DNA from: Promethearchaeota archaeon
Lineage (GTDB): Archaea > Asgardarchaeota > Lokiarchaeia > Sigyniarchaeales > SOKP01
Assembly: GCA_019058365.1 (NCBI GenBank)
Contig: JAHPZE010000007.1
Coordinates: 32,001-96,000 of the forward strand
Direction: 5' to 3'
DNA length: 64,000 bases
A model generated the notes under the pieces. The model saw only the letters and a program-made list of their open reading frames with translations. It was not told the origin of the DNA and did no database searches. Of the stretch, positions 1 through 64,000 are shown one piece after another. The translations under genes were made by a program, and so were the position numbers. Each line of letters starts with the position of its first letter. Within the stretch, counting starts at the first letter, position 1.

Positions 1-1
1 A

Positions 2-355
2 TTCTATCCAAACTTAATATCTCCTCCCCCTACATTGGATATTTCAATAAAAAGATTAAGACCACCTCTTATTGGTCAATCTTTTCCTTTAGAAATTCTT
101 GTAGAAAATAAAAGTGAAGGTGATGCTCTAGATCTTAATATAGAAGTAGAATTTCCTGAGAATCTTAAAGTGATGAGAGGTACATTAAAAAAACAAATAT
201 ATTCCCTTAGATCTAATGAAAATATGAAATGGGAAATTAATCTCAAACCACTTGAAGCTGGAGATTATTCTATTAAGGTAAAAATAACTTTTAAGGATCC
301 AGATCAAAATCAAATTGGAGAAATAAAAGATTTCCCTCTTTTAATAAAATTATAA
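2..355 (+). CDS. C-terminal part of a protein with an Ig-like beta-sandwich domain (DUF11/CARDB-like); 5'-truncated by window edge
   Basis: Frame is open from position 2 (FYPNLISPPPTLDISIK...); alternating beta-strand pattern 'GQSFPLEILVENKSEGDALDLNIEVEFP...GDYSIKVKITFKD'. Confidence 0.6.
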   Translation, partial: FYPNLISPPPTLDISIKRLRPPLIGQSFPLEILVENKSEGDALDLNIEVEFPENLKVMRGTLKKQIYSLRSNENMKWEINLKPLEAGDYSIKVKITFKDPDQNQIGEIKDFPLLIKL

Positions 356-407
356 ATTCAATTTGTTTTATATATCTCTATCTTAAAATAAAAAGTGAGA
401 AAACTAG

Positions 408-1976
408 ATGAAATTAAAAGTTAAAGAAATTAATTTTGAAACCGGAAATGCGAAAGATATTGTTTTAAATATTAAGGATGCTCAAGAATTAGGACAAAAA
501 GCAGGAGAACGCGTTATAGTAAAAAATATTAGATCAAAATCTATTGAAGAAAAGTACTGGGTAGCAATAATACAAATAGATTTCCTAGGTTCTATTGTTG
601 AACCTGGAGAAATTGGAGTATTTCTTAATCTTTTAAGAGAGAAAAAAGATTTAAAAAATGAAATGATTGTCTCTGTGAGACCAGCAGATCCACCCGACTC
701 TTTTAGATTTATACAAAAAAAAATAAAAGGACAAAAACTTTCTAGCGAAGAAATAAATAATATTATATCTGATGCGGTTTCTGGATCCCTATCACGGATA
801 GATCTAGCAGCATTCATAACAGGAGTATCTATTAATGGCATGGACAACGAAGAAATGACGGCTTTAACTCTATCGGAAACTAGGAGTGGAGAAATATTTT
901 ATTTCGGAATGGATGTCTACGATAAACATAGCACAAAAATCTATATTTCGTAGGTTTTGTTAAAAGGTGGCGTCCCAGGGAATAAGGTATCTCTAATTAT
1001 CGTTCCGATTGTCGCTGCTGCCGGATTAACTATTCCAAAATCTTCAACAAGAGCCATAACATCCCCATCAGGTACAGCAGATTCAATGGAGGTCTTAGCT
1101 CCTATTGCATTTAATCCAGAAGAATTAAAAAGTATTGTATCTGAACAAAATGCATGTATAATCTGGGGTGGAGCTCTTGAAACTGCTCCAGCAGATAATA
1201 TTCTAATAGAAATTGAGCGTCCTTTACATATGGATCCCATAGGTCTTATGATACCGTCTATTCTAACAAAAAAGCTTTCATTAGGAGTTAAAAAGCTTGT
1301 TCTTGATATACCTGTAGGGGAAGGCACTAAATTTCCTACAATCGATAAAGGAAAACAGTTTGCTTATTTATTTAAAGAAATTGCTGCAAATGTTGGAATT
1401 GAAGCAGAATGTGCGCTCACCTTGGCTCATCAACCTATAGGTCATGCGGTCGGTCCTGCTTTAGAAGCTAAAGAAGCACTTACATTATTACGTGATTATT
1501 CTGCTGGACCAAACTCTTTAATAGAAAAGTCTACTGATTTAGCTGGTATTCTTCTTGAAATGAGCGGAAAGGCTCAAAAAGGTATGGGACAAAGCTTAGC
1601 GAAAGATATTTTACGCTCTGGTAAAGCTTATGAAAAAATGAAAAAAATTATCGAAGCTCAGAAGGGAGATCCAGAAATAAAACCCGAAGATATTAAGCTA
1701 GGACCATATATTAAAGAATTTTTTGCTTCTAAAGATGGATATATAGTTGATGTAAATAATTCAATAATAAATCGAATCGCAAAAACTACAGGTTGCCCCA
1801 ACTCGAAGAGTTCAGGTGTAGAGATAATTAAAAAACAAGGTGCAAAAATAAAAGAGGGAGAATTAGTATTTAGAGTCTATTCCCATAATGAATCTAAATT
1901 AAGAAAGGCAGAAAAAATTTATAATAGTACGGGAGGTCCAATTCGTCTAGGAGGAATGTTGATTGAAAGAGTATAA
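408..1976 (+). CDS. deoA: AMP phosphorylase (thymidine phosphorylase family); join(408..934,965..1976), ~512 aa after removal of a 30-nt intron
   Basis: ORFs 408-953 and 957-1976 are in the same frame. Motifs DKHST/GGVPGNK, PKSSTRAITSPSGTADSMEVL, SILTKKL, QPIGHAVGPALEAKEAL, plus the N-terminal extension typical of archaeal AMP phosphorylases. Confidence 0.92.
935..964 (+). other. Putative 30-nt bulge-helix-bulge/loop (BHB/BHL) intron in the AMP phosphorylase mRNA
   Basis: TAGC(929-932) pairs with GTTA(959-962); 3-nt bulges ACA(933-935) and AAA(963-965); intron stem AAAATCTA(936-943)/TAGGTTTT(951-958). Cutting after the 2nd nt of each bulge gives CAT AGC AC|A GGT GGC = HSTGG and removes the in-frame TAG at 951-953. 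Confidence 0.82.
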
Positions 1977-2178
1977 ACCCTCTTTTTTCATAAAATGCGA
2001 GTAGAAACTCCCTACTATTGCTTTAATAAAAAAGAAGCGAGCAAATATAGGGATTAGGAAGGGAAAAGGATAAAAAGAAAAAAAGGAATAGGTATTTAGG
2101 ATTTGGTAAATTTGCCAATTATCTTATAATCAAAATCAGATTGAATTTCAAAAATATTAAATCTTTAAAAATAGTTAT

Positions 2179-3669
2179 ATGCCTTTAACACCAAAAGCCA
2201 TTTATGATGACTTCGAGAATGGAGATTTAGATAAATCTTTTGCGGTAGAATTATTGATAACGTTAATAGATAATTCAGATAATATAGAAACCCGAATAGA
2301 AAGCATTAGGTATTTAAATAGAATCTCATTGAACGATGAGGATACTTTTAAATATCTAGAACAATTGATGATTTCTGATTTAAATGAAAATGTTAGAAAT
2401 TTGACTTGTGAAGTCCTAAAAAATCACTATTTAGAAAAAGTTCTAGCTCCAATTTCTTGGATGCTTGATCACGATCAATCATTAAAGTGTTTAATAACGG
2501 GGATTTCTGCATTATCTGAAATTAATTCAAAAGATTCTAAAGAAATTCTCATTAATAAGCTAAATAGACTATACTCTAAAGAAAACAAATATAATATAAA
2601 GGATCTCTTTAAAGAAGTAGAAATTGAGAGTTTAGGATCTCAAGATCTTGCTGAGATCTTATTAAATTATTACATAATCTCTTTTTTAAAAACTAAATAT
2701 GGGTATATAAATTTTGAATATAATAATATGGGTTATATCACAAGACTAGATTTATCTAATGTAGACCCACAAGGTATTTCTTTGCCTAATTATCTTAATT
2801 CTATATTCTCTCTTAAATTTCTAAGGTTTTTTGACTTACGATTTAATCACTTAATTAAATTACCAGAAATATCAAATGAATCAACTTCAGTCATATCTAT
2901 GGATTTAAGTTATAATAGTCTAATCAATCTTACCAAATCTATTGAAAAGATAAAATCATTAAAAACCTTAAATTTAAAATCTAATAGGTTAAGATCTCTT
3001 CCAGACACTTTAGGTAATCTAAAATTTCTTCAGATACTAAATCTAAGAAATAATATGCTGAAAAAGATTCCTAAATCAGTATCATCTCTTGAATCACTAA
3101 AAAATTTAGATTTGCATGGAAACAAATTAATTTCAATTGATTTTAAATTAAGTAGCTCAATTCGGGGACTGGAATTAGGATGGAATAATTTTGGGAAATT
3201 CCCTACTAACATTAAATATCTTACTTTTTTGGAAAAATTAGGTATGAGTGGAAATAAATTAAAGAAAATACCAAAATGGATTTCTTTATTTAATTCATTA
3301 AAAATATTAGACTTATATGATAATGATATTATGAGCTTACCCGATTCGATTGGGGACTTAAAATCTTTAAAAATATTAACATTACGAAATAATCACCTTT
3401 CTAGCTTACCAGAATCAATTATTTATTTAAAAAATCTTAAGGTACTTAATTTAAGTTGGAATAATTTTACCTCTTTACCTGATTGGATTGGAGAACTTTC
3501 ATCTTTAGAAGAATTAAATTTATGGGGAAATAAACTTGAAATACTCCCCAAATCAATCAGTTCATTATCAAATCTAAAAATGTTAGATTTAACTTTCAAT
3601 AGATTTGAACAAATTCCACCATTTTTGAAAGAATTAGAAAGAAAAAATAGACTTACTATAAAACTTTAA
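2179..3669 (+). CDS. HEAT-repeat + leucine-rich repeat protein
   Basis: ~12 LxxLxLxxNxLxxLP repeats; N-terminal helical HEAT-like region shared with 9682 and 19180. Confidence 0.9.
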   Translation: MPLTPKAIYDDFENGDLDKSFAVELLITLIDNSDNIETRIESIRYLNRISLNDEDTFKYLEQLMISDLNENVRNLTCEVLKNHYLEKVLAPISWMLDHDQSLKCLITGISALSEINSKDSKEILINKLNRLYSKENKYNIKDLFKEVEIESLGSQDLAEILLNYYIISFLKTKYGYINFEYNNMGYITRLDLSNVDPQGISLPNYLNSIFSLKFLRFFDLRFNHLIKLPEISNESTSVISMDLSYNSLINLTKSIEKIKSLKTLNLKSNRLRSLPDTLGNLKFLQILNLRNNMLKKIPKSVSSLESLKNLDLHGNKLISIDFKLSSSIRGLELGWNNFGKFPTNIKYLTFLEKLGMSGNKLKKIPKWISLFNSLKILDLYDNDIMSLPDSIGDLKSLKILTLRNNHLSSLPESIIYLKNLKVLNLSWNNFTSLPDWIGELSSLEELNLWGNKLEILPKSISSLSNLKMLDLTFNRFEQIPPFLKELERKNRLTIKL

Positions 3670-3695
3670 TTGATAATGAAAAAGAATGAAATAAA

Positions 3696-3941
3696 ATGGG
3701 AAAAAAATCTATTATCGATATAGAAATTAATGAAGAAAGATGTACTGGATGTTTAATCTGTGCATTATGGTGCTCTTATACCAATTATAAGACTTTTAAT
3801 CCTTCACGAGCAAATTTAAAAATTCAAGATAGATATGGTTTAAGACCTAAGATTATTTTCTTAGACACCTGTAAAAAGTGTGGTCAATGTGCTCAACATT
3901 GTCTTTATGGTGCGTTAAATATTATGGAGGGATCAAACTGA
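3696..3941 (+). CDS. 4Fe-4S ferredoxin-like protein (AOR partner)
   Basis: CTGCLICALWC and CKKCGQCAQHC motifs; TGA overlaps the AOR ATG. Confidence 0.85.
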   Translation: MGKKSIIDIEINEERCTGCLICALWCSYTNYKTFNPSRANLKIQDRYGLRPKIIFLDTCKKCGQCAQHCLYGALNIMEGSN

Positions 3942-5842
3942 TGGAATGGAAGGGATATACTGGTAAAATACTCAATGTTGATTTAACAGATAATAAAATT
4001 TCTGTTTCTAAAGAGTCTGACAAAGATATAAAGCAATTTATTGGTGGTTTCGGGATGAATTGTAAACTTGGTGCTGATTTAACTAAACCTAAGATTAAGC
4101 CCCTATCAAATGAAAATCCAATTATAATAGGTACAGGACCCATGGTTGGAACAATCACCCCTGGAGCATCGCGAACGGTTGGTTTTACTAAATTTCCCGC
4201 TACTGGAGCAATAGCTAACTCGTGCGGTAGTATGAGCTTTGGATTTCATCTTAAACAATCAGGTTTTGATCATATAATAATTACGGGAAAGGCTGAAAAA
4301 CCTACCTATTTATTAATTGTTAATGATGACATTGATCTTTGTAATGCTAAAAATTTATGGAATAAGGATATAGTAGAAACAACCAATACTTTATGGAAAA
4401 ATTATAGTTCTTGTGGAGTTATAGCAATAGGTCAAGCAGGCGAAAATTTAGTAAAATCATCACTAACTTTAATAGACAAAACTTCGACATTTGGACGAGG
4501 TGGTCTTGGTGCAGTAATGGGATCAAAAAATTTAAAAGCAATAGTCTCTCAAGGAACAAAAGGTATTATAATTGCATATCCAAAGGAATTTAATAAGCTC
4601 TATAATAAACTAATTGAACGGATTCGCAGTTATCCTCAAAGAAAGTCATGGATTGATTTAGGAATGCTAAGAAGCTTGCCTGTTGGAATGCTATTAAATG
4701 CGCGGGGGAATAAGAAAAAAGCACGACAATGTGGAGAGCGAGAATATCTTAAAAAGATGAAAAAACGCCGAATTGCATGTCCATCATGCCCCATGGCGGA
4801 TAAGGATATCCTTGAAATTAAAGAGGGTGAATTTAAAGGATTAATAAATTATACTTCATCTGTTATTAATCCACTTCTTACATTCATACTGGAAGGCCTG
4901 GAAAATTCTGATCAATGTATCAAAATGTTTGACATTATAAACAGATATGGATTAGATTCCCTCACTATTACAGCTCTTTTTGAATTTTTAGATAGATTAT
5001 ATAAAAAAGGAATCCTCTCTAAAGAGAATACAGGTTTTAATTGGAATAATGATTTCAAAACAATTATTAAATTGCTTGAGATGATTGTTTTTAGACGGGG
5101 ATTCGGAAACCTTTTAGCGGATGGGTGGAAGGAAATAGCTTCAAGTTTTGAGAATGTTAAAGACAAAATGCTTACAATAAAAAATCTTGATGTAATTTTT
5201 GAACCTCGATTATTACGCTTGGGAACTATGGAATTTGAGCAAATAGTAAATCCTAAGGGTGCCCATGTTGCCTCAGGTGGCTCACCAACCTATGTTGGTG
5301 CTGCTAGCTCTTTAGAAAAATTTAAAACTCATTTTAAAAGAATGGGGGTTCCAGACACGGCTATAAAAAGAGTTTTTTCACCTCCATTGAAAGCAATGGG
5401 AGTAAATGTGGGACGACTTACTCGATATTCTGAAGATTGGTATACTGTTTTAAGTTCTTTAGGGCTCTGTGCAAGAGCTCAAATGAATCGCTTTTGGAGT
5501 CTTGAATCTGCTACTACTTTTTATAATGCCGTTACTGGTATTGAACTACGTTCCGAAGATCTGAGAGAAGCGGCTGAACGTTCTTGGAACCTACTTAAAT
5601 TATTAAATGCTAAAGAAGGATTTTCCAGAAAAGAAGATAAATTTCCAGATGAATGGTTCAAATCATTAAATTATGGAGATATAGAGCTTAAATTTCAAGA
5701 TTTCTTTGGTGAAACTATAATATCTCAAGAAATTGCTGTACAATTACTTGATGATTATTATGATGAAAGAGAATGGGATAATATTACTGGAAACCCAACA
5801 AAAGCGAAAATTATGGAATTAGGTTTAGAAAAATATTTATAA
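3941..5842 (+). CDS. aor: Aldehyde:ferredoxin oxidoreductase family (W/Mo-pterin)
   Basis: MEWKGYTGKILNVDLT, GRGGLGAVMGSKNLKAI, CPSCP, GLDSLT, SLGLC, LDDYYDEREWD; start placed at the ATG coupled to the upstream stop. Confidence 0.9.
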   Translation: MEWKGYTGKILNVDLTDNKISVSKESDKDIKQFIGGFGMNCKLGADLTKPKIKPLSNENPIIIGTGPMVGTITPGASRTVGFTKFPATGAIANSCGSMSFGFHLKQSGFDHIIITGKAEKPTYLLIVNDDIDLCNAKNLWNKDIVETTNTLWKNYSSCGVIAIGQAGENLVKSSLTLIDKTSTFGRGGLGAVMGSKNLKAIVSQGTKGIIIAYPKEFNKLYNKLIERIRSYPQRKSWIDLGMLRSLPVGMLLNARGNKKKARQCGEREYLKKMKKRRIACPSCPMADKDILEIKEGEFKGLINYTSSVINPLLTFILEGLENSDQCIKMFDIINRYGLDSLTITALFEFLDRLYKKGILSKENTGFNWNNDFKTIIKLLEMIVFRRGFGNLLADGWKEIASSFENVKDKMLTIKNLDVIFEPRLLRLGTMEFEQIVNPKGAHVASGGSPTYVGAASSLEKFKTHFKRMGVPDTAIKRVFSPPLKAMGVNVGRLTRYSEDWYTVLSSLGLCARAQMNRFWSLESATTFYNAVTGIELRSEDLREAAERSWNLLKLLNAKEGFSRKEDKFPDEWFKSLNYGDIELKFQDFFGETIISQEIAVQLLDDYYDEREWDNITGNPTKAKIMELGLEKYL

Positions 5843-5846
5843 AGTA

Positions 5847-6533
5847 TTATAGAATTTCTATAGAAATATCAATGTATGAATCATCTTGAGTTTTTGAAAT
5901 ATAAATTTTTTCAACGTTACATACTACTTTTTTATTAAGATTGGCTAAATATATTCCTTCAGTAATACCACATGCAATATAAAAGAAATAAATGAAATCC
6001 TCATTATCTTTCAGATATTCAGAATTACTTAATCGAAATATGACTTTATTTAGGTTAAGCTCCTGTATTGAAATATTAAGATCATCCTGAAAAAAATCAT
6101 ATGAGTTGTAAAATTTTTCAAATAATTTTAACTGAGCAATTGAATCTTCAAATTTTCTTGCTTTCTTGAACTCTTCAATATACACATCACCAATTGGAAA
6201 TTGAAATTTCTTTAAAATTAGATGCCCAATTTCTTTAAAAACTATTTCTCTATTTGGAAATTTATTTTTTAAACTTGATAATAAAGCTTGAAGAAAGGAA
6301 TTAACTAATTTTTTACTCAAATAATCTCTTCTTTTACTAAAGTATAAATGTGCTGATCCAATTTCTTTCTTAGTCACAAAACCTTCACTTTCTAATGTTC
6401 TCAAATGAGCTGAGACAGTATTGCGATGAGCTCCCGTTTTATCAGACAAATCTGTTATTGTCAATCCAGATGGAAAATCATCTAAAGTCTCTAATATTTT
6501 GGATTTGTAATCATTTTTTTTAGTTGAATTCAT
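5847..6533 (-). CDS. Winged-HTH (ArsR-like) transcriptional regulator with C-terminal V4R-like domain
   Basis: GLTITDLSDKTGAHRNTVSAHLRTLESEG HTH; C-terminal 'YIACGITEG...CNVEKI'. Confidence 0.75.
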   Translation of the reverse strand: MNSTKKNDYKSKILETLDDFPSGLTITDLSDKTGAHRNTVSAHLRTLESEGFVTKKEIGSAHLYFSKRRDYLSKKLVNSFLQALLSSLKNKFPNREIVFKEIGHLILKKFQFPIGDVYIEEFKKARKFEDSIAQLKLFEKFYNSYDFFQDDLNISIQELNLNKVIFRLSNSEYLKDNEDFIYFFYIACGITEGIYLANLNKKVVCNVEKIYISKTQDDSYIDISIEIL

Positions 6534-6569
6534 AATAGAATTGAAATTTGGTTATATGTTCTGATCAAT

Positions 6570-6588
6570 TATTGTGTATTGCACAATA
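6570..6588. promoter_or_regulatory. Inverted repeat TATTGTG-N5-CACAATA adjoining a TATA-like box (TTTATATA 6589-6596); putative operator
   Basis: Perfect 7-bp arms in the divergent intergenic region between the HTH regulator and the radical SAM gene. Confidence 0.5.
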
Positions 6589-6659
6589 TTTATATATTGG
6601 TTTTAACCCAAATATAAATTAACACATAAACTAACAAAAAAAGTATTAAACTAGAAATA

Positions 6660-8498
6660 ATGACGGATAATCGCATTTTATTAACTACTCCAACTTATCC
6701 ATATCCAACACTTCCGGCAAATGATTCTTTAACAGATGCCACTGGACAACGTTTTACCCATGGAGACGACATCTTTACAATAATTTCTCATACCCATTGT
6801 TTTGGAAATCATATTTTGGCACAAAATATTGATAAACCCTCAACATTACTTGAATATCCTAGATGGGAGCATTTTACTAAGGAAGTAGATAAGGGATATG
6901 ATTACATTGGAATAAGTTGCTTTCCAGTGCACTTGGATAATGTATTAAAAATGTGTGATTATATTCGAAAAAATAGTCCTGAAACAAAGATTATGATTGG
7001 TTCATATGGAGCACAAGCGTTTAAAGCAAAATATGATGAAGAAACTCAAAAGAAATATGTGGATTATGCAGTAAAAGGAGAAGGTGTAAAATTCATTCGT
7101 GAATTGCTTAGTGAAGATACAAATCGTCCTATTGTACAAAAATTGATGCCAAAATGTGGAGGATCTCTTTGGTTCATAGATAAATATCCCAGAGGAACTA
7201 TTGGGTTCCTAGTATCAGGCTTAGGATGTCCAGGAGCATGTGATTTTTGCTCAACAACCGAGATGTTTGGTTATAAAAGGATACAATTACTTTCACCAGA
7301 GGAATTGGTAAAACATATGCATCTTTATCATAAATATTTTCCAGATGTAAGTCAAATATTTGTAATTGAAGAAGACCACTTTCGTCATCCTGAATATCTA
7401 ATAAAAACTAAGCAGTATTGGGAGAGTAATCCTAAAGTCGTGGAATCTCTTGATTGGTTTGCATTTGGCTCAGTAGATCATATTTGGAATTTTGCTGATA
7501 AATATGGATGGGATGCTGTAGCAGAAATTGGAATTGGTGCAATTTTTATAGGAGTAGAATCTAAATTCGCTGGAGAACATGGTTATACTAAAGTAAAAGA
7601 AGCAGATTCGCGAGAAGTCTTTAATAAACTTCATAATATGGGAATTCGTACTATTGGTGCTTGGATCTGTGGATGGGATTTTCATGATCATTCTAATATA
7701 TATGAAGATCTCAATTATTTTGTTGCATGCTATCCAACATATGAGCAATTAACCCGTTTATCTCCATTCCCTGGAACTGCATTGTATAACAAAATAAAAA
7801 AAAGTGGGCGTTTAAGGGATGTTCCATGGGAAGATGTGCATTTTTGGAGTGGTTCTCAAGAGAATGTTGCTCTAGAAATACATGAAACTCTAAATTTAAC
7901 CGAGTATGGGTATGATCTGATTTATAAAACGTGGGGACCTTCAATTCTTAGAAAGCTTGATGTTTTACTCAGAGGGTATGAATATTGCTTGAATTCTGAT
8001 AATCCAATAATGCGTGATCACAAATCTAAATTCTTTAAACAACAAGCCGCAGTATTACAGAGCATGTGTGGAGCGATGGATCGTTTTGCACCCAATGGAG
8101 TTGTAAGACGTAGAGTAAATAAAATAGATCAAAAATATCGTGAATTAATTGGCGAACCCACGGCTATCCAAAGAGTTTTATCACGTAGTATGGAAAAAAG
8201 AGCAAAAAAATTCAAGATTCAAAACTTCCTAGATCCGATAAATAGATATCCGAAACAAGAACCAGCAAAACGATATCTATATCTTAAAAATGAAAAATTA
8301 ACAGAAGGTGATATTCCTTATAAAACTGAATTGCTATCAAAACGTTCATTTGATCTAAGATGGAACAAATTTAAATTCAAACAACGCTCTATCCTTCTGA
8401 GTTTTCTATCTAAATTAAAGTCCAGTAAAAGTGACAGTGGATTAGATAAACACATTATAAAGGGTTTAAAAAAGCAGACTATCGCATCTGCATTTTAG
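6660..8498 (+). CDS. Cobalamin-binding radical SAM protein
   Basis: GCPGACDFC (CxxxCxxC); N-terminal B12-binding-like 'YDYIGIS...IMIGSYGA...VKGEG'; PFPGT motif. Confidence 0.85.
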   Translation: MTDNRILLTTPTYPYPTLPANDSLTDATGQRFTHGDDIFTIISHTHCFGNHILAQNIDKPSTLLEYPRWEHFTKEVDKGYDYIGISCFPVHLDNVLKMCDYIRKNSPETKIMIGSYGAQAFKAKYDEETQKKYVDYAVKGEGVKFIRELLSEDTNRPIVQKLMPKCGGSLWFIDKYPRGTIGFLVSGLGCPGACDFCSTTEMFGYKRIQLLSPEELVKHMHLYHKYFPDVSQIFVIEEDHFRHPEYLIKTKQYWESNPKVVESLDWFAFGSVDHIWNFADKYGWDAVAEIGIGAIFIGVESKFAGEHGYTKVKEADSREVFNKLHNMGIRTIGAWICGWDFHDHSNIYEDLNYFVACYPTYEQLTRLSPFPGTALYNKIKKSGRLRDVPWEDVHFWSGSQENVALEIHETLNLTEYGYDLIYKTWGPSILRKLDVLLRGYEYCLNSDNPIMRDHKSKFFKQQAAVLQSMCGAMDRFAPNGVVRRRVNKIDQKYRELIGEPTAIQRVLSRSMEKRAKKFKIQNFLDPINRYPKQEPAKRYLYLKNEKLTEGDIPYKTELLSKRSFDLRWNKFKFKQRSILLSFLSKLKSSKSDSGLDKHIIKGLKKQTIASAF

Positions 8499-8528
8499 AT
8501 TTTTTAGAGAATACAAACCTTTTTGGGT

Positions 8529-9620
8529 ATGCAAATGGATTCAGAACTAAAGATAACACAATCTCCAGGGAATACTCCAATTAAAAAAATACCTAAAGAT
8601 TATTTCCCTGAAGGATGCGGGTTCTGGTTTACACTATCAGACGGATTAGATAATAAAAAAAAAATATTTTTTAGGGATAGCACACATGGTAATGGAATTC
8701 CAGAAAGCATAATTGTTTTTATTCATGGTAACCCCGAAAATTCGTATACATATAGGAAAGTTATAAAAAATATTATCGATTGCGCGGAAAAGCCATTTAG
8801 GATCGTTGCAATGGATCATATTGGGTTTGGTTTATCAGATCAAGCCACTTATGAAATGGTATGCATGGATCATGCTAATAATTTATTACAACTCGTAAAA
8901 TTCTTAGATTTGAGAAATGTAACTCTTATTGTGCATGATTGGGGCGGACCTATAGGTATTGGTGCTTTCTTGAAAGATCCCAAACGAGTATCTAATCTTA
9001 TAATATTGAATAGTACTGTTTTTCCAATGCCGCAAACTGGAATAACCTATCAAAACTTTCCTGGTTCATTAGTAAATTGGGCTAGTGGACCAAAGATAAT
9101 TCCTAACAACTTATGGGGTGCTTTTGCCGCTTTTTCAATTTTTTGTAAGCCGATGAATCAAACGAAATTATTTGTAAAAATGATTTTTTCAATTGTAGCA
9201 AAAGAGTTAGGCATCTATAGGAAAAATGAGAAAATTGCTCAAAAGATTTTTAGAAAACAGTTTAAATCGAAATTAAATACACTGAGCTCAAAACGTTTAG
9301 TACGCCAAACACCTGTGTGGGGATTTGGAAACACATATATTGAACCTCAGCTTGGAAGACGAGATACTTCATCTTTTTATCACTTCATTCAGGAGAATAT
9401 AAATGATCTTTGGGGGCTTAATGGTCAAAAAATTGGTGTTAGAGCAATCTGTGGCTTTTGGGATCCTTCAGCCAAATCTGAAGTAATAGAGCAATGGATA
9501 AAAAATCTACCTCAACTTAAGGGGTATGTTAAAATATTTAAAGGTATAGGGCACTTTATTGAAGAAATTAGACCAAAAGAAATTGCTAATGAAATTATTA
9601 ATGTTGCTGGATTAGTTTAA
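8529..9620 (+). CDS. Alpha/beta hydrolase, haloalkane dehalogenase/epoxide hydrolase-like
   Basis: HGNP, DHIGFGLSD, VHDWGG (Asp nucleophile), GHFIEE. Confidence 0.85.
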   Translation: MQMDSELKITQSPGNTPIKKIPKDYFPEGCGFWFTLSDGLDNKKKIFFRDSTHGNGIPESIIVFIHGNPENSYTYRKVIKNIIDCAEKPFRIVAMDHIGFGLSDQATYEMVCMDHANNLLQLVKFLDLRNVTLIVHDWGGPIGIGAFLKDPKRVSNLIILNSTVFPMPQTGITYQNFPGSLVNWASGPKIIPNNLWGAFAAFSIFCKPMNQTKLFVKMIFSIVAKELGIYRKNEKIAQKIFRKQFKSKLNTLSSKRLVRQTPVWGFGNTYIEPQLGRRDTSSFYHFIQENINDLWGLNGQKIGVRAICGFWDPSAKSEVIEQWIKNLPQLKGYVKIFKGIGHFIEEIRPKEIANEIINVAGLV

Positions 9621-9681
9621 ATTTTTAATTAAATTTGTACATTTATATTTAGATTGTCACAGAATCATTTGTTAAAATTTC

Positions 9682-11184
9682 ATGAAAATATCTCCTAATC
9701 TAATTTATCAAGAGTTTAAAGAGGGGAATTTAGAAAAACAATCTGCCATAAATCAATTATTTACTTTAATCAATAATTCAGATGACGCTGAATTAAGAGT
9801 AGAAAGTATTGAAATATTAATAAAAATTGGTTCAAATAATGAACAAATTTTTGAATTATTTGAGAATCTTTTAATATCCGATTCACATGAAAAAGTTAGA
9901 AACACCGCAATAAAAGCTATTAAAAATAATTTCATCGAAAAAGCATTTACACCAATGAAATGGGCTCTTCAACATGAGACATCAATAATCTGTCTCATTT
10001 CTATAATCTCTACTTTAGGTAGAATACAAAGCGAAAAAGCTAAATTGTTTTTAATTGATAAATTAAAAAATATTGACATTTTTGAGTTTAATGAAAGTCT
10101 TCAAAATCTATTCAACGGTGGAAAAATCAATAATTTCAAGAATGAGAGCCTTTCAGACATATTAAATAATTATTATGTTATAAAACATTTCAAAAAGGAA
10201 TTTAAAGATATAGATTACATAGTAAAGGATGGCTTAGTCATATCATTAGATTTATCAGGGATTAGTACTCATGTATTTGGATGGAAAATTTTAAGGAAGT
10301 TGCCTGAATTTATTGGTGTTCTAAAGTACCTTAAAAAGTTGGACTTAAAAATTAATAGAATAGCCAAATTACCTAAAACGATCGTTAATCTTGATAATCT
10401 TATATATTTAGATCTTAGCAATAATAATCTCAAGAAATTAACAGAATCTATTTGCCTTTTAAGTTCATTAGAGTTCTTAAATCTAAGATATAATAAGATA
10501 ACCGAGATACATAGTTCTATTGGTAAATTAAAAAACCTAAAGACTTTAGATTTAAGACATAACAGCCTGAAAACTCTTCCTAATGAAATTTATGGTTTAT
10601 TTTCGTTAGAAATCCTAGATTTACATGGAAATCAGTTAAATAGTCTACCTATATCAATAGAAGGGCTAAGATCTCTAAGAAAATTGGAACTTGGATTAAA
10701 TAATATTGAAGAACTTCCTGAGGAGATAATAAATCTTCAATCTCTAAAGAAATTGGGTTTGGGGGGTAATAAAATATCACCCAATTTTTCTCTTTTAAGT
10801 AATTTAACCTCACTTACTGATTTAGATCTATATGATAATAATCTTAGGTTACTTCCCAATGAAATTGGATTATTAAAGACCTTAGATACCTTAATTTTAA
10901 GGAATAATAAACTTACTGACTTACCCGAATCACTTAAAAATTTGAGATCTCTTCAAAAACTAGATTTAAGTTGGAATAATCTTGTAACACTCCCTGAATG
11001 GTTTGGTTCTTTAACTTCGTTAAAAGAATTAAATCTTTGGGGAAATAATTTAAAATCCCTTCCTTCTTCAGTGGTTAACCTCGAATCGCTAAAAATTCTT
11101 AATTTGAACTTTAATAAATATATCAGAAAAATTCCAGATTCCCTAAAAACCTTGCAAAATAAAGGATTAAAAATTTATAAATAA
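9682..11184 (+). CDS. HEAT-repeat + leucine-rich repeat protein
   Basis: ~12 LRRs; paralogue of 2179-3669 (shared LDLHGN, LELG, LDLYDN, LSWNN, LNLWGN series). Confidence 0.9.
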   Translation: MKISPNLIYQEFKEGNLEKQSAINQLFTLINNSDDAELRVESIEILIKIGSNNEQIFELFENLLISDSHEKVRNTAIKAIKNNFIEKAFTPMKWALQHETSIICLISIISTLGRIQSEKAKLFLIDKLKNIDIFEFNESLQNLFNGGKINNFKNESLSDILNNYYVIKHFKKEFKDIDYIVKDGLVISLDLSGISTHVFGWKILRKLPEFIGVLKYLKKLDLKINRIAKLPKTIVNLDNLIYLDLSNNNLKKLTESICLLSSLEFLNLRYNKITEIHSSIGKLKNLKTLDLRHNSLKTLPNEIYGLFSLEILDLHGNQLNSLPISIEGLRSLRKLELGLNNIEELPEEIINLQSLKKLGLGGNKISPNFSLLSNLTSLTDLDLYDNNLRLLPNEIGLLKTLDTLILRNNKLTDLPESLKNLRSLQKLDLSWNNLVTLPEWFGSLTSLKELNLWGNNLKSLPSSVVNLESLKILNLNFNKYIRKIPDSLKTLQNKGLKIYK

Positions 11185-11192
11185 TTATACTC

Positions 11193-12950
11193 TTATTGAG
11201 TCTCATATAATTCTAAAATCTCATTTACAGTCGTTATATCTTTTGGACCTTTTTCAGGACGTAACCTTAAAAAAACGGGAAACCTCATAGAATAGCCTAA
11301 TGTAGCAAATTTATCACTCATTGTAATCTCATCCCCTGTAATCTCCATTACTACCTCTGGTTTTAACCAAATGTCTGGCTTATCTTCACATATGACATTC
11401 TTTGGTTTTTTAATAGCCTTACATTGTTCCATATCTCTAGTTAAAGATTCAGATAACTCATCAGTTAATCCAGAAAAGAATCGAGTAAAAGCTATATAAT
11501 TATCATTCTCAGGGTCATAAACCGCACCAATATATGTTCCATACACTCCTGTTCTTCGACCCTTCCCATAAAAAGCACCAATTAACACCACATCAATAGT
11601 ATCTTTTAGTTTTCCTCCTTCCAAACTTTTTAACTTAAGCCATTTATAACCACGATTTCCTGCTTGATAAATTGAATCATCCTTAATTGATTTTGCCATA
11701 ATGCCTTCCGTTCCTTCCCCTCTAGCTTTTTTAAAGAATTCGAGTAATTCTTCAGTGGAATTTATTAATATTGATTCAACTAATCGTAATTCATCCCTTT
11801 CTTCAACTATTTTTTCAAGTTTTTTCCTTCGTTCTGGAAGAGGCTTATCAATGTATGATTTATCCCCAAATTTTAAGAGATCAAATACAAATAAACTTAC
11901 TGGAACTTCTTTAGCAATATTCTCAATATCATGCTTTCTCCTTCTTTGGCTTAAAACCTGAAAAGGAAGCATCTTTTCGTAAACTGGATCCATTGCAACA
12001 ACTTCTCCTTCGAGTATTACATTTTTAGTTTTTATATTTTCTCTGATAATTTGACAAACATCAGGATACTGATCCGATATATCTAAAAGACGTCGTGAAA
12101 AAAGTATCACATTATTGCCAAACTTATGAATTTGAAGTCTCTCTCCATCTAATTTGTATTCAGCTACGAAAGGAGAGCCTAATCTATTAATGAATTCGGT
12201 ATACATTTCTCGTGAAGCTAACATACTAAGAATAGGTGTTCCATATTTTATATCAATTTTTTTTACTTCTTCTAAATCTTTTTCTGCTAATAATTTGGCA
12301 ATTTCACCTAGATCGGGATATAAGGTATAAGCTCTTTCAATAAAATCTTTATTTTCCTTTTGACCTGTAAAAGCAAGAGCTAATCCCTCTATTATAGTTG
12401 GAGATTGAACACCGACTCTCAATGTTGATGTTATAATTCGCAATAAATATTTTGTTTCTAACGGAGAACATTTGCTCATTAGACCTCTTAATATCCCTAG
12501 TTTAGTATCTTGTGACCCAACTCCTTCAGATAATGCTATTTTTTTTAACTCAGAGTATAATTCCGAAATATTTAAAGAAATTTCTGAACTATAATTTTCC
12601 TTATTATAATCAAATAATGATTTTTGCTTCTTTTTTTTCGATAATATTAATTCTGCAGCTGCACCAATATCCCCTTTTTTTACTAACACTTCCTTGATTT
12701 TTTTAGTATCAACTCCAGAGTGTACAGATAATGCTTCGATTATCATTTTTTCAGCTAGTCCCATTTTTGGGAATTGTTTAATATTTGGGGTCAATTGACC
12801 TTGCAATAGATAAATAATTTTGTCTAAATCTTCAAAATCTTTTCTTTCTTTAATTTTTTTAAAGAACTCTGATAATAAGTCAATCATTTCAAGTCTTTTA
12901 GAAGTACTTTCAAGTTCTGAAAATAATTGAGATAACTTATTGAATTTCAT
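11193..12950 (-). CDS. lig: ATP-dependent DNA ligase
   Basis: EYKLDGERLQIH (motif I), LEGEVVA, FDLL, EGIMAK, WLKLK, MRFPVF. Confidence 0.96.
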   Translation of the reverse strand: MKFNKLSQLFSELESTSKRLEMIDLLSEFFKKIKERKDFEDLDKIIYLLQGQLTPNIKQFPKMGLAEKMIIEALSVHSGVDTKKIKEVLVKKGDIGAAAELILSKKKKQKSLFDYNKENYSSEISLNISELYSELKKIALSEGVGSQDTKLGILRGLMSKCSPLETKYLLRIITSTLRVGVQSPTIIEGLALAFTGQKENKDFIERAYTLYPDLGEIAKLLAEKDLEEVKKIDIKYGTPILSMLASREMYTEFINRLGSPFVAEYKLDGERLQIHKFGNNVILFSRRLLDISDQYPDVCQIIRENIKTKNVILEGEVVAMDPVYEKMLPFQVLSQRRRKHDIENIAKEVPVSLFVFDLLKFGDKSYIDKPLPERRKKLEKIVEERDELRLVESILINSTEELLEFFKKARGEGTEGIMAKSIKDDSIYQAGNRGYKWLKLKSLEGGKLKDTIDVVLIGAFYGKGRRTGVYGTYIGAVYDPENDNYIAFTRFFSGLTDELSESLTRDMEQCKAIKKPKNVICEDKPDIWLKPEVVMEITGDEITMSDKFATLGYSMRFPVFLRLRPEKGPKDITTVNEILELYETQ

Positions 12951-13034
12951 AGTTAATCGCAAGAATTTTTTTAAATTAAGATAAACATCTCTATTAAAAT
13001 TTAATAAATAATAAAAAAGAATAAAATAAAAAAG

Positions 13035-13892
13035 TTATAATAGTTTTGAGAGTTCGATAAATTTCTTTTGAATTGCGGTTTTTATTTTTGCATCAGTTGA
13101 TCCAAAGCTATTTGCCGTAAAATTCAATTTTGAGCCTTCTTTAATTGAAAATTGACATATTGGCCCATCCATTTGCTCAACGGCAAAACTCCCATCTGGT
13201 TTTTTAGAAATCCATATATCATCATAATGTTCTAAAATTGCAGAAAACACAAATGAAATTTTAGCATCAGTTAAAAGGCTTGTTGTTGAAACATTTATTG
13301 CTGGAGCTGGTTTTGACTCTGGCTTAATTGAAGGCATTGATTCAGGCACTTCATATTCAGAAGCTACTTCTCGAGGTTTTGCGGGTGTAACTGGTTGTAC
13401 GGGTGTAACTGGTTGTACGGGTGTAACTGGCTTTGATACTGAAGGTGTTGGTGTGGGTTTCGCTTCTACTGTTGGTTCTGGTTTAGTAACAACAGCAGGT
13501 TTTACTGCATCAGCTTGAAAGGTAACAATATAATTATCTAACTCTGTAAACTTTCTATCTAATATAGCTTGAAGTTCTTCATTCATTTTGGTATCTTCTG
13601 GAACTTTTCCTATTTTCCGGTCATCAATCTCTTTTATACTTCTAATATCCCGTCCTATTATACTTTTACCTACTGTATATCCATGTCCCTTTAGAGATTC
13701 GGCCTGTCTAAGAGCTGTTCTTCGAGCAACTAATCCTTGCTTAACACCATGCCATAAAAATACTGATTCGCTACTCTCATCTAAAACAATAATAGAAGTT
13801 TCTGGCAAGAAGCTGTCTCTACCCCATTTTATCGGAACAATTTCCCCTCCTGGACGAGCATCAAACATAAGTCCAAAGCTATGACTACTCAT
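13035..13892 (-). CDS. Gelsolin-domain protein with Pro/Thr-rich linker and unknown C-terminal domain
   Basis: 'FLPETSIIVLDESSESVFLWHG...ARRTALRQA' fits the gelsolin domain pattern (ILD...vW.G...R..A...A). Confidence 0.7.
   Translation of the reverse strand: MSSHSFGLMFDARPGGEIVPIKWGRDSFLPETSIIVLDESSESVFLWHGVKQGLVARRTALRQAESLKGHGYTVGKSIIGRDIRSIKEIDDRKIGKVPEDTKMNEELQAILDRKFTELDNYIVTFQADAVKPAVVTKPEPTVEAKPTPTPSVSKPVTPVQPVTPVQPVTPAKPREVASEYEVPESMPSIKPESKPAPAINVSTTSLLTDAKISFVFSAILEHYDDIWISKKPDGSFAVEQMDGPICQFSIKEGSKLNFTANSFGSTDAKIKTAIQKKFIELSKLL
13382..13430. repeat. 18-bp tandem repeat (~2.7 copies) encoding PVTPVQ
   Basis: CGGGTGTAACTGGTTGTA repeated within the gelsolin linker. Confidence 0.9.
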
Positions 13893-14227
13893 TGTATGAC
13901 ATCCCTATTTAATTCTAATAATCATGTTTTTTTTGCTATAAATAAAATAGTTTGCATAAATTTAAAAATTGAGTTTTCAAAAATAGATTTTTAATTATAT
14001 ATAGTAAATTAAATTTTGTAAATTCTCCATATTAGATAAGAATAATTACTCAATAATAAAACTGATTTAGTGTTAGCATTTTTATAAGATTTTATATCAT
14101 TAAAAATCAATTGAAGAAAGGTTAAAAGATAAAAATTAAAATTTATTAATTAAATATGTAAATTATTAATTTCATGAGAAATTCATTAGAGTAATCATAT
14201 CTTTAAAATTTACAAAAGGATACAGAA

Positions 14228-15313
14228 ATGGAATTGAATAAATTAATAAGAGAAAATCTAAGAAAATATTCCGCTTTTGAACCGGTTGAACAGCCAGAGG
14301 GTAATGGTTGGGTTAGATTAAATAGCAATGAAAACCCCTTTCCACCAATACAAGAAATACTAATTGATATTAAAAAAGCTGTAGATGAAAAAATTAGACT
14401 TTATCCAGACCCTACTTCATTTGAACTGAGGAAGGAAATATTAAATGTTCTATTACGAGATAAGGATACATTAACTAATCGAAATTCGGTTTTTATTGGA
14501 AATGGTTCAGATGAGATATTGGATGTTATTTTTAAAATTTTCATTGATCCTGGGGATGAAGTTGTTATATTTTATCCGTCATATGGACTATACAAGGTAC
14601 TAGCAACACTTTATAATGCTAAAATTAGTGAAATCCAATTAAACGATGATTTTTCTATACCAGACTCAGCTTATTCAGCAAAAGGAAAATTAATGATCAT
14701 TAACTCACCAAATGATCCAAATGGAAAATCCTTGGGGAATGCCACAATCTTGAAATTGTGTGGAAACTTTCCTGGCATTGTTGTTGTAGATGAAGCTTAT
14801 GCAGATTTCTCTAATCAAACATGTCTCCCATTATTAAAGAAAGTAAAAAATTTAATTGTATATCGATCATTTTCCAAAAGTTTTTCTCTTGCTTCTTTAA
14901 GGATGGGTTTCGCTTTAGCTGACTCAGAAATAATTAAAGAAATGAATAGAGTAAAATTACCTTATAATACAAATTATCTAGGACAAATAGCTGCTTTATC
15001 ATGTATTAAACACAATAAAAAAATAATTGAACAAAACAAAAAAATCTTAGAAGAACGAAAAAGACTGACTGAAGAATTAAATAAATTTAATGGAATCAGC
15101 GTTTTACCTTCTGATGCCAATTTTATATTTATAAAATTTGACGATAAATCTAAAACTTTAAAGTTTGTATGGGATTTAAAAGAAATGAAAATTCTAACTC
15201 GACATTTTAGCAAACCTAGCCTTTATAATTACATTAGAGTAACTATTGGAACTGAAGAAGATAATAATAAATTTTTAGATACATTTAAGACGATTGTAAA
15301 TAAATACTTGTAA
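14228..15313 (+). CDS. hisC: Histidinol-phosphate aminotransferase
   Basis: LNSNENPF, YPDP, GNGSDE, VVDEAY, RSFSKSFSLASLRMG, IRVTIGT. Confidence 0.92.
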   Translation: MELNKLIRENLRKYSAFEPVEQPEGNGWVRLNSNENPFPPIQEILIDIKKAVDEKIRLYPDPTSFELRKEILNVLLRDKDTLTNRNSVFIGNGSDEILDVIFKIFIDPGDEVVIFYPSYGLYKVLATLYNAKISEIQLNDDFSIPDSAYSAKGKLMIINSPNDPNGKSLGNATILKLCGNFPGIVVVDEAYADFSNQTCLPLLKKVKNLIVYRSFSKSFSLASLRMGFALADSEIIKEMNRVKLPYNTNYLGQIAALSCIKHNKKIIEQNKKILEERKRLTEELNKFNGISVLPSDANFIFIKFDDKSKTLKFVWDLKEMKILTRHFSKPSLYNYIRVTIGTEEDNNKFLDTFKTIVNKYL

Positions 15314-15350
15314 TCTCATTTAATTAATATTAATTTAATAATTAGGCGAG

Positions 15351-16544
15351 TTGGTAGAAATTTCTCATATATTTTTCTCTCCAGATAAAAGGAGGGGTGA
15401 AGTAGAATGCCCATTCTGCAAATATAAAATAACAAAACCTTACCCAAAAGACCAGCTTTGTCCTAAATGTAAAAAATTTTTGGCAGTTTTATTTGATCTG
15501 ACTACTGATAATGAAACAAAACCTCTTCCCAAACAATTTAAGACAAAATCTACTACATTATCTTCAAAATTAGGTACAAAAGTTAAAGTTAAGGACCCAC
15601 CATTAGTGATTTCTTTAGATAGTGATAAAATTAAATTAAAGAAAGGAGAATACGTAAAATTAATGGGAATTACCTCAATTGAAAGAACTCAACTCTATTG
15701 TAGTAATAATAACTATAATTATTTATTAGAATTAACAAATAATTTAGATTTCATAGCTACAGGTATTTTGGGAGGTGAACTTGATAAAATGCTCTTGATT
15801 TCCGAAAAGAAAGATAAGGAAGAAAAATGTCAATTTTATGTAAGCAATGAGATTATATATCTTGTTTATGGAAGATTTCCTGATAAAAAAGGCAAATGGA
15901 TTCTTGAACAAATGTCAAATAACTTCTCAGAATTAGTACAAAATAAAGATGTAGATAAATTGGATAAATTTGAGAAATATCAAATTGAAATAGAATTTAA
16001 AAAACGAACCAAGTTTATTTTACAACAATATGTTAATTTACAAGAAATATTTACTGACCAAGAAATCCCATATGTAGAAGATACCATTAGAATTGATTAC
16101 GTTGGACTATCATCGATGTCAATAGGTGTTATATCAATTCTCTTGGGGGACGAAAACTTAAACATTGAAAATGTTGGTGAATTTGAAGATCCAGACGAAC
16201 AGAAAGAAATGAAAGAATCAATGCTTACCGCAAGAATTGAAGCAATTGCTGCCAATACTCAAGGAAATACTGGAGCCACACCTCGGTGGATTGCTGTGAA
16301 ATTAGGTTTTCAAAAATATCGATTTTTAACTTTTAAAAAATATGAAAATGATTATTTTCTTTCGATGCTCTCAGATGGAAATCTAGGAAGAATTGAACAA
16401 GTAGAAGAATTGGTAGATCCTAAAATTAATCAAATAACACTTAATGAATTTTCCGGAAATTTAAAACCTTTTAACGTGTTGAAATTAGATTTAGAGCAAA
16501 ATTTTAGGAAAAGAAGAAAATTTCCTCCTTTTAGCTTTAATTAA
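15351..16544 (+). CDS. Hypothetical protein with N-terminal Zn ribbon
   Basis: CPFC...CPKC; long ORF with host-like composition. Confidence 0.65.
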   Translation: MVEISHIFFSPDKRRGEVECPFCKYKITKPYPKDQLCPKCKKFLAVLFDLTTDNETKPLPKQFKTKSTTLSSKLGTKVKVKDPPLVISLDSDKIKLKKGEYVKLMGITSIERTQLYCSNNNYNYLLELTNNLDFIATGILGGELDKMLLISEKKDKEEKCQFYVSNEIIYLVYGRFPDKKGKWILEQMSNNFSELVQNKDVDKLDKFEKYQIEIEFKKRTKFILQQYVNLQEIFTDQEIPYVEDTIRIDYVGLSSMSIGVISILLGDENLNIENVGEFEDPDEQKEMKESMLTARIEAIAANTQGNTGATPRWIAVKLGFQKYRFLTFKKYENDYFLSMLSDGNLGRIEQVEELVDPKINQITLNEFSGNLKPFNVLKLDLEQNFRKRRKFPPFSFN

Positions 16545-16671
16545 ACCCTTCATTTTATTATTATCGAGAATATTTACAACATTTGTATTATAACAAATCC
16601 AAATTTCAAAGAGATTTTTTTTTAGAATACATTTTTATTGATAAGTATACTCGAAATTAATTAAGAAATTA

Positions 16672-19164
16672 ATGGACCCGTTTATGATTGAAATTATCAA
16701 TGATACTAATGAATTATTTGAAGTTTTTAATGGTATTATTGGGTTTAAATTTAATAAAAATGGAGAAAATAAAGGGAATTATGAGATCTGTTTTAAAAAA
16801 AATAGATTAGAAGAATGTATAATTAAAGATTGTTATTCGGTGATAAATTTCTATTCCCAAGATAAAGAAAATATAATAGAATGTGCTTCTAAAAATTATT
16901 ACTTTGAAGCAAAAACAGAAAAAATAGTGAATACATTTGGAAATGGATTGAAGATTAATTTCAAATCATTAAATAATAATAATCAAGAAATTTCCTTTAA
17001 TATTCAATTTGTATTGTATGAAAATAAGGATTTTATCTTGATTAAATTAATTGACATCAAAGATAGTAATCCTAATCAATTACCGGTGCATAGTATATCA
17101 CCATTTACAGTTAAAAAAAGTCCATTATGGTTATCTGGATTAGAGTTTCCAACAAATTTACAAAATATTTCTTGGTTTAAAAACGGATGGCAAAGTTGGA
17201 GCTCTTGTGAATTATTTTTTGGGAACCAAAGAGATGCTGAAGGGTCTTCTACAGAAATTCTAAAAATGATATATGATAATCAAGATTATGTCATCAAAGG
17301 GAGATTTTACAGTGAATATTGTACTGTAATTACTGATTTAAGCTCACAAAATTCATTAGTTTTAGGTTTTGTTTCATTGAAAGATCAATTCTCAAGAATA
17401 ATTATTGATTACGATGATTATAATATACTAAAATTACTAACAGCATTTGGATGTATGGACAACATTCATTTTAACAACAGTACTATTAATTCCTCAGAGG
17501 AATTGTTCATCAGTTTTAAAATAGAGAATAAAGGATATATAGGGTTAATTGAATATGCTAAAATCGTTAATTTAAACATAAAAGAGTCCCGTAGCACTCA
17601 AATTCCAATAGGTTGGTGTAGTTGGTATTATTATTTCATAAATATTACGCAAGAACAAATGATCAAAAATTTAGAATTTTTTAAAAACCATCGAGATATA
17701 CCAATTGATTTTTTTCAATTAGATGATGGATACTTCACTAAAATTGGTGATTTTTCTAACATAAATGAAAAATTTCCTAATGGATTACCTTGGTTATTCA
17801 GATACATAAAGAAGCTTGGTTTTCAAGGAGGAATTTGGACAGCACCATTTATAGCAATAAAAAGATCTAATTTTTTCAGAAATCATCGAAATTGGTTTTT
17901 AACAAAATCAAATAAATTGTTGCCGGTACTTTTCAATTGGAAATCATTTGAATATAGTGTAGATTTATCAAATGATAAAGTATTAGATCATCTTAGTCAT
18001 TATTTCACCAATCTTCTCTATGCGTTAAAGCCAAAATCTAATAAAGTGAGAGAAGAACTTATACATTTCTTTAAAATTGATTTTCTTCATGCAGGAACAC
18101 CATATGGAGCAAATTATAGCAATCCAGTATATACAAGAGCCCAAATACTTTATAATGCTATAAAAACAATTAGAGAGGCTATTAAGGATAATGCATTTCT
18201 ATTAGGATGTGGTGCTCCATTAGGACCTTGTGTGGGATTAGTCGATGCAATGCGTATAAGTTGTGATACAGCACCTCTTTGGGATGCGGGATATGTTGAG
18301 AAATTTAAGAATGGTCGAGGTATAACTGAAATTTCTCTAAAAGCTGCTCTATTAAATACGCTATACAGATCTTTTATGCACAAATATTTTTGGATAAATG
18401 ATCCTGATTGTTTAATGATCAGACGAAGTGAAACAGAATTAAGTCTTGATGAAATTAGATTACAAATGACTATTTTTGGGTTATCTGGTGGGCAAATATT
18501 AATATCAGATGATATGTCCAAACTATCTGAAGAAGAAATTAATGATGCCAAATTCCTGCTGCCTCCTTACAATTCAAAAGAGTTTGACCCAATATTGGTT
18601 GATGCTTTTACATCAGAATTGCCATCTATTTATATGCTTGAAACTGATGAAATTATCGGAAAAAGATATCTAGTGGCGTTAATAAATTGGAATAATAAGT
18701 CAATCTCGAAGGTTTTAAAGATTTTAGATCTAGTTCCTAATTTGTATGATAATGATAGAAAATTCTGCATATTTGATTTTTGGAATGAAAAATTTCTGGG
18801 TGAATTTAAGAGTAATGATGATTTTAAATTGAGTGAAATTAAACCACATTCTTGCAGATATTTAAATGTAATTTCTTTAAATGAAAAATTACATAATTTC
18901 CCAGTTTTAATCACCTCAAATTTACATATAACTCAAGGATGCTGTGAAATAAAATTATTTGAATATAATAAAGAATTTAATCAATTAAAAATTAGATTTG
19001 AATTAGCCGGAATAAGAAAGGGCTTTATTATATTAAAACTTCCACAAAATAAGAAGATTATTAATTCGAATTTAAAATATTCCAGTATGGATTCCAAAGA
19101 TAATCTTTGGAAATTATTTGTACAATTTAAGGACAAACTTACATTAATTATTGATTTAGACTAG
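16672..19164 (+). CDS. Alpha-galactosidase, glycoside hydrolase family 36
   Basis: GWCSWYYY, FQLDDGY, GIWTAPF, FKIDFL, MRISCD, WINDPD. Confidence 0.88.
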   Translation: MDPFMIEIINDTNELFEVFNGIIGFKFNKNGENKGNYEICFKKNRLEECIIKDCYSVINFYSQDKENIIECASKNYYFEAKTEKIVNTFGNGLKINFKSLNNNNQEISFNIQFVLYENKDFILIKLIDIKDSNPNQLPVHSISPFTVKKSPLWLSGLEFPTNLQNISWFKNGWQSWSSCELFFGNQRDAEGSSTEILKMIYDNQDYVIKGRFYSEYCTVITDLSSQNSLVLGFVSLKDQFSRIIIDYDDYNILKLLTAFGCMDNIHFNNSTINSSEELFISFKIENKGYIGLIEYAKIVNLNIKESRSTQIPIGWCSWYYYFINITQEQMIKNLEFFKNHRDIPIDFFQLDDGYFTKIGDFSNINEKFPNGLPWLFRYIKKLGFQGGIWTAPFIAIKRSNFFRNHRNWFLTKSNKLLPVLFNWKSFEYSVDLSNDKVLDHLSHYFTNLLYALKPKSNKVREELIHFFKIDFLHAGTPYGANYSNPVYTRAQILYNAIKTIREAIKDNAFLLGCGAPLGPCVGLVDAMRISCDTAPLWDAGYVEKFKNGRGITEISLKAALLNTLYRSFMHKYFWINDPDCLMIRRSETELSLDEIRLQMTIFGLSGGQILISDDMSKLSEEEINDAKFLLPPYNSKEFDPILVDAFTSELPSIYMLETDEIIGKRYLVALINWNNKSISKVLKILDLVPNLYDNDRKFCIFDFWNEKFLGEFKSNDDFKLSEIKPHSCRYLNVISLNEKLHNFPVLITSNLHITQGCCEIKLFEYNKEFNQLKIRFELAGIRKGFIILKLPQNKKIINSNLKYSSMDSKDNLWKLFVQFKDKLTLIIDLD

Positions 19165-19179
19165 ATTTAATGACTTCCA

Positions 19180-20142
19180 ATGGTTTTAACTCCGAAAAAA
19201 ATATATGAGGACTTTGAAAACAACAAAATTAATAAGTATATAGCCTACGATCTATTAATTTCCTTGGTTGAAAATAGTGATATCGAAGAAATTAGAGTAG
19301 AATCCATTAAATATTTAGAAAAAGTTGGAGTATTTCATGATAAATTATTTAATTTGTTAGAAAACATACTAATTTCAGATTTAAATAGAGATATTAGAAA
19401 GATAGCGGCAGAATTTCTTAAAAAGAAATTTCTTAAAAAGTCAATTAATCCATTTAAGTGGATTATTAAACATGAAACAGATTATGAATGTTTAATTATA
19501 GCTATTAGATCATTAGAAAAAATAGGTTCTCATGAATCTAAGCTCGTCTTATTTAATGAAATAAAGAAGATAATAAAAACAAAATATCTTAATAAACAAA
19601 AAAAGATTGAAAATAAAAAATTCAAAAACATAATAAAGAACTTAAAAAAATCAAACAAATATAATTTTCTTACCCATAAAGAATTATCGGACATTCTTAT
19701 CAATTACTTAACCATTAAAAATCTGACAATGCACTATCCAAATATATATTATGAACTAAATCCACAAAATGGATTAATTGAAGAGTTGGATTTGTCAGAT
19801 TTTTTAGAATATGAGGTTAAAGGCACTCCTTTTGGATGGAAAAATAATATAAAATCAATTTCGGAAATTTTTGGTTTAAAATATTTAAAAAATATCAAAA
19901 AAATTGATTTCTCAAATAATCAAATTGAAGATATAAAGGATATAGCGAATTTAAAGAATTTAACTCATCTAATTTTAACAAATAATAATATCAGTAAACT
20001 CGAGAATATAGAAATTATTCAATCATTGCCAAATCTAGAATATATAGATTTAAGATATAATGATATTATAAAGAAAATTAATCCAAAGGAATTTGATAAA
20101 CATATTAGAGTATTATTAAAAGATGATTTTATATTAAAATAA
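19180..20142 (+). CDS. HEAT-repeat + short LRR protein
   Basis: Same N-terminus as 2179/9682 (LTPKKIYEDFE...ENSD..E.RVESI); three SDS22-like LRRs. Confidence 0.85.
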   Translation: MVLTPKKIYEDFENNKINKYIAYDLLISLVENSDIEEIRVESIKYLEKVGVFHDKLFNLLENILISDLNRDIRKIAAEFLKKKFLKKSINPFKWIIKHETDYECLIIAIRSLEKIGSHESKLVLFNEIKKIIKTKYLNKQKKIENKKFKNIIKNLKKSNKYNFLTHKELSDILINYLTIKNLTMHYPNIYYELNPQNGLIEELDLSDFLEYEVKGTPFGWKNNIKSISEIFGLKYLKNIKKIDFSNNQIEDIKDIANLKNLTHLILTNNNISKLENIEIIQSLPNLEYIDLRYNDIIKKINPKEFDKHIRVLLKDDFILK

Positions 20143-20152
20143 AAAAAAAAAA

Positions 20153-21481
20153 TTATTCAATTAATTGTGTTTTTCCAGTTCCCCAAAGCCCAAGAGCTAC
20201 TCCTAATTCCTTATGTTGTTTAGCAACATCTCTTACATTCTTCCCTTCCATTACAGCATCTATCGCTTGTCTGAATGCTTTCGCTCCGGCGATTGGCCCA
20301 TCAGGATGACTATGGATACCACCACCACTACCAATGAGGATATCTTTACCTGCCTCTTGTATACATTTCTCTACCATTCCTTGTGTAATTCCACCACTTG
20401 GCATCGGTAAAGTTGGTTTAATGTGTTGTAATGGATATCTTAATGCTTTAAGATTCTGTTCATATCTCTCATCCAAAATTTCAGCTTTACCATAGGGAGC
20501 GGGAATTACTACAGAGTCTGCGCCACAAATTCTTGGTAATTTCGCAAAAGTTAACATACTTGTCATTCCTGTCCATTCTCCTCCAAAGTAAGCACCACCA
20601 AAATCCATGTGTCCTAATATTGGGACTTTTATTGAAGGATCTTCTGCTATTTGTCTTAAAGCTTCATAACCCGTTGTTAGGTAATTAATCATTAAAGCAT
20701 TTGCTCCTAATTCGATCATTTTATCAGCGTATTCAAACATTTCAGGGAATTTAGTTGTAATATTAATTGTATATAATGTTTTTTCTCCTTTTTCAGAATC
20801 CGCTCGGTCTACCGCTTCCATTACTTTAACAATTCTGTCTTCAAGAGTATTAAATGAGGGGTTTGAAATTAACTCATCATCTTTTACTACATCACATCCC
20901 CCAACTGCTGCTTTATATACTAAATCAGCTGCAACTTCACATGTATGTCCTGTACAAGGCTTTACCATATTATTTAATAAAGGACGTTCAGGGATATTCA
21001 TTAATTTTCGAATGCCATCAATACCAAACTTAGGACCTTTGAAATCTTCTAACCAACCTTTAGGAAAAGCTAGATCTACTAACTTTAGGCCATGTGTTAT
21101 GCTGATATTTCCAATCACGGTAGTAAATAACATGGGAATGCCCATCCCTTTGATATTCACAATTGGAAAGCCGATTTGAACGAAATATGTTCTTTCTTTA
21201 ATATCCTTGGGGATGATATACTCATACATAGGGAGTTCATACACACCTAATACTCTTGCCACATGATATTTTCTGACTTCTTCTGTCTCTGCAGGAACTC
21301 TAACCCATGTTCCAGTCGACTGTTCAATTGCAGCAAATCTTGATAAATAGTTGACATTTTGACCCTTAGGGCGTTTAATGATATAACTCGCAATAATGTA
21401 TTTTTCTAAATCAATGCCATCTAATCCTATTGCTTCAGGAACATCATAATACTGTTCACAGCTAGGAAAATTTTCTTCCAT
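20153..21481 (-). CDS. RuBisCO-like protein (form IV)
   Basis: EQSTGTW, GPKFGIDG, VVKDDE, SGG, GGGIHSHPDG present; KPCTG and GHMDFGG replace the KPK and HRA motifs of carboxylating RuBisCOs. Confidence 0.85.
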   Translation of the reverse strand: MEENFPSCEQYYDVPEAIGLDGIDLEKYIIASYIIKRPKGQNVNYLSRFAAIEQSTGTWVRVPAETEEVRKYHVARVLGVYELPMYEYIIPKDIKERTYFVQIGFPIVNIKGMGIPMLFTTVIGNISITHGLKLVDLAFPKGWLEDFKGPKFGIDGIRKLMNIPERPLLNNMVKPCTGHTCEVAADLVYKAAVGGCDVVKDDELISNPSFNTLEDRIVKVMEAVDRADSEKGEKTLYTINITTKFPEMFEYADKMIELGANALMINYLTTGYEALRQIAEDPSIKVPILGHMDFGGAYFGGEWTGMTSMLTFAKLPRICGADSVVIPAPYGKAEILDERYEQNLKALRYPLQHIKPTLPMPSGGITQGMVEKCIQEAGKDILIGSGGGIHSHPDGPIAGAKAFRQAIDAVMEGKNVRDVAKQHKELGVALGLWGTGKTQLIE

Positions 21482-21580
21482 ATTCTTCTCACTCTAAATT
21501 ATTAAATATTCTAATGGAAATTAATGTTAATCAATACTAAAGTTTTATGCTTGAAAAAAAAAAGTAAAAAAAAAAATAGA

Positions 21581-22696
21581 TTAGATTTTTGCTTTCGCTT
21601 CAGCTTTCGCTGTTGCTTTAATAGTTGTATAGGAATTTTCCAGAACAGTTAAATATTCAATTAACACTTGGCTTGCTTTTGATTTTTGGTCATATACCTT
21701 CTTAATGATGTTTAAAAGGTATTTAGGAAAAATCAGATCTAAATAAAAATCAGAAAGCAAAGCATAGTATTCATTATTCCTTTCGTCTTGGAACACTTGG
21801 ATCATTTGAGTATCCCACAGTAACTTTAATACATCATCAAGATCGTCAACACCTTTCTTTCTTAATTTCTCAAGATCATTTTTCGTTACAATAGCAGTTC
21901 TTAATAACCGTAGTGTTTCATAAACTTGAGGATTAATAAGAATGTCTATGATTCTAAGATTATCTCCCTCTGTTGGGCGGTAATTTTGGAAAAATTTCTT
22001 AACTTCTATTCTGTAATCATCTGAAAGTTGAGAAGGTAGACCACGGCTTGATGGATCACCCAGAATTTTTACAGGAGGAACTCTTAAGGCTACGACATCT
22101 TGTATTAAAAATATAAGTTCTGATGGCATACCCTTTACTGAAGTTTCTTTTACAATTTCTCGTTTGACTAGTTCTATTAATACACCTTCTAAATCTACGA
22201 AGCCTTGTTTATATTGATCTTTAAGCCATACCATCAATTCAGATTTGGAAACTACACCTTCATCTCTTAAACGATTGATGATTAGCCGTTTGATTTCATC
22301 TTGATATGTTATTGCAAGGCGTTGTTCATTATTGAGAGTGGGATAAACGGATAGTCTTCTAAAAAGATTGGGGATCATTTCTACATAAGTATCGTCTCTA
22401 ATATTTTGCAATATTATTCGAGAAATATCAATTAAGCCTCCCTCATAAGAATCTGGATCATCATCTAAACTTAAAAGCAAAAGAATGTAGAATCCTTTAT
22501 CAGGTCCAGTGTAATAAGAGGCAATATTTAAAGATCCAATCATTAAGCTAATCATTCCAGATTCGCCGCTATATTCATGAGTGCTGTAAACTTGCATCAA
22601 TGTTTTATCAGTTATATTAATTTCTTCAGGATATTTAGCTAAAATTTCAGTACCTACTCTTTCATCCCATCTCATTACTACTAATCCGACTGGCAT
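21581..22696 (-). CDS. Conserved hypothetical protein; possible N-terminal longin/uDENN-like domain followed by winged-helix-like segments
   Basis: N-terminus 'GLVVMRWDERVGTEILAKYP' resembles the uDENN/longin start motif; start codon overlaps the stop of the upstream surface protein (TAATG). Confidence 0.55.
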   Translation of the reverse strand: MPVGLVVMRWDERVGTEILAKYPEEINITDKTLMQVYSTHEYSGESGMISLMIGSLNIASYYTGPDKGFYILLLLSLDDDPDSYEGGLIDISRIILQNIRDDTYVEMIPNLFRRLSVYPTLNNEQRLAITYQDEIKRLIINRLRDEGVVSKSELMVWLKDQYKQGFVDLEGVLIELVKREIVKETSVKGMPSELIFLIQDVVALRVPPVKILGDPSSRGLPSQLSDDYRIEVKKFFQNYRPTEGDNLRIIDILINPQVYETLRLLRTAIVTKNDLEKLRKKGVDDLDDVLKLLWDTQMIQVFQDERNNEYYALLSDFYLDLIFPKYLLNIIKKVYDQKSKASQVLIEYLTVLENSYTTIKATAKAEAKAKI

Positions 22697-25600
22697 TAAT
22701 CAGCACCTCCATTTGGTTCATCTAATTCTTCTTCTGGTTCGAAATGCTCTTCTTCTTTCTTTTCTTCTGGTTCGAAATGCTCTTCTTCTTTCACTTTACG
22801 TAATTTCTTCGGCTTTTCTTCTTTCATTTCGGGTAATTTCTTTTTCTTACCTTTTAATCCCATGGAATCTCTTAAAGATAATCCAATATTTTCCCACTTA
22901 TCTCCGAGCATCTTTACTATGTATTCTTCTTTTGTTGGGTATAATAATGACTCTGAAATTATTTTGTTTCCTTTGATGTCTTTTTTCATGCTTTTCGCTT
23001 TTTTGACAAATGTGGGGATTCTGCGTTGTTGAATTACTCTATATGAAACAAGACTACCTGCTACAGCCGCAATCGCGCCCACTATTATTAAGAAATAAAA
23101 AGTAGGTACTCCAGGAAAAATTTCTGCTATTGACACCACAACAGTAAAATCATGAGTTTCAGAAGTAAAATTCGCTTTTTCAATAGTAAGTGTAGCTATA
23201 AAGGTTTCAGGCATAAAAAACGGTTCAGCTATTGGAAATGTATTAACTGAATAAGTACCGTCACCATTATCAATAATGAAATTACTATCGGTAGTATAAA
23301 CAATGCCTCTTATAGTGAGCGTTAAATATGCTCCAATAACTGGAACCGAGCTATTATTAGGATCAGTGAGTGTTATTAGAAATTGTACAGTTCCTCCGGA
23401 AGCTAAATGAATTATAGTACCCACAGAAAACAGCTGATCAAACTCCCTTTTATTAATAGTTAGAGAGATTATTGCTACTCTAAAATCATAATTATCCTTA
23501 TTTAATGTAACTACAATGGAATATTCTCCTGCTTGAAGGGTTTCTGTGTTGAGATCTAAAATATATTGATGCCCAGCAGTTTCGTGTAAGAATCCAGTAA
23601 TTGCACTACCTAGAATTGGATTTCCATTCGCATCAAGTTTGACCATTATAAAACTCTTCTCATCAGCATTCTCTATAATCTTGGAAGTTAGAAAGTCAGT
23701 AAACTGGAATGTGAAGTTGAGAGGATCTAAGACATACAATTTTTGGCTTATATATAAAACATCTTCGTTTGAATTCAATGATGTTAACCGATTAATAATA
23801 TTTATAATGAGACTAGGACTTGGTACCCCATTACTAAAGTTTTGTTTCACTGCTAATATATTGATTGTATAAGTACCAATATCAGTTACATTACCCGTAT
23901 TAAAGAAAAATGAATAATATCCCGGACCTTTTATGACATCTGATTTTATTTGACCCGATCCAAAAGCCCAACTATATGAGACATCTGCATTCGTGATCGG
24001 AGCACTAGAAATCAATTCTGTAAAATAAAATGTTATTCCAAACGTTTCATTCCAATATTCTGTCAAGGTGTATGATGGAAATTCATTACCTGTGGTATAA
24101 TCATGAATAGTTAACGTTGTTAATACCAACTTTACTTTAAAGGGAATCTGAAGTGGACTTGGTGGTGTATATGGCGTCGGAGTAGTTTTACTAGCGTAGA
24201 TATAAATATGATACGACTCGCCTCCTATGAATGAAAATTGTGAAGTATTGAAAGTATAGCTGTAGACACCTTTAGAAGTATTAAAGCCAATCAAGTTAAT
24301 CGATGATCCCAAAGCGTGTAAAGATTCATCACGAAATTGGAGGTATATTGTAGTGGGATTTGCTAATACTGGAGTTTGGCTTTGATACTGAGTTGTAAAA
24401 TTAAAACTAATTGTAACATTGTCCCTCCAATAGATACCTGTTGTAAAATTTGAGGGATTTTGAGATATCAGCGTTAAATAAGTTTGGTAATCTGTAACAA
24501 TATATTCAACAATAAGAGAACTTTGTACAACCTGAGAAGTATAGTTTTCTTTGTCAAATGTTACTGTTATTGTATATGTCCCATCTGGTAAACTAGCTGT
24601 ATCAAAACCTATAAGATAATATACTTCGTTGAGTGAATCATATCCAAGAGATCCACTACCGGATGCTGTGCCATTGTAAGAATATGATTGCGTATCCAAA
24701 TTAGTAATGGATGTACTTGTTAAATCATCCATATAAAAATATGTTAAATTCAATATTTCTCCGATTTTAATAGTAAAAATTTCAGTACTATTAACAGATG
24801 TTGGGCGATCTTCAATTGTTAATGAAATTACAGCAGATCTTATTTCATAATTAATTTTATCTAAAGTTATAAATACAAAGTAATTTCCAAGTTGCATATT
24901 CTCTGTATTAAGGTCTAATATATATCTATGATCAACAGTTTCGTTCAATGAACCAACTTTATATGCTCCTGGTATAGGATTTCCAGATCCATCAAGTTTT
25001 TGCCAATTATAACTTGCTTCATCTGGATTTGAAATTCGAGTGGATGTTAAAACATCAGTATAATTAAATTCAAAATATTGTGTTTCTAAAGCATATACAC
25101 TTTCACTAAGAAAAATCATAGTCTTGGTACCATTCATTTCTGTTGGCCTTAAAAGGATAGTAAGATAAATACTAAAAGCATCAATTTTAGTATAATTTTC
25201 AAGAGCAGCAGAGATATCAATTCTATAAGTTCCTACAGTGGGGGTATCCGCAGTATTAAGTTCAAATGTATAATATCCGGGATTTATTGGATCTGGATTT
25301 ATAGGACCAGAACCATAGTCCCAATCATAAGCAACTCTATTAGTCGTAAGAGAACTCTTTGTGTTATTATCAAAATATTTAACAGTTATGTTGATGACTT
25401 CATTGTAGTACTGCGATATTTTATTCGTTGTTAACTCAATAAGCGTTGTATAATTATGAAAACTGATTCCAGTTGGTTTTGTGTTTATTGTAATAAGAGA
25501 GTATATTGGTGCTGGATCAATATACCCTAGTTTACTTCCTCTAATTTCAATCCAGTAATCTTCACCACTATCTCCCGCTGAGAATTCACTTGAATTAATA

Positions 25601-28308
25601 GTAGTTGTAAAAATTCCATCTCCAATCCCTTTACTCATGTCATAAGATTTAATCCCTCCTACACGAAGAAAAATTTCATCAGGATCATTTAATCCATTCC
25701 ACCCGACACCACCATTTGTTGTAATGGTATAATTAACACTAAAAGTCATATTTTCACCCCAAGTTACAACCGAATCTCCTGTAAAATCAATAAACATTGA
25801 ATCATAATCATCGATATCTATTTGAACTTTAAACACAAGTGTAGTATTAGATGTTAAAGAATAATTGTAGTGATCAACGAAACCAACAGGTTTCCATTTA
25901 TCTGACATATTTACTACAAAGTTTTTATCAACGCCATAAAAATTTACGATAAATGTATAATTTTCTGACGGATTTCTTAAATACCAGAATTCTGACTCAC
26001 TATTTATCTGTCCATGTGCATAACCATTACTATCAGTTAATAGGTTGGCAATTGTATATCCAGTAGAATTCTTTACTGTCACAATACAAGATTGGATAGG
26101 TACAATTGCAGGCTTTTGGTCAATAGTTCGGATTTCCAATTTAGCTAATGATGTTTTATTATATATATTGCATGCTTCGAGGGTGTCTACTTGAATTGTA
26201 CCATTACAAGGAGTTTGAGTTGTAATATTAAAACCTCGAACATCAATAAACAACCCATAAGCCTTAAAATTATCATCTTTTAGAGCATTGCTTTCTAAAG
26301 GTGGTGTTCTTATATTTATCTCAATAAAATCTTGTTGACCTCCATAATATGAATTATTGAAATAAATAAGATGATCTTCGCTAAATTGACCATCTTTATC
26401 TAAGTAATAGATTTTGACAGTATCAAGAAAATCTGTCATTTTTTCCAATGTAATATTAGCTTTAAGCAACAGTTTATTTCCAACTTCTGTACTTGATCCA
26501 TTTGTATAAATATACTCTTGAACGTGATATTCACTTCCAGTTAATATATTTGATTGATTTACCCATATTATATGGTTATAAAATTTTCCCTCAAGTATGT
26601 AATTATTTCTATATACATAACTTTCATTCAATGGAATTGGAATGTCATTGTAATCTCTATTATCATACCAAATTTTATAATAATATTGTGTATCATTTTT
26701 CCAACGAAAAGTCGCCTTTCCATCGTTGAGTCTTAGTGATTCTAACACTTCTCCTGACGGGGTTTCACTAACATTAACATATGCATAATTAACAGGATCT
26801 CCATCCCAATCTATAATGTCAAAATCTATTGTCCATAGATTTAATGTAATATCTTCACTTTGGGTAAGTCTTGTAAAATTATATATATCATTATTTACAG
26901 AGTTATTATAAACAACCATTTCTTTTCCAGAAGTACTTAACGTATAATTAACAGTGATATTGTAAGGTCCTGGTTCTAAATCGTTAAACATTACAGATCC
27001 ATTTAAACCTGTTGTTTTATAATTTAAAATGGTACCAGTAGTATAATTTCTTAAATAAACTACTGCATTTGGTACAATTCTTCCATCAACATCGTATGTA
27101 GTAATAGTAACATCTGAAAATTGAGATTCTTCCTCTTGTAACTCAGTTGTTATATCAGTATAATTGTATAAACCATCAATTTCATTAAGTGTAAGTGCAT
27201 AATCGTAAAATCTAATATCATCAATTTGTCCTGAAAAATATCCCCCAGTTTCAGTTGGACAACATTCTCTATAGGCTATACCTACACCACCAGAGTCTGC
27301 ATTAATAGTTCCAGTAGGATTTGTAGAATCTTTTAAATCTCCATCCACATACATTATTTTCGCTGCTAAAGACCTGTCATAAGTACCTATAAATAGATGC
27401 CAATTTTGAGGATCTGGTACACTATATTGGGAGCCATATCGCCAACCAGTATCATAAATGATAAAAGCCATATTTCTGGTATTATAACCAGAAGTTCCTA
27501 ATATATAAGCACTGTATTTACTTACTATTTGCCAAACACCCCCATAACCAGTAGTCAGATCTGATTTTACCCAGGCTGATACGGTTATCGCATTCGTTGG
27601 ATTTATATTTGGAAGATTAACACGCTCACCCTGACCTCCTTCCGGACCATCAAAATTAAGGCAATAATCTCCCATTTTTCCGGTTACCCAATCACTGGAT
27701 TCCATTAAATAGAGATCTCCATCGGCATAATTACCCATTGAATCTGAAACCTTAATCCCAGTACCTTCATCAAATCTGTACCATGCTAAACCGAAACGAT
27801 TATCTTTATTATAATAGTCTATATCATGCTCAACATCTTTATTGCCATAATAGAGGTATGTATCATATTCAGATTGACCTGATGAGCAATTCGTTTCGAA
27901 CCATATAGTAGCAAAATCCCCTTTAGGATAATCTTTTTGAACAAAATACTCTCTTAGAATCCCGTTTTCCACGATTCTTACATCTTTTAAGCTAGAATTC
28001 ATTTTTCCTTCATCAACAAATCCAGAATAATTAAATTCTATTGAAACAATATAATCAGTTAAATCTTCAGCTTTAGGATTGGTAATGTTTATTAATCTTC
28101 TATATAGAAAAGTTATGTTCCACCAAGGATCTTCACCTATTAATGCAGGGTTTATCTGTTGTGAATCTTTCGACTCAGCTGTTTTATCAAGTTCATTTTT
28201 GATATTAAAAATGTTAGCTAATTGACTGGTAGCTAATGGAAGGACTATAAAAACCGCTAATAGAAGAATTAAAATTTTAATTCTTTTTTCTTTAGTATAT
28301 GTTTGCAT
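22696..28308 (-). CDS. 1870-aa cell-surface glycoprotein: signal anchor, DUF2341-like, LamG/ConA-like, multiple Ig-like repeats, C-terminal TM helix and charged cytoplasmic tail
   Basis: N-terminal hydrophobic helix; 'WWNITFLYRRLINI...TYLYYGN'; LamG 'WYRFDEG...ITVSAWVK...WHLFIGTY...FSGQIDDIRFYDYAL'; many N-x-T/S sequons; TM 'FYFLIIVGAIAAVAGSLVSY'. Confidence 0.85.
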   Translation of the reverse strand: MQTYTKEKRIKILILLLAVFIVLPLATSQLANIFNIKNELDKTAESKDSQQINPALIGEDPWWNITFLYRRLINITNPKAEDLTDYIVSIEFNYSGFVDEGKMNSSLKDVRIVENGILREYFVQKDYPKGDFATIWFETNCSSGQSEYDTYLYYGNKDVEHDIDYYNKDNRFGLAWYRFDEGTGIKVSDSMGNYADGDLYLMESSDWVTGKMGDYCLNFDGPEGGQGERVNLPNINPTNAITVSAWVKSDLTTGYGGVWQIVSKYSAYILGTSGYNTRNMAFIIYDTGWRYGSQYSVPDPQNWHLFIGTYDRSLAAKIMYVDGDLKDSTNPTGTINADSGGVGIAYRECCPTETGGYFSGQIDDIRFYDYALTLNEIDGLYNYTDITTELQEEESQFSDVTITTYDVDGRIVPNAVVYLRNYTTGTILNYKTTGLNGSVMFNDLEPGPYNITVNYTLSTSGKEMVVYNNSVNNDIYNFTRLTQSEDITLNLWTIDFDIIDWDGDPVNYAYVNVSETPSGEVLESLRLNDGKATFRWKNDTQYYYKIWYDNRDYNDIPIPLNESYVYRNNYILEGKFYNHIIWVNQSNILTGSEYHVQEYIYTNGSSTEVGNKLLLKANITLEKMTDFLDTVKIYYLDKDGQFSEDHLIYFNNSYYGGQQDFIEINIRTPPLESNALKDDNFKAYGLFIDVRGFNITTQTPCNGTIQVDTLEACNIYNKTSLAKLEIRTIDQKPAIVPIQSCIVTVKNSTGYTIANLLTDSNGYAHGQINSESEFWYLRNPSENYTFIVNFYGVDKNFVVNMSDKWKPVGFVDHYNYSLTSNTTLVFKVQIDIDDYDSMFIDFTGDSVVTWGENMTFSVNYTITTNGGVGWNGLNDPDEIFLRVGGIKSYDMSKGIGDGIFTTTINSSEFSAGDSGEDYWIEIRGSKLGYIDPAPIYSLITINTKPTGISFHNYTTLIELTTNKISQYYNEVINITVKYFDNNTKSSLTTNRVAYDWDYGSGPINPDPINPGYYTFELNTADTPTVGTYRIDISAALENYTKIDAFSIYLTILLRPTEMNGTKTMIFLSESVYALETQYFEFNYTDVLTSTRISNPDEASYNWQKLDGSGNPIPGAYKVGSLNETVDHRYILDLNTENMQLGNYFVFITLDKINYEIRSAVISLTIEDRPTSVNSTEIFTIKIGEILNLTYFYMDDLTSTSITNLDTQSYSYNGTASGSGSLGYDSLNEVYYLIGFDTASLPDGTYTITVTFDKENYTSQVVQSSLIVEYIVTDYQTYLTLISQNPSNFTTGIYWRDNVTISFNFTTQYQSQTPVLANPTTIYLQFRDESLHALGSSINLIGFNTSKGVYSYTFNTSQFSFIGGESYHIYIYASKTTPTPYTPPSPLQIPFKVKLVLTTLTIHDYTTGNEFPSYTLTEYWNETFGITFYFTELISSAPITNADVSYSWAFGSGQIKSDVIKGPGYYSFFFNTGNVTDIGTYTINILAVKQNFSNGVPSPSLIINIINRLTSLNSNEDVLYISQKLYVLDPLNFTFQFTDFLTSKIIENADEKSFIMVKLDANGNPILGSAITGFLHETAGHQYILDLNTETLQAGEYSIVVTLNKDNYDFRVAIISLTINKREFDQLFSVGTIIHLASGGTVQFLITLTDPNNSSVPVIGAYLTLTIRGIVYTTDSNFIIDNGDGTYSVNTFPIAEPFFMPETFIATLTIEKANFTSETHDFTVVVSIAEIFPGVPTFYFLIIVGAIAAVAGSLVSYRVIQQRRIPTFVKKAKSMKKDIKGNKIISESLLYPTKEEYIVKMLGDKWENIGLSLRDSMGLKGKKKKLPEMKEEKPKKLRKVKEEEHFEPEEKKEEEHFEPEEELDEPNGGAD
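22729..22792. repeat. 33-bp-period tandem duplication encoding KEEEHFEPEE x2
   Basis: TTCTTCTGGTTCGAAATGCTCTTCTTCTTTC at 22729 and 22762. Confidence 0.9.
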
Positions 28309-28762
28309 TTTTAATTCCTTTTTTTATTTTTATTAAATAAATTTTAAAAAAATGTTTTAAAAAAAACAGATTTTTATCATTTAATATGTAAATTTTACTA
28401 TTTAACTTTTTATAAATAGAAAACTAGTTGAAAAATCTTTGACTCTTTTATAACAAAAAACTAATTAAAATCTATTTTATGTATATCTGAATTTTTTTTT
28501 ACCAATTTTAACTTATTTTGTTAGAAAAATTTATCTTAATTTCGGATAAAGAAATAAGTTTAAATCCTGCATTATAATCATTTTTGGAATAACCTAGAAT
28601 ATACATATTAAATTCAAACATTTATTTAATTCATCATTTTCAAAGTTAAAACAGTTAAAATAATTGTCCCTTTTATCCCTCATACTTATCAATTTCTAAA
28701 AGGTTAAATATTTAAATTTAGATTGAAGAATTAAAGAAAAATATGGAATTTAAATTGCTTTT

Positions 28763-29398
28763 TTATTCCTCCTTATTTAATAAAAGATAAATCTTCCTTT
28801 TCTTTTGGCTTTTTGGGTTATCTATTATGAAGTTTCCCTTAAAATCTGTATTATCTGCAATTATTTTGCCAATTTTTTCCATAATCTCTTGGTTTTTGGG
28901 ATAAAATTGAACTATTACTCGGGAATTGGGTTTTAAAATCTGAAAAAAGGATTTAAATAGATTCTTTAACAAATAAAGCATATAATTATCATGAATATCT
29001 CTATAAATCCATTGTAATGCCGAAATAGAAATAATTGCATCAAAGATGTTTGATTTAAAAGGGGGAAAACACATATCTGTAATAATTGGGTTTAAATCTT
29101 TAATATCATAATAATTTAGGAATTCAGATATAATATCAAGTGCTACAGTTCTATATCCTATTTCTCTTAAAAACATTGCAGCAAATCCTGGACCACAACC
29201 CGCATCTAAAATTAAAGCATCTTTTTTCTGAAGTTCTAATAATTCTAAAGCTCTAATAGCTATGTTTTCTTGAATTCTCATCATACTTTTAGAGGCTGCA
29301 TATTGATTTAAGATTTCACCCCTAAAATAATCTGAAACTTTAGTATAGATTTCTTCTGGCCTCTTCCTTTTAACATTGAAATAATATTTTTCGTTCAA
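28763..29398 (-). CDS. Bud23/WBSCR22-like SSU rRNA (guanine-N7) methyltransferase
   Basis: RPEE, IQ...RALELL, LDAGCGPG, FDAIISISALQW, QFYP, IDNPKSQKKRKIYL all match Bud23 family motifs. Confidence 0.8.
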   Translation of the reverse strand: MNEKYYFNVKRKRPEEIYTKVSDYFRGEILNQYAASKSMMRIQENIAIRALELLELQKKDALILDAGCGPGFAAMFLREIGYRTVALDIISEFLNYYDIKDLNPIITDMCFPPFKSNIFDAIISISALQWIYRDIHDNYMLYLLKNLFKSFFQILKPNSRVIVQFYPKNQEIMEKIGKIIADNTDFKGNFIIDNPKSQKKRKIYLLLNKEE

Positions 29399-29553
29399 AT
29401 CTCATTAAACTTAAAGATTTTAATCAGATATTCAATATTGAAAAATTAACGTAAATTTTCAATAATAAATCAAAAATTTTATTAAATTTTAAATATTTAT
29501 AATTTCAATTAGATAATATTTTCTATATTATAATTAATATATTGTGATTTTCG

Positions 29554-29856
29554 GTGTCGGAAAAAGAAGAAAAACAAATAATAAGAAAAGCTACCCTGAA
29601 TCTTAGAAGAAAGTATGGAAGGACAAAACAAATTAATATTGTTGAGAGAGATGCATTTATCCCTAAAAACCTTGAGAAAGAAATAAAAGAATCAATCCTG
29701 AAAAGAAAAACAGTTTTAGCAACGGATATCGCATTAAGATATGATATAAGAGTATCAACGATAAAGTTATTGTTAAAACAATATGAAGAAGAAGGATTAA
29801 TAAGAGTACTAAACCCCTCCTTAAAATTAAAAATTTATGTGCCTTCATCGAAATAA
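29554..29856 (+). CDS. rps25e: Ribosomal protein eS25
   Basis: Basic ~100-aa winged-helix protein 'IALRYDIRVSTIKLLLKQYEEEGLIR...KIYVP'. Confidence 0.75.
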   Translation: MSEKEEKQIIRKATLNLRRKYGRTKQINIVERDAFIPKNLEKEIKESILKRKTVLATDIALRYDIRVSTIKLLLKQYEEEGLIRVLNPSLKLKIYVPSSK

Positions 29857-29952
29857 GTTTCCCTAATTTTAAAGGGGGAAATAATTTTATTTATAAAAGG
29901 TTTTAAGCTATATAGAAAAACTTTTTTATTATTTTTTGATATAATAGATAAA

Positions 29953-30057
29953 GCAGCTGTAGCCTAGATGGTAAGACGCCGGCCTCGAGCGTTCTTAAAT
30001 ATGATCAAGAAAGCCGGTGCGCATAAGCGCTCGAGGGTTCGAATCCCTCCAGCTGCG
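29953..30057 (+). tRNA. tRNA-Ser(CGA) with 22-nt intron at 37/38 (29990-30011)
   Basis: Acceptor GCAGCTG/CAGCTGC + G73; anticodon stem CCGGC/GCCGG with CGA at 29986-29988; long variable arm GCGC-ATAA-GCGC; T arm GAGGG-TTCGAAT-CCCTC. Confidence 0.9.
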
Positions 30058-30072
30058 TTTCTTATTACACTT

Positions 30073-31020
30073 TTATTGGATAATCTGTAAAATCAGATTT
30101 TCCATTTGAGGTTTTGCTGCTTCAATTCTATCTAGAAGCGTTATAGTATGTTCTAAATTGGCTTCATCTTCTTCAACAATAAATAACAAGTAAAATTCTA
30201 AATTTCCAAAGTGGAGAACCTCAATTAAACCAGAAAACCTTTCTCCGCTTTTAAATTTATCTGAAAACTCGAGTAAAGTTCTATTCTCAGAAATTACACG
30301 CTTTTGCAACTCAATATATTTTTCATATATCTTTAATTTTTCCTGCAATTGGAGATGGGGTCTAAAATGCTCTCCTAAAGTTATACCTTTTGTATCAAAT
30401 AAAGCGATTAATATTGAGTTATAATTCTTGCTAATTTCTGAAAATAATTGTGATACCATCTCCATCTTTTCAAATAACATTGATAAACCGCTTGAAAAAG
30501 CATCCATAATTGATTTTATATCAAAAATAGTGGTTTCAAAAAAAAAGATGTCAAAATCATTAGAGTATCGTGTTAATGCTTGTTTTAAGGTAAGAATTCT
30601 TTTATTGATATCCTTATCATTAACTAGTTGAGGGTCGAATTTATGAAAAAGAATGCATATTGGCACGTATTCTTGTTCTTCTTTGAAGAAAAGTAGAACT
30701 TCCTCTAAATAATCTATTGATTCGATATATCGATTAAAATCTTGAGCATCTATAACATAAAGTAATAAGTCTGTTCCCATTAGATATTTCTCAGGGTGTT
30801 TTAAGTATTCTTCCCTATATTGTCTCTGTCCTCCAAAATCCATCCTGTTAAATTCAATACCAAGGAATCTGAATGAATCACGAGCAATTCTTCTTGTTGG
30901 CGTTAATTCAGCTATCTCTTCCTCAAAACCGAAGCGTTTTGTAATTGCCGTTATGATACTGGTTTTCCCTGCATTATCAAGACCCATTACGCCAATCTTT
31001 TTACTTATAAAAATCACCAA
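30073..31020 (-). CDS. Arf/Rag-like small GTPase with C-terminal roadblock/longin-like domain
   Basis: GLDNAGKTS (G1), PT (G2), DFGGQ (G3), HKFD (G4, Rag-type HKxD), FETTIFD. Confidence 0.85.
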   Translation of the reverse strand: MVIFISKKIGVMGLDNAGKTSIITAITKRFGFEEEIAELTPTRRIARDSFRFLGIEFNRMDFGGQRQYREEYLKHPEKYLMGTDLLLYVIDAQDFNRYIESIDYLEEVLLFFKEEQEYVPICILFHKFDPQLVNDKDINKRILTLKQALTRYSNDFDIFFFETTIFDIKSIMDAFSSGLSMLFEKMEMVSQLFSEISKNYNSILIALFDTKGITLGEHFRPHLQLQEKLKIYEKYIELQKRVISENRTLLEFSDKFKSGERFSGLIEVLHFGNLEFYLLFIVEEDEANLEHTITLLDRIEAAKPQMENLILQIIQ

Positions 31021-31157
31021 ATCTAGATGATAAATAGTTTTTCATGAAGCGTCTTCTAAATTATTCAATATTAAGAACTATTAATAAATAATCGCTTTTT
31101 GTAAAAATATAATGATGATTTTAATATTTAAGCTTAACGTTTAAAAACGCAAAAAAT

Positions 31158-31439
31158 TCAGCCCCCTGCTAAAGCATAGGAAATATAGAGTTCATCTCCG
31201 TCATTAAGACTTGTTTTATAATTTTTGAGATATTTAATGTTTCTGCCATTCAATAAAATTAGAACCTGAGTATTAAACTGTTTTTTATTTTTATTTAATA
31301 ATCCATCATCGAGTTTATTTTTATGTTCATCTAAAAATTGAGAGATTATGTCTCCAACAGATTTTCCTTCATACTCTATAAATTTCTTGTTAATTCTAAG
31401 TTGGAAAATATTTAATAAACTTAATTTCACTTTAGCCAT
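31158..31439 (-). CDS. Ubiquitin-like MoaD/SAMP/Urm1 family protein
   Basis: 'VLILLNGRNI...LNDGDEL...LAGG' with C-terminal diglycine. Confidence 0.88.
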   Translation of the reverse strand: MAKVKLSLLNIFQLRINKKFIEYEGKSVGDIISQFLDEHKNKLDDGLLNKNKKQFNTQVLILLNGRNIKYLKNYKTSLNDGDELYISYALAGG

Positions 31440-31597
31440 AAAAATACACTTAAAGTACTAGAAATCTTTTATGTATTATTCATTTTAAGCATTTTCTTTA
31501 TTTTAATAAAAAAATATTGCTTTTAAGTTTATTTTTTATCAAAAATAGATCGATTGATTTATTAAGAGTGAATCTCTACAATTATTTTCCATAGTAT

Positions 31598-33199
31598 TCA
31601 AAAAAAGATAGTTATATTATAATTACCTATTATTTTTATTTGACCTGTTTTCAAATTATGTTCTTTAACTACAACATTACCTTTTTTATAAATATCTATT
31701 TCAAGAAATGTTTCATCAAATCTTTCAGGGTTAAGATTTCCACCATTAGAAAAAACAGTATAATCAATTTTCACATTGAAGGAGATACTTGGTGAACTAT
31801 TTAAACATAAGTCAATTTGCGAACGAGCAAACTGAGAAAGGACATCTCCTGAGTCTATTAATTCTGTTCTCCACACACTTAAAGGAGTAGGTATTAAACT
31901 ATGAAAACAACAAACCCCAAATATTTTTTGATGACTTAAGGATAGAACTTTTTCTATAAATTTGCCCATTCTCTTTCTTCCAATAAATCCGTCCGTAGAA
32001 TCTCGTGTTGTAGAATTTAATCCTTGAAAATATAACTTCTCATTCTCATATAATGGATCAAATTCACCAAAAAAATGTTTCCAATACTCCCAAGCAGGGG
32101 GTTTCGAATCAGTATAGCCTGGTACAACTAAATATGGATGATTTAATTTACATATTTTATCTTTTGCAATTTTGAATTCTTCCTTATAACTATTACGCGT
32201 TACATTCCCAGTATGTACGACTAAATCCACATCTTCTATAGTATTAATTTTATCTATTGCTCTATCAAAATTGGTATTTATATTTTCTGACTGTTGATTA
32301 ATTAATGAATCTGATATTTGAATAAACTTACATATAGGTTTTTGATGAGGCTCAATTTCTAATGGAAGATAATAGTTAATTTGACGTTGAATTTCATGCT
32401 TGGAATTGGAATCTAAGATAGGAATTATCTTAAAGGTGATATTACTTTCTTTAATATCTATAATTGAATAGGTAAATAACTCTCGATATCTAGTTTTATT
32501 ACAACAAAATGTCCCCGCATTAAAAATGTATAAATCTTTTTCACTACTGCTTATGGTATACAAATTCGAAGTGTGTCTATGTCCATTCAAAATTAAATCT
32601 GCTTTTGTTTCTAAAAGCATTTTAAACATATCTCCAGAATCATCAATTGCTGACCTTTCTTTCCCAGTATTTGGAATGGGGATGAGTTGATGATGAAAGC
32701 AAACTATATTAAATTTATTTTCTCTTTCTTGTTTTTCTAATCTCCTTCTCACAGCTTCTATTACATTATGATGAATAATACCTCCAGGCAAGTCTGGTTT
32801 AGTACTATCTATCCCAATTACATATATCTCATCATCTTCATATTCATAGTGCCTCTTTCCAATCATTTCTTCAAAAAGCAAGTACCCTACGTTCATTGCA
32901 TCATGATTTCCAATAAGAATCATAATAGGACATTTAGATCTCGGCTTAAATTTCTTAAACTGTTCCATAGCATATTCATAATCTAAAAGAGTGCCAGTAT
33001 GCGTAATATCTCCAAGATGTAAATAAAGATCAACATCTTTTATCTTATTTATCTGTTCAATACCTAAATTGTATGCATGAAGATTAAAAGGACCTCTAGA
33101 ACGAGTAATATGAGTATCCGATATTAAAACAATTCTTTTTTTCCATGAAATTTTCTTTTCGGGATTTATTTTAACACTCCTTTCTGAAATCATCTTCAT
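31598..33199 (-). CDS. Tandem calcineurin-like metallophosphoesterase (second domain degenerate)
   Basis: Domain 1 DTH, GDI, GNHD, HH, GHRH intact; domain 2 has DSL, GNV, GYTD, NSSP. Confidence 0.85.
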   Translation of the reverse strand: MKMISERSVKINPEKKISWKKRIVLISDTHITRSRGPFNLHAYNLGIEQINKIKDVDLYLHLGDITHTGTLLDYEYAMEQFKKFKPRSKCPIMILIGNHDAMNVGYLLFEEMIGKRHYEYEDDEIYVIGIDSTKPDLPGGIIHHNVIEAVRRRLEKQERENKFNIVCFHHQLIPIPNTGKERSAIDDSGDMFKMLLETKADLILNGHRHTSNLYTISSSEKDLYIFNAGTFCCNKTRYRELFTYSIIDIKESNITFKIIPILDSNSKHEIQRQINYYLPLEIEPHQKPICKFIQISDSLINQQSENINTNFDRAIDKINTIEDVDLVVHTGNVTRNSYKEEFKIAKDKICKLNHPYLVVPGYTDSKPPAWEYWKHFFGEFDPLYENEKLYFQGLNSTTRDSTDGFIGRKRMGKFIEKVLSLSHQKIFGVCCFHSLIPTPLSVWRTELIDSGDVLSQFARSQIDLCLNSSPSISFNVKIDYTVFSNGGNLNPERFDETFLEIDIYKKGNVVVKEHNLKTGQIKIIGNYNITIFF

Positions 33200-33937
33200 T
33201 TAGCTTTGCTTTATTTTTGCGGGATGCCCAATATAAATTGAATCTTCTTCTAATATATCATCAAATTTTGTATAAGAATGAGCAGATAATTTTGTATTGC
33301 GTTTAATGTAAGTTCCTGGTAATAATACACACTTAGCTCCGATTAGAACATCATCTTCCAGAATTATTCTTTTTAAAATAAACTTATCTTGCTCGATTCC
33401 AAAACTTAAAAGAGTGCTATTCATTCCAATAATAACGTTCTTTCCAATAGATACTAATTCAGAAGAGATCCAGCTATTATCATGTATCCCGTTGTTACCA
33501 ATCTTTACTCCAAAAAATCGGAGTGTGAAACGATTTTTGAACCAGGGAAAGGGATTTGATGCACTAATAAAAAGTGGCCATTTCTTAATGATGTTTCTTA
33601 AATTCCAATAAAAATAGTTCTTATCTTTTATATCTCTCTTAAATATTCCCTCTTTTGGACGAAAAATTAATTTAATTAAAGCTAAAAATAAAACTGAAAT
33701 TAATATTGCACTGAATTGCAATACATAAATTAAAATAATAATATTTAAAGGTATAAGGAAGAAGAAAAAGAGATATACTCCTTCTTTCCAGAATAAGAGA
33801 AGATACATATATTCAAAAAGAATACATGGATAAAAACTAAAAATAATGATAATAAAATATAAGATAAGATATTTATTTCTAAGTCTTTCATCTATAGGAG
33901 TTGGCGAATCTCCTTTTAAACTTGCTGGTTGAAACAT
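33200..33937 (-). CDS. Membrane protein with left-handed beta-helix (hexapeptide) acyltransferase-like domain
   Basis: Two TM segments, then FFGVKIG, ELVSIGKNVIIG, IGAKCVLLPG, YIGHPA. Confidence 0.75.
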   Translation of the reverse strand: MFQPASLKGDSPTPIDERLRNKYLILYFIIIIFSFYPCILFEYMYLLLFWKEGVYLFFFFLIPLNIIILIYVLQFSAILISVLFLALIKLIFRPKEGIFKRDIKDKNYFYWNLRNIIKKWPLFISASNPFPWFKNRFTLRFFGVKIGNNGIHDNSWISSELVSIGKNVIIGMNSTLLSFGIEQDKFILKRIILEDDVLIGAKCVLLPGTYIKRNTKLSAHSYTKFDDILEEDSIYIGHPAKIKQS

Positions 33938-33940
33938 CGT

Positions 33941-34807
33941 CTATCTGCTCCCTCCACTATTAACTTTATCATTGTTATTAAAAATCTCTCTAGAGTCTCC
34001 TTTTATTCTTTCTGCTTTCTTTTGAGAATCTTCTACCGACTGGATTTGAAGTGTCATACTTACCGGTGTTCCCACATGAATTAAATCTCCTTCTAATACT
34101 TGATTTATCCACGTATAGCTATTTACTCCCAAAATAGCTCCATCTTGGAGTATAGTCCCAGGACTAATTATAGTTTGTGGTCCAACAATACAAGTTTTCC
34201 CAACTTTTACCTTCTTGATTAAAATTTTATCGTGATAAATTAAATGTGAAAAAATGCAAATATTAAGTGAGGTCATTGTATAATCTCCAATCTCTACAAA
34301 TTCTGGATCTATGTACCCTTCGTAAGCAACAACATTTCTCCCTATATGAACTCCAAGAAATCGATAAACAAAAATATCTGACCATGGTAAAGGTAAAGCT
34401 CTTGCTAGCCAGATTGGAAAATAAGCAGTCCAAAATCTTCGATGGGTATATTTCCATTCTTTACTTCCCCTTTCAAATACTCCTTCTTTAGCAGGATACA
34501 GCTTTGTTAATATCTTATAAATGACAGTTGAAAACAATATTATGGAGAACGCAAATAATAGAAGATTCCCATAAATATTTAATGGAAGCAACAACCATTC
34601 CCACCACTCACCAATCAAAATAAATGACAAAAATGACTCTCTTGTTAATAGAAAATAGAGATCATTGTAAAACCAAAGATTGATTAAAATAACGACTATG
34701 CAACCTACAAATAACTGTAAAAGGATAATTAAAGTAAATGGTGTTTTATATACTCCTGAAGTGGAAATATATTCAATTACCTCTTGACAATCTTCCTTAT
34801 TTTCCAT
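33941..34807 (-). CDS. Membrane protein with left-handed beta-helix acyltransferase-like domain (paralogue of 33200)
   Basis: TM segments, FLGVHIG, EFVEIGD, VGPQTIISPG, HVGTPV. Confidence 0.75.
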   Translation of the reverse strand: MENKEDCQEVIEYISTSGVYKTPFTLIILLQLFVGCIVVILINLWFYNDLYFLLTRESFLSFILIGEWWEWLLLPLNIYGNLLLFAFSIILFSTVIYKILTKLYPAKEGVFERGSKEWKYTHRRFWTAYFPIWLARALPLPWSDIFVYRFLGVHIGRNVVAYEGYIDPEFVEIGDYTMTSLNICIFSHLIYHDKILIKKVKVGKTCIVGPQTIISPGTILQDGAILGVNSYTWINQVLEGDLIHVGTPVSMTLQIQSVEDSQKKAERIKGDSREIFNNNDKVNSGGSR

Positions 34808-35012
34808 TAAGCTAATTATATTTTAATTATGATTTCTTTATATTATATTATAATTTCGAAAATAATTAAATCATAATATTTAATTTTCGAAATTGAACTC
34901 TAAAAATAAAAATAATTTAAAACTTAATACACTATGATTTATATATTATTAAAAAATTAAATTCATAAAATCAATTCAAAATACAAAAAAATTTGAATAT
35001 GGTGAAATAAAA

Positions 35013-35903
35013 TTGTCAATAGACTGGGCAAGGGCAGAAGAAAAACCTGATAAGAAAATGTCGGTTGAAGGAAAATTCTTACTTGATCTAAGAGCCAAAG
35101 TAAATGATTTAGAAAAGCAATTAACTGAGACCAAAAAGGGATTAATTGAAACAAAAGATAAACTTGCCGATACTATGAACGAGCTCGATGAAACTCAAAG
35201 TAAACTTGGACAAACAGAAAACACGTTAACAGAAACGAAAGCTGACTTTGAAAAAACTAAAATGGATGATCAAGAAATAATTAGAGATTTGAATACTGAA
35301 AATAATAACCTTAAAACAGAATTAGCAAAATTTAAGACTAAAACCAGTGATCTTGAAAATAGTTTGGCTGTAAAGGAAGCAAAAATTTCTGAACTAGAAG
35401 GAGATATATCAAATTTAGAAACTTTAAAAGGAAAATCTTCAAATTTAGAAGCAGAATTGGATGATGCTAATAATACAATATCAGCAAAAGAAGAGGAAGT
35501 AAGTAATTTATCTTCTCAAGTTAAAGAATTAAATTCAAAAGTCACATCCGCTCAAGGTGAAATTACTCAGTTAAACTCTCAATTAAGTGAATTGAATAAT
35601 ACCCTTTTACAAAAAGATACTCAAATCCAAGAATTGACGGATCAAGTATCTGAAAAAGAACATGTACTCGAATCTACGACAGCACACCTTACGGAAGTCG
35701 AATCTGAACTCGATGAACTAAAACCTCCAGAAATTGGTGCAGGAGGTTTCGCAAGTGACGAGCGAATTACCTGCCCAATGTGCGGCGCCGTGGGGACAAA
35801 CATCAAGGTTATAGAAGATAAGACCAAAGTCCTCTCCTACGTAGGACATATCCCTATGTATGCTAAAAAACATGTATGTAAAAAATGTGGTTATGAATTT
35901 TAA
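35013..35903 (+). CDS. Long coiled-coil protein with C-terminal Zn ribbon
   Basis: ~200 aa of heptad repeats; CPMC...CKKC. Confidence 0.8.
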   Translation: MSIDWARAEEKPDKKMSVEGKFLLDLRAKVNDLEKQLTETKKGLIETKDKLADTMNELDETQSKLGQTENTLTETKADFEKTKMDDQEIIRDLNTENNNLKTELAKFKTKTSDLENSLAVKEAKISELEGDISNLETLKGKSSNLEAELDDANNTISAKEEEVSNLSSQVKELNSKVTSAQGEITQLNSQLSELNNTLLQKDTQIQELTDQVSEKEHVLESTTAHLTEVESELDELKPPEIGAGGFASDERITCPMCGAVGTNIKVIEDKTKVLSYVGHIPMYAKKHVCKKCGYEF

Positions 35904-36085
35904 GCGATTTTTTTAATTTTCCTTTTTTCTTTTCTATTATTACTTAATTAATTGACAATTAGGCAATTTAATTTTAGAAGAGAATTTTATTTTTGAATAT
36001 AAACAAGACTTATTAAAATAATATATATTAGTATTGAGACAAATTTTCAAAATTTTAAAATAATAAAACACTTTTATTTAACATT

Positions 36086-37399
36086 ATGAATGGGAATCCT
36101 AAGGAAAAATATATTGGAACTTTGTCTCAAAAGAAATTACTTAAATTGTATTCAAAACATGTAAATGGGCCTAAGGTTCGAATGTTTAAAGGATTTGGAT
36201 TAGGAATGATTCCTGGGGAAAGAGAGGGAATCCATCTGAAAACATTAGAAGGTTTAAAACCAGGAGAACCGCCATTAGAATTATATAATTGTCGTTCTTC
36301 TGGTGGTGTATTTAATCTAGGACATCGAAATCCAAAGATCGTTCAACGGCTAAAAGATGCTTTAGATGGAGGATTAGATTTAGGTGACCATCTACTTTTA
36401 TCAGAATGGAGAGCCTTATTAGGAAAAAAAATAGCAGATTTGATGCCTGGAGATATTAGTAAAACTACTTTTGGAGTAAGTGGAGGTGAAGCAATAGATA
36501 CTGCTATTAAATTTTCAAGAGCCTATACTAAAAGAAAGGGATGTATCTCGGCAGTTGGAGGATATCATGGTCACACAGGCTATGCTCTGTTGACAGGAGA
36601 TCCTGACTTTAAAGATCCTTTCCTCTGGGATTTTCCCGAATTTAAACAAATTCCTTATGGAGACATAGATGCTATGCGAAAAGTTGTAACAGAAGATATT
36701 GCATGCGTTATTTTAGAAACAATTCCGGCAAGTGGTGGTGTGTTGATTGCTCCAGAAGGTTATTATCCTGAAGTTCGAGAAATTTGCGATGATAAAGGTG
36801 TAATGATGATAAATGACGAAGTTCAAGCAGGATTAGGACGAACAGGTGTTTTTTGGGCAATTTATGGTGGATTATACCCGAATGAAAAAGTAGTGCCAGA
36901 TTTTATAGTTTGTGGAAAAGGAATGAGCTCTGGTGTATATCCTTTATCGACTTGTAGCTATAAACCATTTATAGAAAAAGCAGTTTACAAAGAAGATCCA
37001 TTTATCCATATTTCAACCACGGGAGGGTCAGATTTAGGATGTGCTATTGCTTTCGAGATGTTGGAGATACAATCTGATCCGAAATTTTTGGATCACGTTA
37101 AAGAAATGGGTATTTTATTTGGTAAAGGGTTAGAAGAGATTGCAGAAGATAATTCAGATATTATTAAAGAAACAAGGGGTAGAGGTCTTATGTGGGGCGT
37201 AGAGTTTCATAACGAGGACGATAGCCAGTTAGGTATGCTTTCTATAATTAAAGCAGGTGTCTTACTGAATTATTGTGCAAATAAAAAAGATACTCATATT
37301 ATCATGCCACCATTGATAGTAAAGAATGATGAAATTGAAAAAATACTTGAAAGAATACGTCAAGGAATAATAAATTTAAAAAAAATAAAGAAAAATTAA
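36086..37399 (+). CDS. Class III PLP-dependent aminotransferase (putrescine/ornithine-type)
   Basis: NLGH, SGGEA, GYHG, DEVQAGLGRTG, GKGMSSG, RGRGLM. Confidence 0.88.
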   Translation: MNGNPKEKYIGTLSQKKLLKLYSKHVNGPKVRMFKGFGLGMIPGEREGIHLKTLEGLKPGEPPLELYNCRSSGGVFNLGHRNPKIVQRLKDALDGGLDLGDHLLLSEWRALLGKKIADLMPGDISKTTFGVSGGEAIDTAIKFSRAYTKRKGCISAVGGYHGHTGYALLTGDPDFKDPFLWDFPEFKQIPYGDIDAMRKVVTEDIACVILETIPASGGVLIAPEGYYPEVREICDDKGVMMINDEVQAGLGRTGVFWAIYGGLYPNEKVVPDFIVCGKGMSSGVYPLSTCSYKPFIEKAVYKEDPFIHISTTGGSDLGCAIAFEMLEIQSDPKFLDHVKEMGILFGKGLEEIAEDNSDIIKETRGRGLMWGVEFHNEDDSQLGMLSIIKAGVLLNYCANKKDTHIIMPPLIVKNDEIEKILERIRQGIINLKKIKKN

Positions 37400-37404
37400 T
37401 GTAA

Positions 37405-38814
37405 TTATATTTTAGATTTTTTTTCTTCGTGAAGTCTTTGAACTTCCTCTTTTACTTTAATTAATTTTTCTCCATCTAAAGGGTATTTATAAATAGATAA
37501 GATAGCAATTATCAAAGCAACAGCGGGATAAACAAACATTAGCGTTCGAAGCCCCACCTCGACTGCGGTAGATACAGGAAGAGTGAAGACTTGCCAATCA
37601 GCGATGATAAAAACAGGACCGATGCTTACAAATACAACTATAATTGCTAATCTAAGAAAGAATGCATTCACACCATAATATCCTGCTTCTCTACGTGTAC
37701 CTGTATTCACCTCATCTTCGTCAATTATATCTGAAACGATTAAATCAATTATGTACAAAGAACCAGATAATCCAAGTCCAATAAAGAAAAATACTATCAT
37801 TGCGATTATTTCCATATTTGGTCCAAGAAACATCAATGGTAAAAGGGTAAAAATCCATGTTGTCATTGAAATCATCCATGCTTTTCTATTACCGATTTTT
37901 CTCACTACAGGTTTCCATAAGAATGTTATGAAAAGAGCCGATGCTATAAAAGTCAACCCTAATAAGAGTGAGATCATAAAAGCATCTTCCATTCCTAAAA
38001 CCGCTTTTGCGTAAAGTGGTACTAATGTAGGAAGAATGCCATATACAAACCAATTAGCAATTTCCGCAGGAATATACCACATAAAAGATTTACTTTTCAC
38101 GCAAAGTTTTATAGTACTAAAAAAACCTGGTGCGTTCTTATAATCTTCTTTGAATTCAACCTTTTCTCGAGGTGTAAATTTTATAAAAATACCTCCAACA
38201 GCAATTACAATAATAGCTAATACTATCCCAAAAATCTGATATTGTCCTAAAGCCGTAACCCTCTCTGCTGGTGTATCAGGAGCATAATTAGCTATAAATG
38301 CTGAAGGTAAAATGAATGCTACAATTAAACCCAGAATAAGAAATACTTGTCTAACATTATTAGCCATTGTTCTTTCTTCTTTAGAGATAAAAGTTTCAGG
38401 AAATAGAGAGGTAGCATTAAGGCTGAACATTGTATAGAACAATTCAAAAACAATAATTATGATCATAAAATATGCGAAATTACCTAGTTGATTTGCAACA
38501 CCAATGGGTAAAGGTGGTGTGAATAATAAAAACAAGACGATCCCTAGAGGAATTATAGCAATCATAATATATGGCATACGACGACCAAATCTAGTATGTG
38601 TTCTATCTGAAAGATAACCTAGCATAGGGTCATTAAGGCTGTTCCAAACTGCCCATATTATAAACCCTATTGTAATTAATGTAATATTAAGTTGAACCAC
38701 CGCAAAATAGAAAGTGAATACAAGAAATGTAAAGGATTGATATGCTGCTTGATCTGCAATTTGCCCAGTAGCATAGCTAGCTGCTCCTTTAATTGAATGA
38801 CCTTCATTTTTCAT
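37405..38814 (-). CDS. MFS transporter, glycoside-pentoside-hexuronide (MelB-like) family
   Basis: NDPMLGYLSDRTHTRFGRRMPY; DIIDEDE...GTRREAGYYG; ~12 TMs. Confidence 0.88.
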   Translation of the reverse strand: MKNEGHSIKGAASYATGQIADQAAYQSFTFLVFTFYFAVVQLNITLITIGFIIWAVWNSLNDPMLGYLSDRTHTRFGRRMPYIMIAIIPLGIVLFLLFTPPLPIGVANQLGNFAYFMIIIIVFELFYTMFSLNATSLFPETFISKEERTMANNVRQVFLILGLIVAFILPSAFIANYAPDTPAERVTALGQYQIFGIVLAIIVIAVGGIFIKFTPREKVEFKEDYKNAPGFFSTIKLCVKSKSFMWYIPAEIANWFVYGILPTLVPLYAKAVLGMEDAFMISLLLGLTFIASALFITFLWKPVVRKIGNRKAWMISMTTWIFTLLPLMFLGPNMEIIAMIVFFFIGLGLSGSLYIIDLIVSDIIDEDEVNTGTRREAGYYGVNAFFLRLAIIVVFVSIGPVFIIADWQVFTLPVSTAVEVGLRTLMFVYPAVALIIAILSIYKYPLDGEKLIKVKEEVQRLHEEKKSKI

Positions 38815-38984
38815 TTTTTCTTACTCTCTTATTTTATTTTATTTAAAAATATTAAATTGATATTATTTCTCTTTGCTTCCTAATAAAGGTTTAATTTAGA
38901 TGAATCTAAATAATAAACAAATTTATTTAAATCTTAAAAGAACATACTTTAATACAAACCAATTTTAGAATTATTTTGTTTAAT

Positions 38985-40433
38985 ATGGATTTAGAAAAGC
39001 TTTTTAAACCAAAATCAATAGCAGTTGTTGGGGTCTCAAAAAAGAACCCTCTTAGTCCGGGGAGAATTGTTTTATTAAAAAATGAATTTGAAATGGATGT
39101 TAAGGTTTATGGAATTTATCCTAATGGGGGTGAAGTTGAGGGAGTAGCGTTATATGAACGACTAGACAAACTCCCCGAGATTCCTGATCTTTTAGTTATT
39201 GCTGTAGGTCCAGATGATACATTGGGATACATTCAAAATTGTGCTGATTTAGGTATCCCAGCAAGTGTAATAATTGGAGGTGGCTTTGCTGAAGTAGGTG
39301 GTGAAGGTATAAAGCGTCAAAAAAAATTAGAAGAAATAGCGTTTGATAATGATATTGCTGTTCTAGGTCCTAATTGCCTTGGTGTTTATGCACCTCCTAC
39401 AGTTGATACTATATTTCTACCTACAGAACGCATCACAAGACCACCAAAAGGTTCTGTAGCGCTAATAAGTCAAAGTGGAGGATTTTTGGTTGATCAATTC
39501 TTTGTGAAATTTGCGGAAAGAAATATAGGTGTCTCTACTGCGGTTTCTATAGGTAACCGTTCGGTAGTAGATGAATCGATGTTGTTAGAATACTTTAGTA
39601 AAGTAGACAAAGAAACTTCTAATATTGCATTTTATTTAGAAGGTTTTAAAGAAGGTAAAGCAAAAAAATTTACACAATTAGCAAAAGAATCAGATGATAC
39701 TGTTATAGTATTTTACGGAGGAAAAACAAAGGAAGGAAAAATAGCAACTAAATCTCATACGGCAAGTCTTGCTGGGAATTATAATATTATTTACAATGCG
39801 CTGAGACAAAATTACGTCATTCAACCTCATTCTGAGAGAGAATTATTAACATGTCTCAAAGTTTATGATGTATTATCACATCGCAGAAACCCATTTGGTA
39901 AGAATGTAGTGACATTTGGAAATGTTGTAATAGTTTCTGGATCTGGAGGACACGGCGTTATAGCAAGTGATATGTTAAGAAAATATGGTTTGAATGCTGT
40001 TCAATTAACAGAAAAGGAGAAAGATGAATTAAAATCATTAACTAGCCCTACTGCTAGGGAAATTGCTTCATTTAACAATCCAATTGATTTAACAGGGTCA
40101 GTATTAGATACTGATATTGAAAATGTTGTTAAATTTTTATCTGATATTGAAAGAATTGAATGTATTATTTTATTAATACTTCCATATCCTCCTAATATTT
40201 CTTTTCAAGTAGGGAGAAGAATTGCTAATGTTGTACTAACAAAAAGAAAACCACTTGTTTGTTTTATGCCCTATATTCCGAAATATTCTTTAATAATTGA
40301 TTCATTAGAACTTGCAAATATACCGGTTTTTCATTCTATCAAAGAAACAGTTCAAGCAGTTTCTGCACTTAAAGAAAGAACAAGAATTAGAAATATTAAA
40401 CAAGGCAATGTATTTTGGGAACAAAGATCTTAA
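38985..40433 (+). CDS. acdA: ADP-forming acyl-CoA synthetase alpha subunit
   Basis: PKSIAVVG, GPNCLG, SQSGG, SIGN, SHTASLAG (phospho-His), NPIDLTG. Confidence 0.88.
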   Translation: MDLEKLFKPKSIAVVGVSKKNPLSPGRIVLLKNEFEMDVKVYGIYPNGGEVEGVALYERLDKLPEIPDLLVIAVGPDDTLGYIQNCADLGIPASVIIGGGFAEVGGEGIKRQKKLEEIAFDNDIAVLGPNCLGVYAPPTVDTIFLPTERITRPPKGSVALISQSGGFLVDQFFVKFAERNIGVSTAVSIGNRSVVDESMLLEYFSKVDKETSNIAFYLEGFKEGKAKKFTQLAKESDDTVIVFYGGKTKEGKIATKSHTASLAGNYNIIYNALRQNYVIQPHSERELLTCLKVYDVLSHRRNPFGKNVVTFGNVVIVSGSGGHGVIASDMLRKYGLNAVQLTEKEKDELKSLTSPTAREIASFNNPIDLTGSVLDTDIENVVKFLSDIERIECIILLILPYPPNISFQVGRRIANVVLTKRKPLVCFMPYIPKYSLIIDSLELANIPVFHSIKETVQAVSALKERTRIRNIKQGNVFWEQRS

Positions 40434-40435
40434 AG

Positions 40436-41251
40436 TTAGGCAATATCAATGATATTGTCTATTTCCTCAATTGATTTTTTCACATAATTAACATCTTCAA
40501 ATAATATTTCTATAGCTTTTTGAGGGCAAATTTCAACACATCGACCATATTCTCTGCATTCATTACTTATAAACGCTTTGTTATTTATTAAATCTATAGC
40601 ATTAACAAAACATACCCCCTTAATGCATGTTCCGCAACCAATACATTTTTCAGTAACTTGAACTTTAACTCCAGGCATTTTTTTAATTTTTAATCCGATT
40701 TAGGGAGCTAATATTGAAGATACTCACCATAAACAACAACATGGATCGCAATTACAAATACTTAAAAGTTTTTCTCCAGGTTTAACTCCAAGCCATTGGG
40801 CATCTAATTTATTTCTACCAATCTTTTGGACTAATCCCGCTTCTCTACACTTTTTCAAATTTTTCAGAGCTTCTTTTTTAGAAACTAATCGTCCTAATTG
40901 AGGATTGATATCCAATACTGCATTTCCAAGAAAAAGACATCCTAAATCAACAGGATAGTTTTGACAATCCATGCTCGATCTACATATACAGAAATTCATG
41001 ATCCAATGGTGCTTAGCTTTGTTAATAAAATATTCCAACACTTGAGAAGGTAGAACAAATTCTTTATATTGTCCTATTGGTTTGTTAATATCTATGACTT
41101 TCTCTTGAGGAAGGTATATAATATCATCCCCCTTAAAAAGCAAATGATCAAAAAGAGTGCCTAAAATAGGCAGATTTGTCAATTTAGTAATAAATTTAAC
41201 ATTTGGAAATACTTTTTTAAGTAATTTTACAAACCATAAAGGACGAGCCAT
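40436..41251 (-). pseudogene. 4Fe-4S ferredoxin-domain protein pseudogene with two in-frame stops
   Basis: ORFs 40724-41251 and 40436-40678 are in frame: CCCLW*(TGA)VSSILAP*(TAA)IGLKIKKMPG; second cluster motif degraded (CREYGRC). Confidence 0.75.
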
Positions 41252-41329
41252 TTAATCACCCTGCCTTTGAAATACTTTCTAAATATAATTCTAAGTAAAT
41301 TTTAATTTAATAACCCTGTTAAATCCAGA

Positions 41330-44494
<3,165 letters not shown>

Positions 44495-44622
44495 CTAGCT
44501 ACTGTAATTACCATTAATTTTAATTAATTAAAGAAGCTAAAATGAATAAAGTTTATACTTTTAAATAAAAGCAATGTTAAATTAAAATTAAAGGAAATTT
44601 CTAAATTCCACAATGAAACCTT

Positions 44623-45585
44623 ATGAAAGTAAATATTGAATTGTTAAAAGAATTTGAAAAAACACTTGATACTATACACCCAGAAAAGGGTAAAATCCCA
44701 ATTAAAATTCTTGGATTTGGAGAAATTAGCTTAGTTTTTGAAATTCTTGATGATCCTGAACGTTTAGCTTATAAAAGGATTCCTATTTTTGATAACGAAA
44801 AACAAGTTAAAAGGCATCTTTGGGCTTATAATGAATACTGCAAAATCTTAAATGAAGATATTGGTCTAAACCTTCCTGAACATAAAGCACTTTGGTTTAA
44901 AGATCATAAAGGACAAATACAGTTTTACTGTGTCCAACAAAAGATAAATCCTAAAGCTGTAGGGAATAAGGTTATTCATAATATTTCCGATGATGAAATT
45001 GAAAACTTAATTATTCTTACAATGAGAGAATTAAAAAAAGTATGGACATTTAATCGTGAAAATAAGATTTATGATGTTGGATTAGATGGACAAATATCAA
45101 ATTTTGTTGTTATTGATTACGATCATAATAATCCAAGGATCAATGAATCCTCAAAATTATTATATCTAGATACAAGTACACCACTTTTTCGAAAAAATAA
45201 CATTGAAGCAATGGAAGCAGAACTGTTTTTAAAAAGTGCTCCGTCATTCTTGAGATTTCTTTTAAAAGCGTTGTTTGTACAAGAAGTTGTAGATAGATAT
45301 TATGATTGGAGGTTAGTAACTATTGATTTAATTGCCAATTTTTTCAAAGAACAGAAACCTGAAATTATCCCTCGGGTAATTAGAAGAATTAATAGATTTT
45401 TTAAAGAAGAAGCAGATACTTTTAAAATAGAACCAATCACATTTGAAGAAGTTTATAAATATTATAAAAACGATAAAATGATTTGGGTTATTTTCCAAAA
45501 TGCCAGAAGATTTGATAGATATATGAAAACTAAACTACTTAAGAAAACATATGATTTTTATCTTCCAGAAAAAATAAAGAGGTAA
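44623..45585 (+). CDS. Conserved hypothetical protein (DUF6206-like, possibly kinase-like fold)
   Basis: ILGFGEIS, AYKRIP, LDGQISN, YLDTSTP; family name recalled, not searched. Confidence 0.55.
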   Translation: MKVNIELLKEFEKTLDTIHPEKGKIPIKILGFGEISLVFEILDDPERLAYKRIPIFDNEKQVKRHLWAYNEYCKILNEDIGLNLPEHKALWFKDHKGQIQFYCVQQKINPKAVGNKVIHNISDDEIENLIILTMRELKKVWTFNRENKIYDVGLDGQISNFVVIDYDHNNPRINESSKLLYLDTSTPLFRKNNIEAMEAELFLKSAPSFLRFLLKALFVQEVVDRYYDWRLVTIDLIANFFKEQKPEIIPRVIRRINRFFKEEADTFKIEPITFEEVYKYYKNDKMIWVIFQNARRFDRYMKTKLLKKTYDFYLPEKIKR

Positions 45586-45606
45586 TGCTAAAAGCATAAT
45601 TTAATT

Positions 45607-45753
45607 TTACTTTTCCCCGTTAGAAAACCATTTATCTTTACAAGATTCAAAATAGAATCCATGCATGGCTGTTGGCTCGATTGGGTCAAATTCTTGTATT
45701 TTAACACTTCTAATAATTTCATTTTTACATTCTTGACACCTTATTTTAGCCAT
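45607..45753 (-). CDS. Small (48 aa) Zn-finger-like protein, not in ORF track
   Basis: MAKIRCQECKNEII...HGFYFESCKDKWFSNGEK; fills the gap between flanking genes. Confidence 0.45.
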   Translation of the reverse strand: MAKIRCQECKNEIIRSVKIQEFDPIEPTAMHGFYFESCKDKWFSNGEK

Positions 45754-45875
45754 TTTCTACCATCATTAAGTTTTTTTAACTATAAATTAGATTTAATTTG
45801 AATAAATCTTGATAATAATAAAGATACAAATATATTCGATTTGTTATTGAGTTTAAATATTAAATACTTCTAGAT

Positions 45876-47015
45876 ATGGATATAACTTATAAGCCTAAGG
45901 TATTCTTTACCTCAAATGTATTCTCAACTAAGGAGATTGGCTCTAATGAGCAAATATCAGAAAAATATCGCACTGCCATTGATGATCTATGGCAAGAATT
46001 AGATCAAACAGCAGAATTTCAAATATTCAATGGAAGATTTCCTTCAGAGAAAGAAATTAAAAAAGAACTAAAAATATTCAATCCAGATATTCTTGGATGT
46101 CACTTAAGTCATCCTATATCCTCAAAAATATTAAAAAACTCAAATATCTTTGCAATTTCTACATCAACAGCAGGATATAATCATATTCAACGAACTGAAG
46201 AAGATGATATCCTAATTACACATACACCGGGTATTCTTCATAAAACAGTGGCAGATTACACTATAGCTTTAATAATGGCGAATTTAAGAAATTTAATAGA
46301 TCTTCATAATTATGTATGGAATGAGCAATGGACTTCTGATGATAAATGGGATTTAGATCAATCTCTTTCCTCTGTGATAACCGATAAAACACTTGGAATT
46401 ATAGGGTTAGGTGAAATTGGGAAGGAAATAGTAAGAAAACTTTATCCTTGGGGTGTTAAAATCCTTTATAGTGATAAGAATCAAATGAAACAGTTTGAAA
46501 AAGACTATCCTTTAATTGAATTTAAAGAAAATATTAAAGATATTTTCAGAGAATCAGATATAATCAGCCTCCATATTCCCTTGAATAAATATACTATAAA
46601 TTTAGTGAATCGAGACTTACTAAAGTTAATGAAAAAAGGCTCTTTATTAATAAATACTGCACGAGGGGGCATTTTAGAACTAGAAACTCTATTAAATATG
46701 TTAGAAAATAAAGAAGTTCAAATAAATATTGCTTTTGATGTTTTTCCAGTAGAACCTATTGATTCTAATACTCTTATGCGATTGAAAAATATAAAACGTG
46801 AACAACCAAACATACGAATGATTCTAATACCCCATAATGCCTCTGCAGATGCAAATACTCGAGCTAAAATGAATATACTATTTCTAAAAGATATAATTAA
46901 GATTATAAAATCTTCTTGCATAGAAGATTTAAGGGAAATTCATATTATTCCAGAACATAAAAAATTAATAAAAGAAAGAAAATGGAGAATTTTTAATTAT
47001 TGGGAAAAAAAATGA
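45876..47015 (+). CDS. D-2-hydroxyacid dehydrogenase (glyoxylate reductase-like)
   Basis: GIIGLGEIG, SLHIPL, INTARG, DVFPVEP, PHNAS. Confidence 0.88.
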   Translation: MDITYKPKVFFTSNVFSTKEIGSNEQISEKYRTAIDDLWQELDQTAEFQIFNGRFPSEKEIKKELKIFNPDILGCHLSHPISSKILKNSNIFAISTSTAGYNHIQRTEEDDILITHTPGILHKTVADYTIALIMANLRNLIDLHNYVWNEQWTSDDKWDLDQSLSSVITDKTLGIIGLGEIGKEIVRKLYPWGVKILYSDKNQMKQFEKDYPLIEFKENIKDIFRESDIISLHIPLNKYTINLVNRDLLKLMKKGSLLINTARGGILELETLLNMLENKEVQINIAFDVFPVEPIDSNTLMRLKNIKREQPNIRMILIPHNASADANTRAKMNILFLKDIIKIIKSSCIEDLREIHIIPEHKKLIKERKWRIFNYWEKK

Positions 47016-47584
47016 TTAGATCATTTATTGCTATTGAATTAAAAGATTTAGACACAATTGAGAAAATTGCTTTATTCTCTCAAAGGTTAAGGCAAAATCA
47101 GGCTAAGATTAAACTTGTAGAACCTGAAAATTTACATATGACGATAAAATTTTTAGGAAATATACCTGAGCCTTTAGCTGTTAAGATTTACAGGATTTTA
47201 CAAGAAGAAATTAATGAAAAATTATTTCAAGGAAAAAGTGTCAGATATATTCTGAAAGGCGTTGGCCAATTTAATAATTTTTCAGTTATTTGGACAAAAC
47301 TAGTAGGTGATATTCAATTTTTGCAAAACGTTAAGGATATGGTTGAAAATTACTTATTTGATAAACTACACATTGAACGCGATAAAAGAACAAAATTCAA
47401 ACCTCATCTGACTATTGCACGACTTAAGAAGGGTAAAATAAATTATAAAACATTTGAAACACTTAAGAATTTAATTACTGAGAATAAATATTTAGAGTTT
47501 GGAACTTTTATTATTAACCAAGTGAAATTAAAAAAATCACAGCTGACTCCAAGTGGCCCAATCTATTCTGACTTGGTATATTAA
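47012..47584 (+). CDS. thpR: RNA 2',3'-cyclic phosphodiesterase (2H family)
   Basis: RSFIAI, LHMTIKFLG, PHLTIAR, SQLTPSGPIY. Confidence 0.92.
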   Translation: MIRSFIAIELKDLDTIEKIALFSQRLRQNQAKIKLVEPENLHMTIKFLGNIPEPLAVKIYRILQEEINEKLFQGKSVRYILKGVGQFNNFSVIWTKLVGDIQFLQNVKDMVENYLFDKLHIERDKRTKFKPHLTIARLKKGKINYKTFETLKNLITENKYLEFGTFIINQVKLKKSQLTPSGPIYSDLVY

Positions 47585-48277
47585 ATGCAGAGAAAAAAAC
47601 CTATTAAAGCGATCGTTTGGGATTTAGATGGTACGTTAATTCATTTTAAGATCGATTACCTACGAGCACGGAGAATTGCTATAGAAATCCTAAAAAGCTA
47701 TGGAATTCCTAAACGTCTCCTTACGATTAATATTTCTATTTTAGAAAATATGAAATCTGCCAGAGAATTTTTTGAAAAGGAAGGTTTGTCTCAGAAAAAA
47801 ATAAATGAAATAATAGAAGAAGTGGATAATGAGATTATAAAAATAGAATACGATGCTGCTAACAATGCTACAATGATAAATGGAATAGACCAAGTATTGG
47901 AATTTGCCAAGAACAATAATCTAAAGCAAGCAATTTTTACATTTAATACAAAAAGAAATGCAGAAATTTCTCTCAAAAAAGTGAATTTATTACAATATTT
48001 TAACCTTATTGTCGGAAGGGATAATATTACCAATTTAAAACCCCATCCAGAACATTTAACTTATATATGTAACCAGCTAAACATAAAATCCGACGAAATT
48101 TTAATAATTGGAGATAATATCCGTGATATTGAGGCTGCTATCAATGTAGGAGCTCATTCTATAGCATTAAATACAAAGTTAGCTAAAGTTGAAACCCTCC
48201 AAATAGCAGATAAAATAGTTAAAGAAAATGAAATACCATTAAAATTAATAGAAGAAATTGAAAAACTTATAAATTAA
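47585..48277 (+). CDS. HAD-superfamily hydrolase (phosphoglycolate phosphatase-like)
   Basis: WDLDGTL, KPHP, IGDNIRDIEAA. Confidence 0.88.
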   Translation: MQRKKPIKAIVWDLDGTLIHFKIDYLRARRIAIEILKSYGIPKRLLTINISILENMKSAREFFEKEGLSQKKINEIIEEVDNEIIKIEYDAANNATMINGIDQVLEFAKNNNLKQAIFTFNTKRNAEISLKKVNLLQYFNLIVGRDNITNLKPHPEHLTYICNQLNIKSDEILIIGDNIRDIEAAINVGAHSIALNTKLAKVETLQIADKIVKENEIPLKLIEEIEKLIN

Positions 48278-48287
48278 AAAAAAAAAT

Positions 48288-48331
48288 AATAAAATATCAA
48301 TAAAATATCAATATAATATCAATAAAATATC
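48288..48331. repeat. Four tandem 11-bp units AATAAAATATC (third unit AATATAATATC)
   Basis: Read directly; intergenic, upstream of 48381. Confidence 0.85.
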
Positions 48332-48380
48332 CACTAAATCTATTATTGTATAATTACATACAAGGGTTTAAAATAAAATA

Positions 48381-48635
48381 ATGAAAGTAGAATTTCTTTT
48401 GGATGTTCTCAAACCTCATCAACCCGATTCATATATTGTGGCTAAAGAATTAATGAAAGTTACTGGGGTATCAAGAGTTAGTGTTAAAGTAGATGAATTA
48501 GATCAAAAAACAGCTTCTTTACATATTCACATTGAGGGGAGTAATCTCTCCTTTGAAGAAATAACTGAAACACTTGCAATGAATAATTGCGCTTTGCACA
48601 GTCTAGATGAGGTTATTTGTGAAGAAAAAGATTAA
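48381..48635 (+). CDS. DUF211 family protein
   Basis: LDVLKPHQP...ALHSLDEV. Confidence 0.8.
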   Translation: MKVEFLLDVLKPHQPDSYIVAKELMKVTGVSRVSVKVDELDQKTASLHIHIEGSNLSFEEITETLAMNNCALHSLDEVICEEKD

Positions 48636-48733
48636 TTAAATCTTTATTTCATATTTTTTTAAATATTGGACTAACCAAAAAAATAAAAATTAGATATACC
48701 GATTTTATTTACAATAAGAAAATTTTTATTGAG

Positions 48734-49087
48734 ATGCAAGATCCAAGTATAATTAAAATCATTCAAGAACAAGGAGAAATCAATGATGAATTAGATTTTG
48801 CCTTAATGAATTACTTACTTCAAAATCGAGGTCCTGGTTTTACTGCTTGTCAACCCTCTTTAGTGGAACTTGAAGGGGGTAAGAAAGCTATTAAAATGAA
48901 TATAGATCATACATTTGTTAATAAAGATAACCAACTAATGGGTTTAGGTATAGTTGGCAAGATTTACGTTGATTTAGATTCTCTTCAAGTGATTTATTGC
49001 ACCCCCAAGGAAGATTTAGAAAGTAATATCAAAGTATTAAAATCAGCTGAAATTGAACCTGAACCTCGACCAAAAGGAAAATATTAA
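48734..49087 (+). CDS. Hypothetical protein
   Basis: 117-aa ORF co-oriented with its neighbours. Confidence 0.65.
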   Translation: MQDPSIIKIIQEQGEINDELDFALMNYLLQNRGPGFTACQPSLVELEGGKKAIKMNIDHTFVNKDNQLMGLGIVGKIYVDLDSLQVIYCTPKEDLESNIKVLKSAEIEPEPRPKGKY

Positions 49088-49184
49088 TTTGTTATCAATT
49101 CTCAGTTTTGATAAAGTAGGAAGATATATCCTCGTGGGGAAAAAAATATAAAATTAACTTCATTCTTAACCTTACTGAATTATA

Positions 49185-49733
49185 ATGTCGAGTAAAGAAA
49201 GTAATATCACACAACTAATCCAAGACTATTTGTTAGACGAAGGATTATTACGAGGAAAAGTTTCTGATCCTAAACTTGAATTTGGTTTTCAATTCATTTT
49301 TCCTCCTGGAAAAGATCTCCTAGGCCGACCCGTTGGTAGAAATATGGTAGTTTTTCGACCTAAAAATAAAGGGCTAATTATTGTTAGTTTAGGAGTACAG
49401 ATTTCAGAACCACATATAAATGCTTTGAATTCCCTAGAAAATAACAAAAAAATGAACTTTTTCATGGATTTAAGAAAATCTTTTCTTTTAAAAGATGTTT
49501 TTTATCGAATAGATATAAAAAATCATAGATTTGAAATAATCGATCAAATATTCCTTGATAAGGAAGAATCTATCTCAAAGAATTCTTTATTTAAAATGAT
49601 TCGAAAGGTTTTTAATTGTGCTGCTTATAGTAATTTTATTTTAGACGAATATTGTGCTGGTAAAATAAAACCAGAAGATTTTTTGAAAGCTAAAGAATTT
49701 ACATCTGATTCTGATTTTTCTCTATATTCATAA
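49185..49733 (+). CDS. DUF2299-like protein
   Basis: IQDYLLDEG, ISEPHINAL; family name recalled, not searched. Confidence 0.6.
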   Translation: MSSKESNITQLIQDYLLDEGLLRGKVSDPKLEFGFQFIFPPGKDLLGRPVGRNMVVFRPKNKGLIIVSLGVQISEPHINALNSLENNKKMNFFMDLRKSFLLKDVFYRIDIKNHRFEIIDQIFLDKEESISKNSLFKMIRKVFNCAAYSNFILDEYCAGKIKPEDFLKAKEFTSDSDFSLYS

Positions 49734-49757
49734 TTTCAATTTTATATATTACGGTGA

Positions 49758-50285
49758 ATGAAAATTTTTAAGAAGTGGTTGCAAGCACTAGGAAAACTAG
49801 AGTATGTTCAGGGAAAAGCAAGGCCAAATGTAGATTGCATATTTTGTGCTGTACGTGATAATGATGAAAGAGTAAAATCCTTAAAAATTTATGAAGATAA
49901 TTTGTGTTTTATTGTATTAAATCTATACCCTTATAATCCTGCCCATTTAATGATTGTTACTCATAGGCATTTAACTAAATTCATTGAACTTACTAAAGAA
50001 GAATTAATCCATATTAATAGGACCATTCAAGGAATACAATTGTTATTAAACAATTTATATAATCCCAAAGGATATAATATTGGTATTAATCAAGGACGAG
50101 ATGCAGGGGGTAGTATAGAACATTTACATTTTCATATAATTCCTAGATATGGATCTGAACTTGGATTTATTGATATAGTAGGAGAAACTCGTGTTTTACC
50201 CGAAAGTTTAGATTCTGTTAAAAAAAAATTAGAAAGTGTAATTTATGAATTTTTAAATGAGGAATTTTTTAAGAATTTTAAATGA
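49758..50285 (+). CDS. HIT family hydrolase
   Basis: CIFC, LNLYPYNPAH, HLHFHIIPR. Confidence 0.92.
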   Translation: MKIFKKWLQALGKLEYVQGKARPNVDCIFCAVRDNDERVKSLKIYEDNLCFIVLNLYPYNPAHLMIVTHRHLTKFIELTKEELIHINRTIQGIQLLLNNLYNPKGYNIGINQGRDAGGSIEHLHFHIIPRYGSELGFIDIVGETRVLPESLDSVKKKLESVIYEFLNEEFFKNFK

Positions 50286-50503
50286 TTTTAAAATCAATAA
50301 GATTTAGATTCTTCGAATTTAGAATGATATTCAAGATTTAAAATTAACAGAATTCTTTTTTTATATTAACATCATATATATCAAAATGAAAAGTTTTCTA
50401 TACTTCTCTGATCAAATTATAATCTAACCATCATAAAGCTTTTAAAGTCTATTAATAAAAAAAAAGAAAAAAAATGATTCTTAATTATAAAAATCTGAAG
50501 CAT

Positions 50504-50740
50504 TTATCTTGTAGCATTTCGAATATCTGCAGCTGTTACTCGTTTACGTTTATCAGCTTTACAAACTTTAATAGCATCTTTAGTTGCTGTAGCTGCACTC
50601 GTTTCAAGGAAGTTAATAAGTTTATCTAACGCCTCTGCAGCTACAAGATCTGCTCCTTCTTTCTTCATAAGTCTGCGAATAGGTGCCTTAGCAATATATC
50701 CTTCAGCTTTCTTTTTTGCTGGAGCACTCTTTTTAGCCAT
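50504..50740 (-). CDS. Archaeal histone (HMf-type) with Lys-rich N-terminal extension
   Basis: IAKAPIRRLMKKEGA...KRKRVTAADI histone fold; tail MAKKSAPAKKKAEG. Confidence 0.9.
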   Translation of the reverse strand: MAKKSAPAKKKAEGYIAKAPIRRLMKKEGADLVAAEALDKLINFLETSAATATKDAIKVCKADKRKRVTAADIRNATR

Positions 50741-51362
50741 AATTATTCCTCCACTATTTAATTAGTTAATTTTAATTTATTTTTTTAGATGTTAATTATG
50801 TATAACTACACATTTCTATTATATAAATGTTATGATTGGAATCAATATCAGTATGAAAGAGCAATAAGAGATCATATTGAATCGAAAATGAGATCGTTTT
50901 ATTAATTTGATATTAATTTTTCCGACTAAAATTAAAAATTTAATTTTATTAAATAAAGCCGTAGTTTCTTGATTTTTTGAGTTTTTACTTTTATTCATAA
51001 TTCAATTCAATCCAATATAATTTATTAATCATTAATTAATTTATTTTGAAAGATTAATGATTTGGGAATTAAAAAAAATATAAATTTGACTTTATAAAAC
51101 CTTGAACTCTAATTTTTTTGAACTTTAACTGCTATGAGCAAATCAATAAATAAAGTCAATAAAAAATAATTGCTAATCGATTTTTTAAATTTTTAATGAC
51201 TTTATAAAGTTTTAAGAAATAAATTTTTTGAGCTTGTAATCCTTAAAAACTAAAATTTGATAGCATTTTGTTTTTTTGAGATCTAAAAATTAAAATACTA
51301 AATGTTTGATTAAAGTATTATAAAAAATAGTTACGGATTTCGCCAATAGTTTTTAAAAATTT

Positions 51363-52193
51363 ATGTCGACAAAGAAAAAACTAAATGACTTTGAAATTGA
51401 GGAAGCACTTCAAACATTGGGATTTACAAAAAATGACTCCAAAGTATTACTCACATTGTGTAAGTTCAAGATTTTAAGCCCAGCAGATATTGCAAAGCAT
51501 TCAGGGGTTGACCGAGCAAGGGTTTATGATTCTTTGAACCGATTAATTGAAAAAGGCTTTATTCAAAAAGAACCTATTAAACGTGGTGCTAATTATCAAG
51601 TAATCCCTATTGAAAGAATCTTTAAGGTAATTCGGGATGAATATAAGATAAAAATTGAAGATACTCTATCCCTAGAAAAGATTATTAGTGAATTGGAAAT
51701 TGGTAAAGAGGAATCTGAACCACGGGTTTGGTCAATTAATTCTAGGTCTAAAATTCGGAAAAAAGTCAAAGAATTAATTATTTCAGCAAAAGAGAGGATC
51801 TTTTTTATAATTACGCCTGATTTGCTTATGCAAGAATTAGGAGGTTATGATTGGGTACTAAAGGAACTTTGGAATAAAAAATTCTCTTCAGAAATTCAAA
51901 TCGTTGTTGCTTTAAAATATAATGACCTTTTAAAAGAAGAAGTTAAAAAGTTATTAAATATCTCAGTGATAATTCATTCTATTGAGGGAGATAATGTTAT
52001 TCCTTTTGGATTATTGATAACTGATAATCAATTTTTACTTACAACATTAGATAGCGTGCGAGAAGCGCCAGAATATACCTCAGGCTTATGGTTAGAAAAT
52101 GGTACTCCAAAACAGATTGTAGGATATGAACATTTGTTTAAACATTTCATTACAAGTGAATGTAAATCTATTCAACTAGTGCAAAAAAATTAG
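51363..52193 (+). CDS. TrmB family transcriptional regulator
   Basis: LGFTKNDSKV...SGVDRARVYDSLNRL HTH plus C-terminal effector domain. Confidence 0.85.
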   Translation: MSTKKKLNDFEIEEALQTLGFTKNDSKVLLTLCKFKILSPADIAKHSGVDRARVYDSLNRLIEKGFIQKEPIKRGANYQVIPIERIFKVIRDEYKIKIEDTLSLEKIISELEIGKEESEPRVWSINSRSKIRKKVKELIISAKERIFFIITPDLLMQELGGYDWVLKELWNKKFSSEIQIVVALKYNDLLKEEVKKLLNISVIIHSIEGDNVIPFGLLITDNQFLLTTLDSVREAPEYTSGLWLENGTPKQIVGYEHLFKHFITSECKSIQLVQKN

Positions 52194-52309
52194 ATTCTTT
52201 AATTTAATTAAAAATATATTGGTGTAAATTATTAAAAAAATATATAACTAAAGTCAAAAATTATTAATTAGATCTTAAATATTATCTAAGGATAGGGGAA
52301 TAAAGTCTT

Positions 52310-52867
52310 ATGTCTTACCGTGGAAAAGTAATTCTATGCGGAGATGCGGGAGTTGGCAAAACAAGTCTATTAGCTCAATATGTTGATGACCAATTTAGTG
52401 AGGAATACCATCAAACTATAGGAGCAAATTTTTTAATAAAGGAAATCGATTTAAGCAGAATAATTGATAAATTAGAGTTAAAAAATCTAAAATTAAAAAA
52501 TGACATAAAACAAAAGGGATTTAAGCTCTATTTTTGGGATATTGGAGGGCAATCAGATAAACTTTGGGCTAATGAATATTATTTCGTCCAAGCGGTTGGA
52601 GCCATGGTTATTTTTAGCTTAGAAAAAGTCTCTTCTTTTGATCATATAGATTTTTGGATTTCAAAGTTAAAGGAATTAAGTGGAGATATACCATATATAG
52701 TGGTTGGAAATAAAGTTGATTTGAAAAGAGAAATTAATACAGAAATGATAGAAAACAAGCTTAAAGAATTAGGAGTTATGTATTTTGAAACTTCCGCAAA
52801 ATTGAATGACAACGTTGATGAGGCATTCGAAAGTTTATCGGTTCAAATTTTAAATACTTTTAAATAA
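52310..52867 (+). CDS. Rab-like small GTPase
   Basis: GDAGVGKTS, TIGANF, WDIGGQ, NKVD, ETSAK; no C-terminal Cys motif. Confidence 0.92.
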   Translation: MSYRGKVILCGDAGVGKTSLLAQYVDDQFSEEYHQTIGANFLIKEIDLSRIIDKLELKNLKLKNDIKQKGFKLYFWDIGGQSDKLWANEYYFVQAVGAMVIFSLEKVSSFDHIDFWISKLKELSGDIPYIVVGNKVDLKREINTEMIENKLKELGVMYFETSAKLNDNVDEAFESLSVQILNTFK

Positions 52868-52954
52868 ATTCCACATAATCTTAAATATTAAAATTTATTT
52901 TTGACTTTAATACTTACATTTTATTTTTGTTTAGAGGATTTTCAAGCAATTATT

Positions 52955-53707
52955 ATGAGTATTCTATTGATCCCTATTGCCCCGTTATCGAGAACAAAAT
53001 CTCGTCTCAGAGATTGTTTTTCAGTTGAACAACTTAGAGATTTAACAATTGCAATGTTCAAGGATCTTGGAAAAACTTTAACACAAGTGAATTGTTTTGA
53101 TAAAAAGGTAGTTTACTGTAATACGCCTGAAATATTAGAAATTGCTTATGACTATGACTTAATAGGGATTAAAGAAGAATTAGCAACTCCGCCAAAATCA
53201 TTTGATAATGTAATTAAAGATCTTAATAATATTGCTATTAAAAAGTTTAATGCAAAACAGACAATATTTTCTTTTCTGGATTTAATTTTAATCTCTGCTG
53301 AAAACTTCTATGAAATTGATACACTTGTAAAAAAGAATCAGTTAGTCATATGCCCTGCAATTCATTCTGCGGGAATTTCTATTTTAGGAAGGAATCCTCC
53401 TGATGTGATTTCATCATATTTTTCTCATCCAAACAAACCTTCTTTAATTGCTTTATTTACTAATGCTTACAAGAGAGGAATAGAAAAAATAGCTATCTAT
53501 GATTCTTTTAGAGCTGGTTTTGATATAGATATAAAACAGGATTTAGTACTCGCTTATGAGTATTTAAAAATTCTTAAATTAATGGATACAGAAGTCTTTA
53601 GATTCTTAAAGAGTAATTTAAAGTTCTCTATCAAAAAAATTAATGCTAACAATAATCGATCTTTTAAAATAACAGAAAGAGAACAAGGAATTAAAAAGAA
53701 AAAGTAA
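52955..53707 (+). CDS. cofC: CofC-like guanylyltransferase (F420 biosynthesis)
   Basis: LIPIAPLSRTKSRL...AMFKD, FDIDIKQDL. Confidence 0.72.
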   Translation: MSILLIPIAPLSRTKSRLRDCFSVEQLRDLTIAMFKDLGKTLTQVNCFDKKVVYCNTPEILEIAYDYDLIGIKEELATPPKSFDNVIKDLNNIAIKKFNAKQTIFSFLDLILISAENFYEIDTLVKKNQLVICPAIHSAGISILGRNPPDVISSYFSHPNKPSLIALFTNAYKRGIEKIAIYDSFRAGFDIDIKQDLVLAYEYLKILKLMDTEVFRFLKSNLKFSIKKINANNNRSFKITEREQGIKKKK

Positions 53708-54923
53708 TATTTATTTTCACTTTCTCTTTTAAGATTTCTTCTATAGAATTCTGGAATTCTTCCCTTTCAGTTTTAAGAGTTCCGAGATATCTAGTGTAAT
53801 CTTTGTTTTTTCTCTCAAAATCATTTTGAATGTGCTCTAACTTCACAGTATTTATAGAAATTTCATTTTTTAAATCATCTAATTTTTGAGCGAGCCCAGC
53901 TTCTAGAATTACTAGTTCAATTTCTTTAATTTCATCTTTTAATTGTAAATATTTTTCAATATTTTCTTGTAATTGTTTTTCATTAAAAATTGCATTTATT
54001 TGTTCTATTGTTTTCTGTTTAGTATCTGTTTTAAGATTTAATCTATTCTCTTCTAGACTATGACGTAGCTGTACCATAAGACTTGTGAATTTTGGTAAAT
54101 TTTTTCGTTCGTTAGCTAATATTTTAATTGGATTTTTAATAAAATCTCTTAAATAATTTAAATCAATATTCGGAACATGAATTGTACCTTTTTCTAATTC
54201 AAACCTTAGCTTTTTCAATGCTTTCTTAAAACCTATTTCATCATTAATCGCTAATTGTAATTGAAAAAGATTATCCTTTTCAACTTCCAATCTCTTGAAA
54301 AGCTCATTTTTTTCTAAATCTAACAAATTTGAATTTAATTCTTCTTGTTTTTTATTGCGTTCCTCTAACTGCTTTTTAAACTCATCTAAATCCAACTTCG
54401 CATGCTCAATATTATCTTTAAGGTGAAAGAGTTTTGGTAGCTTTTTAAGGAAATTTTCAGCATTTCTTACATCGGTATATTTCTTTCTTAAAAATGTGTC
54501 CAAATCTGCTTGTTTTTTACCTAATTTTCGAGTAATGTAATTTAATTCTTTAATTTCTGCTTGGACTTCTTTATGAAACTTCGGTAAAGATTTTCTAGCG
54601 ATTTCATTAATACTTGTAAATAATCTCTTAATAGAATTTAACAATTCCATCATATTATCATAATTTATTTCCTTTTCAGGAATTTCTATCTCTTCAATTT
54701 CTTTTCTAATTCTGTCTGAGAAAAAGTTTAATGATCTTTGAGCTTTTTGATCGATCTTTTCCTTACCCGTCTCTAAAAAGTGATCTAAACATACTTTTAT
54801 TTCAAATAAATTCTCTCTAATCTCAGTAAGTAATTTTTTGATCGCTCTCCTTAATTTAAAGAATTGAGATTCGAGCTTCTCTTTATAAAATTCTTCGAAC
54901 TCCTCTAAATCTTTTTCTATCAT
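53691..54923 (-). CDS. Coiled-coil hypothetical protein
   Basis: E/K/L-rich heptads across 410 aa. Confidence 0.7.
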   Translation of the reverse strand: MIEKDLEEFEEFYKEKLESQFFKLRRAIKKLLTEIRENLFEIKVCLDHFLETGKEKIDQKAQRSLNFFSDRIRKEIEEIEIPEKEINYDNMMELLNSIKRLFTSINEIARKSLPKFHKEVQAEIKELNYITRKLGKKQADLDTFLRKKYTDVRNAENFLKKLPKLFHLKDNIEHAKLDLDEFKKQLEERNKKQEELNSNLLDLEKNELFKRLEVEKDNLFQLQLAINDEIGFKKALKKLRFELEKGTIHVPNIDLNYLRDFIKNPIKILANERKNLPKFTSLMVQLRHSLEENRLNLKTDTKQKTIEQINAIFNEKQLQENIEKYLQLKDEIKEIELVILEAGLAQKLDDLKNEISINTVKLEHIQNDFERKNKDYTRYLGTLKTEREEFQNSIEEILKEKVKINITFSF

Positions 54924-54936
54924 TTTCTTTTAAGTT

Positions 54937-56226
54937 TTATTTTATTGACTTAATAATCTTTCTTCCATCCATATATTTTTGGAGTACGTCAGGTATTGAT
55001 ACCGAATGATCCTTGTTTTGATAATTTTCAAGGATACAACAGATGGTACGTTCGGTTGCTATTGCAGTTGCATTTAATGTATGCACAACCTTTTTAGCTT
55101 CTTCAGAACCAACCTTTCCTATTCTAATTTTTAATTTTCTTGCTTGATAATCTAAACAGTTGCTGCATGAAACTAATTCACGATATGTATTTGAAGCAGG
55201 AAACCATGCTTCTAAATCATACTTTTTAGCAGCATTATCATTTAATTCTCCTGAAACTATATTTACTATTCGATACGGTAGCTTTAATTCTTTGTAAAGT
55301 TCTTCAGAATTAGCGATTAATTCTTCATGATGTTTCCATGAATCTTCGGGTTTACAAAATATAAATTGTTCAACCTTTTCAAATCGATGTACTCTAAATA
55401 TTCCGAGGGTATCTTTTCCATGTGAACCGGCTTCTCTTCTAAAACATGATGAGATACCTGCATATTTAAGTGGCAATCTCTTGGGGTCAATTATTTCGTT
55501 ATAATGGTAAGCTGCTAAGGTTTGTTCAGAAGTAGCAATCATGTAAAGATCTTCTCCATCAATTTTATAAAGCTGCTCTTCAAAATCAGTTAATTCTGCT
55601 GCAGCTTTCATTATTTCATGTTTAGTAAAGAAAGGTGTCCACATTGGGATATAATTTTTACTCAATAATTTTTCTAAAGCATATTTCAAAAGAGCTAAGT
55701 TGAGTAGGACTATATCTCCTTTTAAATAAAAAAATCTTGATCCGGCTATCTCTGAAGCTTTTTTAGTATCTGCTCCATCAATTTTTGAAATTAAATCAAC
55801 ATGAGAAATTGGAATAAAATCAAACTTTGGGATTTTGCCTACAATTCTCACAATTTCATTTTCTTCTTCTGTTTTACCAATAGGAACTGATTCATGGAGT
55901 ATATTACCTACCATATAGCGATACTTTTCTCTTTTCTCTAGATAGTCTTCCTTCAATTCTTCTAATTCATCAATATTTTCTTTTATTTCTTTTGATTTAT
56001 TGATTGCTTCCTCGACTTTTTTATTATCCTTTACTTTTTTATACACTCCAATTTTAACAGAAATCTCATTTCTTTTTTTCCTTAAATCTTGTAATTCTTG
56101 TAAGACTGACCTCCACTTTTTATCATATTCTAAAACATTTTCAACATTTATAGGGTTTTTAAACCTTTTTTTCTCTGATTCAATTATTTTGTCAAGATTC
56201 TTTCTGAATAGTTCAATATCAAGCAA
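54937..56226 (-). CDS. serS: Serine--tRNA ligase (bacterial/eukaryotic type)
   Basis: ATSEQ, CFRREAGSHG, FRVHRFEKVE, ELVSCSNCLDYQAR, HTLNAT. Confidence 0.96.
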   Translation of the reverse strand: MLDIELFRKNLDKIIESEKKRFKNPINVENVLEYDKKWRSVLQELQDLRKKRNEISVKIGVYKKVKDNKKVEEAINKSKEIKENIDELEELKEDYLEKREKYRYMVGNILHESVPIGKTEEENEIVRIVGKIPKFDFIPISHVDLISKIDGADTKKASEIAGSRFFYLKGDIVLLNLALLKYALEKLLSKNYIPMWTPFFTKHEIMKAAAELTDFEEQLYKIDGEDLYMIATSEQTLAAYHYNEIIDPKRLPLKYAGISSCFRREAGSHGKDTLGIFRVHRFEKVEQFIFCKPEDSWKHHEELIANSEELYKELKLPYRIVNIVSGELNDNAAKKYDLEAWFPASNTYRELVSCSNCLDYQARKLKIRIGKVGSEEAKKVVHTLNATAIATERTICCILENYQNKDHSVSIPDVLQKYMDGRKIIKSIK

Positions 56227-56335
56227 AGTAAGTCCCTTTATTATTATGGAAACCGGTTTTTATTATTAGAATTTAAAGATTATTATTAAATTAAAATGTG
56301 AAATTTATTCATAAATATTATTATAAAAATTGATA

Positions 56336-56521
56336 TTATTCATGCTGAATCCTATCTGCTATAGTGGAACGTGCTAATGCTGTTCTAATCTTCATTTTAT
56401 CATAACCCACCATATCGATAATCTTCATTATTTTTATTCGTCTTGCTTTTCCTTTTAAACCTTCTTCTGCCATAAACTCTTTTGCAAAATCCTCTTTCTT
56501 ATTTTCTTCTGTCTCTGACAT
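56336..56521 (-). CDS. Small conserved hypothetical protein
   Basis: 61-aa ORF upstream of and co-oriented with serS. Confidence 0.6.
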   Translation of the reverse strand: MSETEENKKEDFAKEFMAEEGLKGKARRIKIMKIIDMVGYDKMKIRTALARSTIADRIQHE

Positions 56522-56732
56522 AATATTAAATAATTATTTTTCCAATAAAAAATTCACGAGAAGAATTAATTAAAGATTAAAAATGAATTAAAAGAAAATA
56601 TACATTAATACTTATTGAAGTCTAATCAGAAAAAATAAATTAATTCCATAATTTCACAAAGCAATAAGATTTGAAGTAAAATTTTAAATAAACAAAAAAT
56701 TTTTGGTGAGTTTTTACAAAAAGGTGAATTAG

Positions 56733-58718
56733 TTGTCTGAAAGTCAGACCAATGTTAGAATAGGAGTTTATATATGTGAGTGAGGAGTGAATATAAAAGC
56801 TTCTGTTGATTGCGATGCGGTTAAAAATGCTATTGAAAATCTCCCAAATGTAGTGATCTCTAGGGTAAATTCTTTTACTTGTAGCGATCCAGGACAAAAT
56901 ACTATCAGAAATGATATTTTAGAACAGGATTTGAATAGAGTAGTAGTTGCTGCATGTACTCCAAAAATCCATGAACCCACCTATAGAGCAGTTTTAATTG
57001 AAGCCGGTTTAAGTCCATATTATTTTCAAATGGTTAATTTAAGAGAGCACTGCTCTTTTGTTCATAGAGATGATAAAAAAAAGGCTACAGAGAAAGCCAT
57101 AAGATTGGTTAAAGCTGGAATTAATCGTGCACGAGAATTAGAAAATATTCCTCGGAAAGAGATTCCTGTAAAAAAAGCGGTTTTAATTGTTGGAGCAGGA
57201 ATTGCTGGAATGAATGCTGCCTTAGATTTAGCCAATCAAGGAATTCCCGTCTATTTAGTTGAAAAAGAAGCAACTATTGGAGGAAAAATGGCGCAATTAG
57301 ATAGGATATATCCAACAGATGATTGCGGAATATGAGTTCTGGCACCAATAATGGTTAATGCATCAAAACATCCAAACATAAATTTATTTACCTATAGTGA
57401 TGTTGTAGAATTCAGTGGTATACCAGGAAATTATAAGGCTAAGATTAGAAAGAATGCACGGTATGTTGACGAGAACAAATGTACGGGATGTGGATTATGT
57501 ACAACTAAGTGTCCTATTAAAGTCCCTAGTGAGTTTGATAGAGGTATTGGTGAAAGAGGAGCAATCTATATTCCATTTCCCCAAGCAGTACCGAAGTTAG
57601 CTGTTATGGATAGAAGTGTATGTATTGATTGCAAAAATTGTGAACGAATTTGCCCTGCTGAAGCAATTAATTTTGAGCAAGAAACGGAATATATCGATAT
57701 CAATATAGGGGCAGTAATTATTGCAACAGGGTGGGATGAGTATCCAATATGGAAATCTAACGAATATAATTATGGATTTTATCCCGATGTAATTACACAA
57801 ATAGAGTTAGAAAGACTGTTAAGTCCTATTGGACCTACAGGAGGACATGTATATCGAATTTCCAATGGAGAAACACCAAAAAACGTAGTGATGATTCAAT
57901 GTGTAGGTTCTAGGGATGTTAATGCTAATCCATACTGTTCTTTCGTTTGTTGTAATGTGGCACTTAAGAATGCCCAATTACTCAAACAAGAATATCCCGA
58001 CATGGATGTTATTATATTTTATATTGACATTCGAACAACCGACAAGGGAAATGAAGAATATTATAGAAAAATAAGAGAATCAGGTATACGAATGATTAGA
58101 GGAAAAGTAGGCGAAATAATAGAGGATAGTAAAACCAATAAATTAAAAGTTAGAGCATACTCATCTTTAACTGGTGAGATTGTAAAAATTAATGCTGATT
58201 TAGTTGTCTTGTCTACAGGAATGATTCCTTCTAAGGGAACAGAAGAAATGGTTGAAGTAATGGGCTTAAGTAAGGGGCCAGGAGGGTTCCTTTCAGAAAT
58301 TCATGGATGTTTAAGTCCACAAGAAACGAAAGATATAGGAATTTACATTGCTGGATGTGCTGCTGGGCCAAAAAATATTCCATATTCAGTATCTTCAGCT
58401 TTAGCAGCTGCAAGTAAAGCATCTACTATTTTATCTCATGACACCATAAAACGAGAATTAATTATCGCTGAAGTAAATGAAGCACTATGTATGGGATGTC
58501 ATAGGTGTGAGAAATTATGCTTCTATGAAGCAATAAAAGTTAATGATAGGGAAATCGCTGAAGTTAATGATTTAAAATGTAAAGGTTGTGGGGTGTGTAT
58601 ATCTTCTTGCCCCGCAAGAGCTATTGACTTGAAATATTATCGAGATCGGCAATTTTCTCAGGAATTTAAGGGTATTGGCAACACTGAATTAGAAACTGTA
58701 GAAAGTATTGAAGAATAA
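56733..58718 (+). CDS. hdrA: Heterodisulfide reductase subunit A-like selenoprotein; Sec UGA at 56781-56783 and 57333-57335
   Basis: TTG start after AGGTGA; RIGVYICE-U-GVNI matches RIGVYVCHCG.NI; PTDDCGI-U-VLAP matches PTxDCxxCIL.P; ORFs 56787 and 57351 are in frame; GAGIAG FAD motif and ferredoxin motifs. Confidence 0.88.
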
Positions 58719-58736
58719 ACAAATTAGAGGTTAATA

Positions 58737-59168
58737 ATGATGTCTAAAGAAAAAAATAATAGTTCTAGACGGATAGTTGCTTTTGGTTGTGATAAGTGAG
58801 GATACTCTGTAGCAGATTTAACCGGTGTGACAAGAAAATCATACTCTACAGATTTTCATCTCATTAGAGTAAGATGCACTGGAAGAGTCGGAATTCATTT
58901 AATTATGGAAGCTTTCTTAAATGGCGCTGATGGAGTTGCGATAATTTCTTGAAAAGAAGGTGAATGTGAATTTGGAAATGGTAATATTAATACATATGAA
59001 CATATACTTTCTTTAAAGAAATTATTAAAATATGAAGGTATTTCTGAAGATCGTGTTCAGCAATATTTCTGTTCAGCAGCAGAGGTCGAAAAATTTATAA
59101 ATTCAGTTAAAGATATTACAGCTAAAATTTATGCTCTCCCTCCACTCCCAAAATATAATCCGAAATAG
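58737..59168 (+). CDS. mvhD: MvhD/VhuD [2Fe-2S] subunit, selenoprotein; Sec UGA at 58797-58799 and 58950-58952 (missing from ORF track)
   Basis: Translation: MMSKEKNNSSRRIVAFGCDK-U-GYSVADLTG...IRVRCTGRV...GADGVAIIS-U-KEGECEFGNGN...FCSAAEVEKF...PKYNPK*; both UGAs sit at MvhD Cys ligand positions. Confidence 0.9.
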
Positions 59169-59223
59169 AATGACCTTTTCAAAAAAATTGTGGTTGAAAA
59201 GCAACTAACCCATTGCTTGGGTT
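59169..59223 (+). promoter_or_regulatory. Candidate SECIS-like element
   Basis: AUGAC just after the mvhD stop, 8-bp stem CTTTTCAA/TTGAAAAG with an A-rich loop, then hairpin AACCCA-TTGCT-TGGGTT; the 3' side reads CAAC rather than canonical NGAN. Confidence 0.4.
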
Positions 59224-59255
59224 TTCGGAAAAATTTAGAATTATGATAAATTAAA

Positions 59256-60755
59256 ATGATTATGAGTCTTGAAGAAAAATTTTCATGGGAATTTTTAAAA
59301 AATATAGCAGATGCTTTAGATTCATATAGAATTCGAGTACTAATAGATGCTAAACAAGATATTTTAAAAGCTGGAATATATGATGAATCTCAATATGATA
59401 CTATCCTTTATAGAATGTTAGATGAAGAAAAGCTAAAATATTCCCTATTTAATTATTTAAAAAATAATTCTAAAAATAATTTAAAAACTCTAATTAAATT
59501 TTCTGAACTTAACTCTATTGATTTAAGTAAAACATTGAGTTTACTAGAATTACTTAAAAATGAAAAACTAATATTTCTTGAAGAAAAAGTGGATAAAATT
59601 GAAGGAGATGAGAATAATCCTGATAAATTCATCTTTAAAGATTATATAATAAAAATTAATGATGATCAAATTTCAAAATTAAAACCTATATATGAACCAG
59701 TAAAAGTGATTTTTGAGTCTAAAATTTGTTCTGGTTGTGGTTTATGTGCGGGAATATGTCCTGTGAATTGCCTTCATATTTATAATGGTTTTGGGAAAAT
59801 TGATGAAGATAAGTGTATTCGTTGTGGATTGTGTTATTTTGTTTGTCCAAGAACTTTTTTACCAATGAAAATTTTAAATATGACACAAGAAAAAGCTTCT
59901 AAGATTAAAGAATATGAGAAGATTGGATATTTTCTTGAAGCTTATTCAGCAAGAACAAAAATTAAAGAAATTTCTGAAATATGTCAAGATGGAGGAATTT
60001 CAAGCACTTGTTTACATTATCTTTTTGATAAAAGTGAAATCGACTTTGCTTTAGGAGCAAAAATGAGTAATACATTATGGCGACCTGAACCAGTTTTATT
60101 AAAAAATAAGGAAGAACTCCTTTCAACAGCAGGAACTAAATATGTAAACAATCCTAACTTGCAAATACTCAATCAAAGTGAACTTAAAAATAAAAAAATC
60201 GCAGTAGTAGGAGTTCCTTGTCAAATGCAAGCAATCCTAAAATCCGAGATTTACAATATTGGAGTCCCCTCCTTAAATTCTATTAATTATAAAATTGGAA
60301 TCTTCTGCATGGAATCCTTTTCTTATGAGTCACTTTTAGAAATATGTACAAAATTGAATGTGGATATTAAGAATGCAAAAAAGATGGATATTAATAAAGG
60401 AAAGTTCCTTATATACACGAACAATGGAGAAGAATTGAACATTCCAATTAAAGATATCTCACACTTAGCTCGAGAAGATTGTGAAATTTGTTATGATTTA
60501 ACCTCTGAATCCGCAGATATTTCAGTTGGATCAATAGGGTCTCCATCAGGATGGAATACGGTACTTATTAGAACTGAAAAAGGAAAAAAACTCTATAATA
60601 AATTGATTGAAAACGACTTAATTGAGTCGAAACCGATAGCAGAAGTGAAACCCGGCTTACCATTATTACAAAAAGTCGCTGGTTCGAAAAAAAGTAAAAG
60701 CATAAAACACATTAATTCAAAAAAAGAAGAAAATGTAAGAGTACCGAATTACTAG
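59256..60755 (+). CDS. FrhB/FdhB-family F420-binding subunit with two ferredoxin motifs and N-terminal extension
   Basis: CSGCGLCAGICP, CIRCGLCYFVCP, QDGG, AGTKY, VVGVPCQ, GIFCME, ADISVGSIGS. Confidence 0.88.
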   Translation: MIMSLEEKFSWEFLKNIADALDSYRIRVLIDAKQDILKAGIYDESQYDTILYRMLDEEKLKYSLFNYLKNNSKNNLKTLIKFSELNSIDLSKTLSLLELLKNEKLIFLEEKVDKIEGDENNPDKFIFKDYIIKINDDQISKLKPIYEPVKVIFESKICSGCGLCAGICPVNCLHIYNGFGKIDEDKCIRCGLCYFVCPRTFLPMKILNMTQEKASKIKEYEKIGYFLEAYSARTKIKEISEICQDGGISSTCLHYLFDKSEIDFALGAKMSNTLWRPEPVLLKNKEELLSTAGTKYVNNPNLQILNQSELKNKKIAVVGVPCQMQAILKSEIYNIGVPSLNSINYKIGIFCMESFSYESLLEICTKLNVDIKNAKKMDINKGKFLIYTNNGEELNIPIKDISHLAREDCEICYDLTSESADISVGSIGSPSGWNTVLIRTEKGKKLYNKLIENDLIESKPIAEVKPGLPLLQKVAGSKKSKSIKHINSKKEENVRVPNY

Positions 60756-60863
60756 GTAATTTTATTTAAAGAAATTTGCTACTTCTACAATTTATTCTTA
60801 AGTAAAACCAAAAATTTAATATTAAATTCTGGATTTACTAACATTAAATTATAGAAGAAAATA
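60449..60863 (+). repeat. Direct repeat copy 1 (frhB-like 3' end plus downstream noncoding sequence)
   Basis: Aligns with 63162-63572. Confidence 0.88.
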
Positions 60864-60890
60864 TAATTTTATCTTATCTTTTTTTACTTT

Positions 60891-61265
60891 TTACACAGAA
60901 TTATAACATTCTATAGCCCTATTAATCTCATTTATTAGTTGATCAATCATAAAGGGTTTATCCCAAAAACTAAAAGCTCCAATAGAATAAGCTTCTTCTT
61001 TAATACTAATATCAGCACTTACAAATATAATTTTTACTTTTTTATCAATTTGTAAAATCTCTTTAGTAGCTTCAATTCCAGTCTTCTCTGGCATTCGATG
61101 ATCCATCAATATTACTTTAGGTCTATCTGAAAATGAATTATACTTTATAACGGCTTCCTCTCCATTGTCTGCGATACCGGCTACTTCAAAACCATAAAAA
61201 GATAAAAGTTTTTTATAAAAAAATTGAAGTGCAGGTTCATCATCAACGATAAATATTCTCTCCAT
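60891..61265 (-). CDS. Single-domain response regulator (CheY-like)
   Basis: IVDDE, ILMDHRMP, VSA, DKPF. Confidence 0.92.
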   Translation of the reverse strand: MERIFIVDDEPALQFFYKKLLSFYGFEVAGIADNGEEAVIKYNSFSDRPKVILMDHRMPEKTGIEATKEILQIDKKVKIIFVSADISIKEEAYSIGAFSFWDKPFMIDQLINEINRAIECYNSV

Positions 61266-61266
61266 T

Positions 61267-62850
61267 TTATTCAACCTCTGGAATTAATACAATAAAATTA
61301 GTTCCTTTCGAATAATCTCCAGTAACTCTATCTTCAACCCATATTTCTCCTTTATATTTATCAATAATTTTTTTCACGAGGGACAATCCTAAGCCCATTC
61401 CATGAATGTATTTATTTTTACCATAACTTCTTTGAAAAATCTTTTCTTTCCGAGTATCCTTTATTCCTATACCATTATCTTGAAATTCAATTTTAAGATG
61501 CTTTATACCCTTTTTTTGCTCTTTTGATATCCTAATATTAATTTCTGGAATTAAACTTTTATTGTGTTTTAATGCGTTAATTAAAATATTCTCGAAAACA
61601 TCTCTAATAAGTTCATTTGATTGGATGTATATTTCTTTACTAATTGAATTGATATTAATTTTAACTTCTTTATCTTGATATATTTTATTTATAAGATCAA
61701 TTGAGTATATTAATATACTATAAATTTCAATCCGATTAAGAGGTATTTCAGATTCTTCAAGTTGAGAAAGTTTACGTATACTTGAAACTAAATTTTTCCC
61801 TCTAATAACTTCATTTTTTATAACTTTTATATTATCTTTTACCCCATCTGGATTATATAACTCTATTTCACATGTCTGCATTCCTGACATTACACCCTGC
61901 AATATGTTGTTAATATCGTGAGCAAATAAATCCTTATATAACTCTACCCTATTATAAGCTTCATGATATTTTTTTTCAGATTTTTTTAGCTTTATAGTGC
62001 GTTCTTCTACCAAGTCTTCGAGTTGTTCATGATATTTAAGTAGTTCTGCTTCACGTAGCTTAAGATCTCTAAAAATAAGATTATAAGGATCTTTAAGACC
62101 TGTTTTAATAATTGCTTTATATAAATAATAAAAAGAAATTATCTTAAAGAGATGTCCAACTAAATTAGAAAATCCATATGCACTAATATATAACGTAAAA
62201 GCCATTTCAGCACAAATTGTAGAAATATTAGAAATAATAATATAATAATAACTTTTTTTTTCAAATTTGATACGGCTTCGGATTATTAGAATTATATTTA
62301 TAAATAGAATTACATCGATAAGATATTCACTATATTTCTTGAATAACGTTAGTCCCACTCCTTCAATGAAGCAAGTAGGGAATATTTTCCAATAGAAAAT
62401 TGTCATCATTATAAGGATAAATATTACCAAATATATGAGAAATATATAATTATAACCAAATTTCTTCTTATTAATTAATAATATCGCAACTAATAGTGAA
62501 ATTGCTTCAAGATATCTTGCAGCAATCCATAACTGGGTCGGGAGATTAGTCTTATAACCTAAAAATATACCCATTCCGCTGTAACCAAGAGTATGTATTA
62601 AATCTATTAGACCTATAAACAAATACGCAATACCTATCATAAGGAAGTAAGAATTATCCATATATTTTCGCGAATTCCAGCCTATGATAAAAATAGAAAA
62701 AGCTATTGTTATGCTGAATAACTCAGCAATTGAATGAAAAAGAAGGTAATTATAATAACTAGTTAAATATATACAAAATAAAGTTAGTAATCCGATGCCA
62801 ATATTAATTCTATTCTTATTCTTTAATTTTTGGTTAGCATTAAGTTTCAT
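61267..62850 (-). CDS. Membrane sensor histidine kinase with MASE3-like input domain
   Basis: NYLLFHSIAELFS...DLIHTLGY...QLWIAARY; H-box AHDINN; DNGIG; GLGLS. Confidence 0.9.
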   Translation of the reverse strand: MKLNANQKLKNKNRINIGIGLLTLFCIYLTSYYNYLLFHSIAELFSITIAFSIFIIGWNSRKYMDNSYFLMIGIAYLFIGLIDLIHTLGYSGMGIFLGYKTNLPTQLWIAARYLEAISLLVAILLINKKKFGYNYIFLIYLVIFILIMMTIFYWKIFPTCFIEGVGLTLFKKYSEYLIDVILFINIILIIRSRIKFEKKSYYYIIISNISTICAEMAFTLYISAYGFSNLVGHLFKIISFYYLYKAIIKTGLKDPYNLIFRDLKLREAELLKYHEQLEDLVEERTIKLKKSEKKYHEAYNRVELYKDLFAHDINNILQGVMSGMQTCEIELYNPDGVKDNIKVIKNEVIRGKNLVSSIRKLSQLEESEIPLNRIEIYSILIYSIDLINKIYQDKEVKININSISKEIYIQSNELIRDVFENILINALKHNKSLIPEINIRISKEQKKGIKHLKIEFQDNGIGIKDTRKEKIFQRSYGKNKYIHGMGLGLSLVKKIIDKYKGEIWVEDRVTGDYSKGTNFIVLIPEVE

Positions 62851-63161
62851 CAGATAATGAAATACCTTTATGATTTTTTTCTAATTTAAATAAAATATAT
62901 CTATTTTTTTGACAATACCCTAAAAAACTAAATAGTACTTTTTTTTACAAAAACCAAATTTTGTTTATAACAATAATATTATCTATGTACGTATATATAT
63001 GTTTTTGGTATATTTATATTTTAATTATACACTAAAAAAGAATTACCAAGGGGAATTTACACTATTCTTTATCTTTCCTAAGAAGCATAAAGACCTAAAT
63101 GTCCTAATCTGCTATATACATTTATACTAGAATTATGAATGAGCTAAAAATCGAGATTAAG

Positions 63162-63572
63162 TAAAGATCACGCTTAGCTCGAGAAGATTGGGAAATTCAT
63201 TACGATTTTATTTCTGAATCAGCAGATATTTCAATCGGATTGATAGAATCTCCTTCAGCTTAGAACAATGTATTTATAAACACTAATAAAGGGAAAAGTT
63301 TTTATAATGAGTTAATTAAAAATAATTCAATTAAGCCCAAACCAATTGAAGACGTAAAACTTGGGTTACCACAATTAATAAGAATTTTAAATTCTAAAAA
63401 AAATAAATGTCTAAAATACATTAAAGGAAAAAAAGAAGAAGATGTGAGAGTTTTAAATTACTAGGTAATTTTATTTAAAGAAATTTGCTAATTCTACAAT
63501 TTATCCTTAAGTAAAACCAAAAATTTAATATTAAATTCTGTATTTACTAACATTAAATCATAGAAGAAAATA
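63162..63572 (+). pseudogene. Direct repeat copy 2: decayed fragment of the frhB-like 3' end plus a near-identical noncoding tail
   Basis: Translates LAREDWEIHYDFISESADISIGLIESPSA*NNVF...EEDVRVLNY*, versus intact LAREDCEICYDLTSESADISVGSIGSPSGWNTVL...EENVRVPNY*. Confidence 0.85.
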
Positions 63573-63595
63573 AAATACTAATTGAATGAGTTCAT

Positions 63596-64000
63596 ATGAG
63601 TTCTTTATCTGCGGTTCGACCTAAAAATTTCCGCGAAAAGGTGTTTTTTCGTAAATTAAGATCCCAAGTAGATGGAAATGCTAAAATTGAACATGGTTTA
63701 ACACAAATTAGTGGTATTGGTAGAAGGTTCGCTCAAGTCATCACTAAAGTGGCAGGAGTCGACCCAAATTTAAGGATAGGGGCAATTTCTGAAAAAGATT
63801 TGAATAGACTCGAAGAAATTATCTTAAATCCTATTGAAAATGGCGTTCCTAAGTGGATGGTAAACCGACCAAAAGATTTACGTACTGGTGAAGATCTTCA
63901 CATCATAGGAAATAAATTAGAAATTACTGTCAAAAGAGACGTTGACAGAATGAAAAAAATTAAAAGCTATAAAGGTGTTCGACATCACTTAAAATTGAAA
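63596..64000 (+). CDS. rps13: 30S ribosomal protein uS13, 3'-truncated by window edge
   Basis: MSSLSAVRPKNFREKV...GLTQISGIGRRFA...VPKWMVNRPKDLRTGEDLH...KSYKGVRH. Confidence 0.93.
   Translation, partial: MSSLSAVRPKNFREKVFFRKLRSQVDGNAKIEHGLTQISGIGRRFAQVITKVAGVDPNLRIGAISEKDLNRLEEIILNPIENGVPKWMVNRPKDLRTGEDLHIIGNKLEITVKRDVDRMKKIKSYKGVRHHLKLK

What the first reader, a model, noticed from the sequence alone, without database searches (positions are those of the whole stretch)
911..975. Candidate tRNA-type (BHB/BHL) intron inside an Asgard protein-coding gene: AMP phosphorylase mRNA appears to need splicing
Seen: the gene reads GAT AAA CAT AGC ACA [AAA ATC TAT ATT TCG TAG GTT TTG TTA AAA] GGT GGC GTC CCA GGG AAT AAG. 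A 30-nt insert with an in-frame stop splits the conserved phosphate-binding motif DKHS(T/I)GGVPGNK, while both halves are otherwise intact. The RNA folds into splicing-endonuclease geometry: a 4-bp helix UAGC(929-932)/GUUA(959-962), a 3-nt bulge ACA, an 8-bp intron stem AAAAUCUA/UAGGUUUU with a 7-nt loop, and a 3-nt bulge AAA. The exons can also pair (GGAUGUC 911-917 with GGCGUCC 969-975), giving a relaxed bulge-helix-loop on the exon side. Established: archaeal EndA cuts after the second nucleotide of each bulge. Applying that rule removes 935-964 and yields AC|A = Thr, restoring HSTGG and a ~512-aa enzyme. Archaeal mRNA introns are rare and best known from crenarchaeal cbf5. Inference: this Lokiarchaeon splices a metabolic mRNA with the tRNA-splicing machinery. 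That could be a regulatory switch, since unspliced RNA gives a 181-aa truncated product, and it would hide genes from standard annotation.
Basis: partly seen in the sequence, partly recalled or inferred. Interest (0 to 1): 0.95.

Follow-up and report, generated by a model that had tools for sequence, protein, structure and literature searches.

The report
tRNA-type mini-intron in Asgard AMP phosphorylase
The AMP phosphorylase gene of this Lokiarchaeia-type (Asgard) archaeon is interrupted by a conserved 30-base hairpin shaped like an archaeal tRNA intron. Its mRNA almost certainly has to be cut and re-joined by the tRNA-splicing enzymes, something the papers I could search report for the coding sequence of only one other archaeal gene, cbf5.

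Summary
A 30-nt insert (window 935-964, equivalently 936-965) with an in-frame TAG splits AMP phosphorylase exactly between adjacent profile positions. Removing it gives a 512-aa protein.

- **Real, not an artefact or a pseudogene.** The same insert, always 30 nt, sits at the same site in 52 independent loci (32 sequence variants) from Promethearchaeota/Lokiarchaeia-type assemblies. It is present in 7 of 23 assessable genomes of this genus. The interrupted genes have dN/dS of 0.05-0.10 at dS above 1.
- **The fold is conserved.** The central 4-bp helix and the 9-bp intron stem show compensatory changes (0 of 500 shuffles reach the observed covariation). These include a synonymous exon site that covaries with an intron base.
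- **The machinery is present.** The genome has two EndA paralogues and RtcB.
- **The same architecture recurs.** It interrupts the genome's only RNA polymerase A' gene, a radA paralogue and an lsrF-like aldolase. In rpoA1, only a cut after the second bulge nucleotide restores the invariant isoleucine.

Splicing itself was not observed, because no RNA-derived sequence was found. The motif is the relaxed HBh' form, not a strict BHB.

This scan has reported similar Asgard mRNA introns before, on this genome (radA) and on others. I found no publication of them in the library searched.

The parts
408..934 (+). Exon 1 of AMP phosphorylase: Met1 to the first two bases (AC) of the Thr176 codon.
   Evidence: The ORF starts at ATG 408. 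It matches TIGR03327 positions 1-165. The same MKLKVK start is found in all orthologues.
935..964 (+). 30-nt intron as defined by cuts after the second nucleotide of each bulge. Removing 936-965 gives the same mRNA.
   Evidence: Absent from 16 genus orthologues and from other families at exactly this point. Always 30 nt in 52 loci. Unique in the genome by sequence.
965..1976 (+). Exon 2: third base of the Thr176 codon, GGVPGNK... to the stop codon at 1974-1976.
   Evidence: Matches TIGR03327 positions 167-500 at E = 2.1e-133. The joined product is 512 aa.
929..932 (+). 5' strand (exon) of the central 4-bp helix H. It pairs with 959-962.
   Evidence: 100% of cells are paired in 23 sequences, with U-A to C-G in 8 of them. 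All four pairs form in 31 of 32 variants, across 7 pairing combinations.
933..935 (+). 5' bulge (ACA). The predicted cut is after 934.
   Evidence: ACA or ACT in all 32 variants. It is flanked directly by helix H and stem h'.
936..958 (+). Intron hairpin h': stem 936-944 with 950-958, loop 945-949.
   Evidence: 97% of cells are paired and 5 of 9 pairs show changes on both sides.
951..953 (+). In-frame TAG inside the intron. It ends the 181-aa unspliced reading frame.
   Evidence: Seen. An in-frame TAA, TAG or TGA is present in all 32 variants, and 10 variants have two stops.
959..962 (+). 3' strand (intron) of the central helix H.
963..965 (+). 3' bulge-like AAA. The predicted cut is after 964. 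It lies in an internal loop, not in a closed 3-nt bulge.
   Evidence: AAA in 24 of 32 variants, otherwise AUU, AAU, AAC or ACU. No flush outer helix follows it.
911..917 (+). Distal exon-exon helix, 5' strand. It pairs with 969-975.
   Evidence: 97.5% of cells are paired. All 7 pairs form in 17 of 21 intron-bearing genes, against 3 of 15 intronless genes.
969..975 (+). Distal exon-exon helix, 3' strand.
   Evidence: The third position of the Val codon is C or U in 21 of 21 intron-bearing genes, against 8 of 15 intronless genes.

Best explanation
Window 935-964 is a genuine archaeal endonuclease-type (bulge-helix-bulge family, relaxed HBh' form) intron in the pre-mRNA of AMP phosphorylase.

The transcript folds so that exon bases 929-932 pair with intron bases 959-962 (helix H). 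A 3-nt bulge (933-935) lies between H and the intron hairpin h' (936-958). The 3' junction (963-965) lies in an internal loop closed by a distal exon-exon helix (911-917 with 969-975).

The two-subunit splicing endonuclease EndA cuts after the second nucleotide of each bulge. RtcB joins the exons to AC|A (Thr), restoring the phosphate-binding HSTGGVPGNK loop and a 512-aa enzyme. The unspliced message can give only a 181-aa fragment.

- **Shown here:** the insert and its conservation, covariation of both helices, purifying selection, single gene copy, presence of the enzymes, and the same architecture in other genes of the genome.
- **Inferred:** cleavage by EndA, ligation by RtcB, and any regulatory use.
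For: 1. **Exact interruption.** The halves abut at profile positions 165|167. All 7 genus orthologues with the insert give an intact 512-aa ORF once 30 nt are removed.
2. **Independent assemblies.** The insert is in 7 of 23 assessable genus genomes, 22 GTDB species representatives and 22 JGI metagenome contigs. It is always 30 nt, although the patterns allowed 27-36 and 19-49.
3. **Structure conserved by compensation.** In 23 distinct sequences, 97.8% of cells are paired. Seven pairs have changes on both sides, and 0 of 500 shuffles reach the observed score. Slid registers give 31-56% paired. Helix H takes 7 pairing combinations, fully paired in 31 of 32 variants.
4. **Exon synonymous sites bend to the fold.** The Ser codon is AGC or AGU in 21 of 21 intron-bearing genes, against 11 of 15 intronless ones. 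The Val third position pairs in 21 of 21 against 8 of 15.
5. **The gene is not decaying.** dN/dS is 0.05-0.10 at dS of 1.1-2.0 among intron-bearing genes, the same as among intronless ones. Intron identity averages 82%, against 47% at four-fold sites of the same genes.
6. **Single copy.** There is one AMP phosphorylase gene in a 100%-complete genome.
7. **Machinery.** Two EndA paralogues are present. One is closest to the crenarchaeal heterotetramer chains 3p1z_B, 3ajv_B and 2cv8. RtcB is present. Asgard EndA is reported as the (alpha-beta)2 type with the broad-specificity L1 loop (PMC5829648).
8. **Same architecture elsewhere in this genome**, each with exactly abutting profile positions:
   - rpoA1, 30 nt, positions 77|78, the only copy;
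   - radA paralogue, 31 nt, positions 269|270;
   - lsrF-like aldolase, 32 nt, positions 250|252 with the junction codon as 251.
9. **The 31- and 32-nt inserts shift the frame**, so stop-codon read-through cannot rescue those genes.
10. **The cut rule is specific.** In rpoA1 of two species, only a cut after the second bulge nucleotide gives the Ile of GHIEL found in intronless relatives. A cut after the third gives Phe. Helix H there also shows a compensatory change (GGAC/GUCU to GGGC/GCCU).
Against: - No RNA-level evidence was found. There is no intron-less sequence matching this organism's synonymous sites in JGI metagenome contigs or among the protein hits.
- The 3' splice site is not a closed 3-nt bulge, so the motif fails the strict hBHBh' definition and needs a broad-specificity enzyme.
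- The fold of the single sequence is not significant on its own.
- The shape alone is common by chance in this A+T-rich genome.
- My genome-wide descriptor plus ORF-joining test showed no excess over length-shifted decoys. Such introns are therefore few, or my test is too weak to count them.
- An in-frame TTG follows the stop in almost all variants, so a separately translated 339-aa piece is not formally excluded.
Confidence: 0.86

Rival explanations
1. Split gene: the insert is never removed, and the enzyme is made as two polypeptides that assemble. These would be 181 aa ending at TAG 953 and 339 aa starting at TTG 957.
For: An in-frame TTG lies after the stop in nearly all variants. Gene callers predict the 339-aa ORF in many assemblies.
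Against: - The break lies inside the Gly-rich HSTGG phosphate loop.
- The TTG is explained by the stem and helix sequence (UU of h' plus G of H).
- Only 1 nt separates the AGGU at 952-955 from the TTG, so there is no usable ribosome-binding spacing.
- The model does not explain covariation of helix H with an exon synonymous site.
- It fails for rpoA1 and radA, where exon 2 has no start codon at the junction.
Confidence: 0.05
2. Translational bypass: ribosomes hop over the 30 nt, as in phage T4 gene 60, without any RNA processing.
For: A hairpin and a stop codon lie inside the gap. Hopping could also cope with the 31- and 32-nt inserts.
Against: - There are no matched take-off and landing codons. 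ACA or ACU precedes the gap, and AAA, AUU, AAC, AAU or ACU precedes GGU. The same holds in rpoA1.
- The stop is not next to the take-off codon.
- Bypass does not require a 4-bp helix between exon and insert, yet that helix covaries.
- The spacing matches endonuclease geometry in four genes.
Confidence: 0.04
3. Pseudogene: a small insertion inactivated the gene, and it is decaying.
For: There is an in-frame stop, and public records annotate only fragments.
Against: - dN/dS is 0.05-0.10 with saturated dS across seven species.
- There is no second lesion in any copy, and the full 512-aa ORF is restored in all.
- The insert is far better conserved than neutral sites.
- The gene is single-copy.
- The same kind of insert sits in the only rpoA1 gene.
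Confidence: 0.02
4. Stop-codon read-through: a 522-aa protein is made with 10 extra residues.
For: The insert is a multiple of three.
Against: - Ten of 32 variants carry two consecutive stops (TAG TAA), and all three stop codons occur.
- Ten extra residues would sit inside the phosphate-binding loop.
- The related inserts of 31 and 32 nt shift the frame.
Confidence: 0.02
5. Assembly or sequencing artefact.
For: None found.
Against: There are 52 loci from many projects and assemblers, with 32 sequence variants and compensatory changes.
Confidence: 0.01

Closest known systems
BHB intron in the cbf5 (pseudouridine synthase) pre-mRNA of Crenarchaeota such as Aeropyrum, Sulfolobus and Desulfurococcales (Watanabe 2002; Yoshinari 2006; Yokobori 2009, PMC2738675)
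   Same: - A short intron inside a protein-coding sequence.
- A BHB-like and often relaxed cleavage motif.
- Dependence on a hetero-oligomeric EndA.
- Patchy presence among relatives, read as gain and loss.
   Different: - A different phylum (Asgard, Promethearchaeota) and a different host gene, a metabolic enzyme.
- It is one of several genes in the same genome with the same 30-32-nt architecture, including the only rpoA1.
- Splicing is shown experimentally for cbf5 but not here.
Non-canonical (HBh') tRNA introns of Thermoproteales and Asgard archaea (Marck and Grosjean 2003; PMC5829648; PMC11291895; bioRxiv 10.64898/2026.10.13.758758)
   Same: The same motif grammar: a 4-bp helix H, a 3-nt bulge and an intron helix h'. 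They presumably use the same enzymes. Introns are abundant in Asgard tRNA genes.
   Different: - The host is an mRNA, so there is no tRNA body to help recognition.
- Splicing must preserve a reading frame.
- None of the Asgard papers I could search mentions introns in protein-coding genes.
BHB motifs in Haloferax volcanii RNAs other than tRNA (Schwarz 2020, PMC7714728, found).
   Same: EndA acting on an RNA that is not a tRNA.
   Different: By that note the cited case lies in a 5' UTR, not in a coding sequence. That organism has a homodimeric EndA that needs the strict motif.

Membership tests
Archaeal EndA-dependent (BHB-type) intron | Central 4-bp helix H formed between exon and intron | tested here: met
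   929-932 pairs with 959-962. All cells are paired in 23 sequences, and 2 of the 4 pairs change on both sides. All four pairs form in 31 of 32 variants.
Archaeal EndA-dependent (BHB-type) intron | 3-nt bulge carrying the 5' splice site, flanked by H and an intron helix h' | tested here: met
   The bulge is 933-935 (ACA or ACU in all variants). Stem h' is 936-944 with 950-958, 97% paired, with 5 covarying pairs.
Archaeal EndA-dependent (BHB-type) intron | Strict hBHBh' form: a second closed 3-nt bulge with a flush outer helix h at the 3' splice site | tested here: not met
   963-965 lies in an internal loop (921-928 opposite 963-966/968). The exon-exon helix 911-917 with 969-975 is distal. The motif is the relaxed HBh' or bulge-helix-loop form.
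Archaeal EndA-dependent (BHB-type) intron | Removal at symmetric cut sites (after bulge nucleotide 2) restores the frame and the conserved residue | tested here: met
   The junction AC|N is Thr in all 32 variants. The same rule restores D in the aldolase, I in radA, and the invariant I of GHIEL in rpoA1 of two species, where a cut after nucleotide 3 would give F.
Archaeal EndA-dependent (BHB-type) intron | The host encodes a splicing endonuclease able to cut relaxed motifs, and an RNA ligase | tested here: inconclusive
   Two EndA paralogues (C26, C12) and RtcB are present. This fits the (alpha-beta)2 type reported for Asgard (PMC5829648). I did not examine the subunit roles or the L1 loop.
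Archaeal EndA-dependent (BHB-type) intron | Cleavage and exon ligation actually occur (spliced RNA, circular intron) | not testable with these tools
   No reads are available, and no RNA-derived contig was found.
AMP phosphorylase (NCBIfam TIGR03327, equivalog) | Full-length match above the curated cut-off of 535 bits | tested here: met
   553.8 bits over profile positions 1-500 when read through the insert. The halves score 108 and 445.5 bits. The nearest solved structure is the Thermococcus enzyme 4ga5/4ga6.

The most novel reading that the evidence does not exclude
These Asgard archaea routinely depend on tRNA-endonuclease splicing of mRNAs, including that of their only RNA polymerase A' gene. 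The introns would also be dynamic: gained, moved between alleles or precisely lost, for example through reversal of the cleavage-ligation reaction or through cDNA recombination. Splicing efficiency would then act as a control point for expression. That would be a protein-only mRNA-splicing system with intron turnover in the closest prokaryotic relatives of eukaryotes.
Probability: 0.2. Interest if true: 0.92.

Novelty: new member of a known kind. Interest (0 to 1): 0.76.

Why it matters
- **Rarity in print.** In the papers I could search, endonuclease-type splicing inside a protein-coding sequence is documented for a single archaeal gene (cbf5), in another phylum.
- **What this adds.** Comparative evidence shows the same mechanism serving a metabolic enzyme in Asgard archaea. 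In the same genome it also serves the only RNA polymerase A' gene, a RadA paralogue and an aldolase. mRNA splicing would then be a routine need in the closest archaeal relatives of eukaryotes.
- **Annotation.** Gene callers split or truncate these genes. Many public records label the 339-aa 3' piece 'hypothetical protein', so metabolic reconstructions of these organisms under-count functional genes.
- **A test system.** The patchy but exact presence or absence among close species offers a way to study how such introns are gained and lost.

Tried and rejected
- **RNA-derived copies.** I searched JGI metagenome contigs for this organism's exact exon flanks with 1-31 nt between them and found nothing. 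I also compared all full-length protein hits and cluster members with spliced translations of the 52 intron-bearing loci. The best identity was 96%, so none looks like a cDNA.
- **Genome-wide count.** A strict descriptor (4-bp H, 3-nt bulge, at least 6 flush stem pairs) gave 50,114 hits. Requiring that removal joins two open frames gave about 200 loci, the same as for decoys with length shifted by 1 or 2 nt. Tightening by hairpin energy, stem length or loop size gave no excess either. Only homology told the real cases apart. One candidate, on C43, was rejected as an antisense low-complexity reading.
- **Repeat or mobile-element origin.** No other copy of the 30- or 37-nt sequence exists in the genome within 6 substitutions.
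- **Known RNA families.** Rfam gave no match for 700-1200.
- **ARAGORN on the window.** The default run found no tRNA genes.
- **A single origin of the intron on the gene tree.** This is not supported. At least 4 changes are forced by well-supported branches, and 0% of bootstrap trees show one clade.

Full report
**1. Observation**

The ORF from ATG 408 reads ...GMDVYDKHST and then KIYIS, and stops at TAG 951-953. A second open frame resumes with GGVPGNK at 966 and runs to the stop at 1974-1976.

The two halves match NCBIfam TIGR03327 (AMP phosphorylase) at profile positions 1-165 and 167-500. Pfam places the Glycos_trans_3N domain in the first half, and the Glycos_transf_3 and PYNP_C domains in the second. 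Read through, the gene scores 553.8 bits, above the 535-bit cut-off. It is the only copy in a 4.74-Mb genome rated 100% complete.

On its own the fold is weak evidence:
- The z-score is -1.2 for 77 nt and -2.3 for 46 nt.
- A strict descriptor of this shape occurs 50,114 times in this 29.5% G+C genome.

**2. Comparative evidence that the insert is real and constrained**

Distribution:
- In the same genus, 7 of 23 assessable genomes carry an insert at the same point. The other 16, and all orthologues examined from three neighbouring families, read HSTGGVPGNK without interruption.
- A degenerate pattern across the junction found 22 further species representatives and 22 JGI metagenome contigs.
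- The record titles name Promethearchaeota/Lokiarchaeia-type assemblies from many projects.
- The insert is 30 nt in all 52 loci, although the patterns allowed 27-36 and 19-49 nt.
- There are 32 distinct variants, and every one has an in-frame stop (TAA, TAG or TGA; ten have two).

Selection on the host gene:
- Removing 30 nt restores a 512-aa ORF with the same start in all seven genus copies, with no second lesion.
- Among these copies dN/dS is 0.05-0.10 while dS is 1.1-2.0, the same as between intronless copies.
- The intron is on average 82% identical between species whose four-fold degenerate sites are 47% identical.

This excludes an artefact and a decaying pseudogene.

**3. Structure**

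On 23 distinct sequences, the structure I named has 97.8% of cells paired. It consists of helix H (929-932/959-962), stem h' (936-944/950-958) and the distal exon helix (911-917/969-975).
- Seven pairs have changes on both sides.
- None of 500 shuffles reaches the observed covariation.
- Registers slid by 1-3 columns give 31-56% paired.
- The seven-genome alignment gave the same picture.

Helix H is fully paired in every one of the 23 sequences. Its first pair switches between U-A and C-G. The U or C is the synonymous third base of the His codon, and its partner lies 30 nt downstream in the intron.

Exon codon usage differs between genes with and without the intron, in the direction the fold predicts:
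- The Ser codon is AGC or AGU in 21 of 21 intron-bearing genes, against 11 of 15 intronless ones.
- The third base of the Val codon at 973-975 pairs in 21 of 21, against 8 of 15.
- The 7-bp exon helix is complete in 17 of 21, against 3 of 15.

These rows are related species, so no formal probability is attached.

The 5' splice site is a textbook 3-nt bulge between H and h'. The 3' site is not. AAA 963-965 sits in an internal loop, and the exon-exon helix is set back. The motif is therefore the relaxed HBh' (bulge-helix-loop) form and fails the strict hBHBh' definition.

**4. Machinery**

- The genome encodes two EndA-family paralogues. One is closest to the chains listed as 3p1z_B, 3ajv_B, 2cv8 and 2zyz_B. 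From memory these are the crenarchaeal heterotetramers, and one search does not name the organisms.
- The other paralogue is more divergent.
- There is one RtcB ligase.
- Published work assigns Asgard archaea the (alpha-beta)2 enzyme with the L1 loop, which is linked to cleavage of relaxed motifs (PMC5829648).
- The cbf5 introns, the known precedent, also often use relaxed motifs and depend on the hetero-oligomeric enzyme (PMC2738675).

I did not examine the L1 loop or assign the subunits.

**5. The same architecture in other genes of this genome**

My descriptor scan turned up a 30-nt insert in the RNA polymerase A' gene at C52:2085-2114.
- Its layout is H GGAC/GUCU, bulge AUU, a 9-position stem, a 5-nt loop, and AAA.
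- The exons match NF006336 at profile positions 4-77 and 78-876.
- This is the only rpoA1 in the genome.
- A second species carries the homologous insert, with compensatory changes in H (GGGC/GCCU) and in the stem.

Following leads from earlier notes of this scan, I confirmed two more:
- A 31-nt insert in a radA paralogue, with profile positions 269|270 abutting.
- A 32-nt insert in an lsrF-like aldolase, with positions 250|252 abutting and the junction codon supplying 251.

Two of these four inserts are not multiples of three, so read-through cannot rescue those genes.

The rule 'cut after the second bulge nucleotide' gives the family-consensus residue in all four genes. In rpoA1 it is discriminating. 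It yields the Ile of GHIEL seen in all intronless relatives, whereas a cut after the third nucleotide would yield Phe.

An essential single-copy gene with this insert implies that the cell has a way to remove it.

**6. Evolution**

On a maximum-likelihood tree of the coding sequences, the intron-bearing genes are scattered.
- At least four changes are forced by well-supported branches.
- No bootstrap tree shows a single clade.
- Sister pairs differ only by the exact 30 nt (G019 against G002, G024 against G001).

This fits an old intron with repeated precise loss, or spread by recombination. I cannot tell which.

The intron sequence is unique in the genome, so it is not a repeat family.

**7. 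Rivals**

| Rival | Main evidence against |
|---|---|
| Two-polypeptide enzyme starting at TTG 957 | Not formally excluded. It breaks the phosphate loop, does not explain the covariation, and fails for rpoA1 and radA. |
| Translational hopping | No matched take-off and landing codons. No reason for a covarying exon-intron helix. |
| Read-through | Contradicted by double stops and by the frame-shifting sister introns. |

**8. What is missing**

Nobody has seen the spliced RNA of this gene. I found no RNA-derived contig.

My attempt to count such introns genome-wide failed against decoys. All I can say is that at least four exist.

**9. Novelty**

Full-text searches found no report of endonuclease-type introns in Asgard protein-coding genes. 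The Asgard intron papers deal with tRNA genes only.

Earlier notes of this scan describe the same phenomenon. They cover this genome (radA, followed up; lsrF, uL11 and others, unchecked) and many other Asgard genomes. Two notes claim RNA-derived contigs that lack the intron; I did not check those claims.

I class this as a new member of a known kind (BHB-type pre-mRNA intron). Its interest is high because of the lineage, the number and kind of genes affected, and the consequences for annotation.

Noticed in passing
G000 C52:2085-2114 (outside the window; locus L085:2085-2114): The only RNA polymerase A' gene of the genome carries a 30-nt insert with the same architecture, splitting GHFGH|IELARPV. 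A homologous insert with compensatory changes is in genome G017 (L115).
   Followed up: yes
G022 C59, locus L119:~590-680: In another species of the genus, rpoA1 is interrupted about 5 nt further downstream by a different, longer insert of roughly 85 nt with two hairpins. This may be a second, independent intron at almost the same site. Its boundaries are not resolved.
   Followed up: partly
G000 C9:554-585 minus strand (31.4 kb upstream of the window; locus L087): A 32-nt insert (H GCGU/ACGU, bulge AGA, 9-bp stem, AAA) sits in an lsrF-like aldolase. The exons abut at profile positions 250|252.
   Followed up: yes
G000 C46:248805-248835 minus strand (locus L086): A 31-nt insert (H GGGA/UUCU, bulge AUU, AAA) sits in a radA paralogue, with exons abutting at profile positions 269|270. 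Two other radA-family genes in the genome are uninterrupted.
   Followed up: yes
whole genome G000: ARAGORN with intron search finds only 30 tRNA genes in a genome rated 100% complete, and 19 of them have called introns. This suggests many tRNA genes are too interrupted to be recognised, as reported for other Asgard archaea.
   Followed up: no
window 951-953 and homologous positions in 32 variants: The sixth codon of the insert is always a stop (TAA, TAG or TGA). A structure-preserving change that removes it is never seen. This may reflect selection to terminate translation of unspliced mRNA.
   Followed up: partly
public records of orthologues: About 44 of the best 120 protein clusters are the 339-aa 3' fragment. 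NCBI records often name it 'hypothetical protein', while intronless orthologues are named AMP phosphorylase. This is a systematic annotation error.
   Followed up: partly
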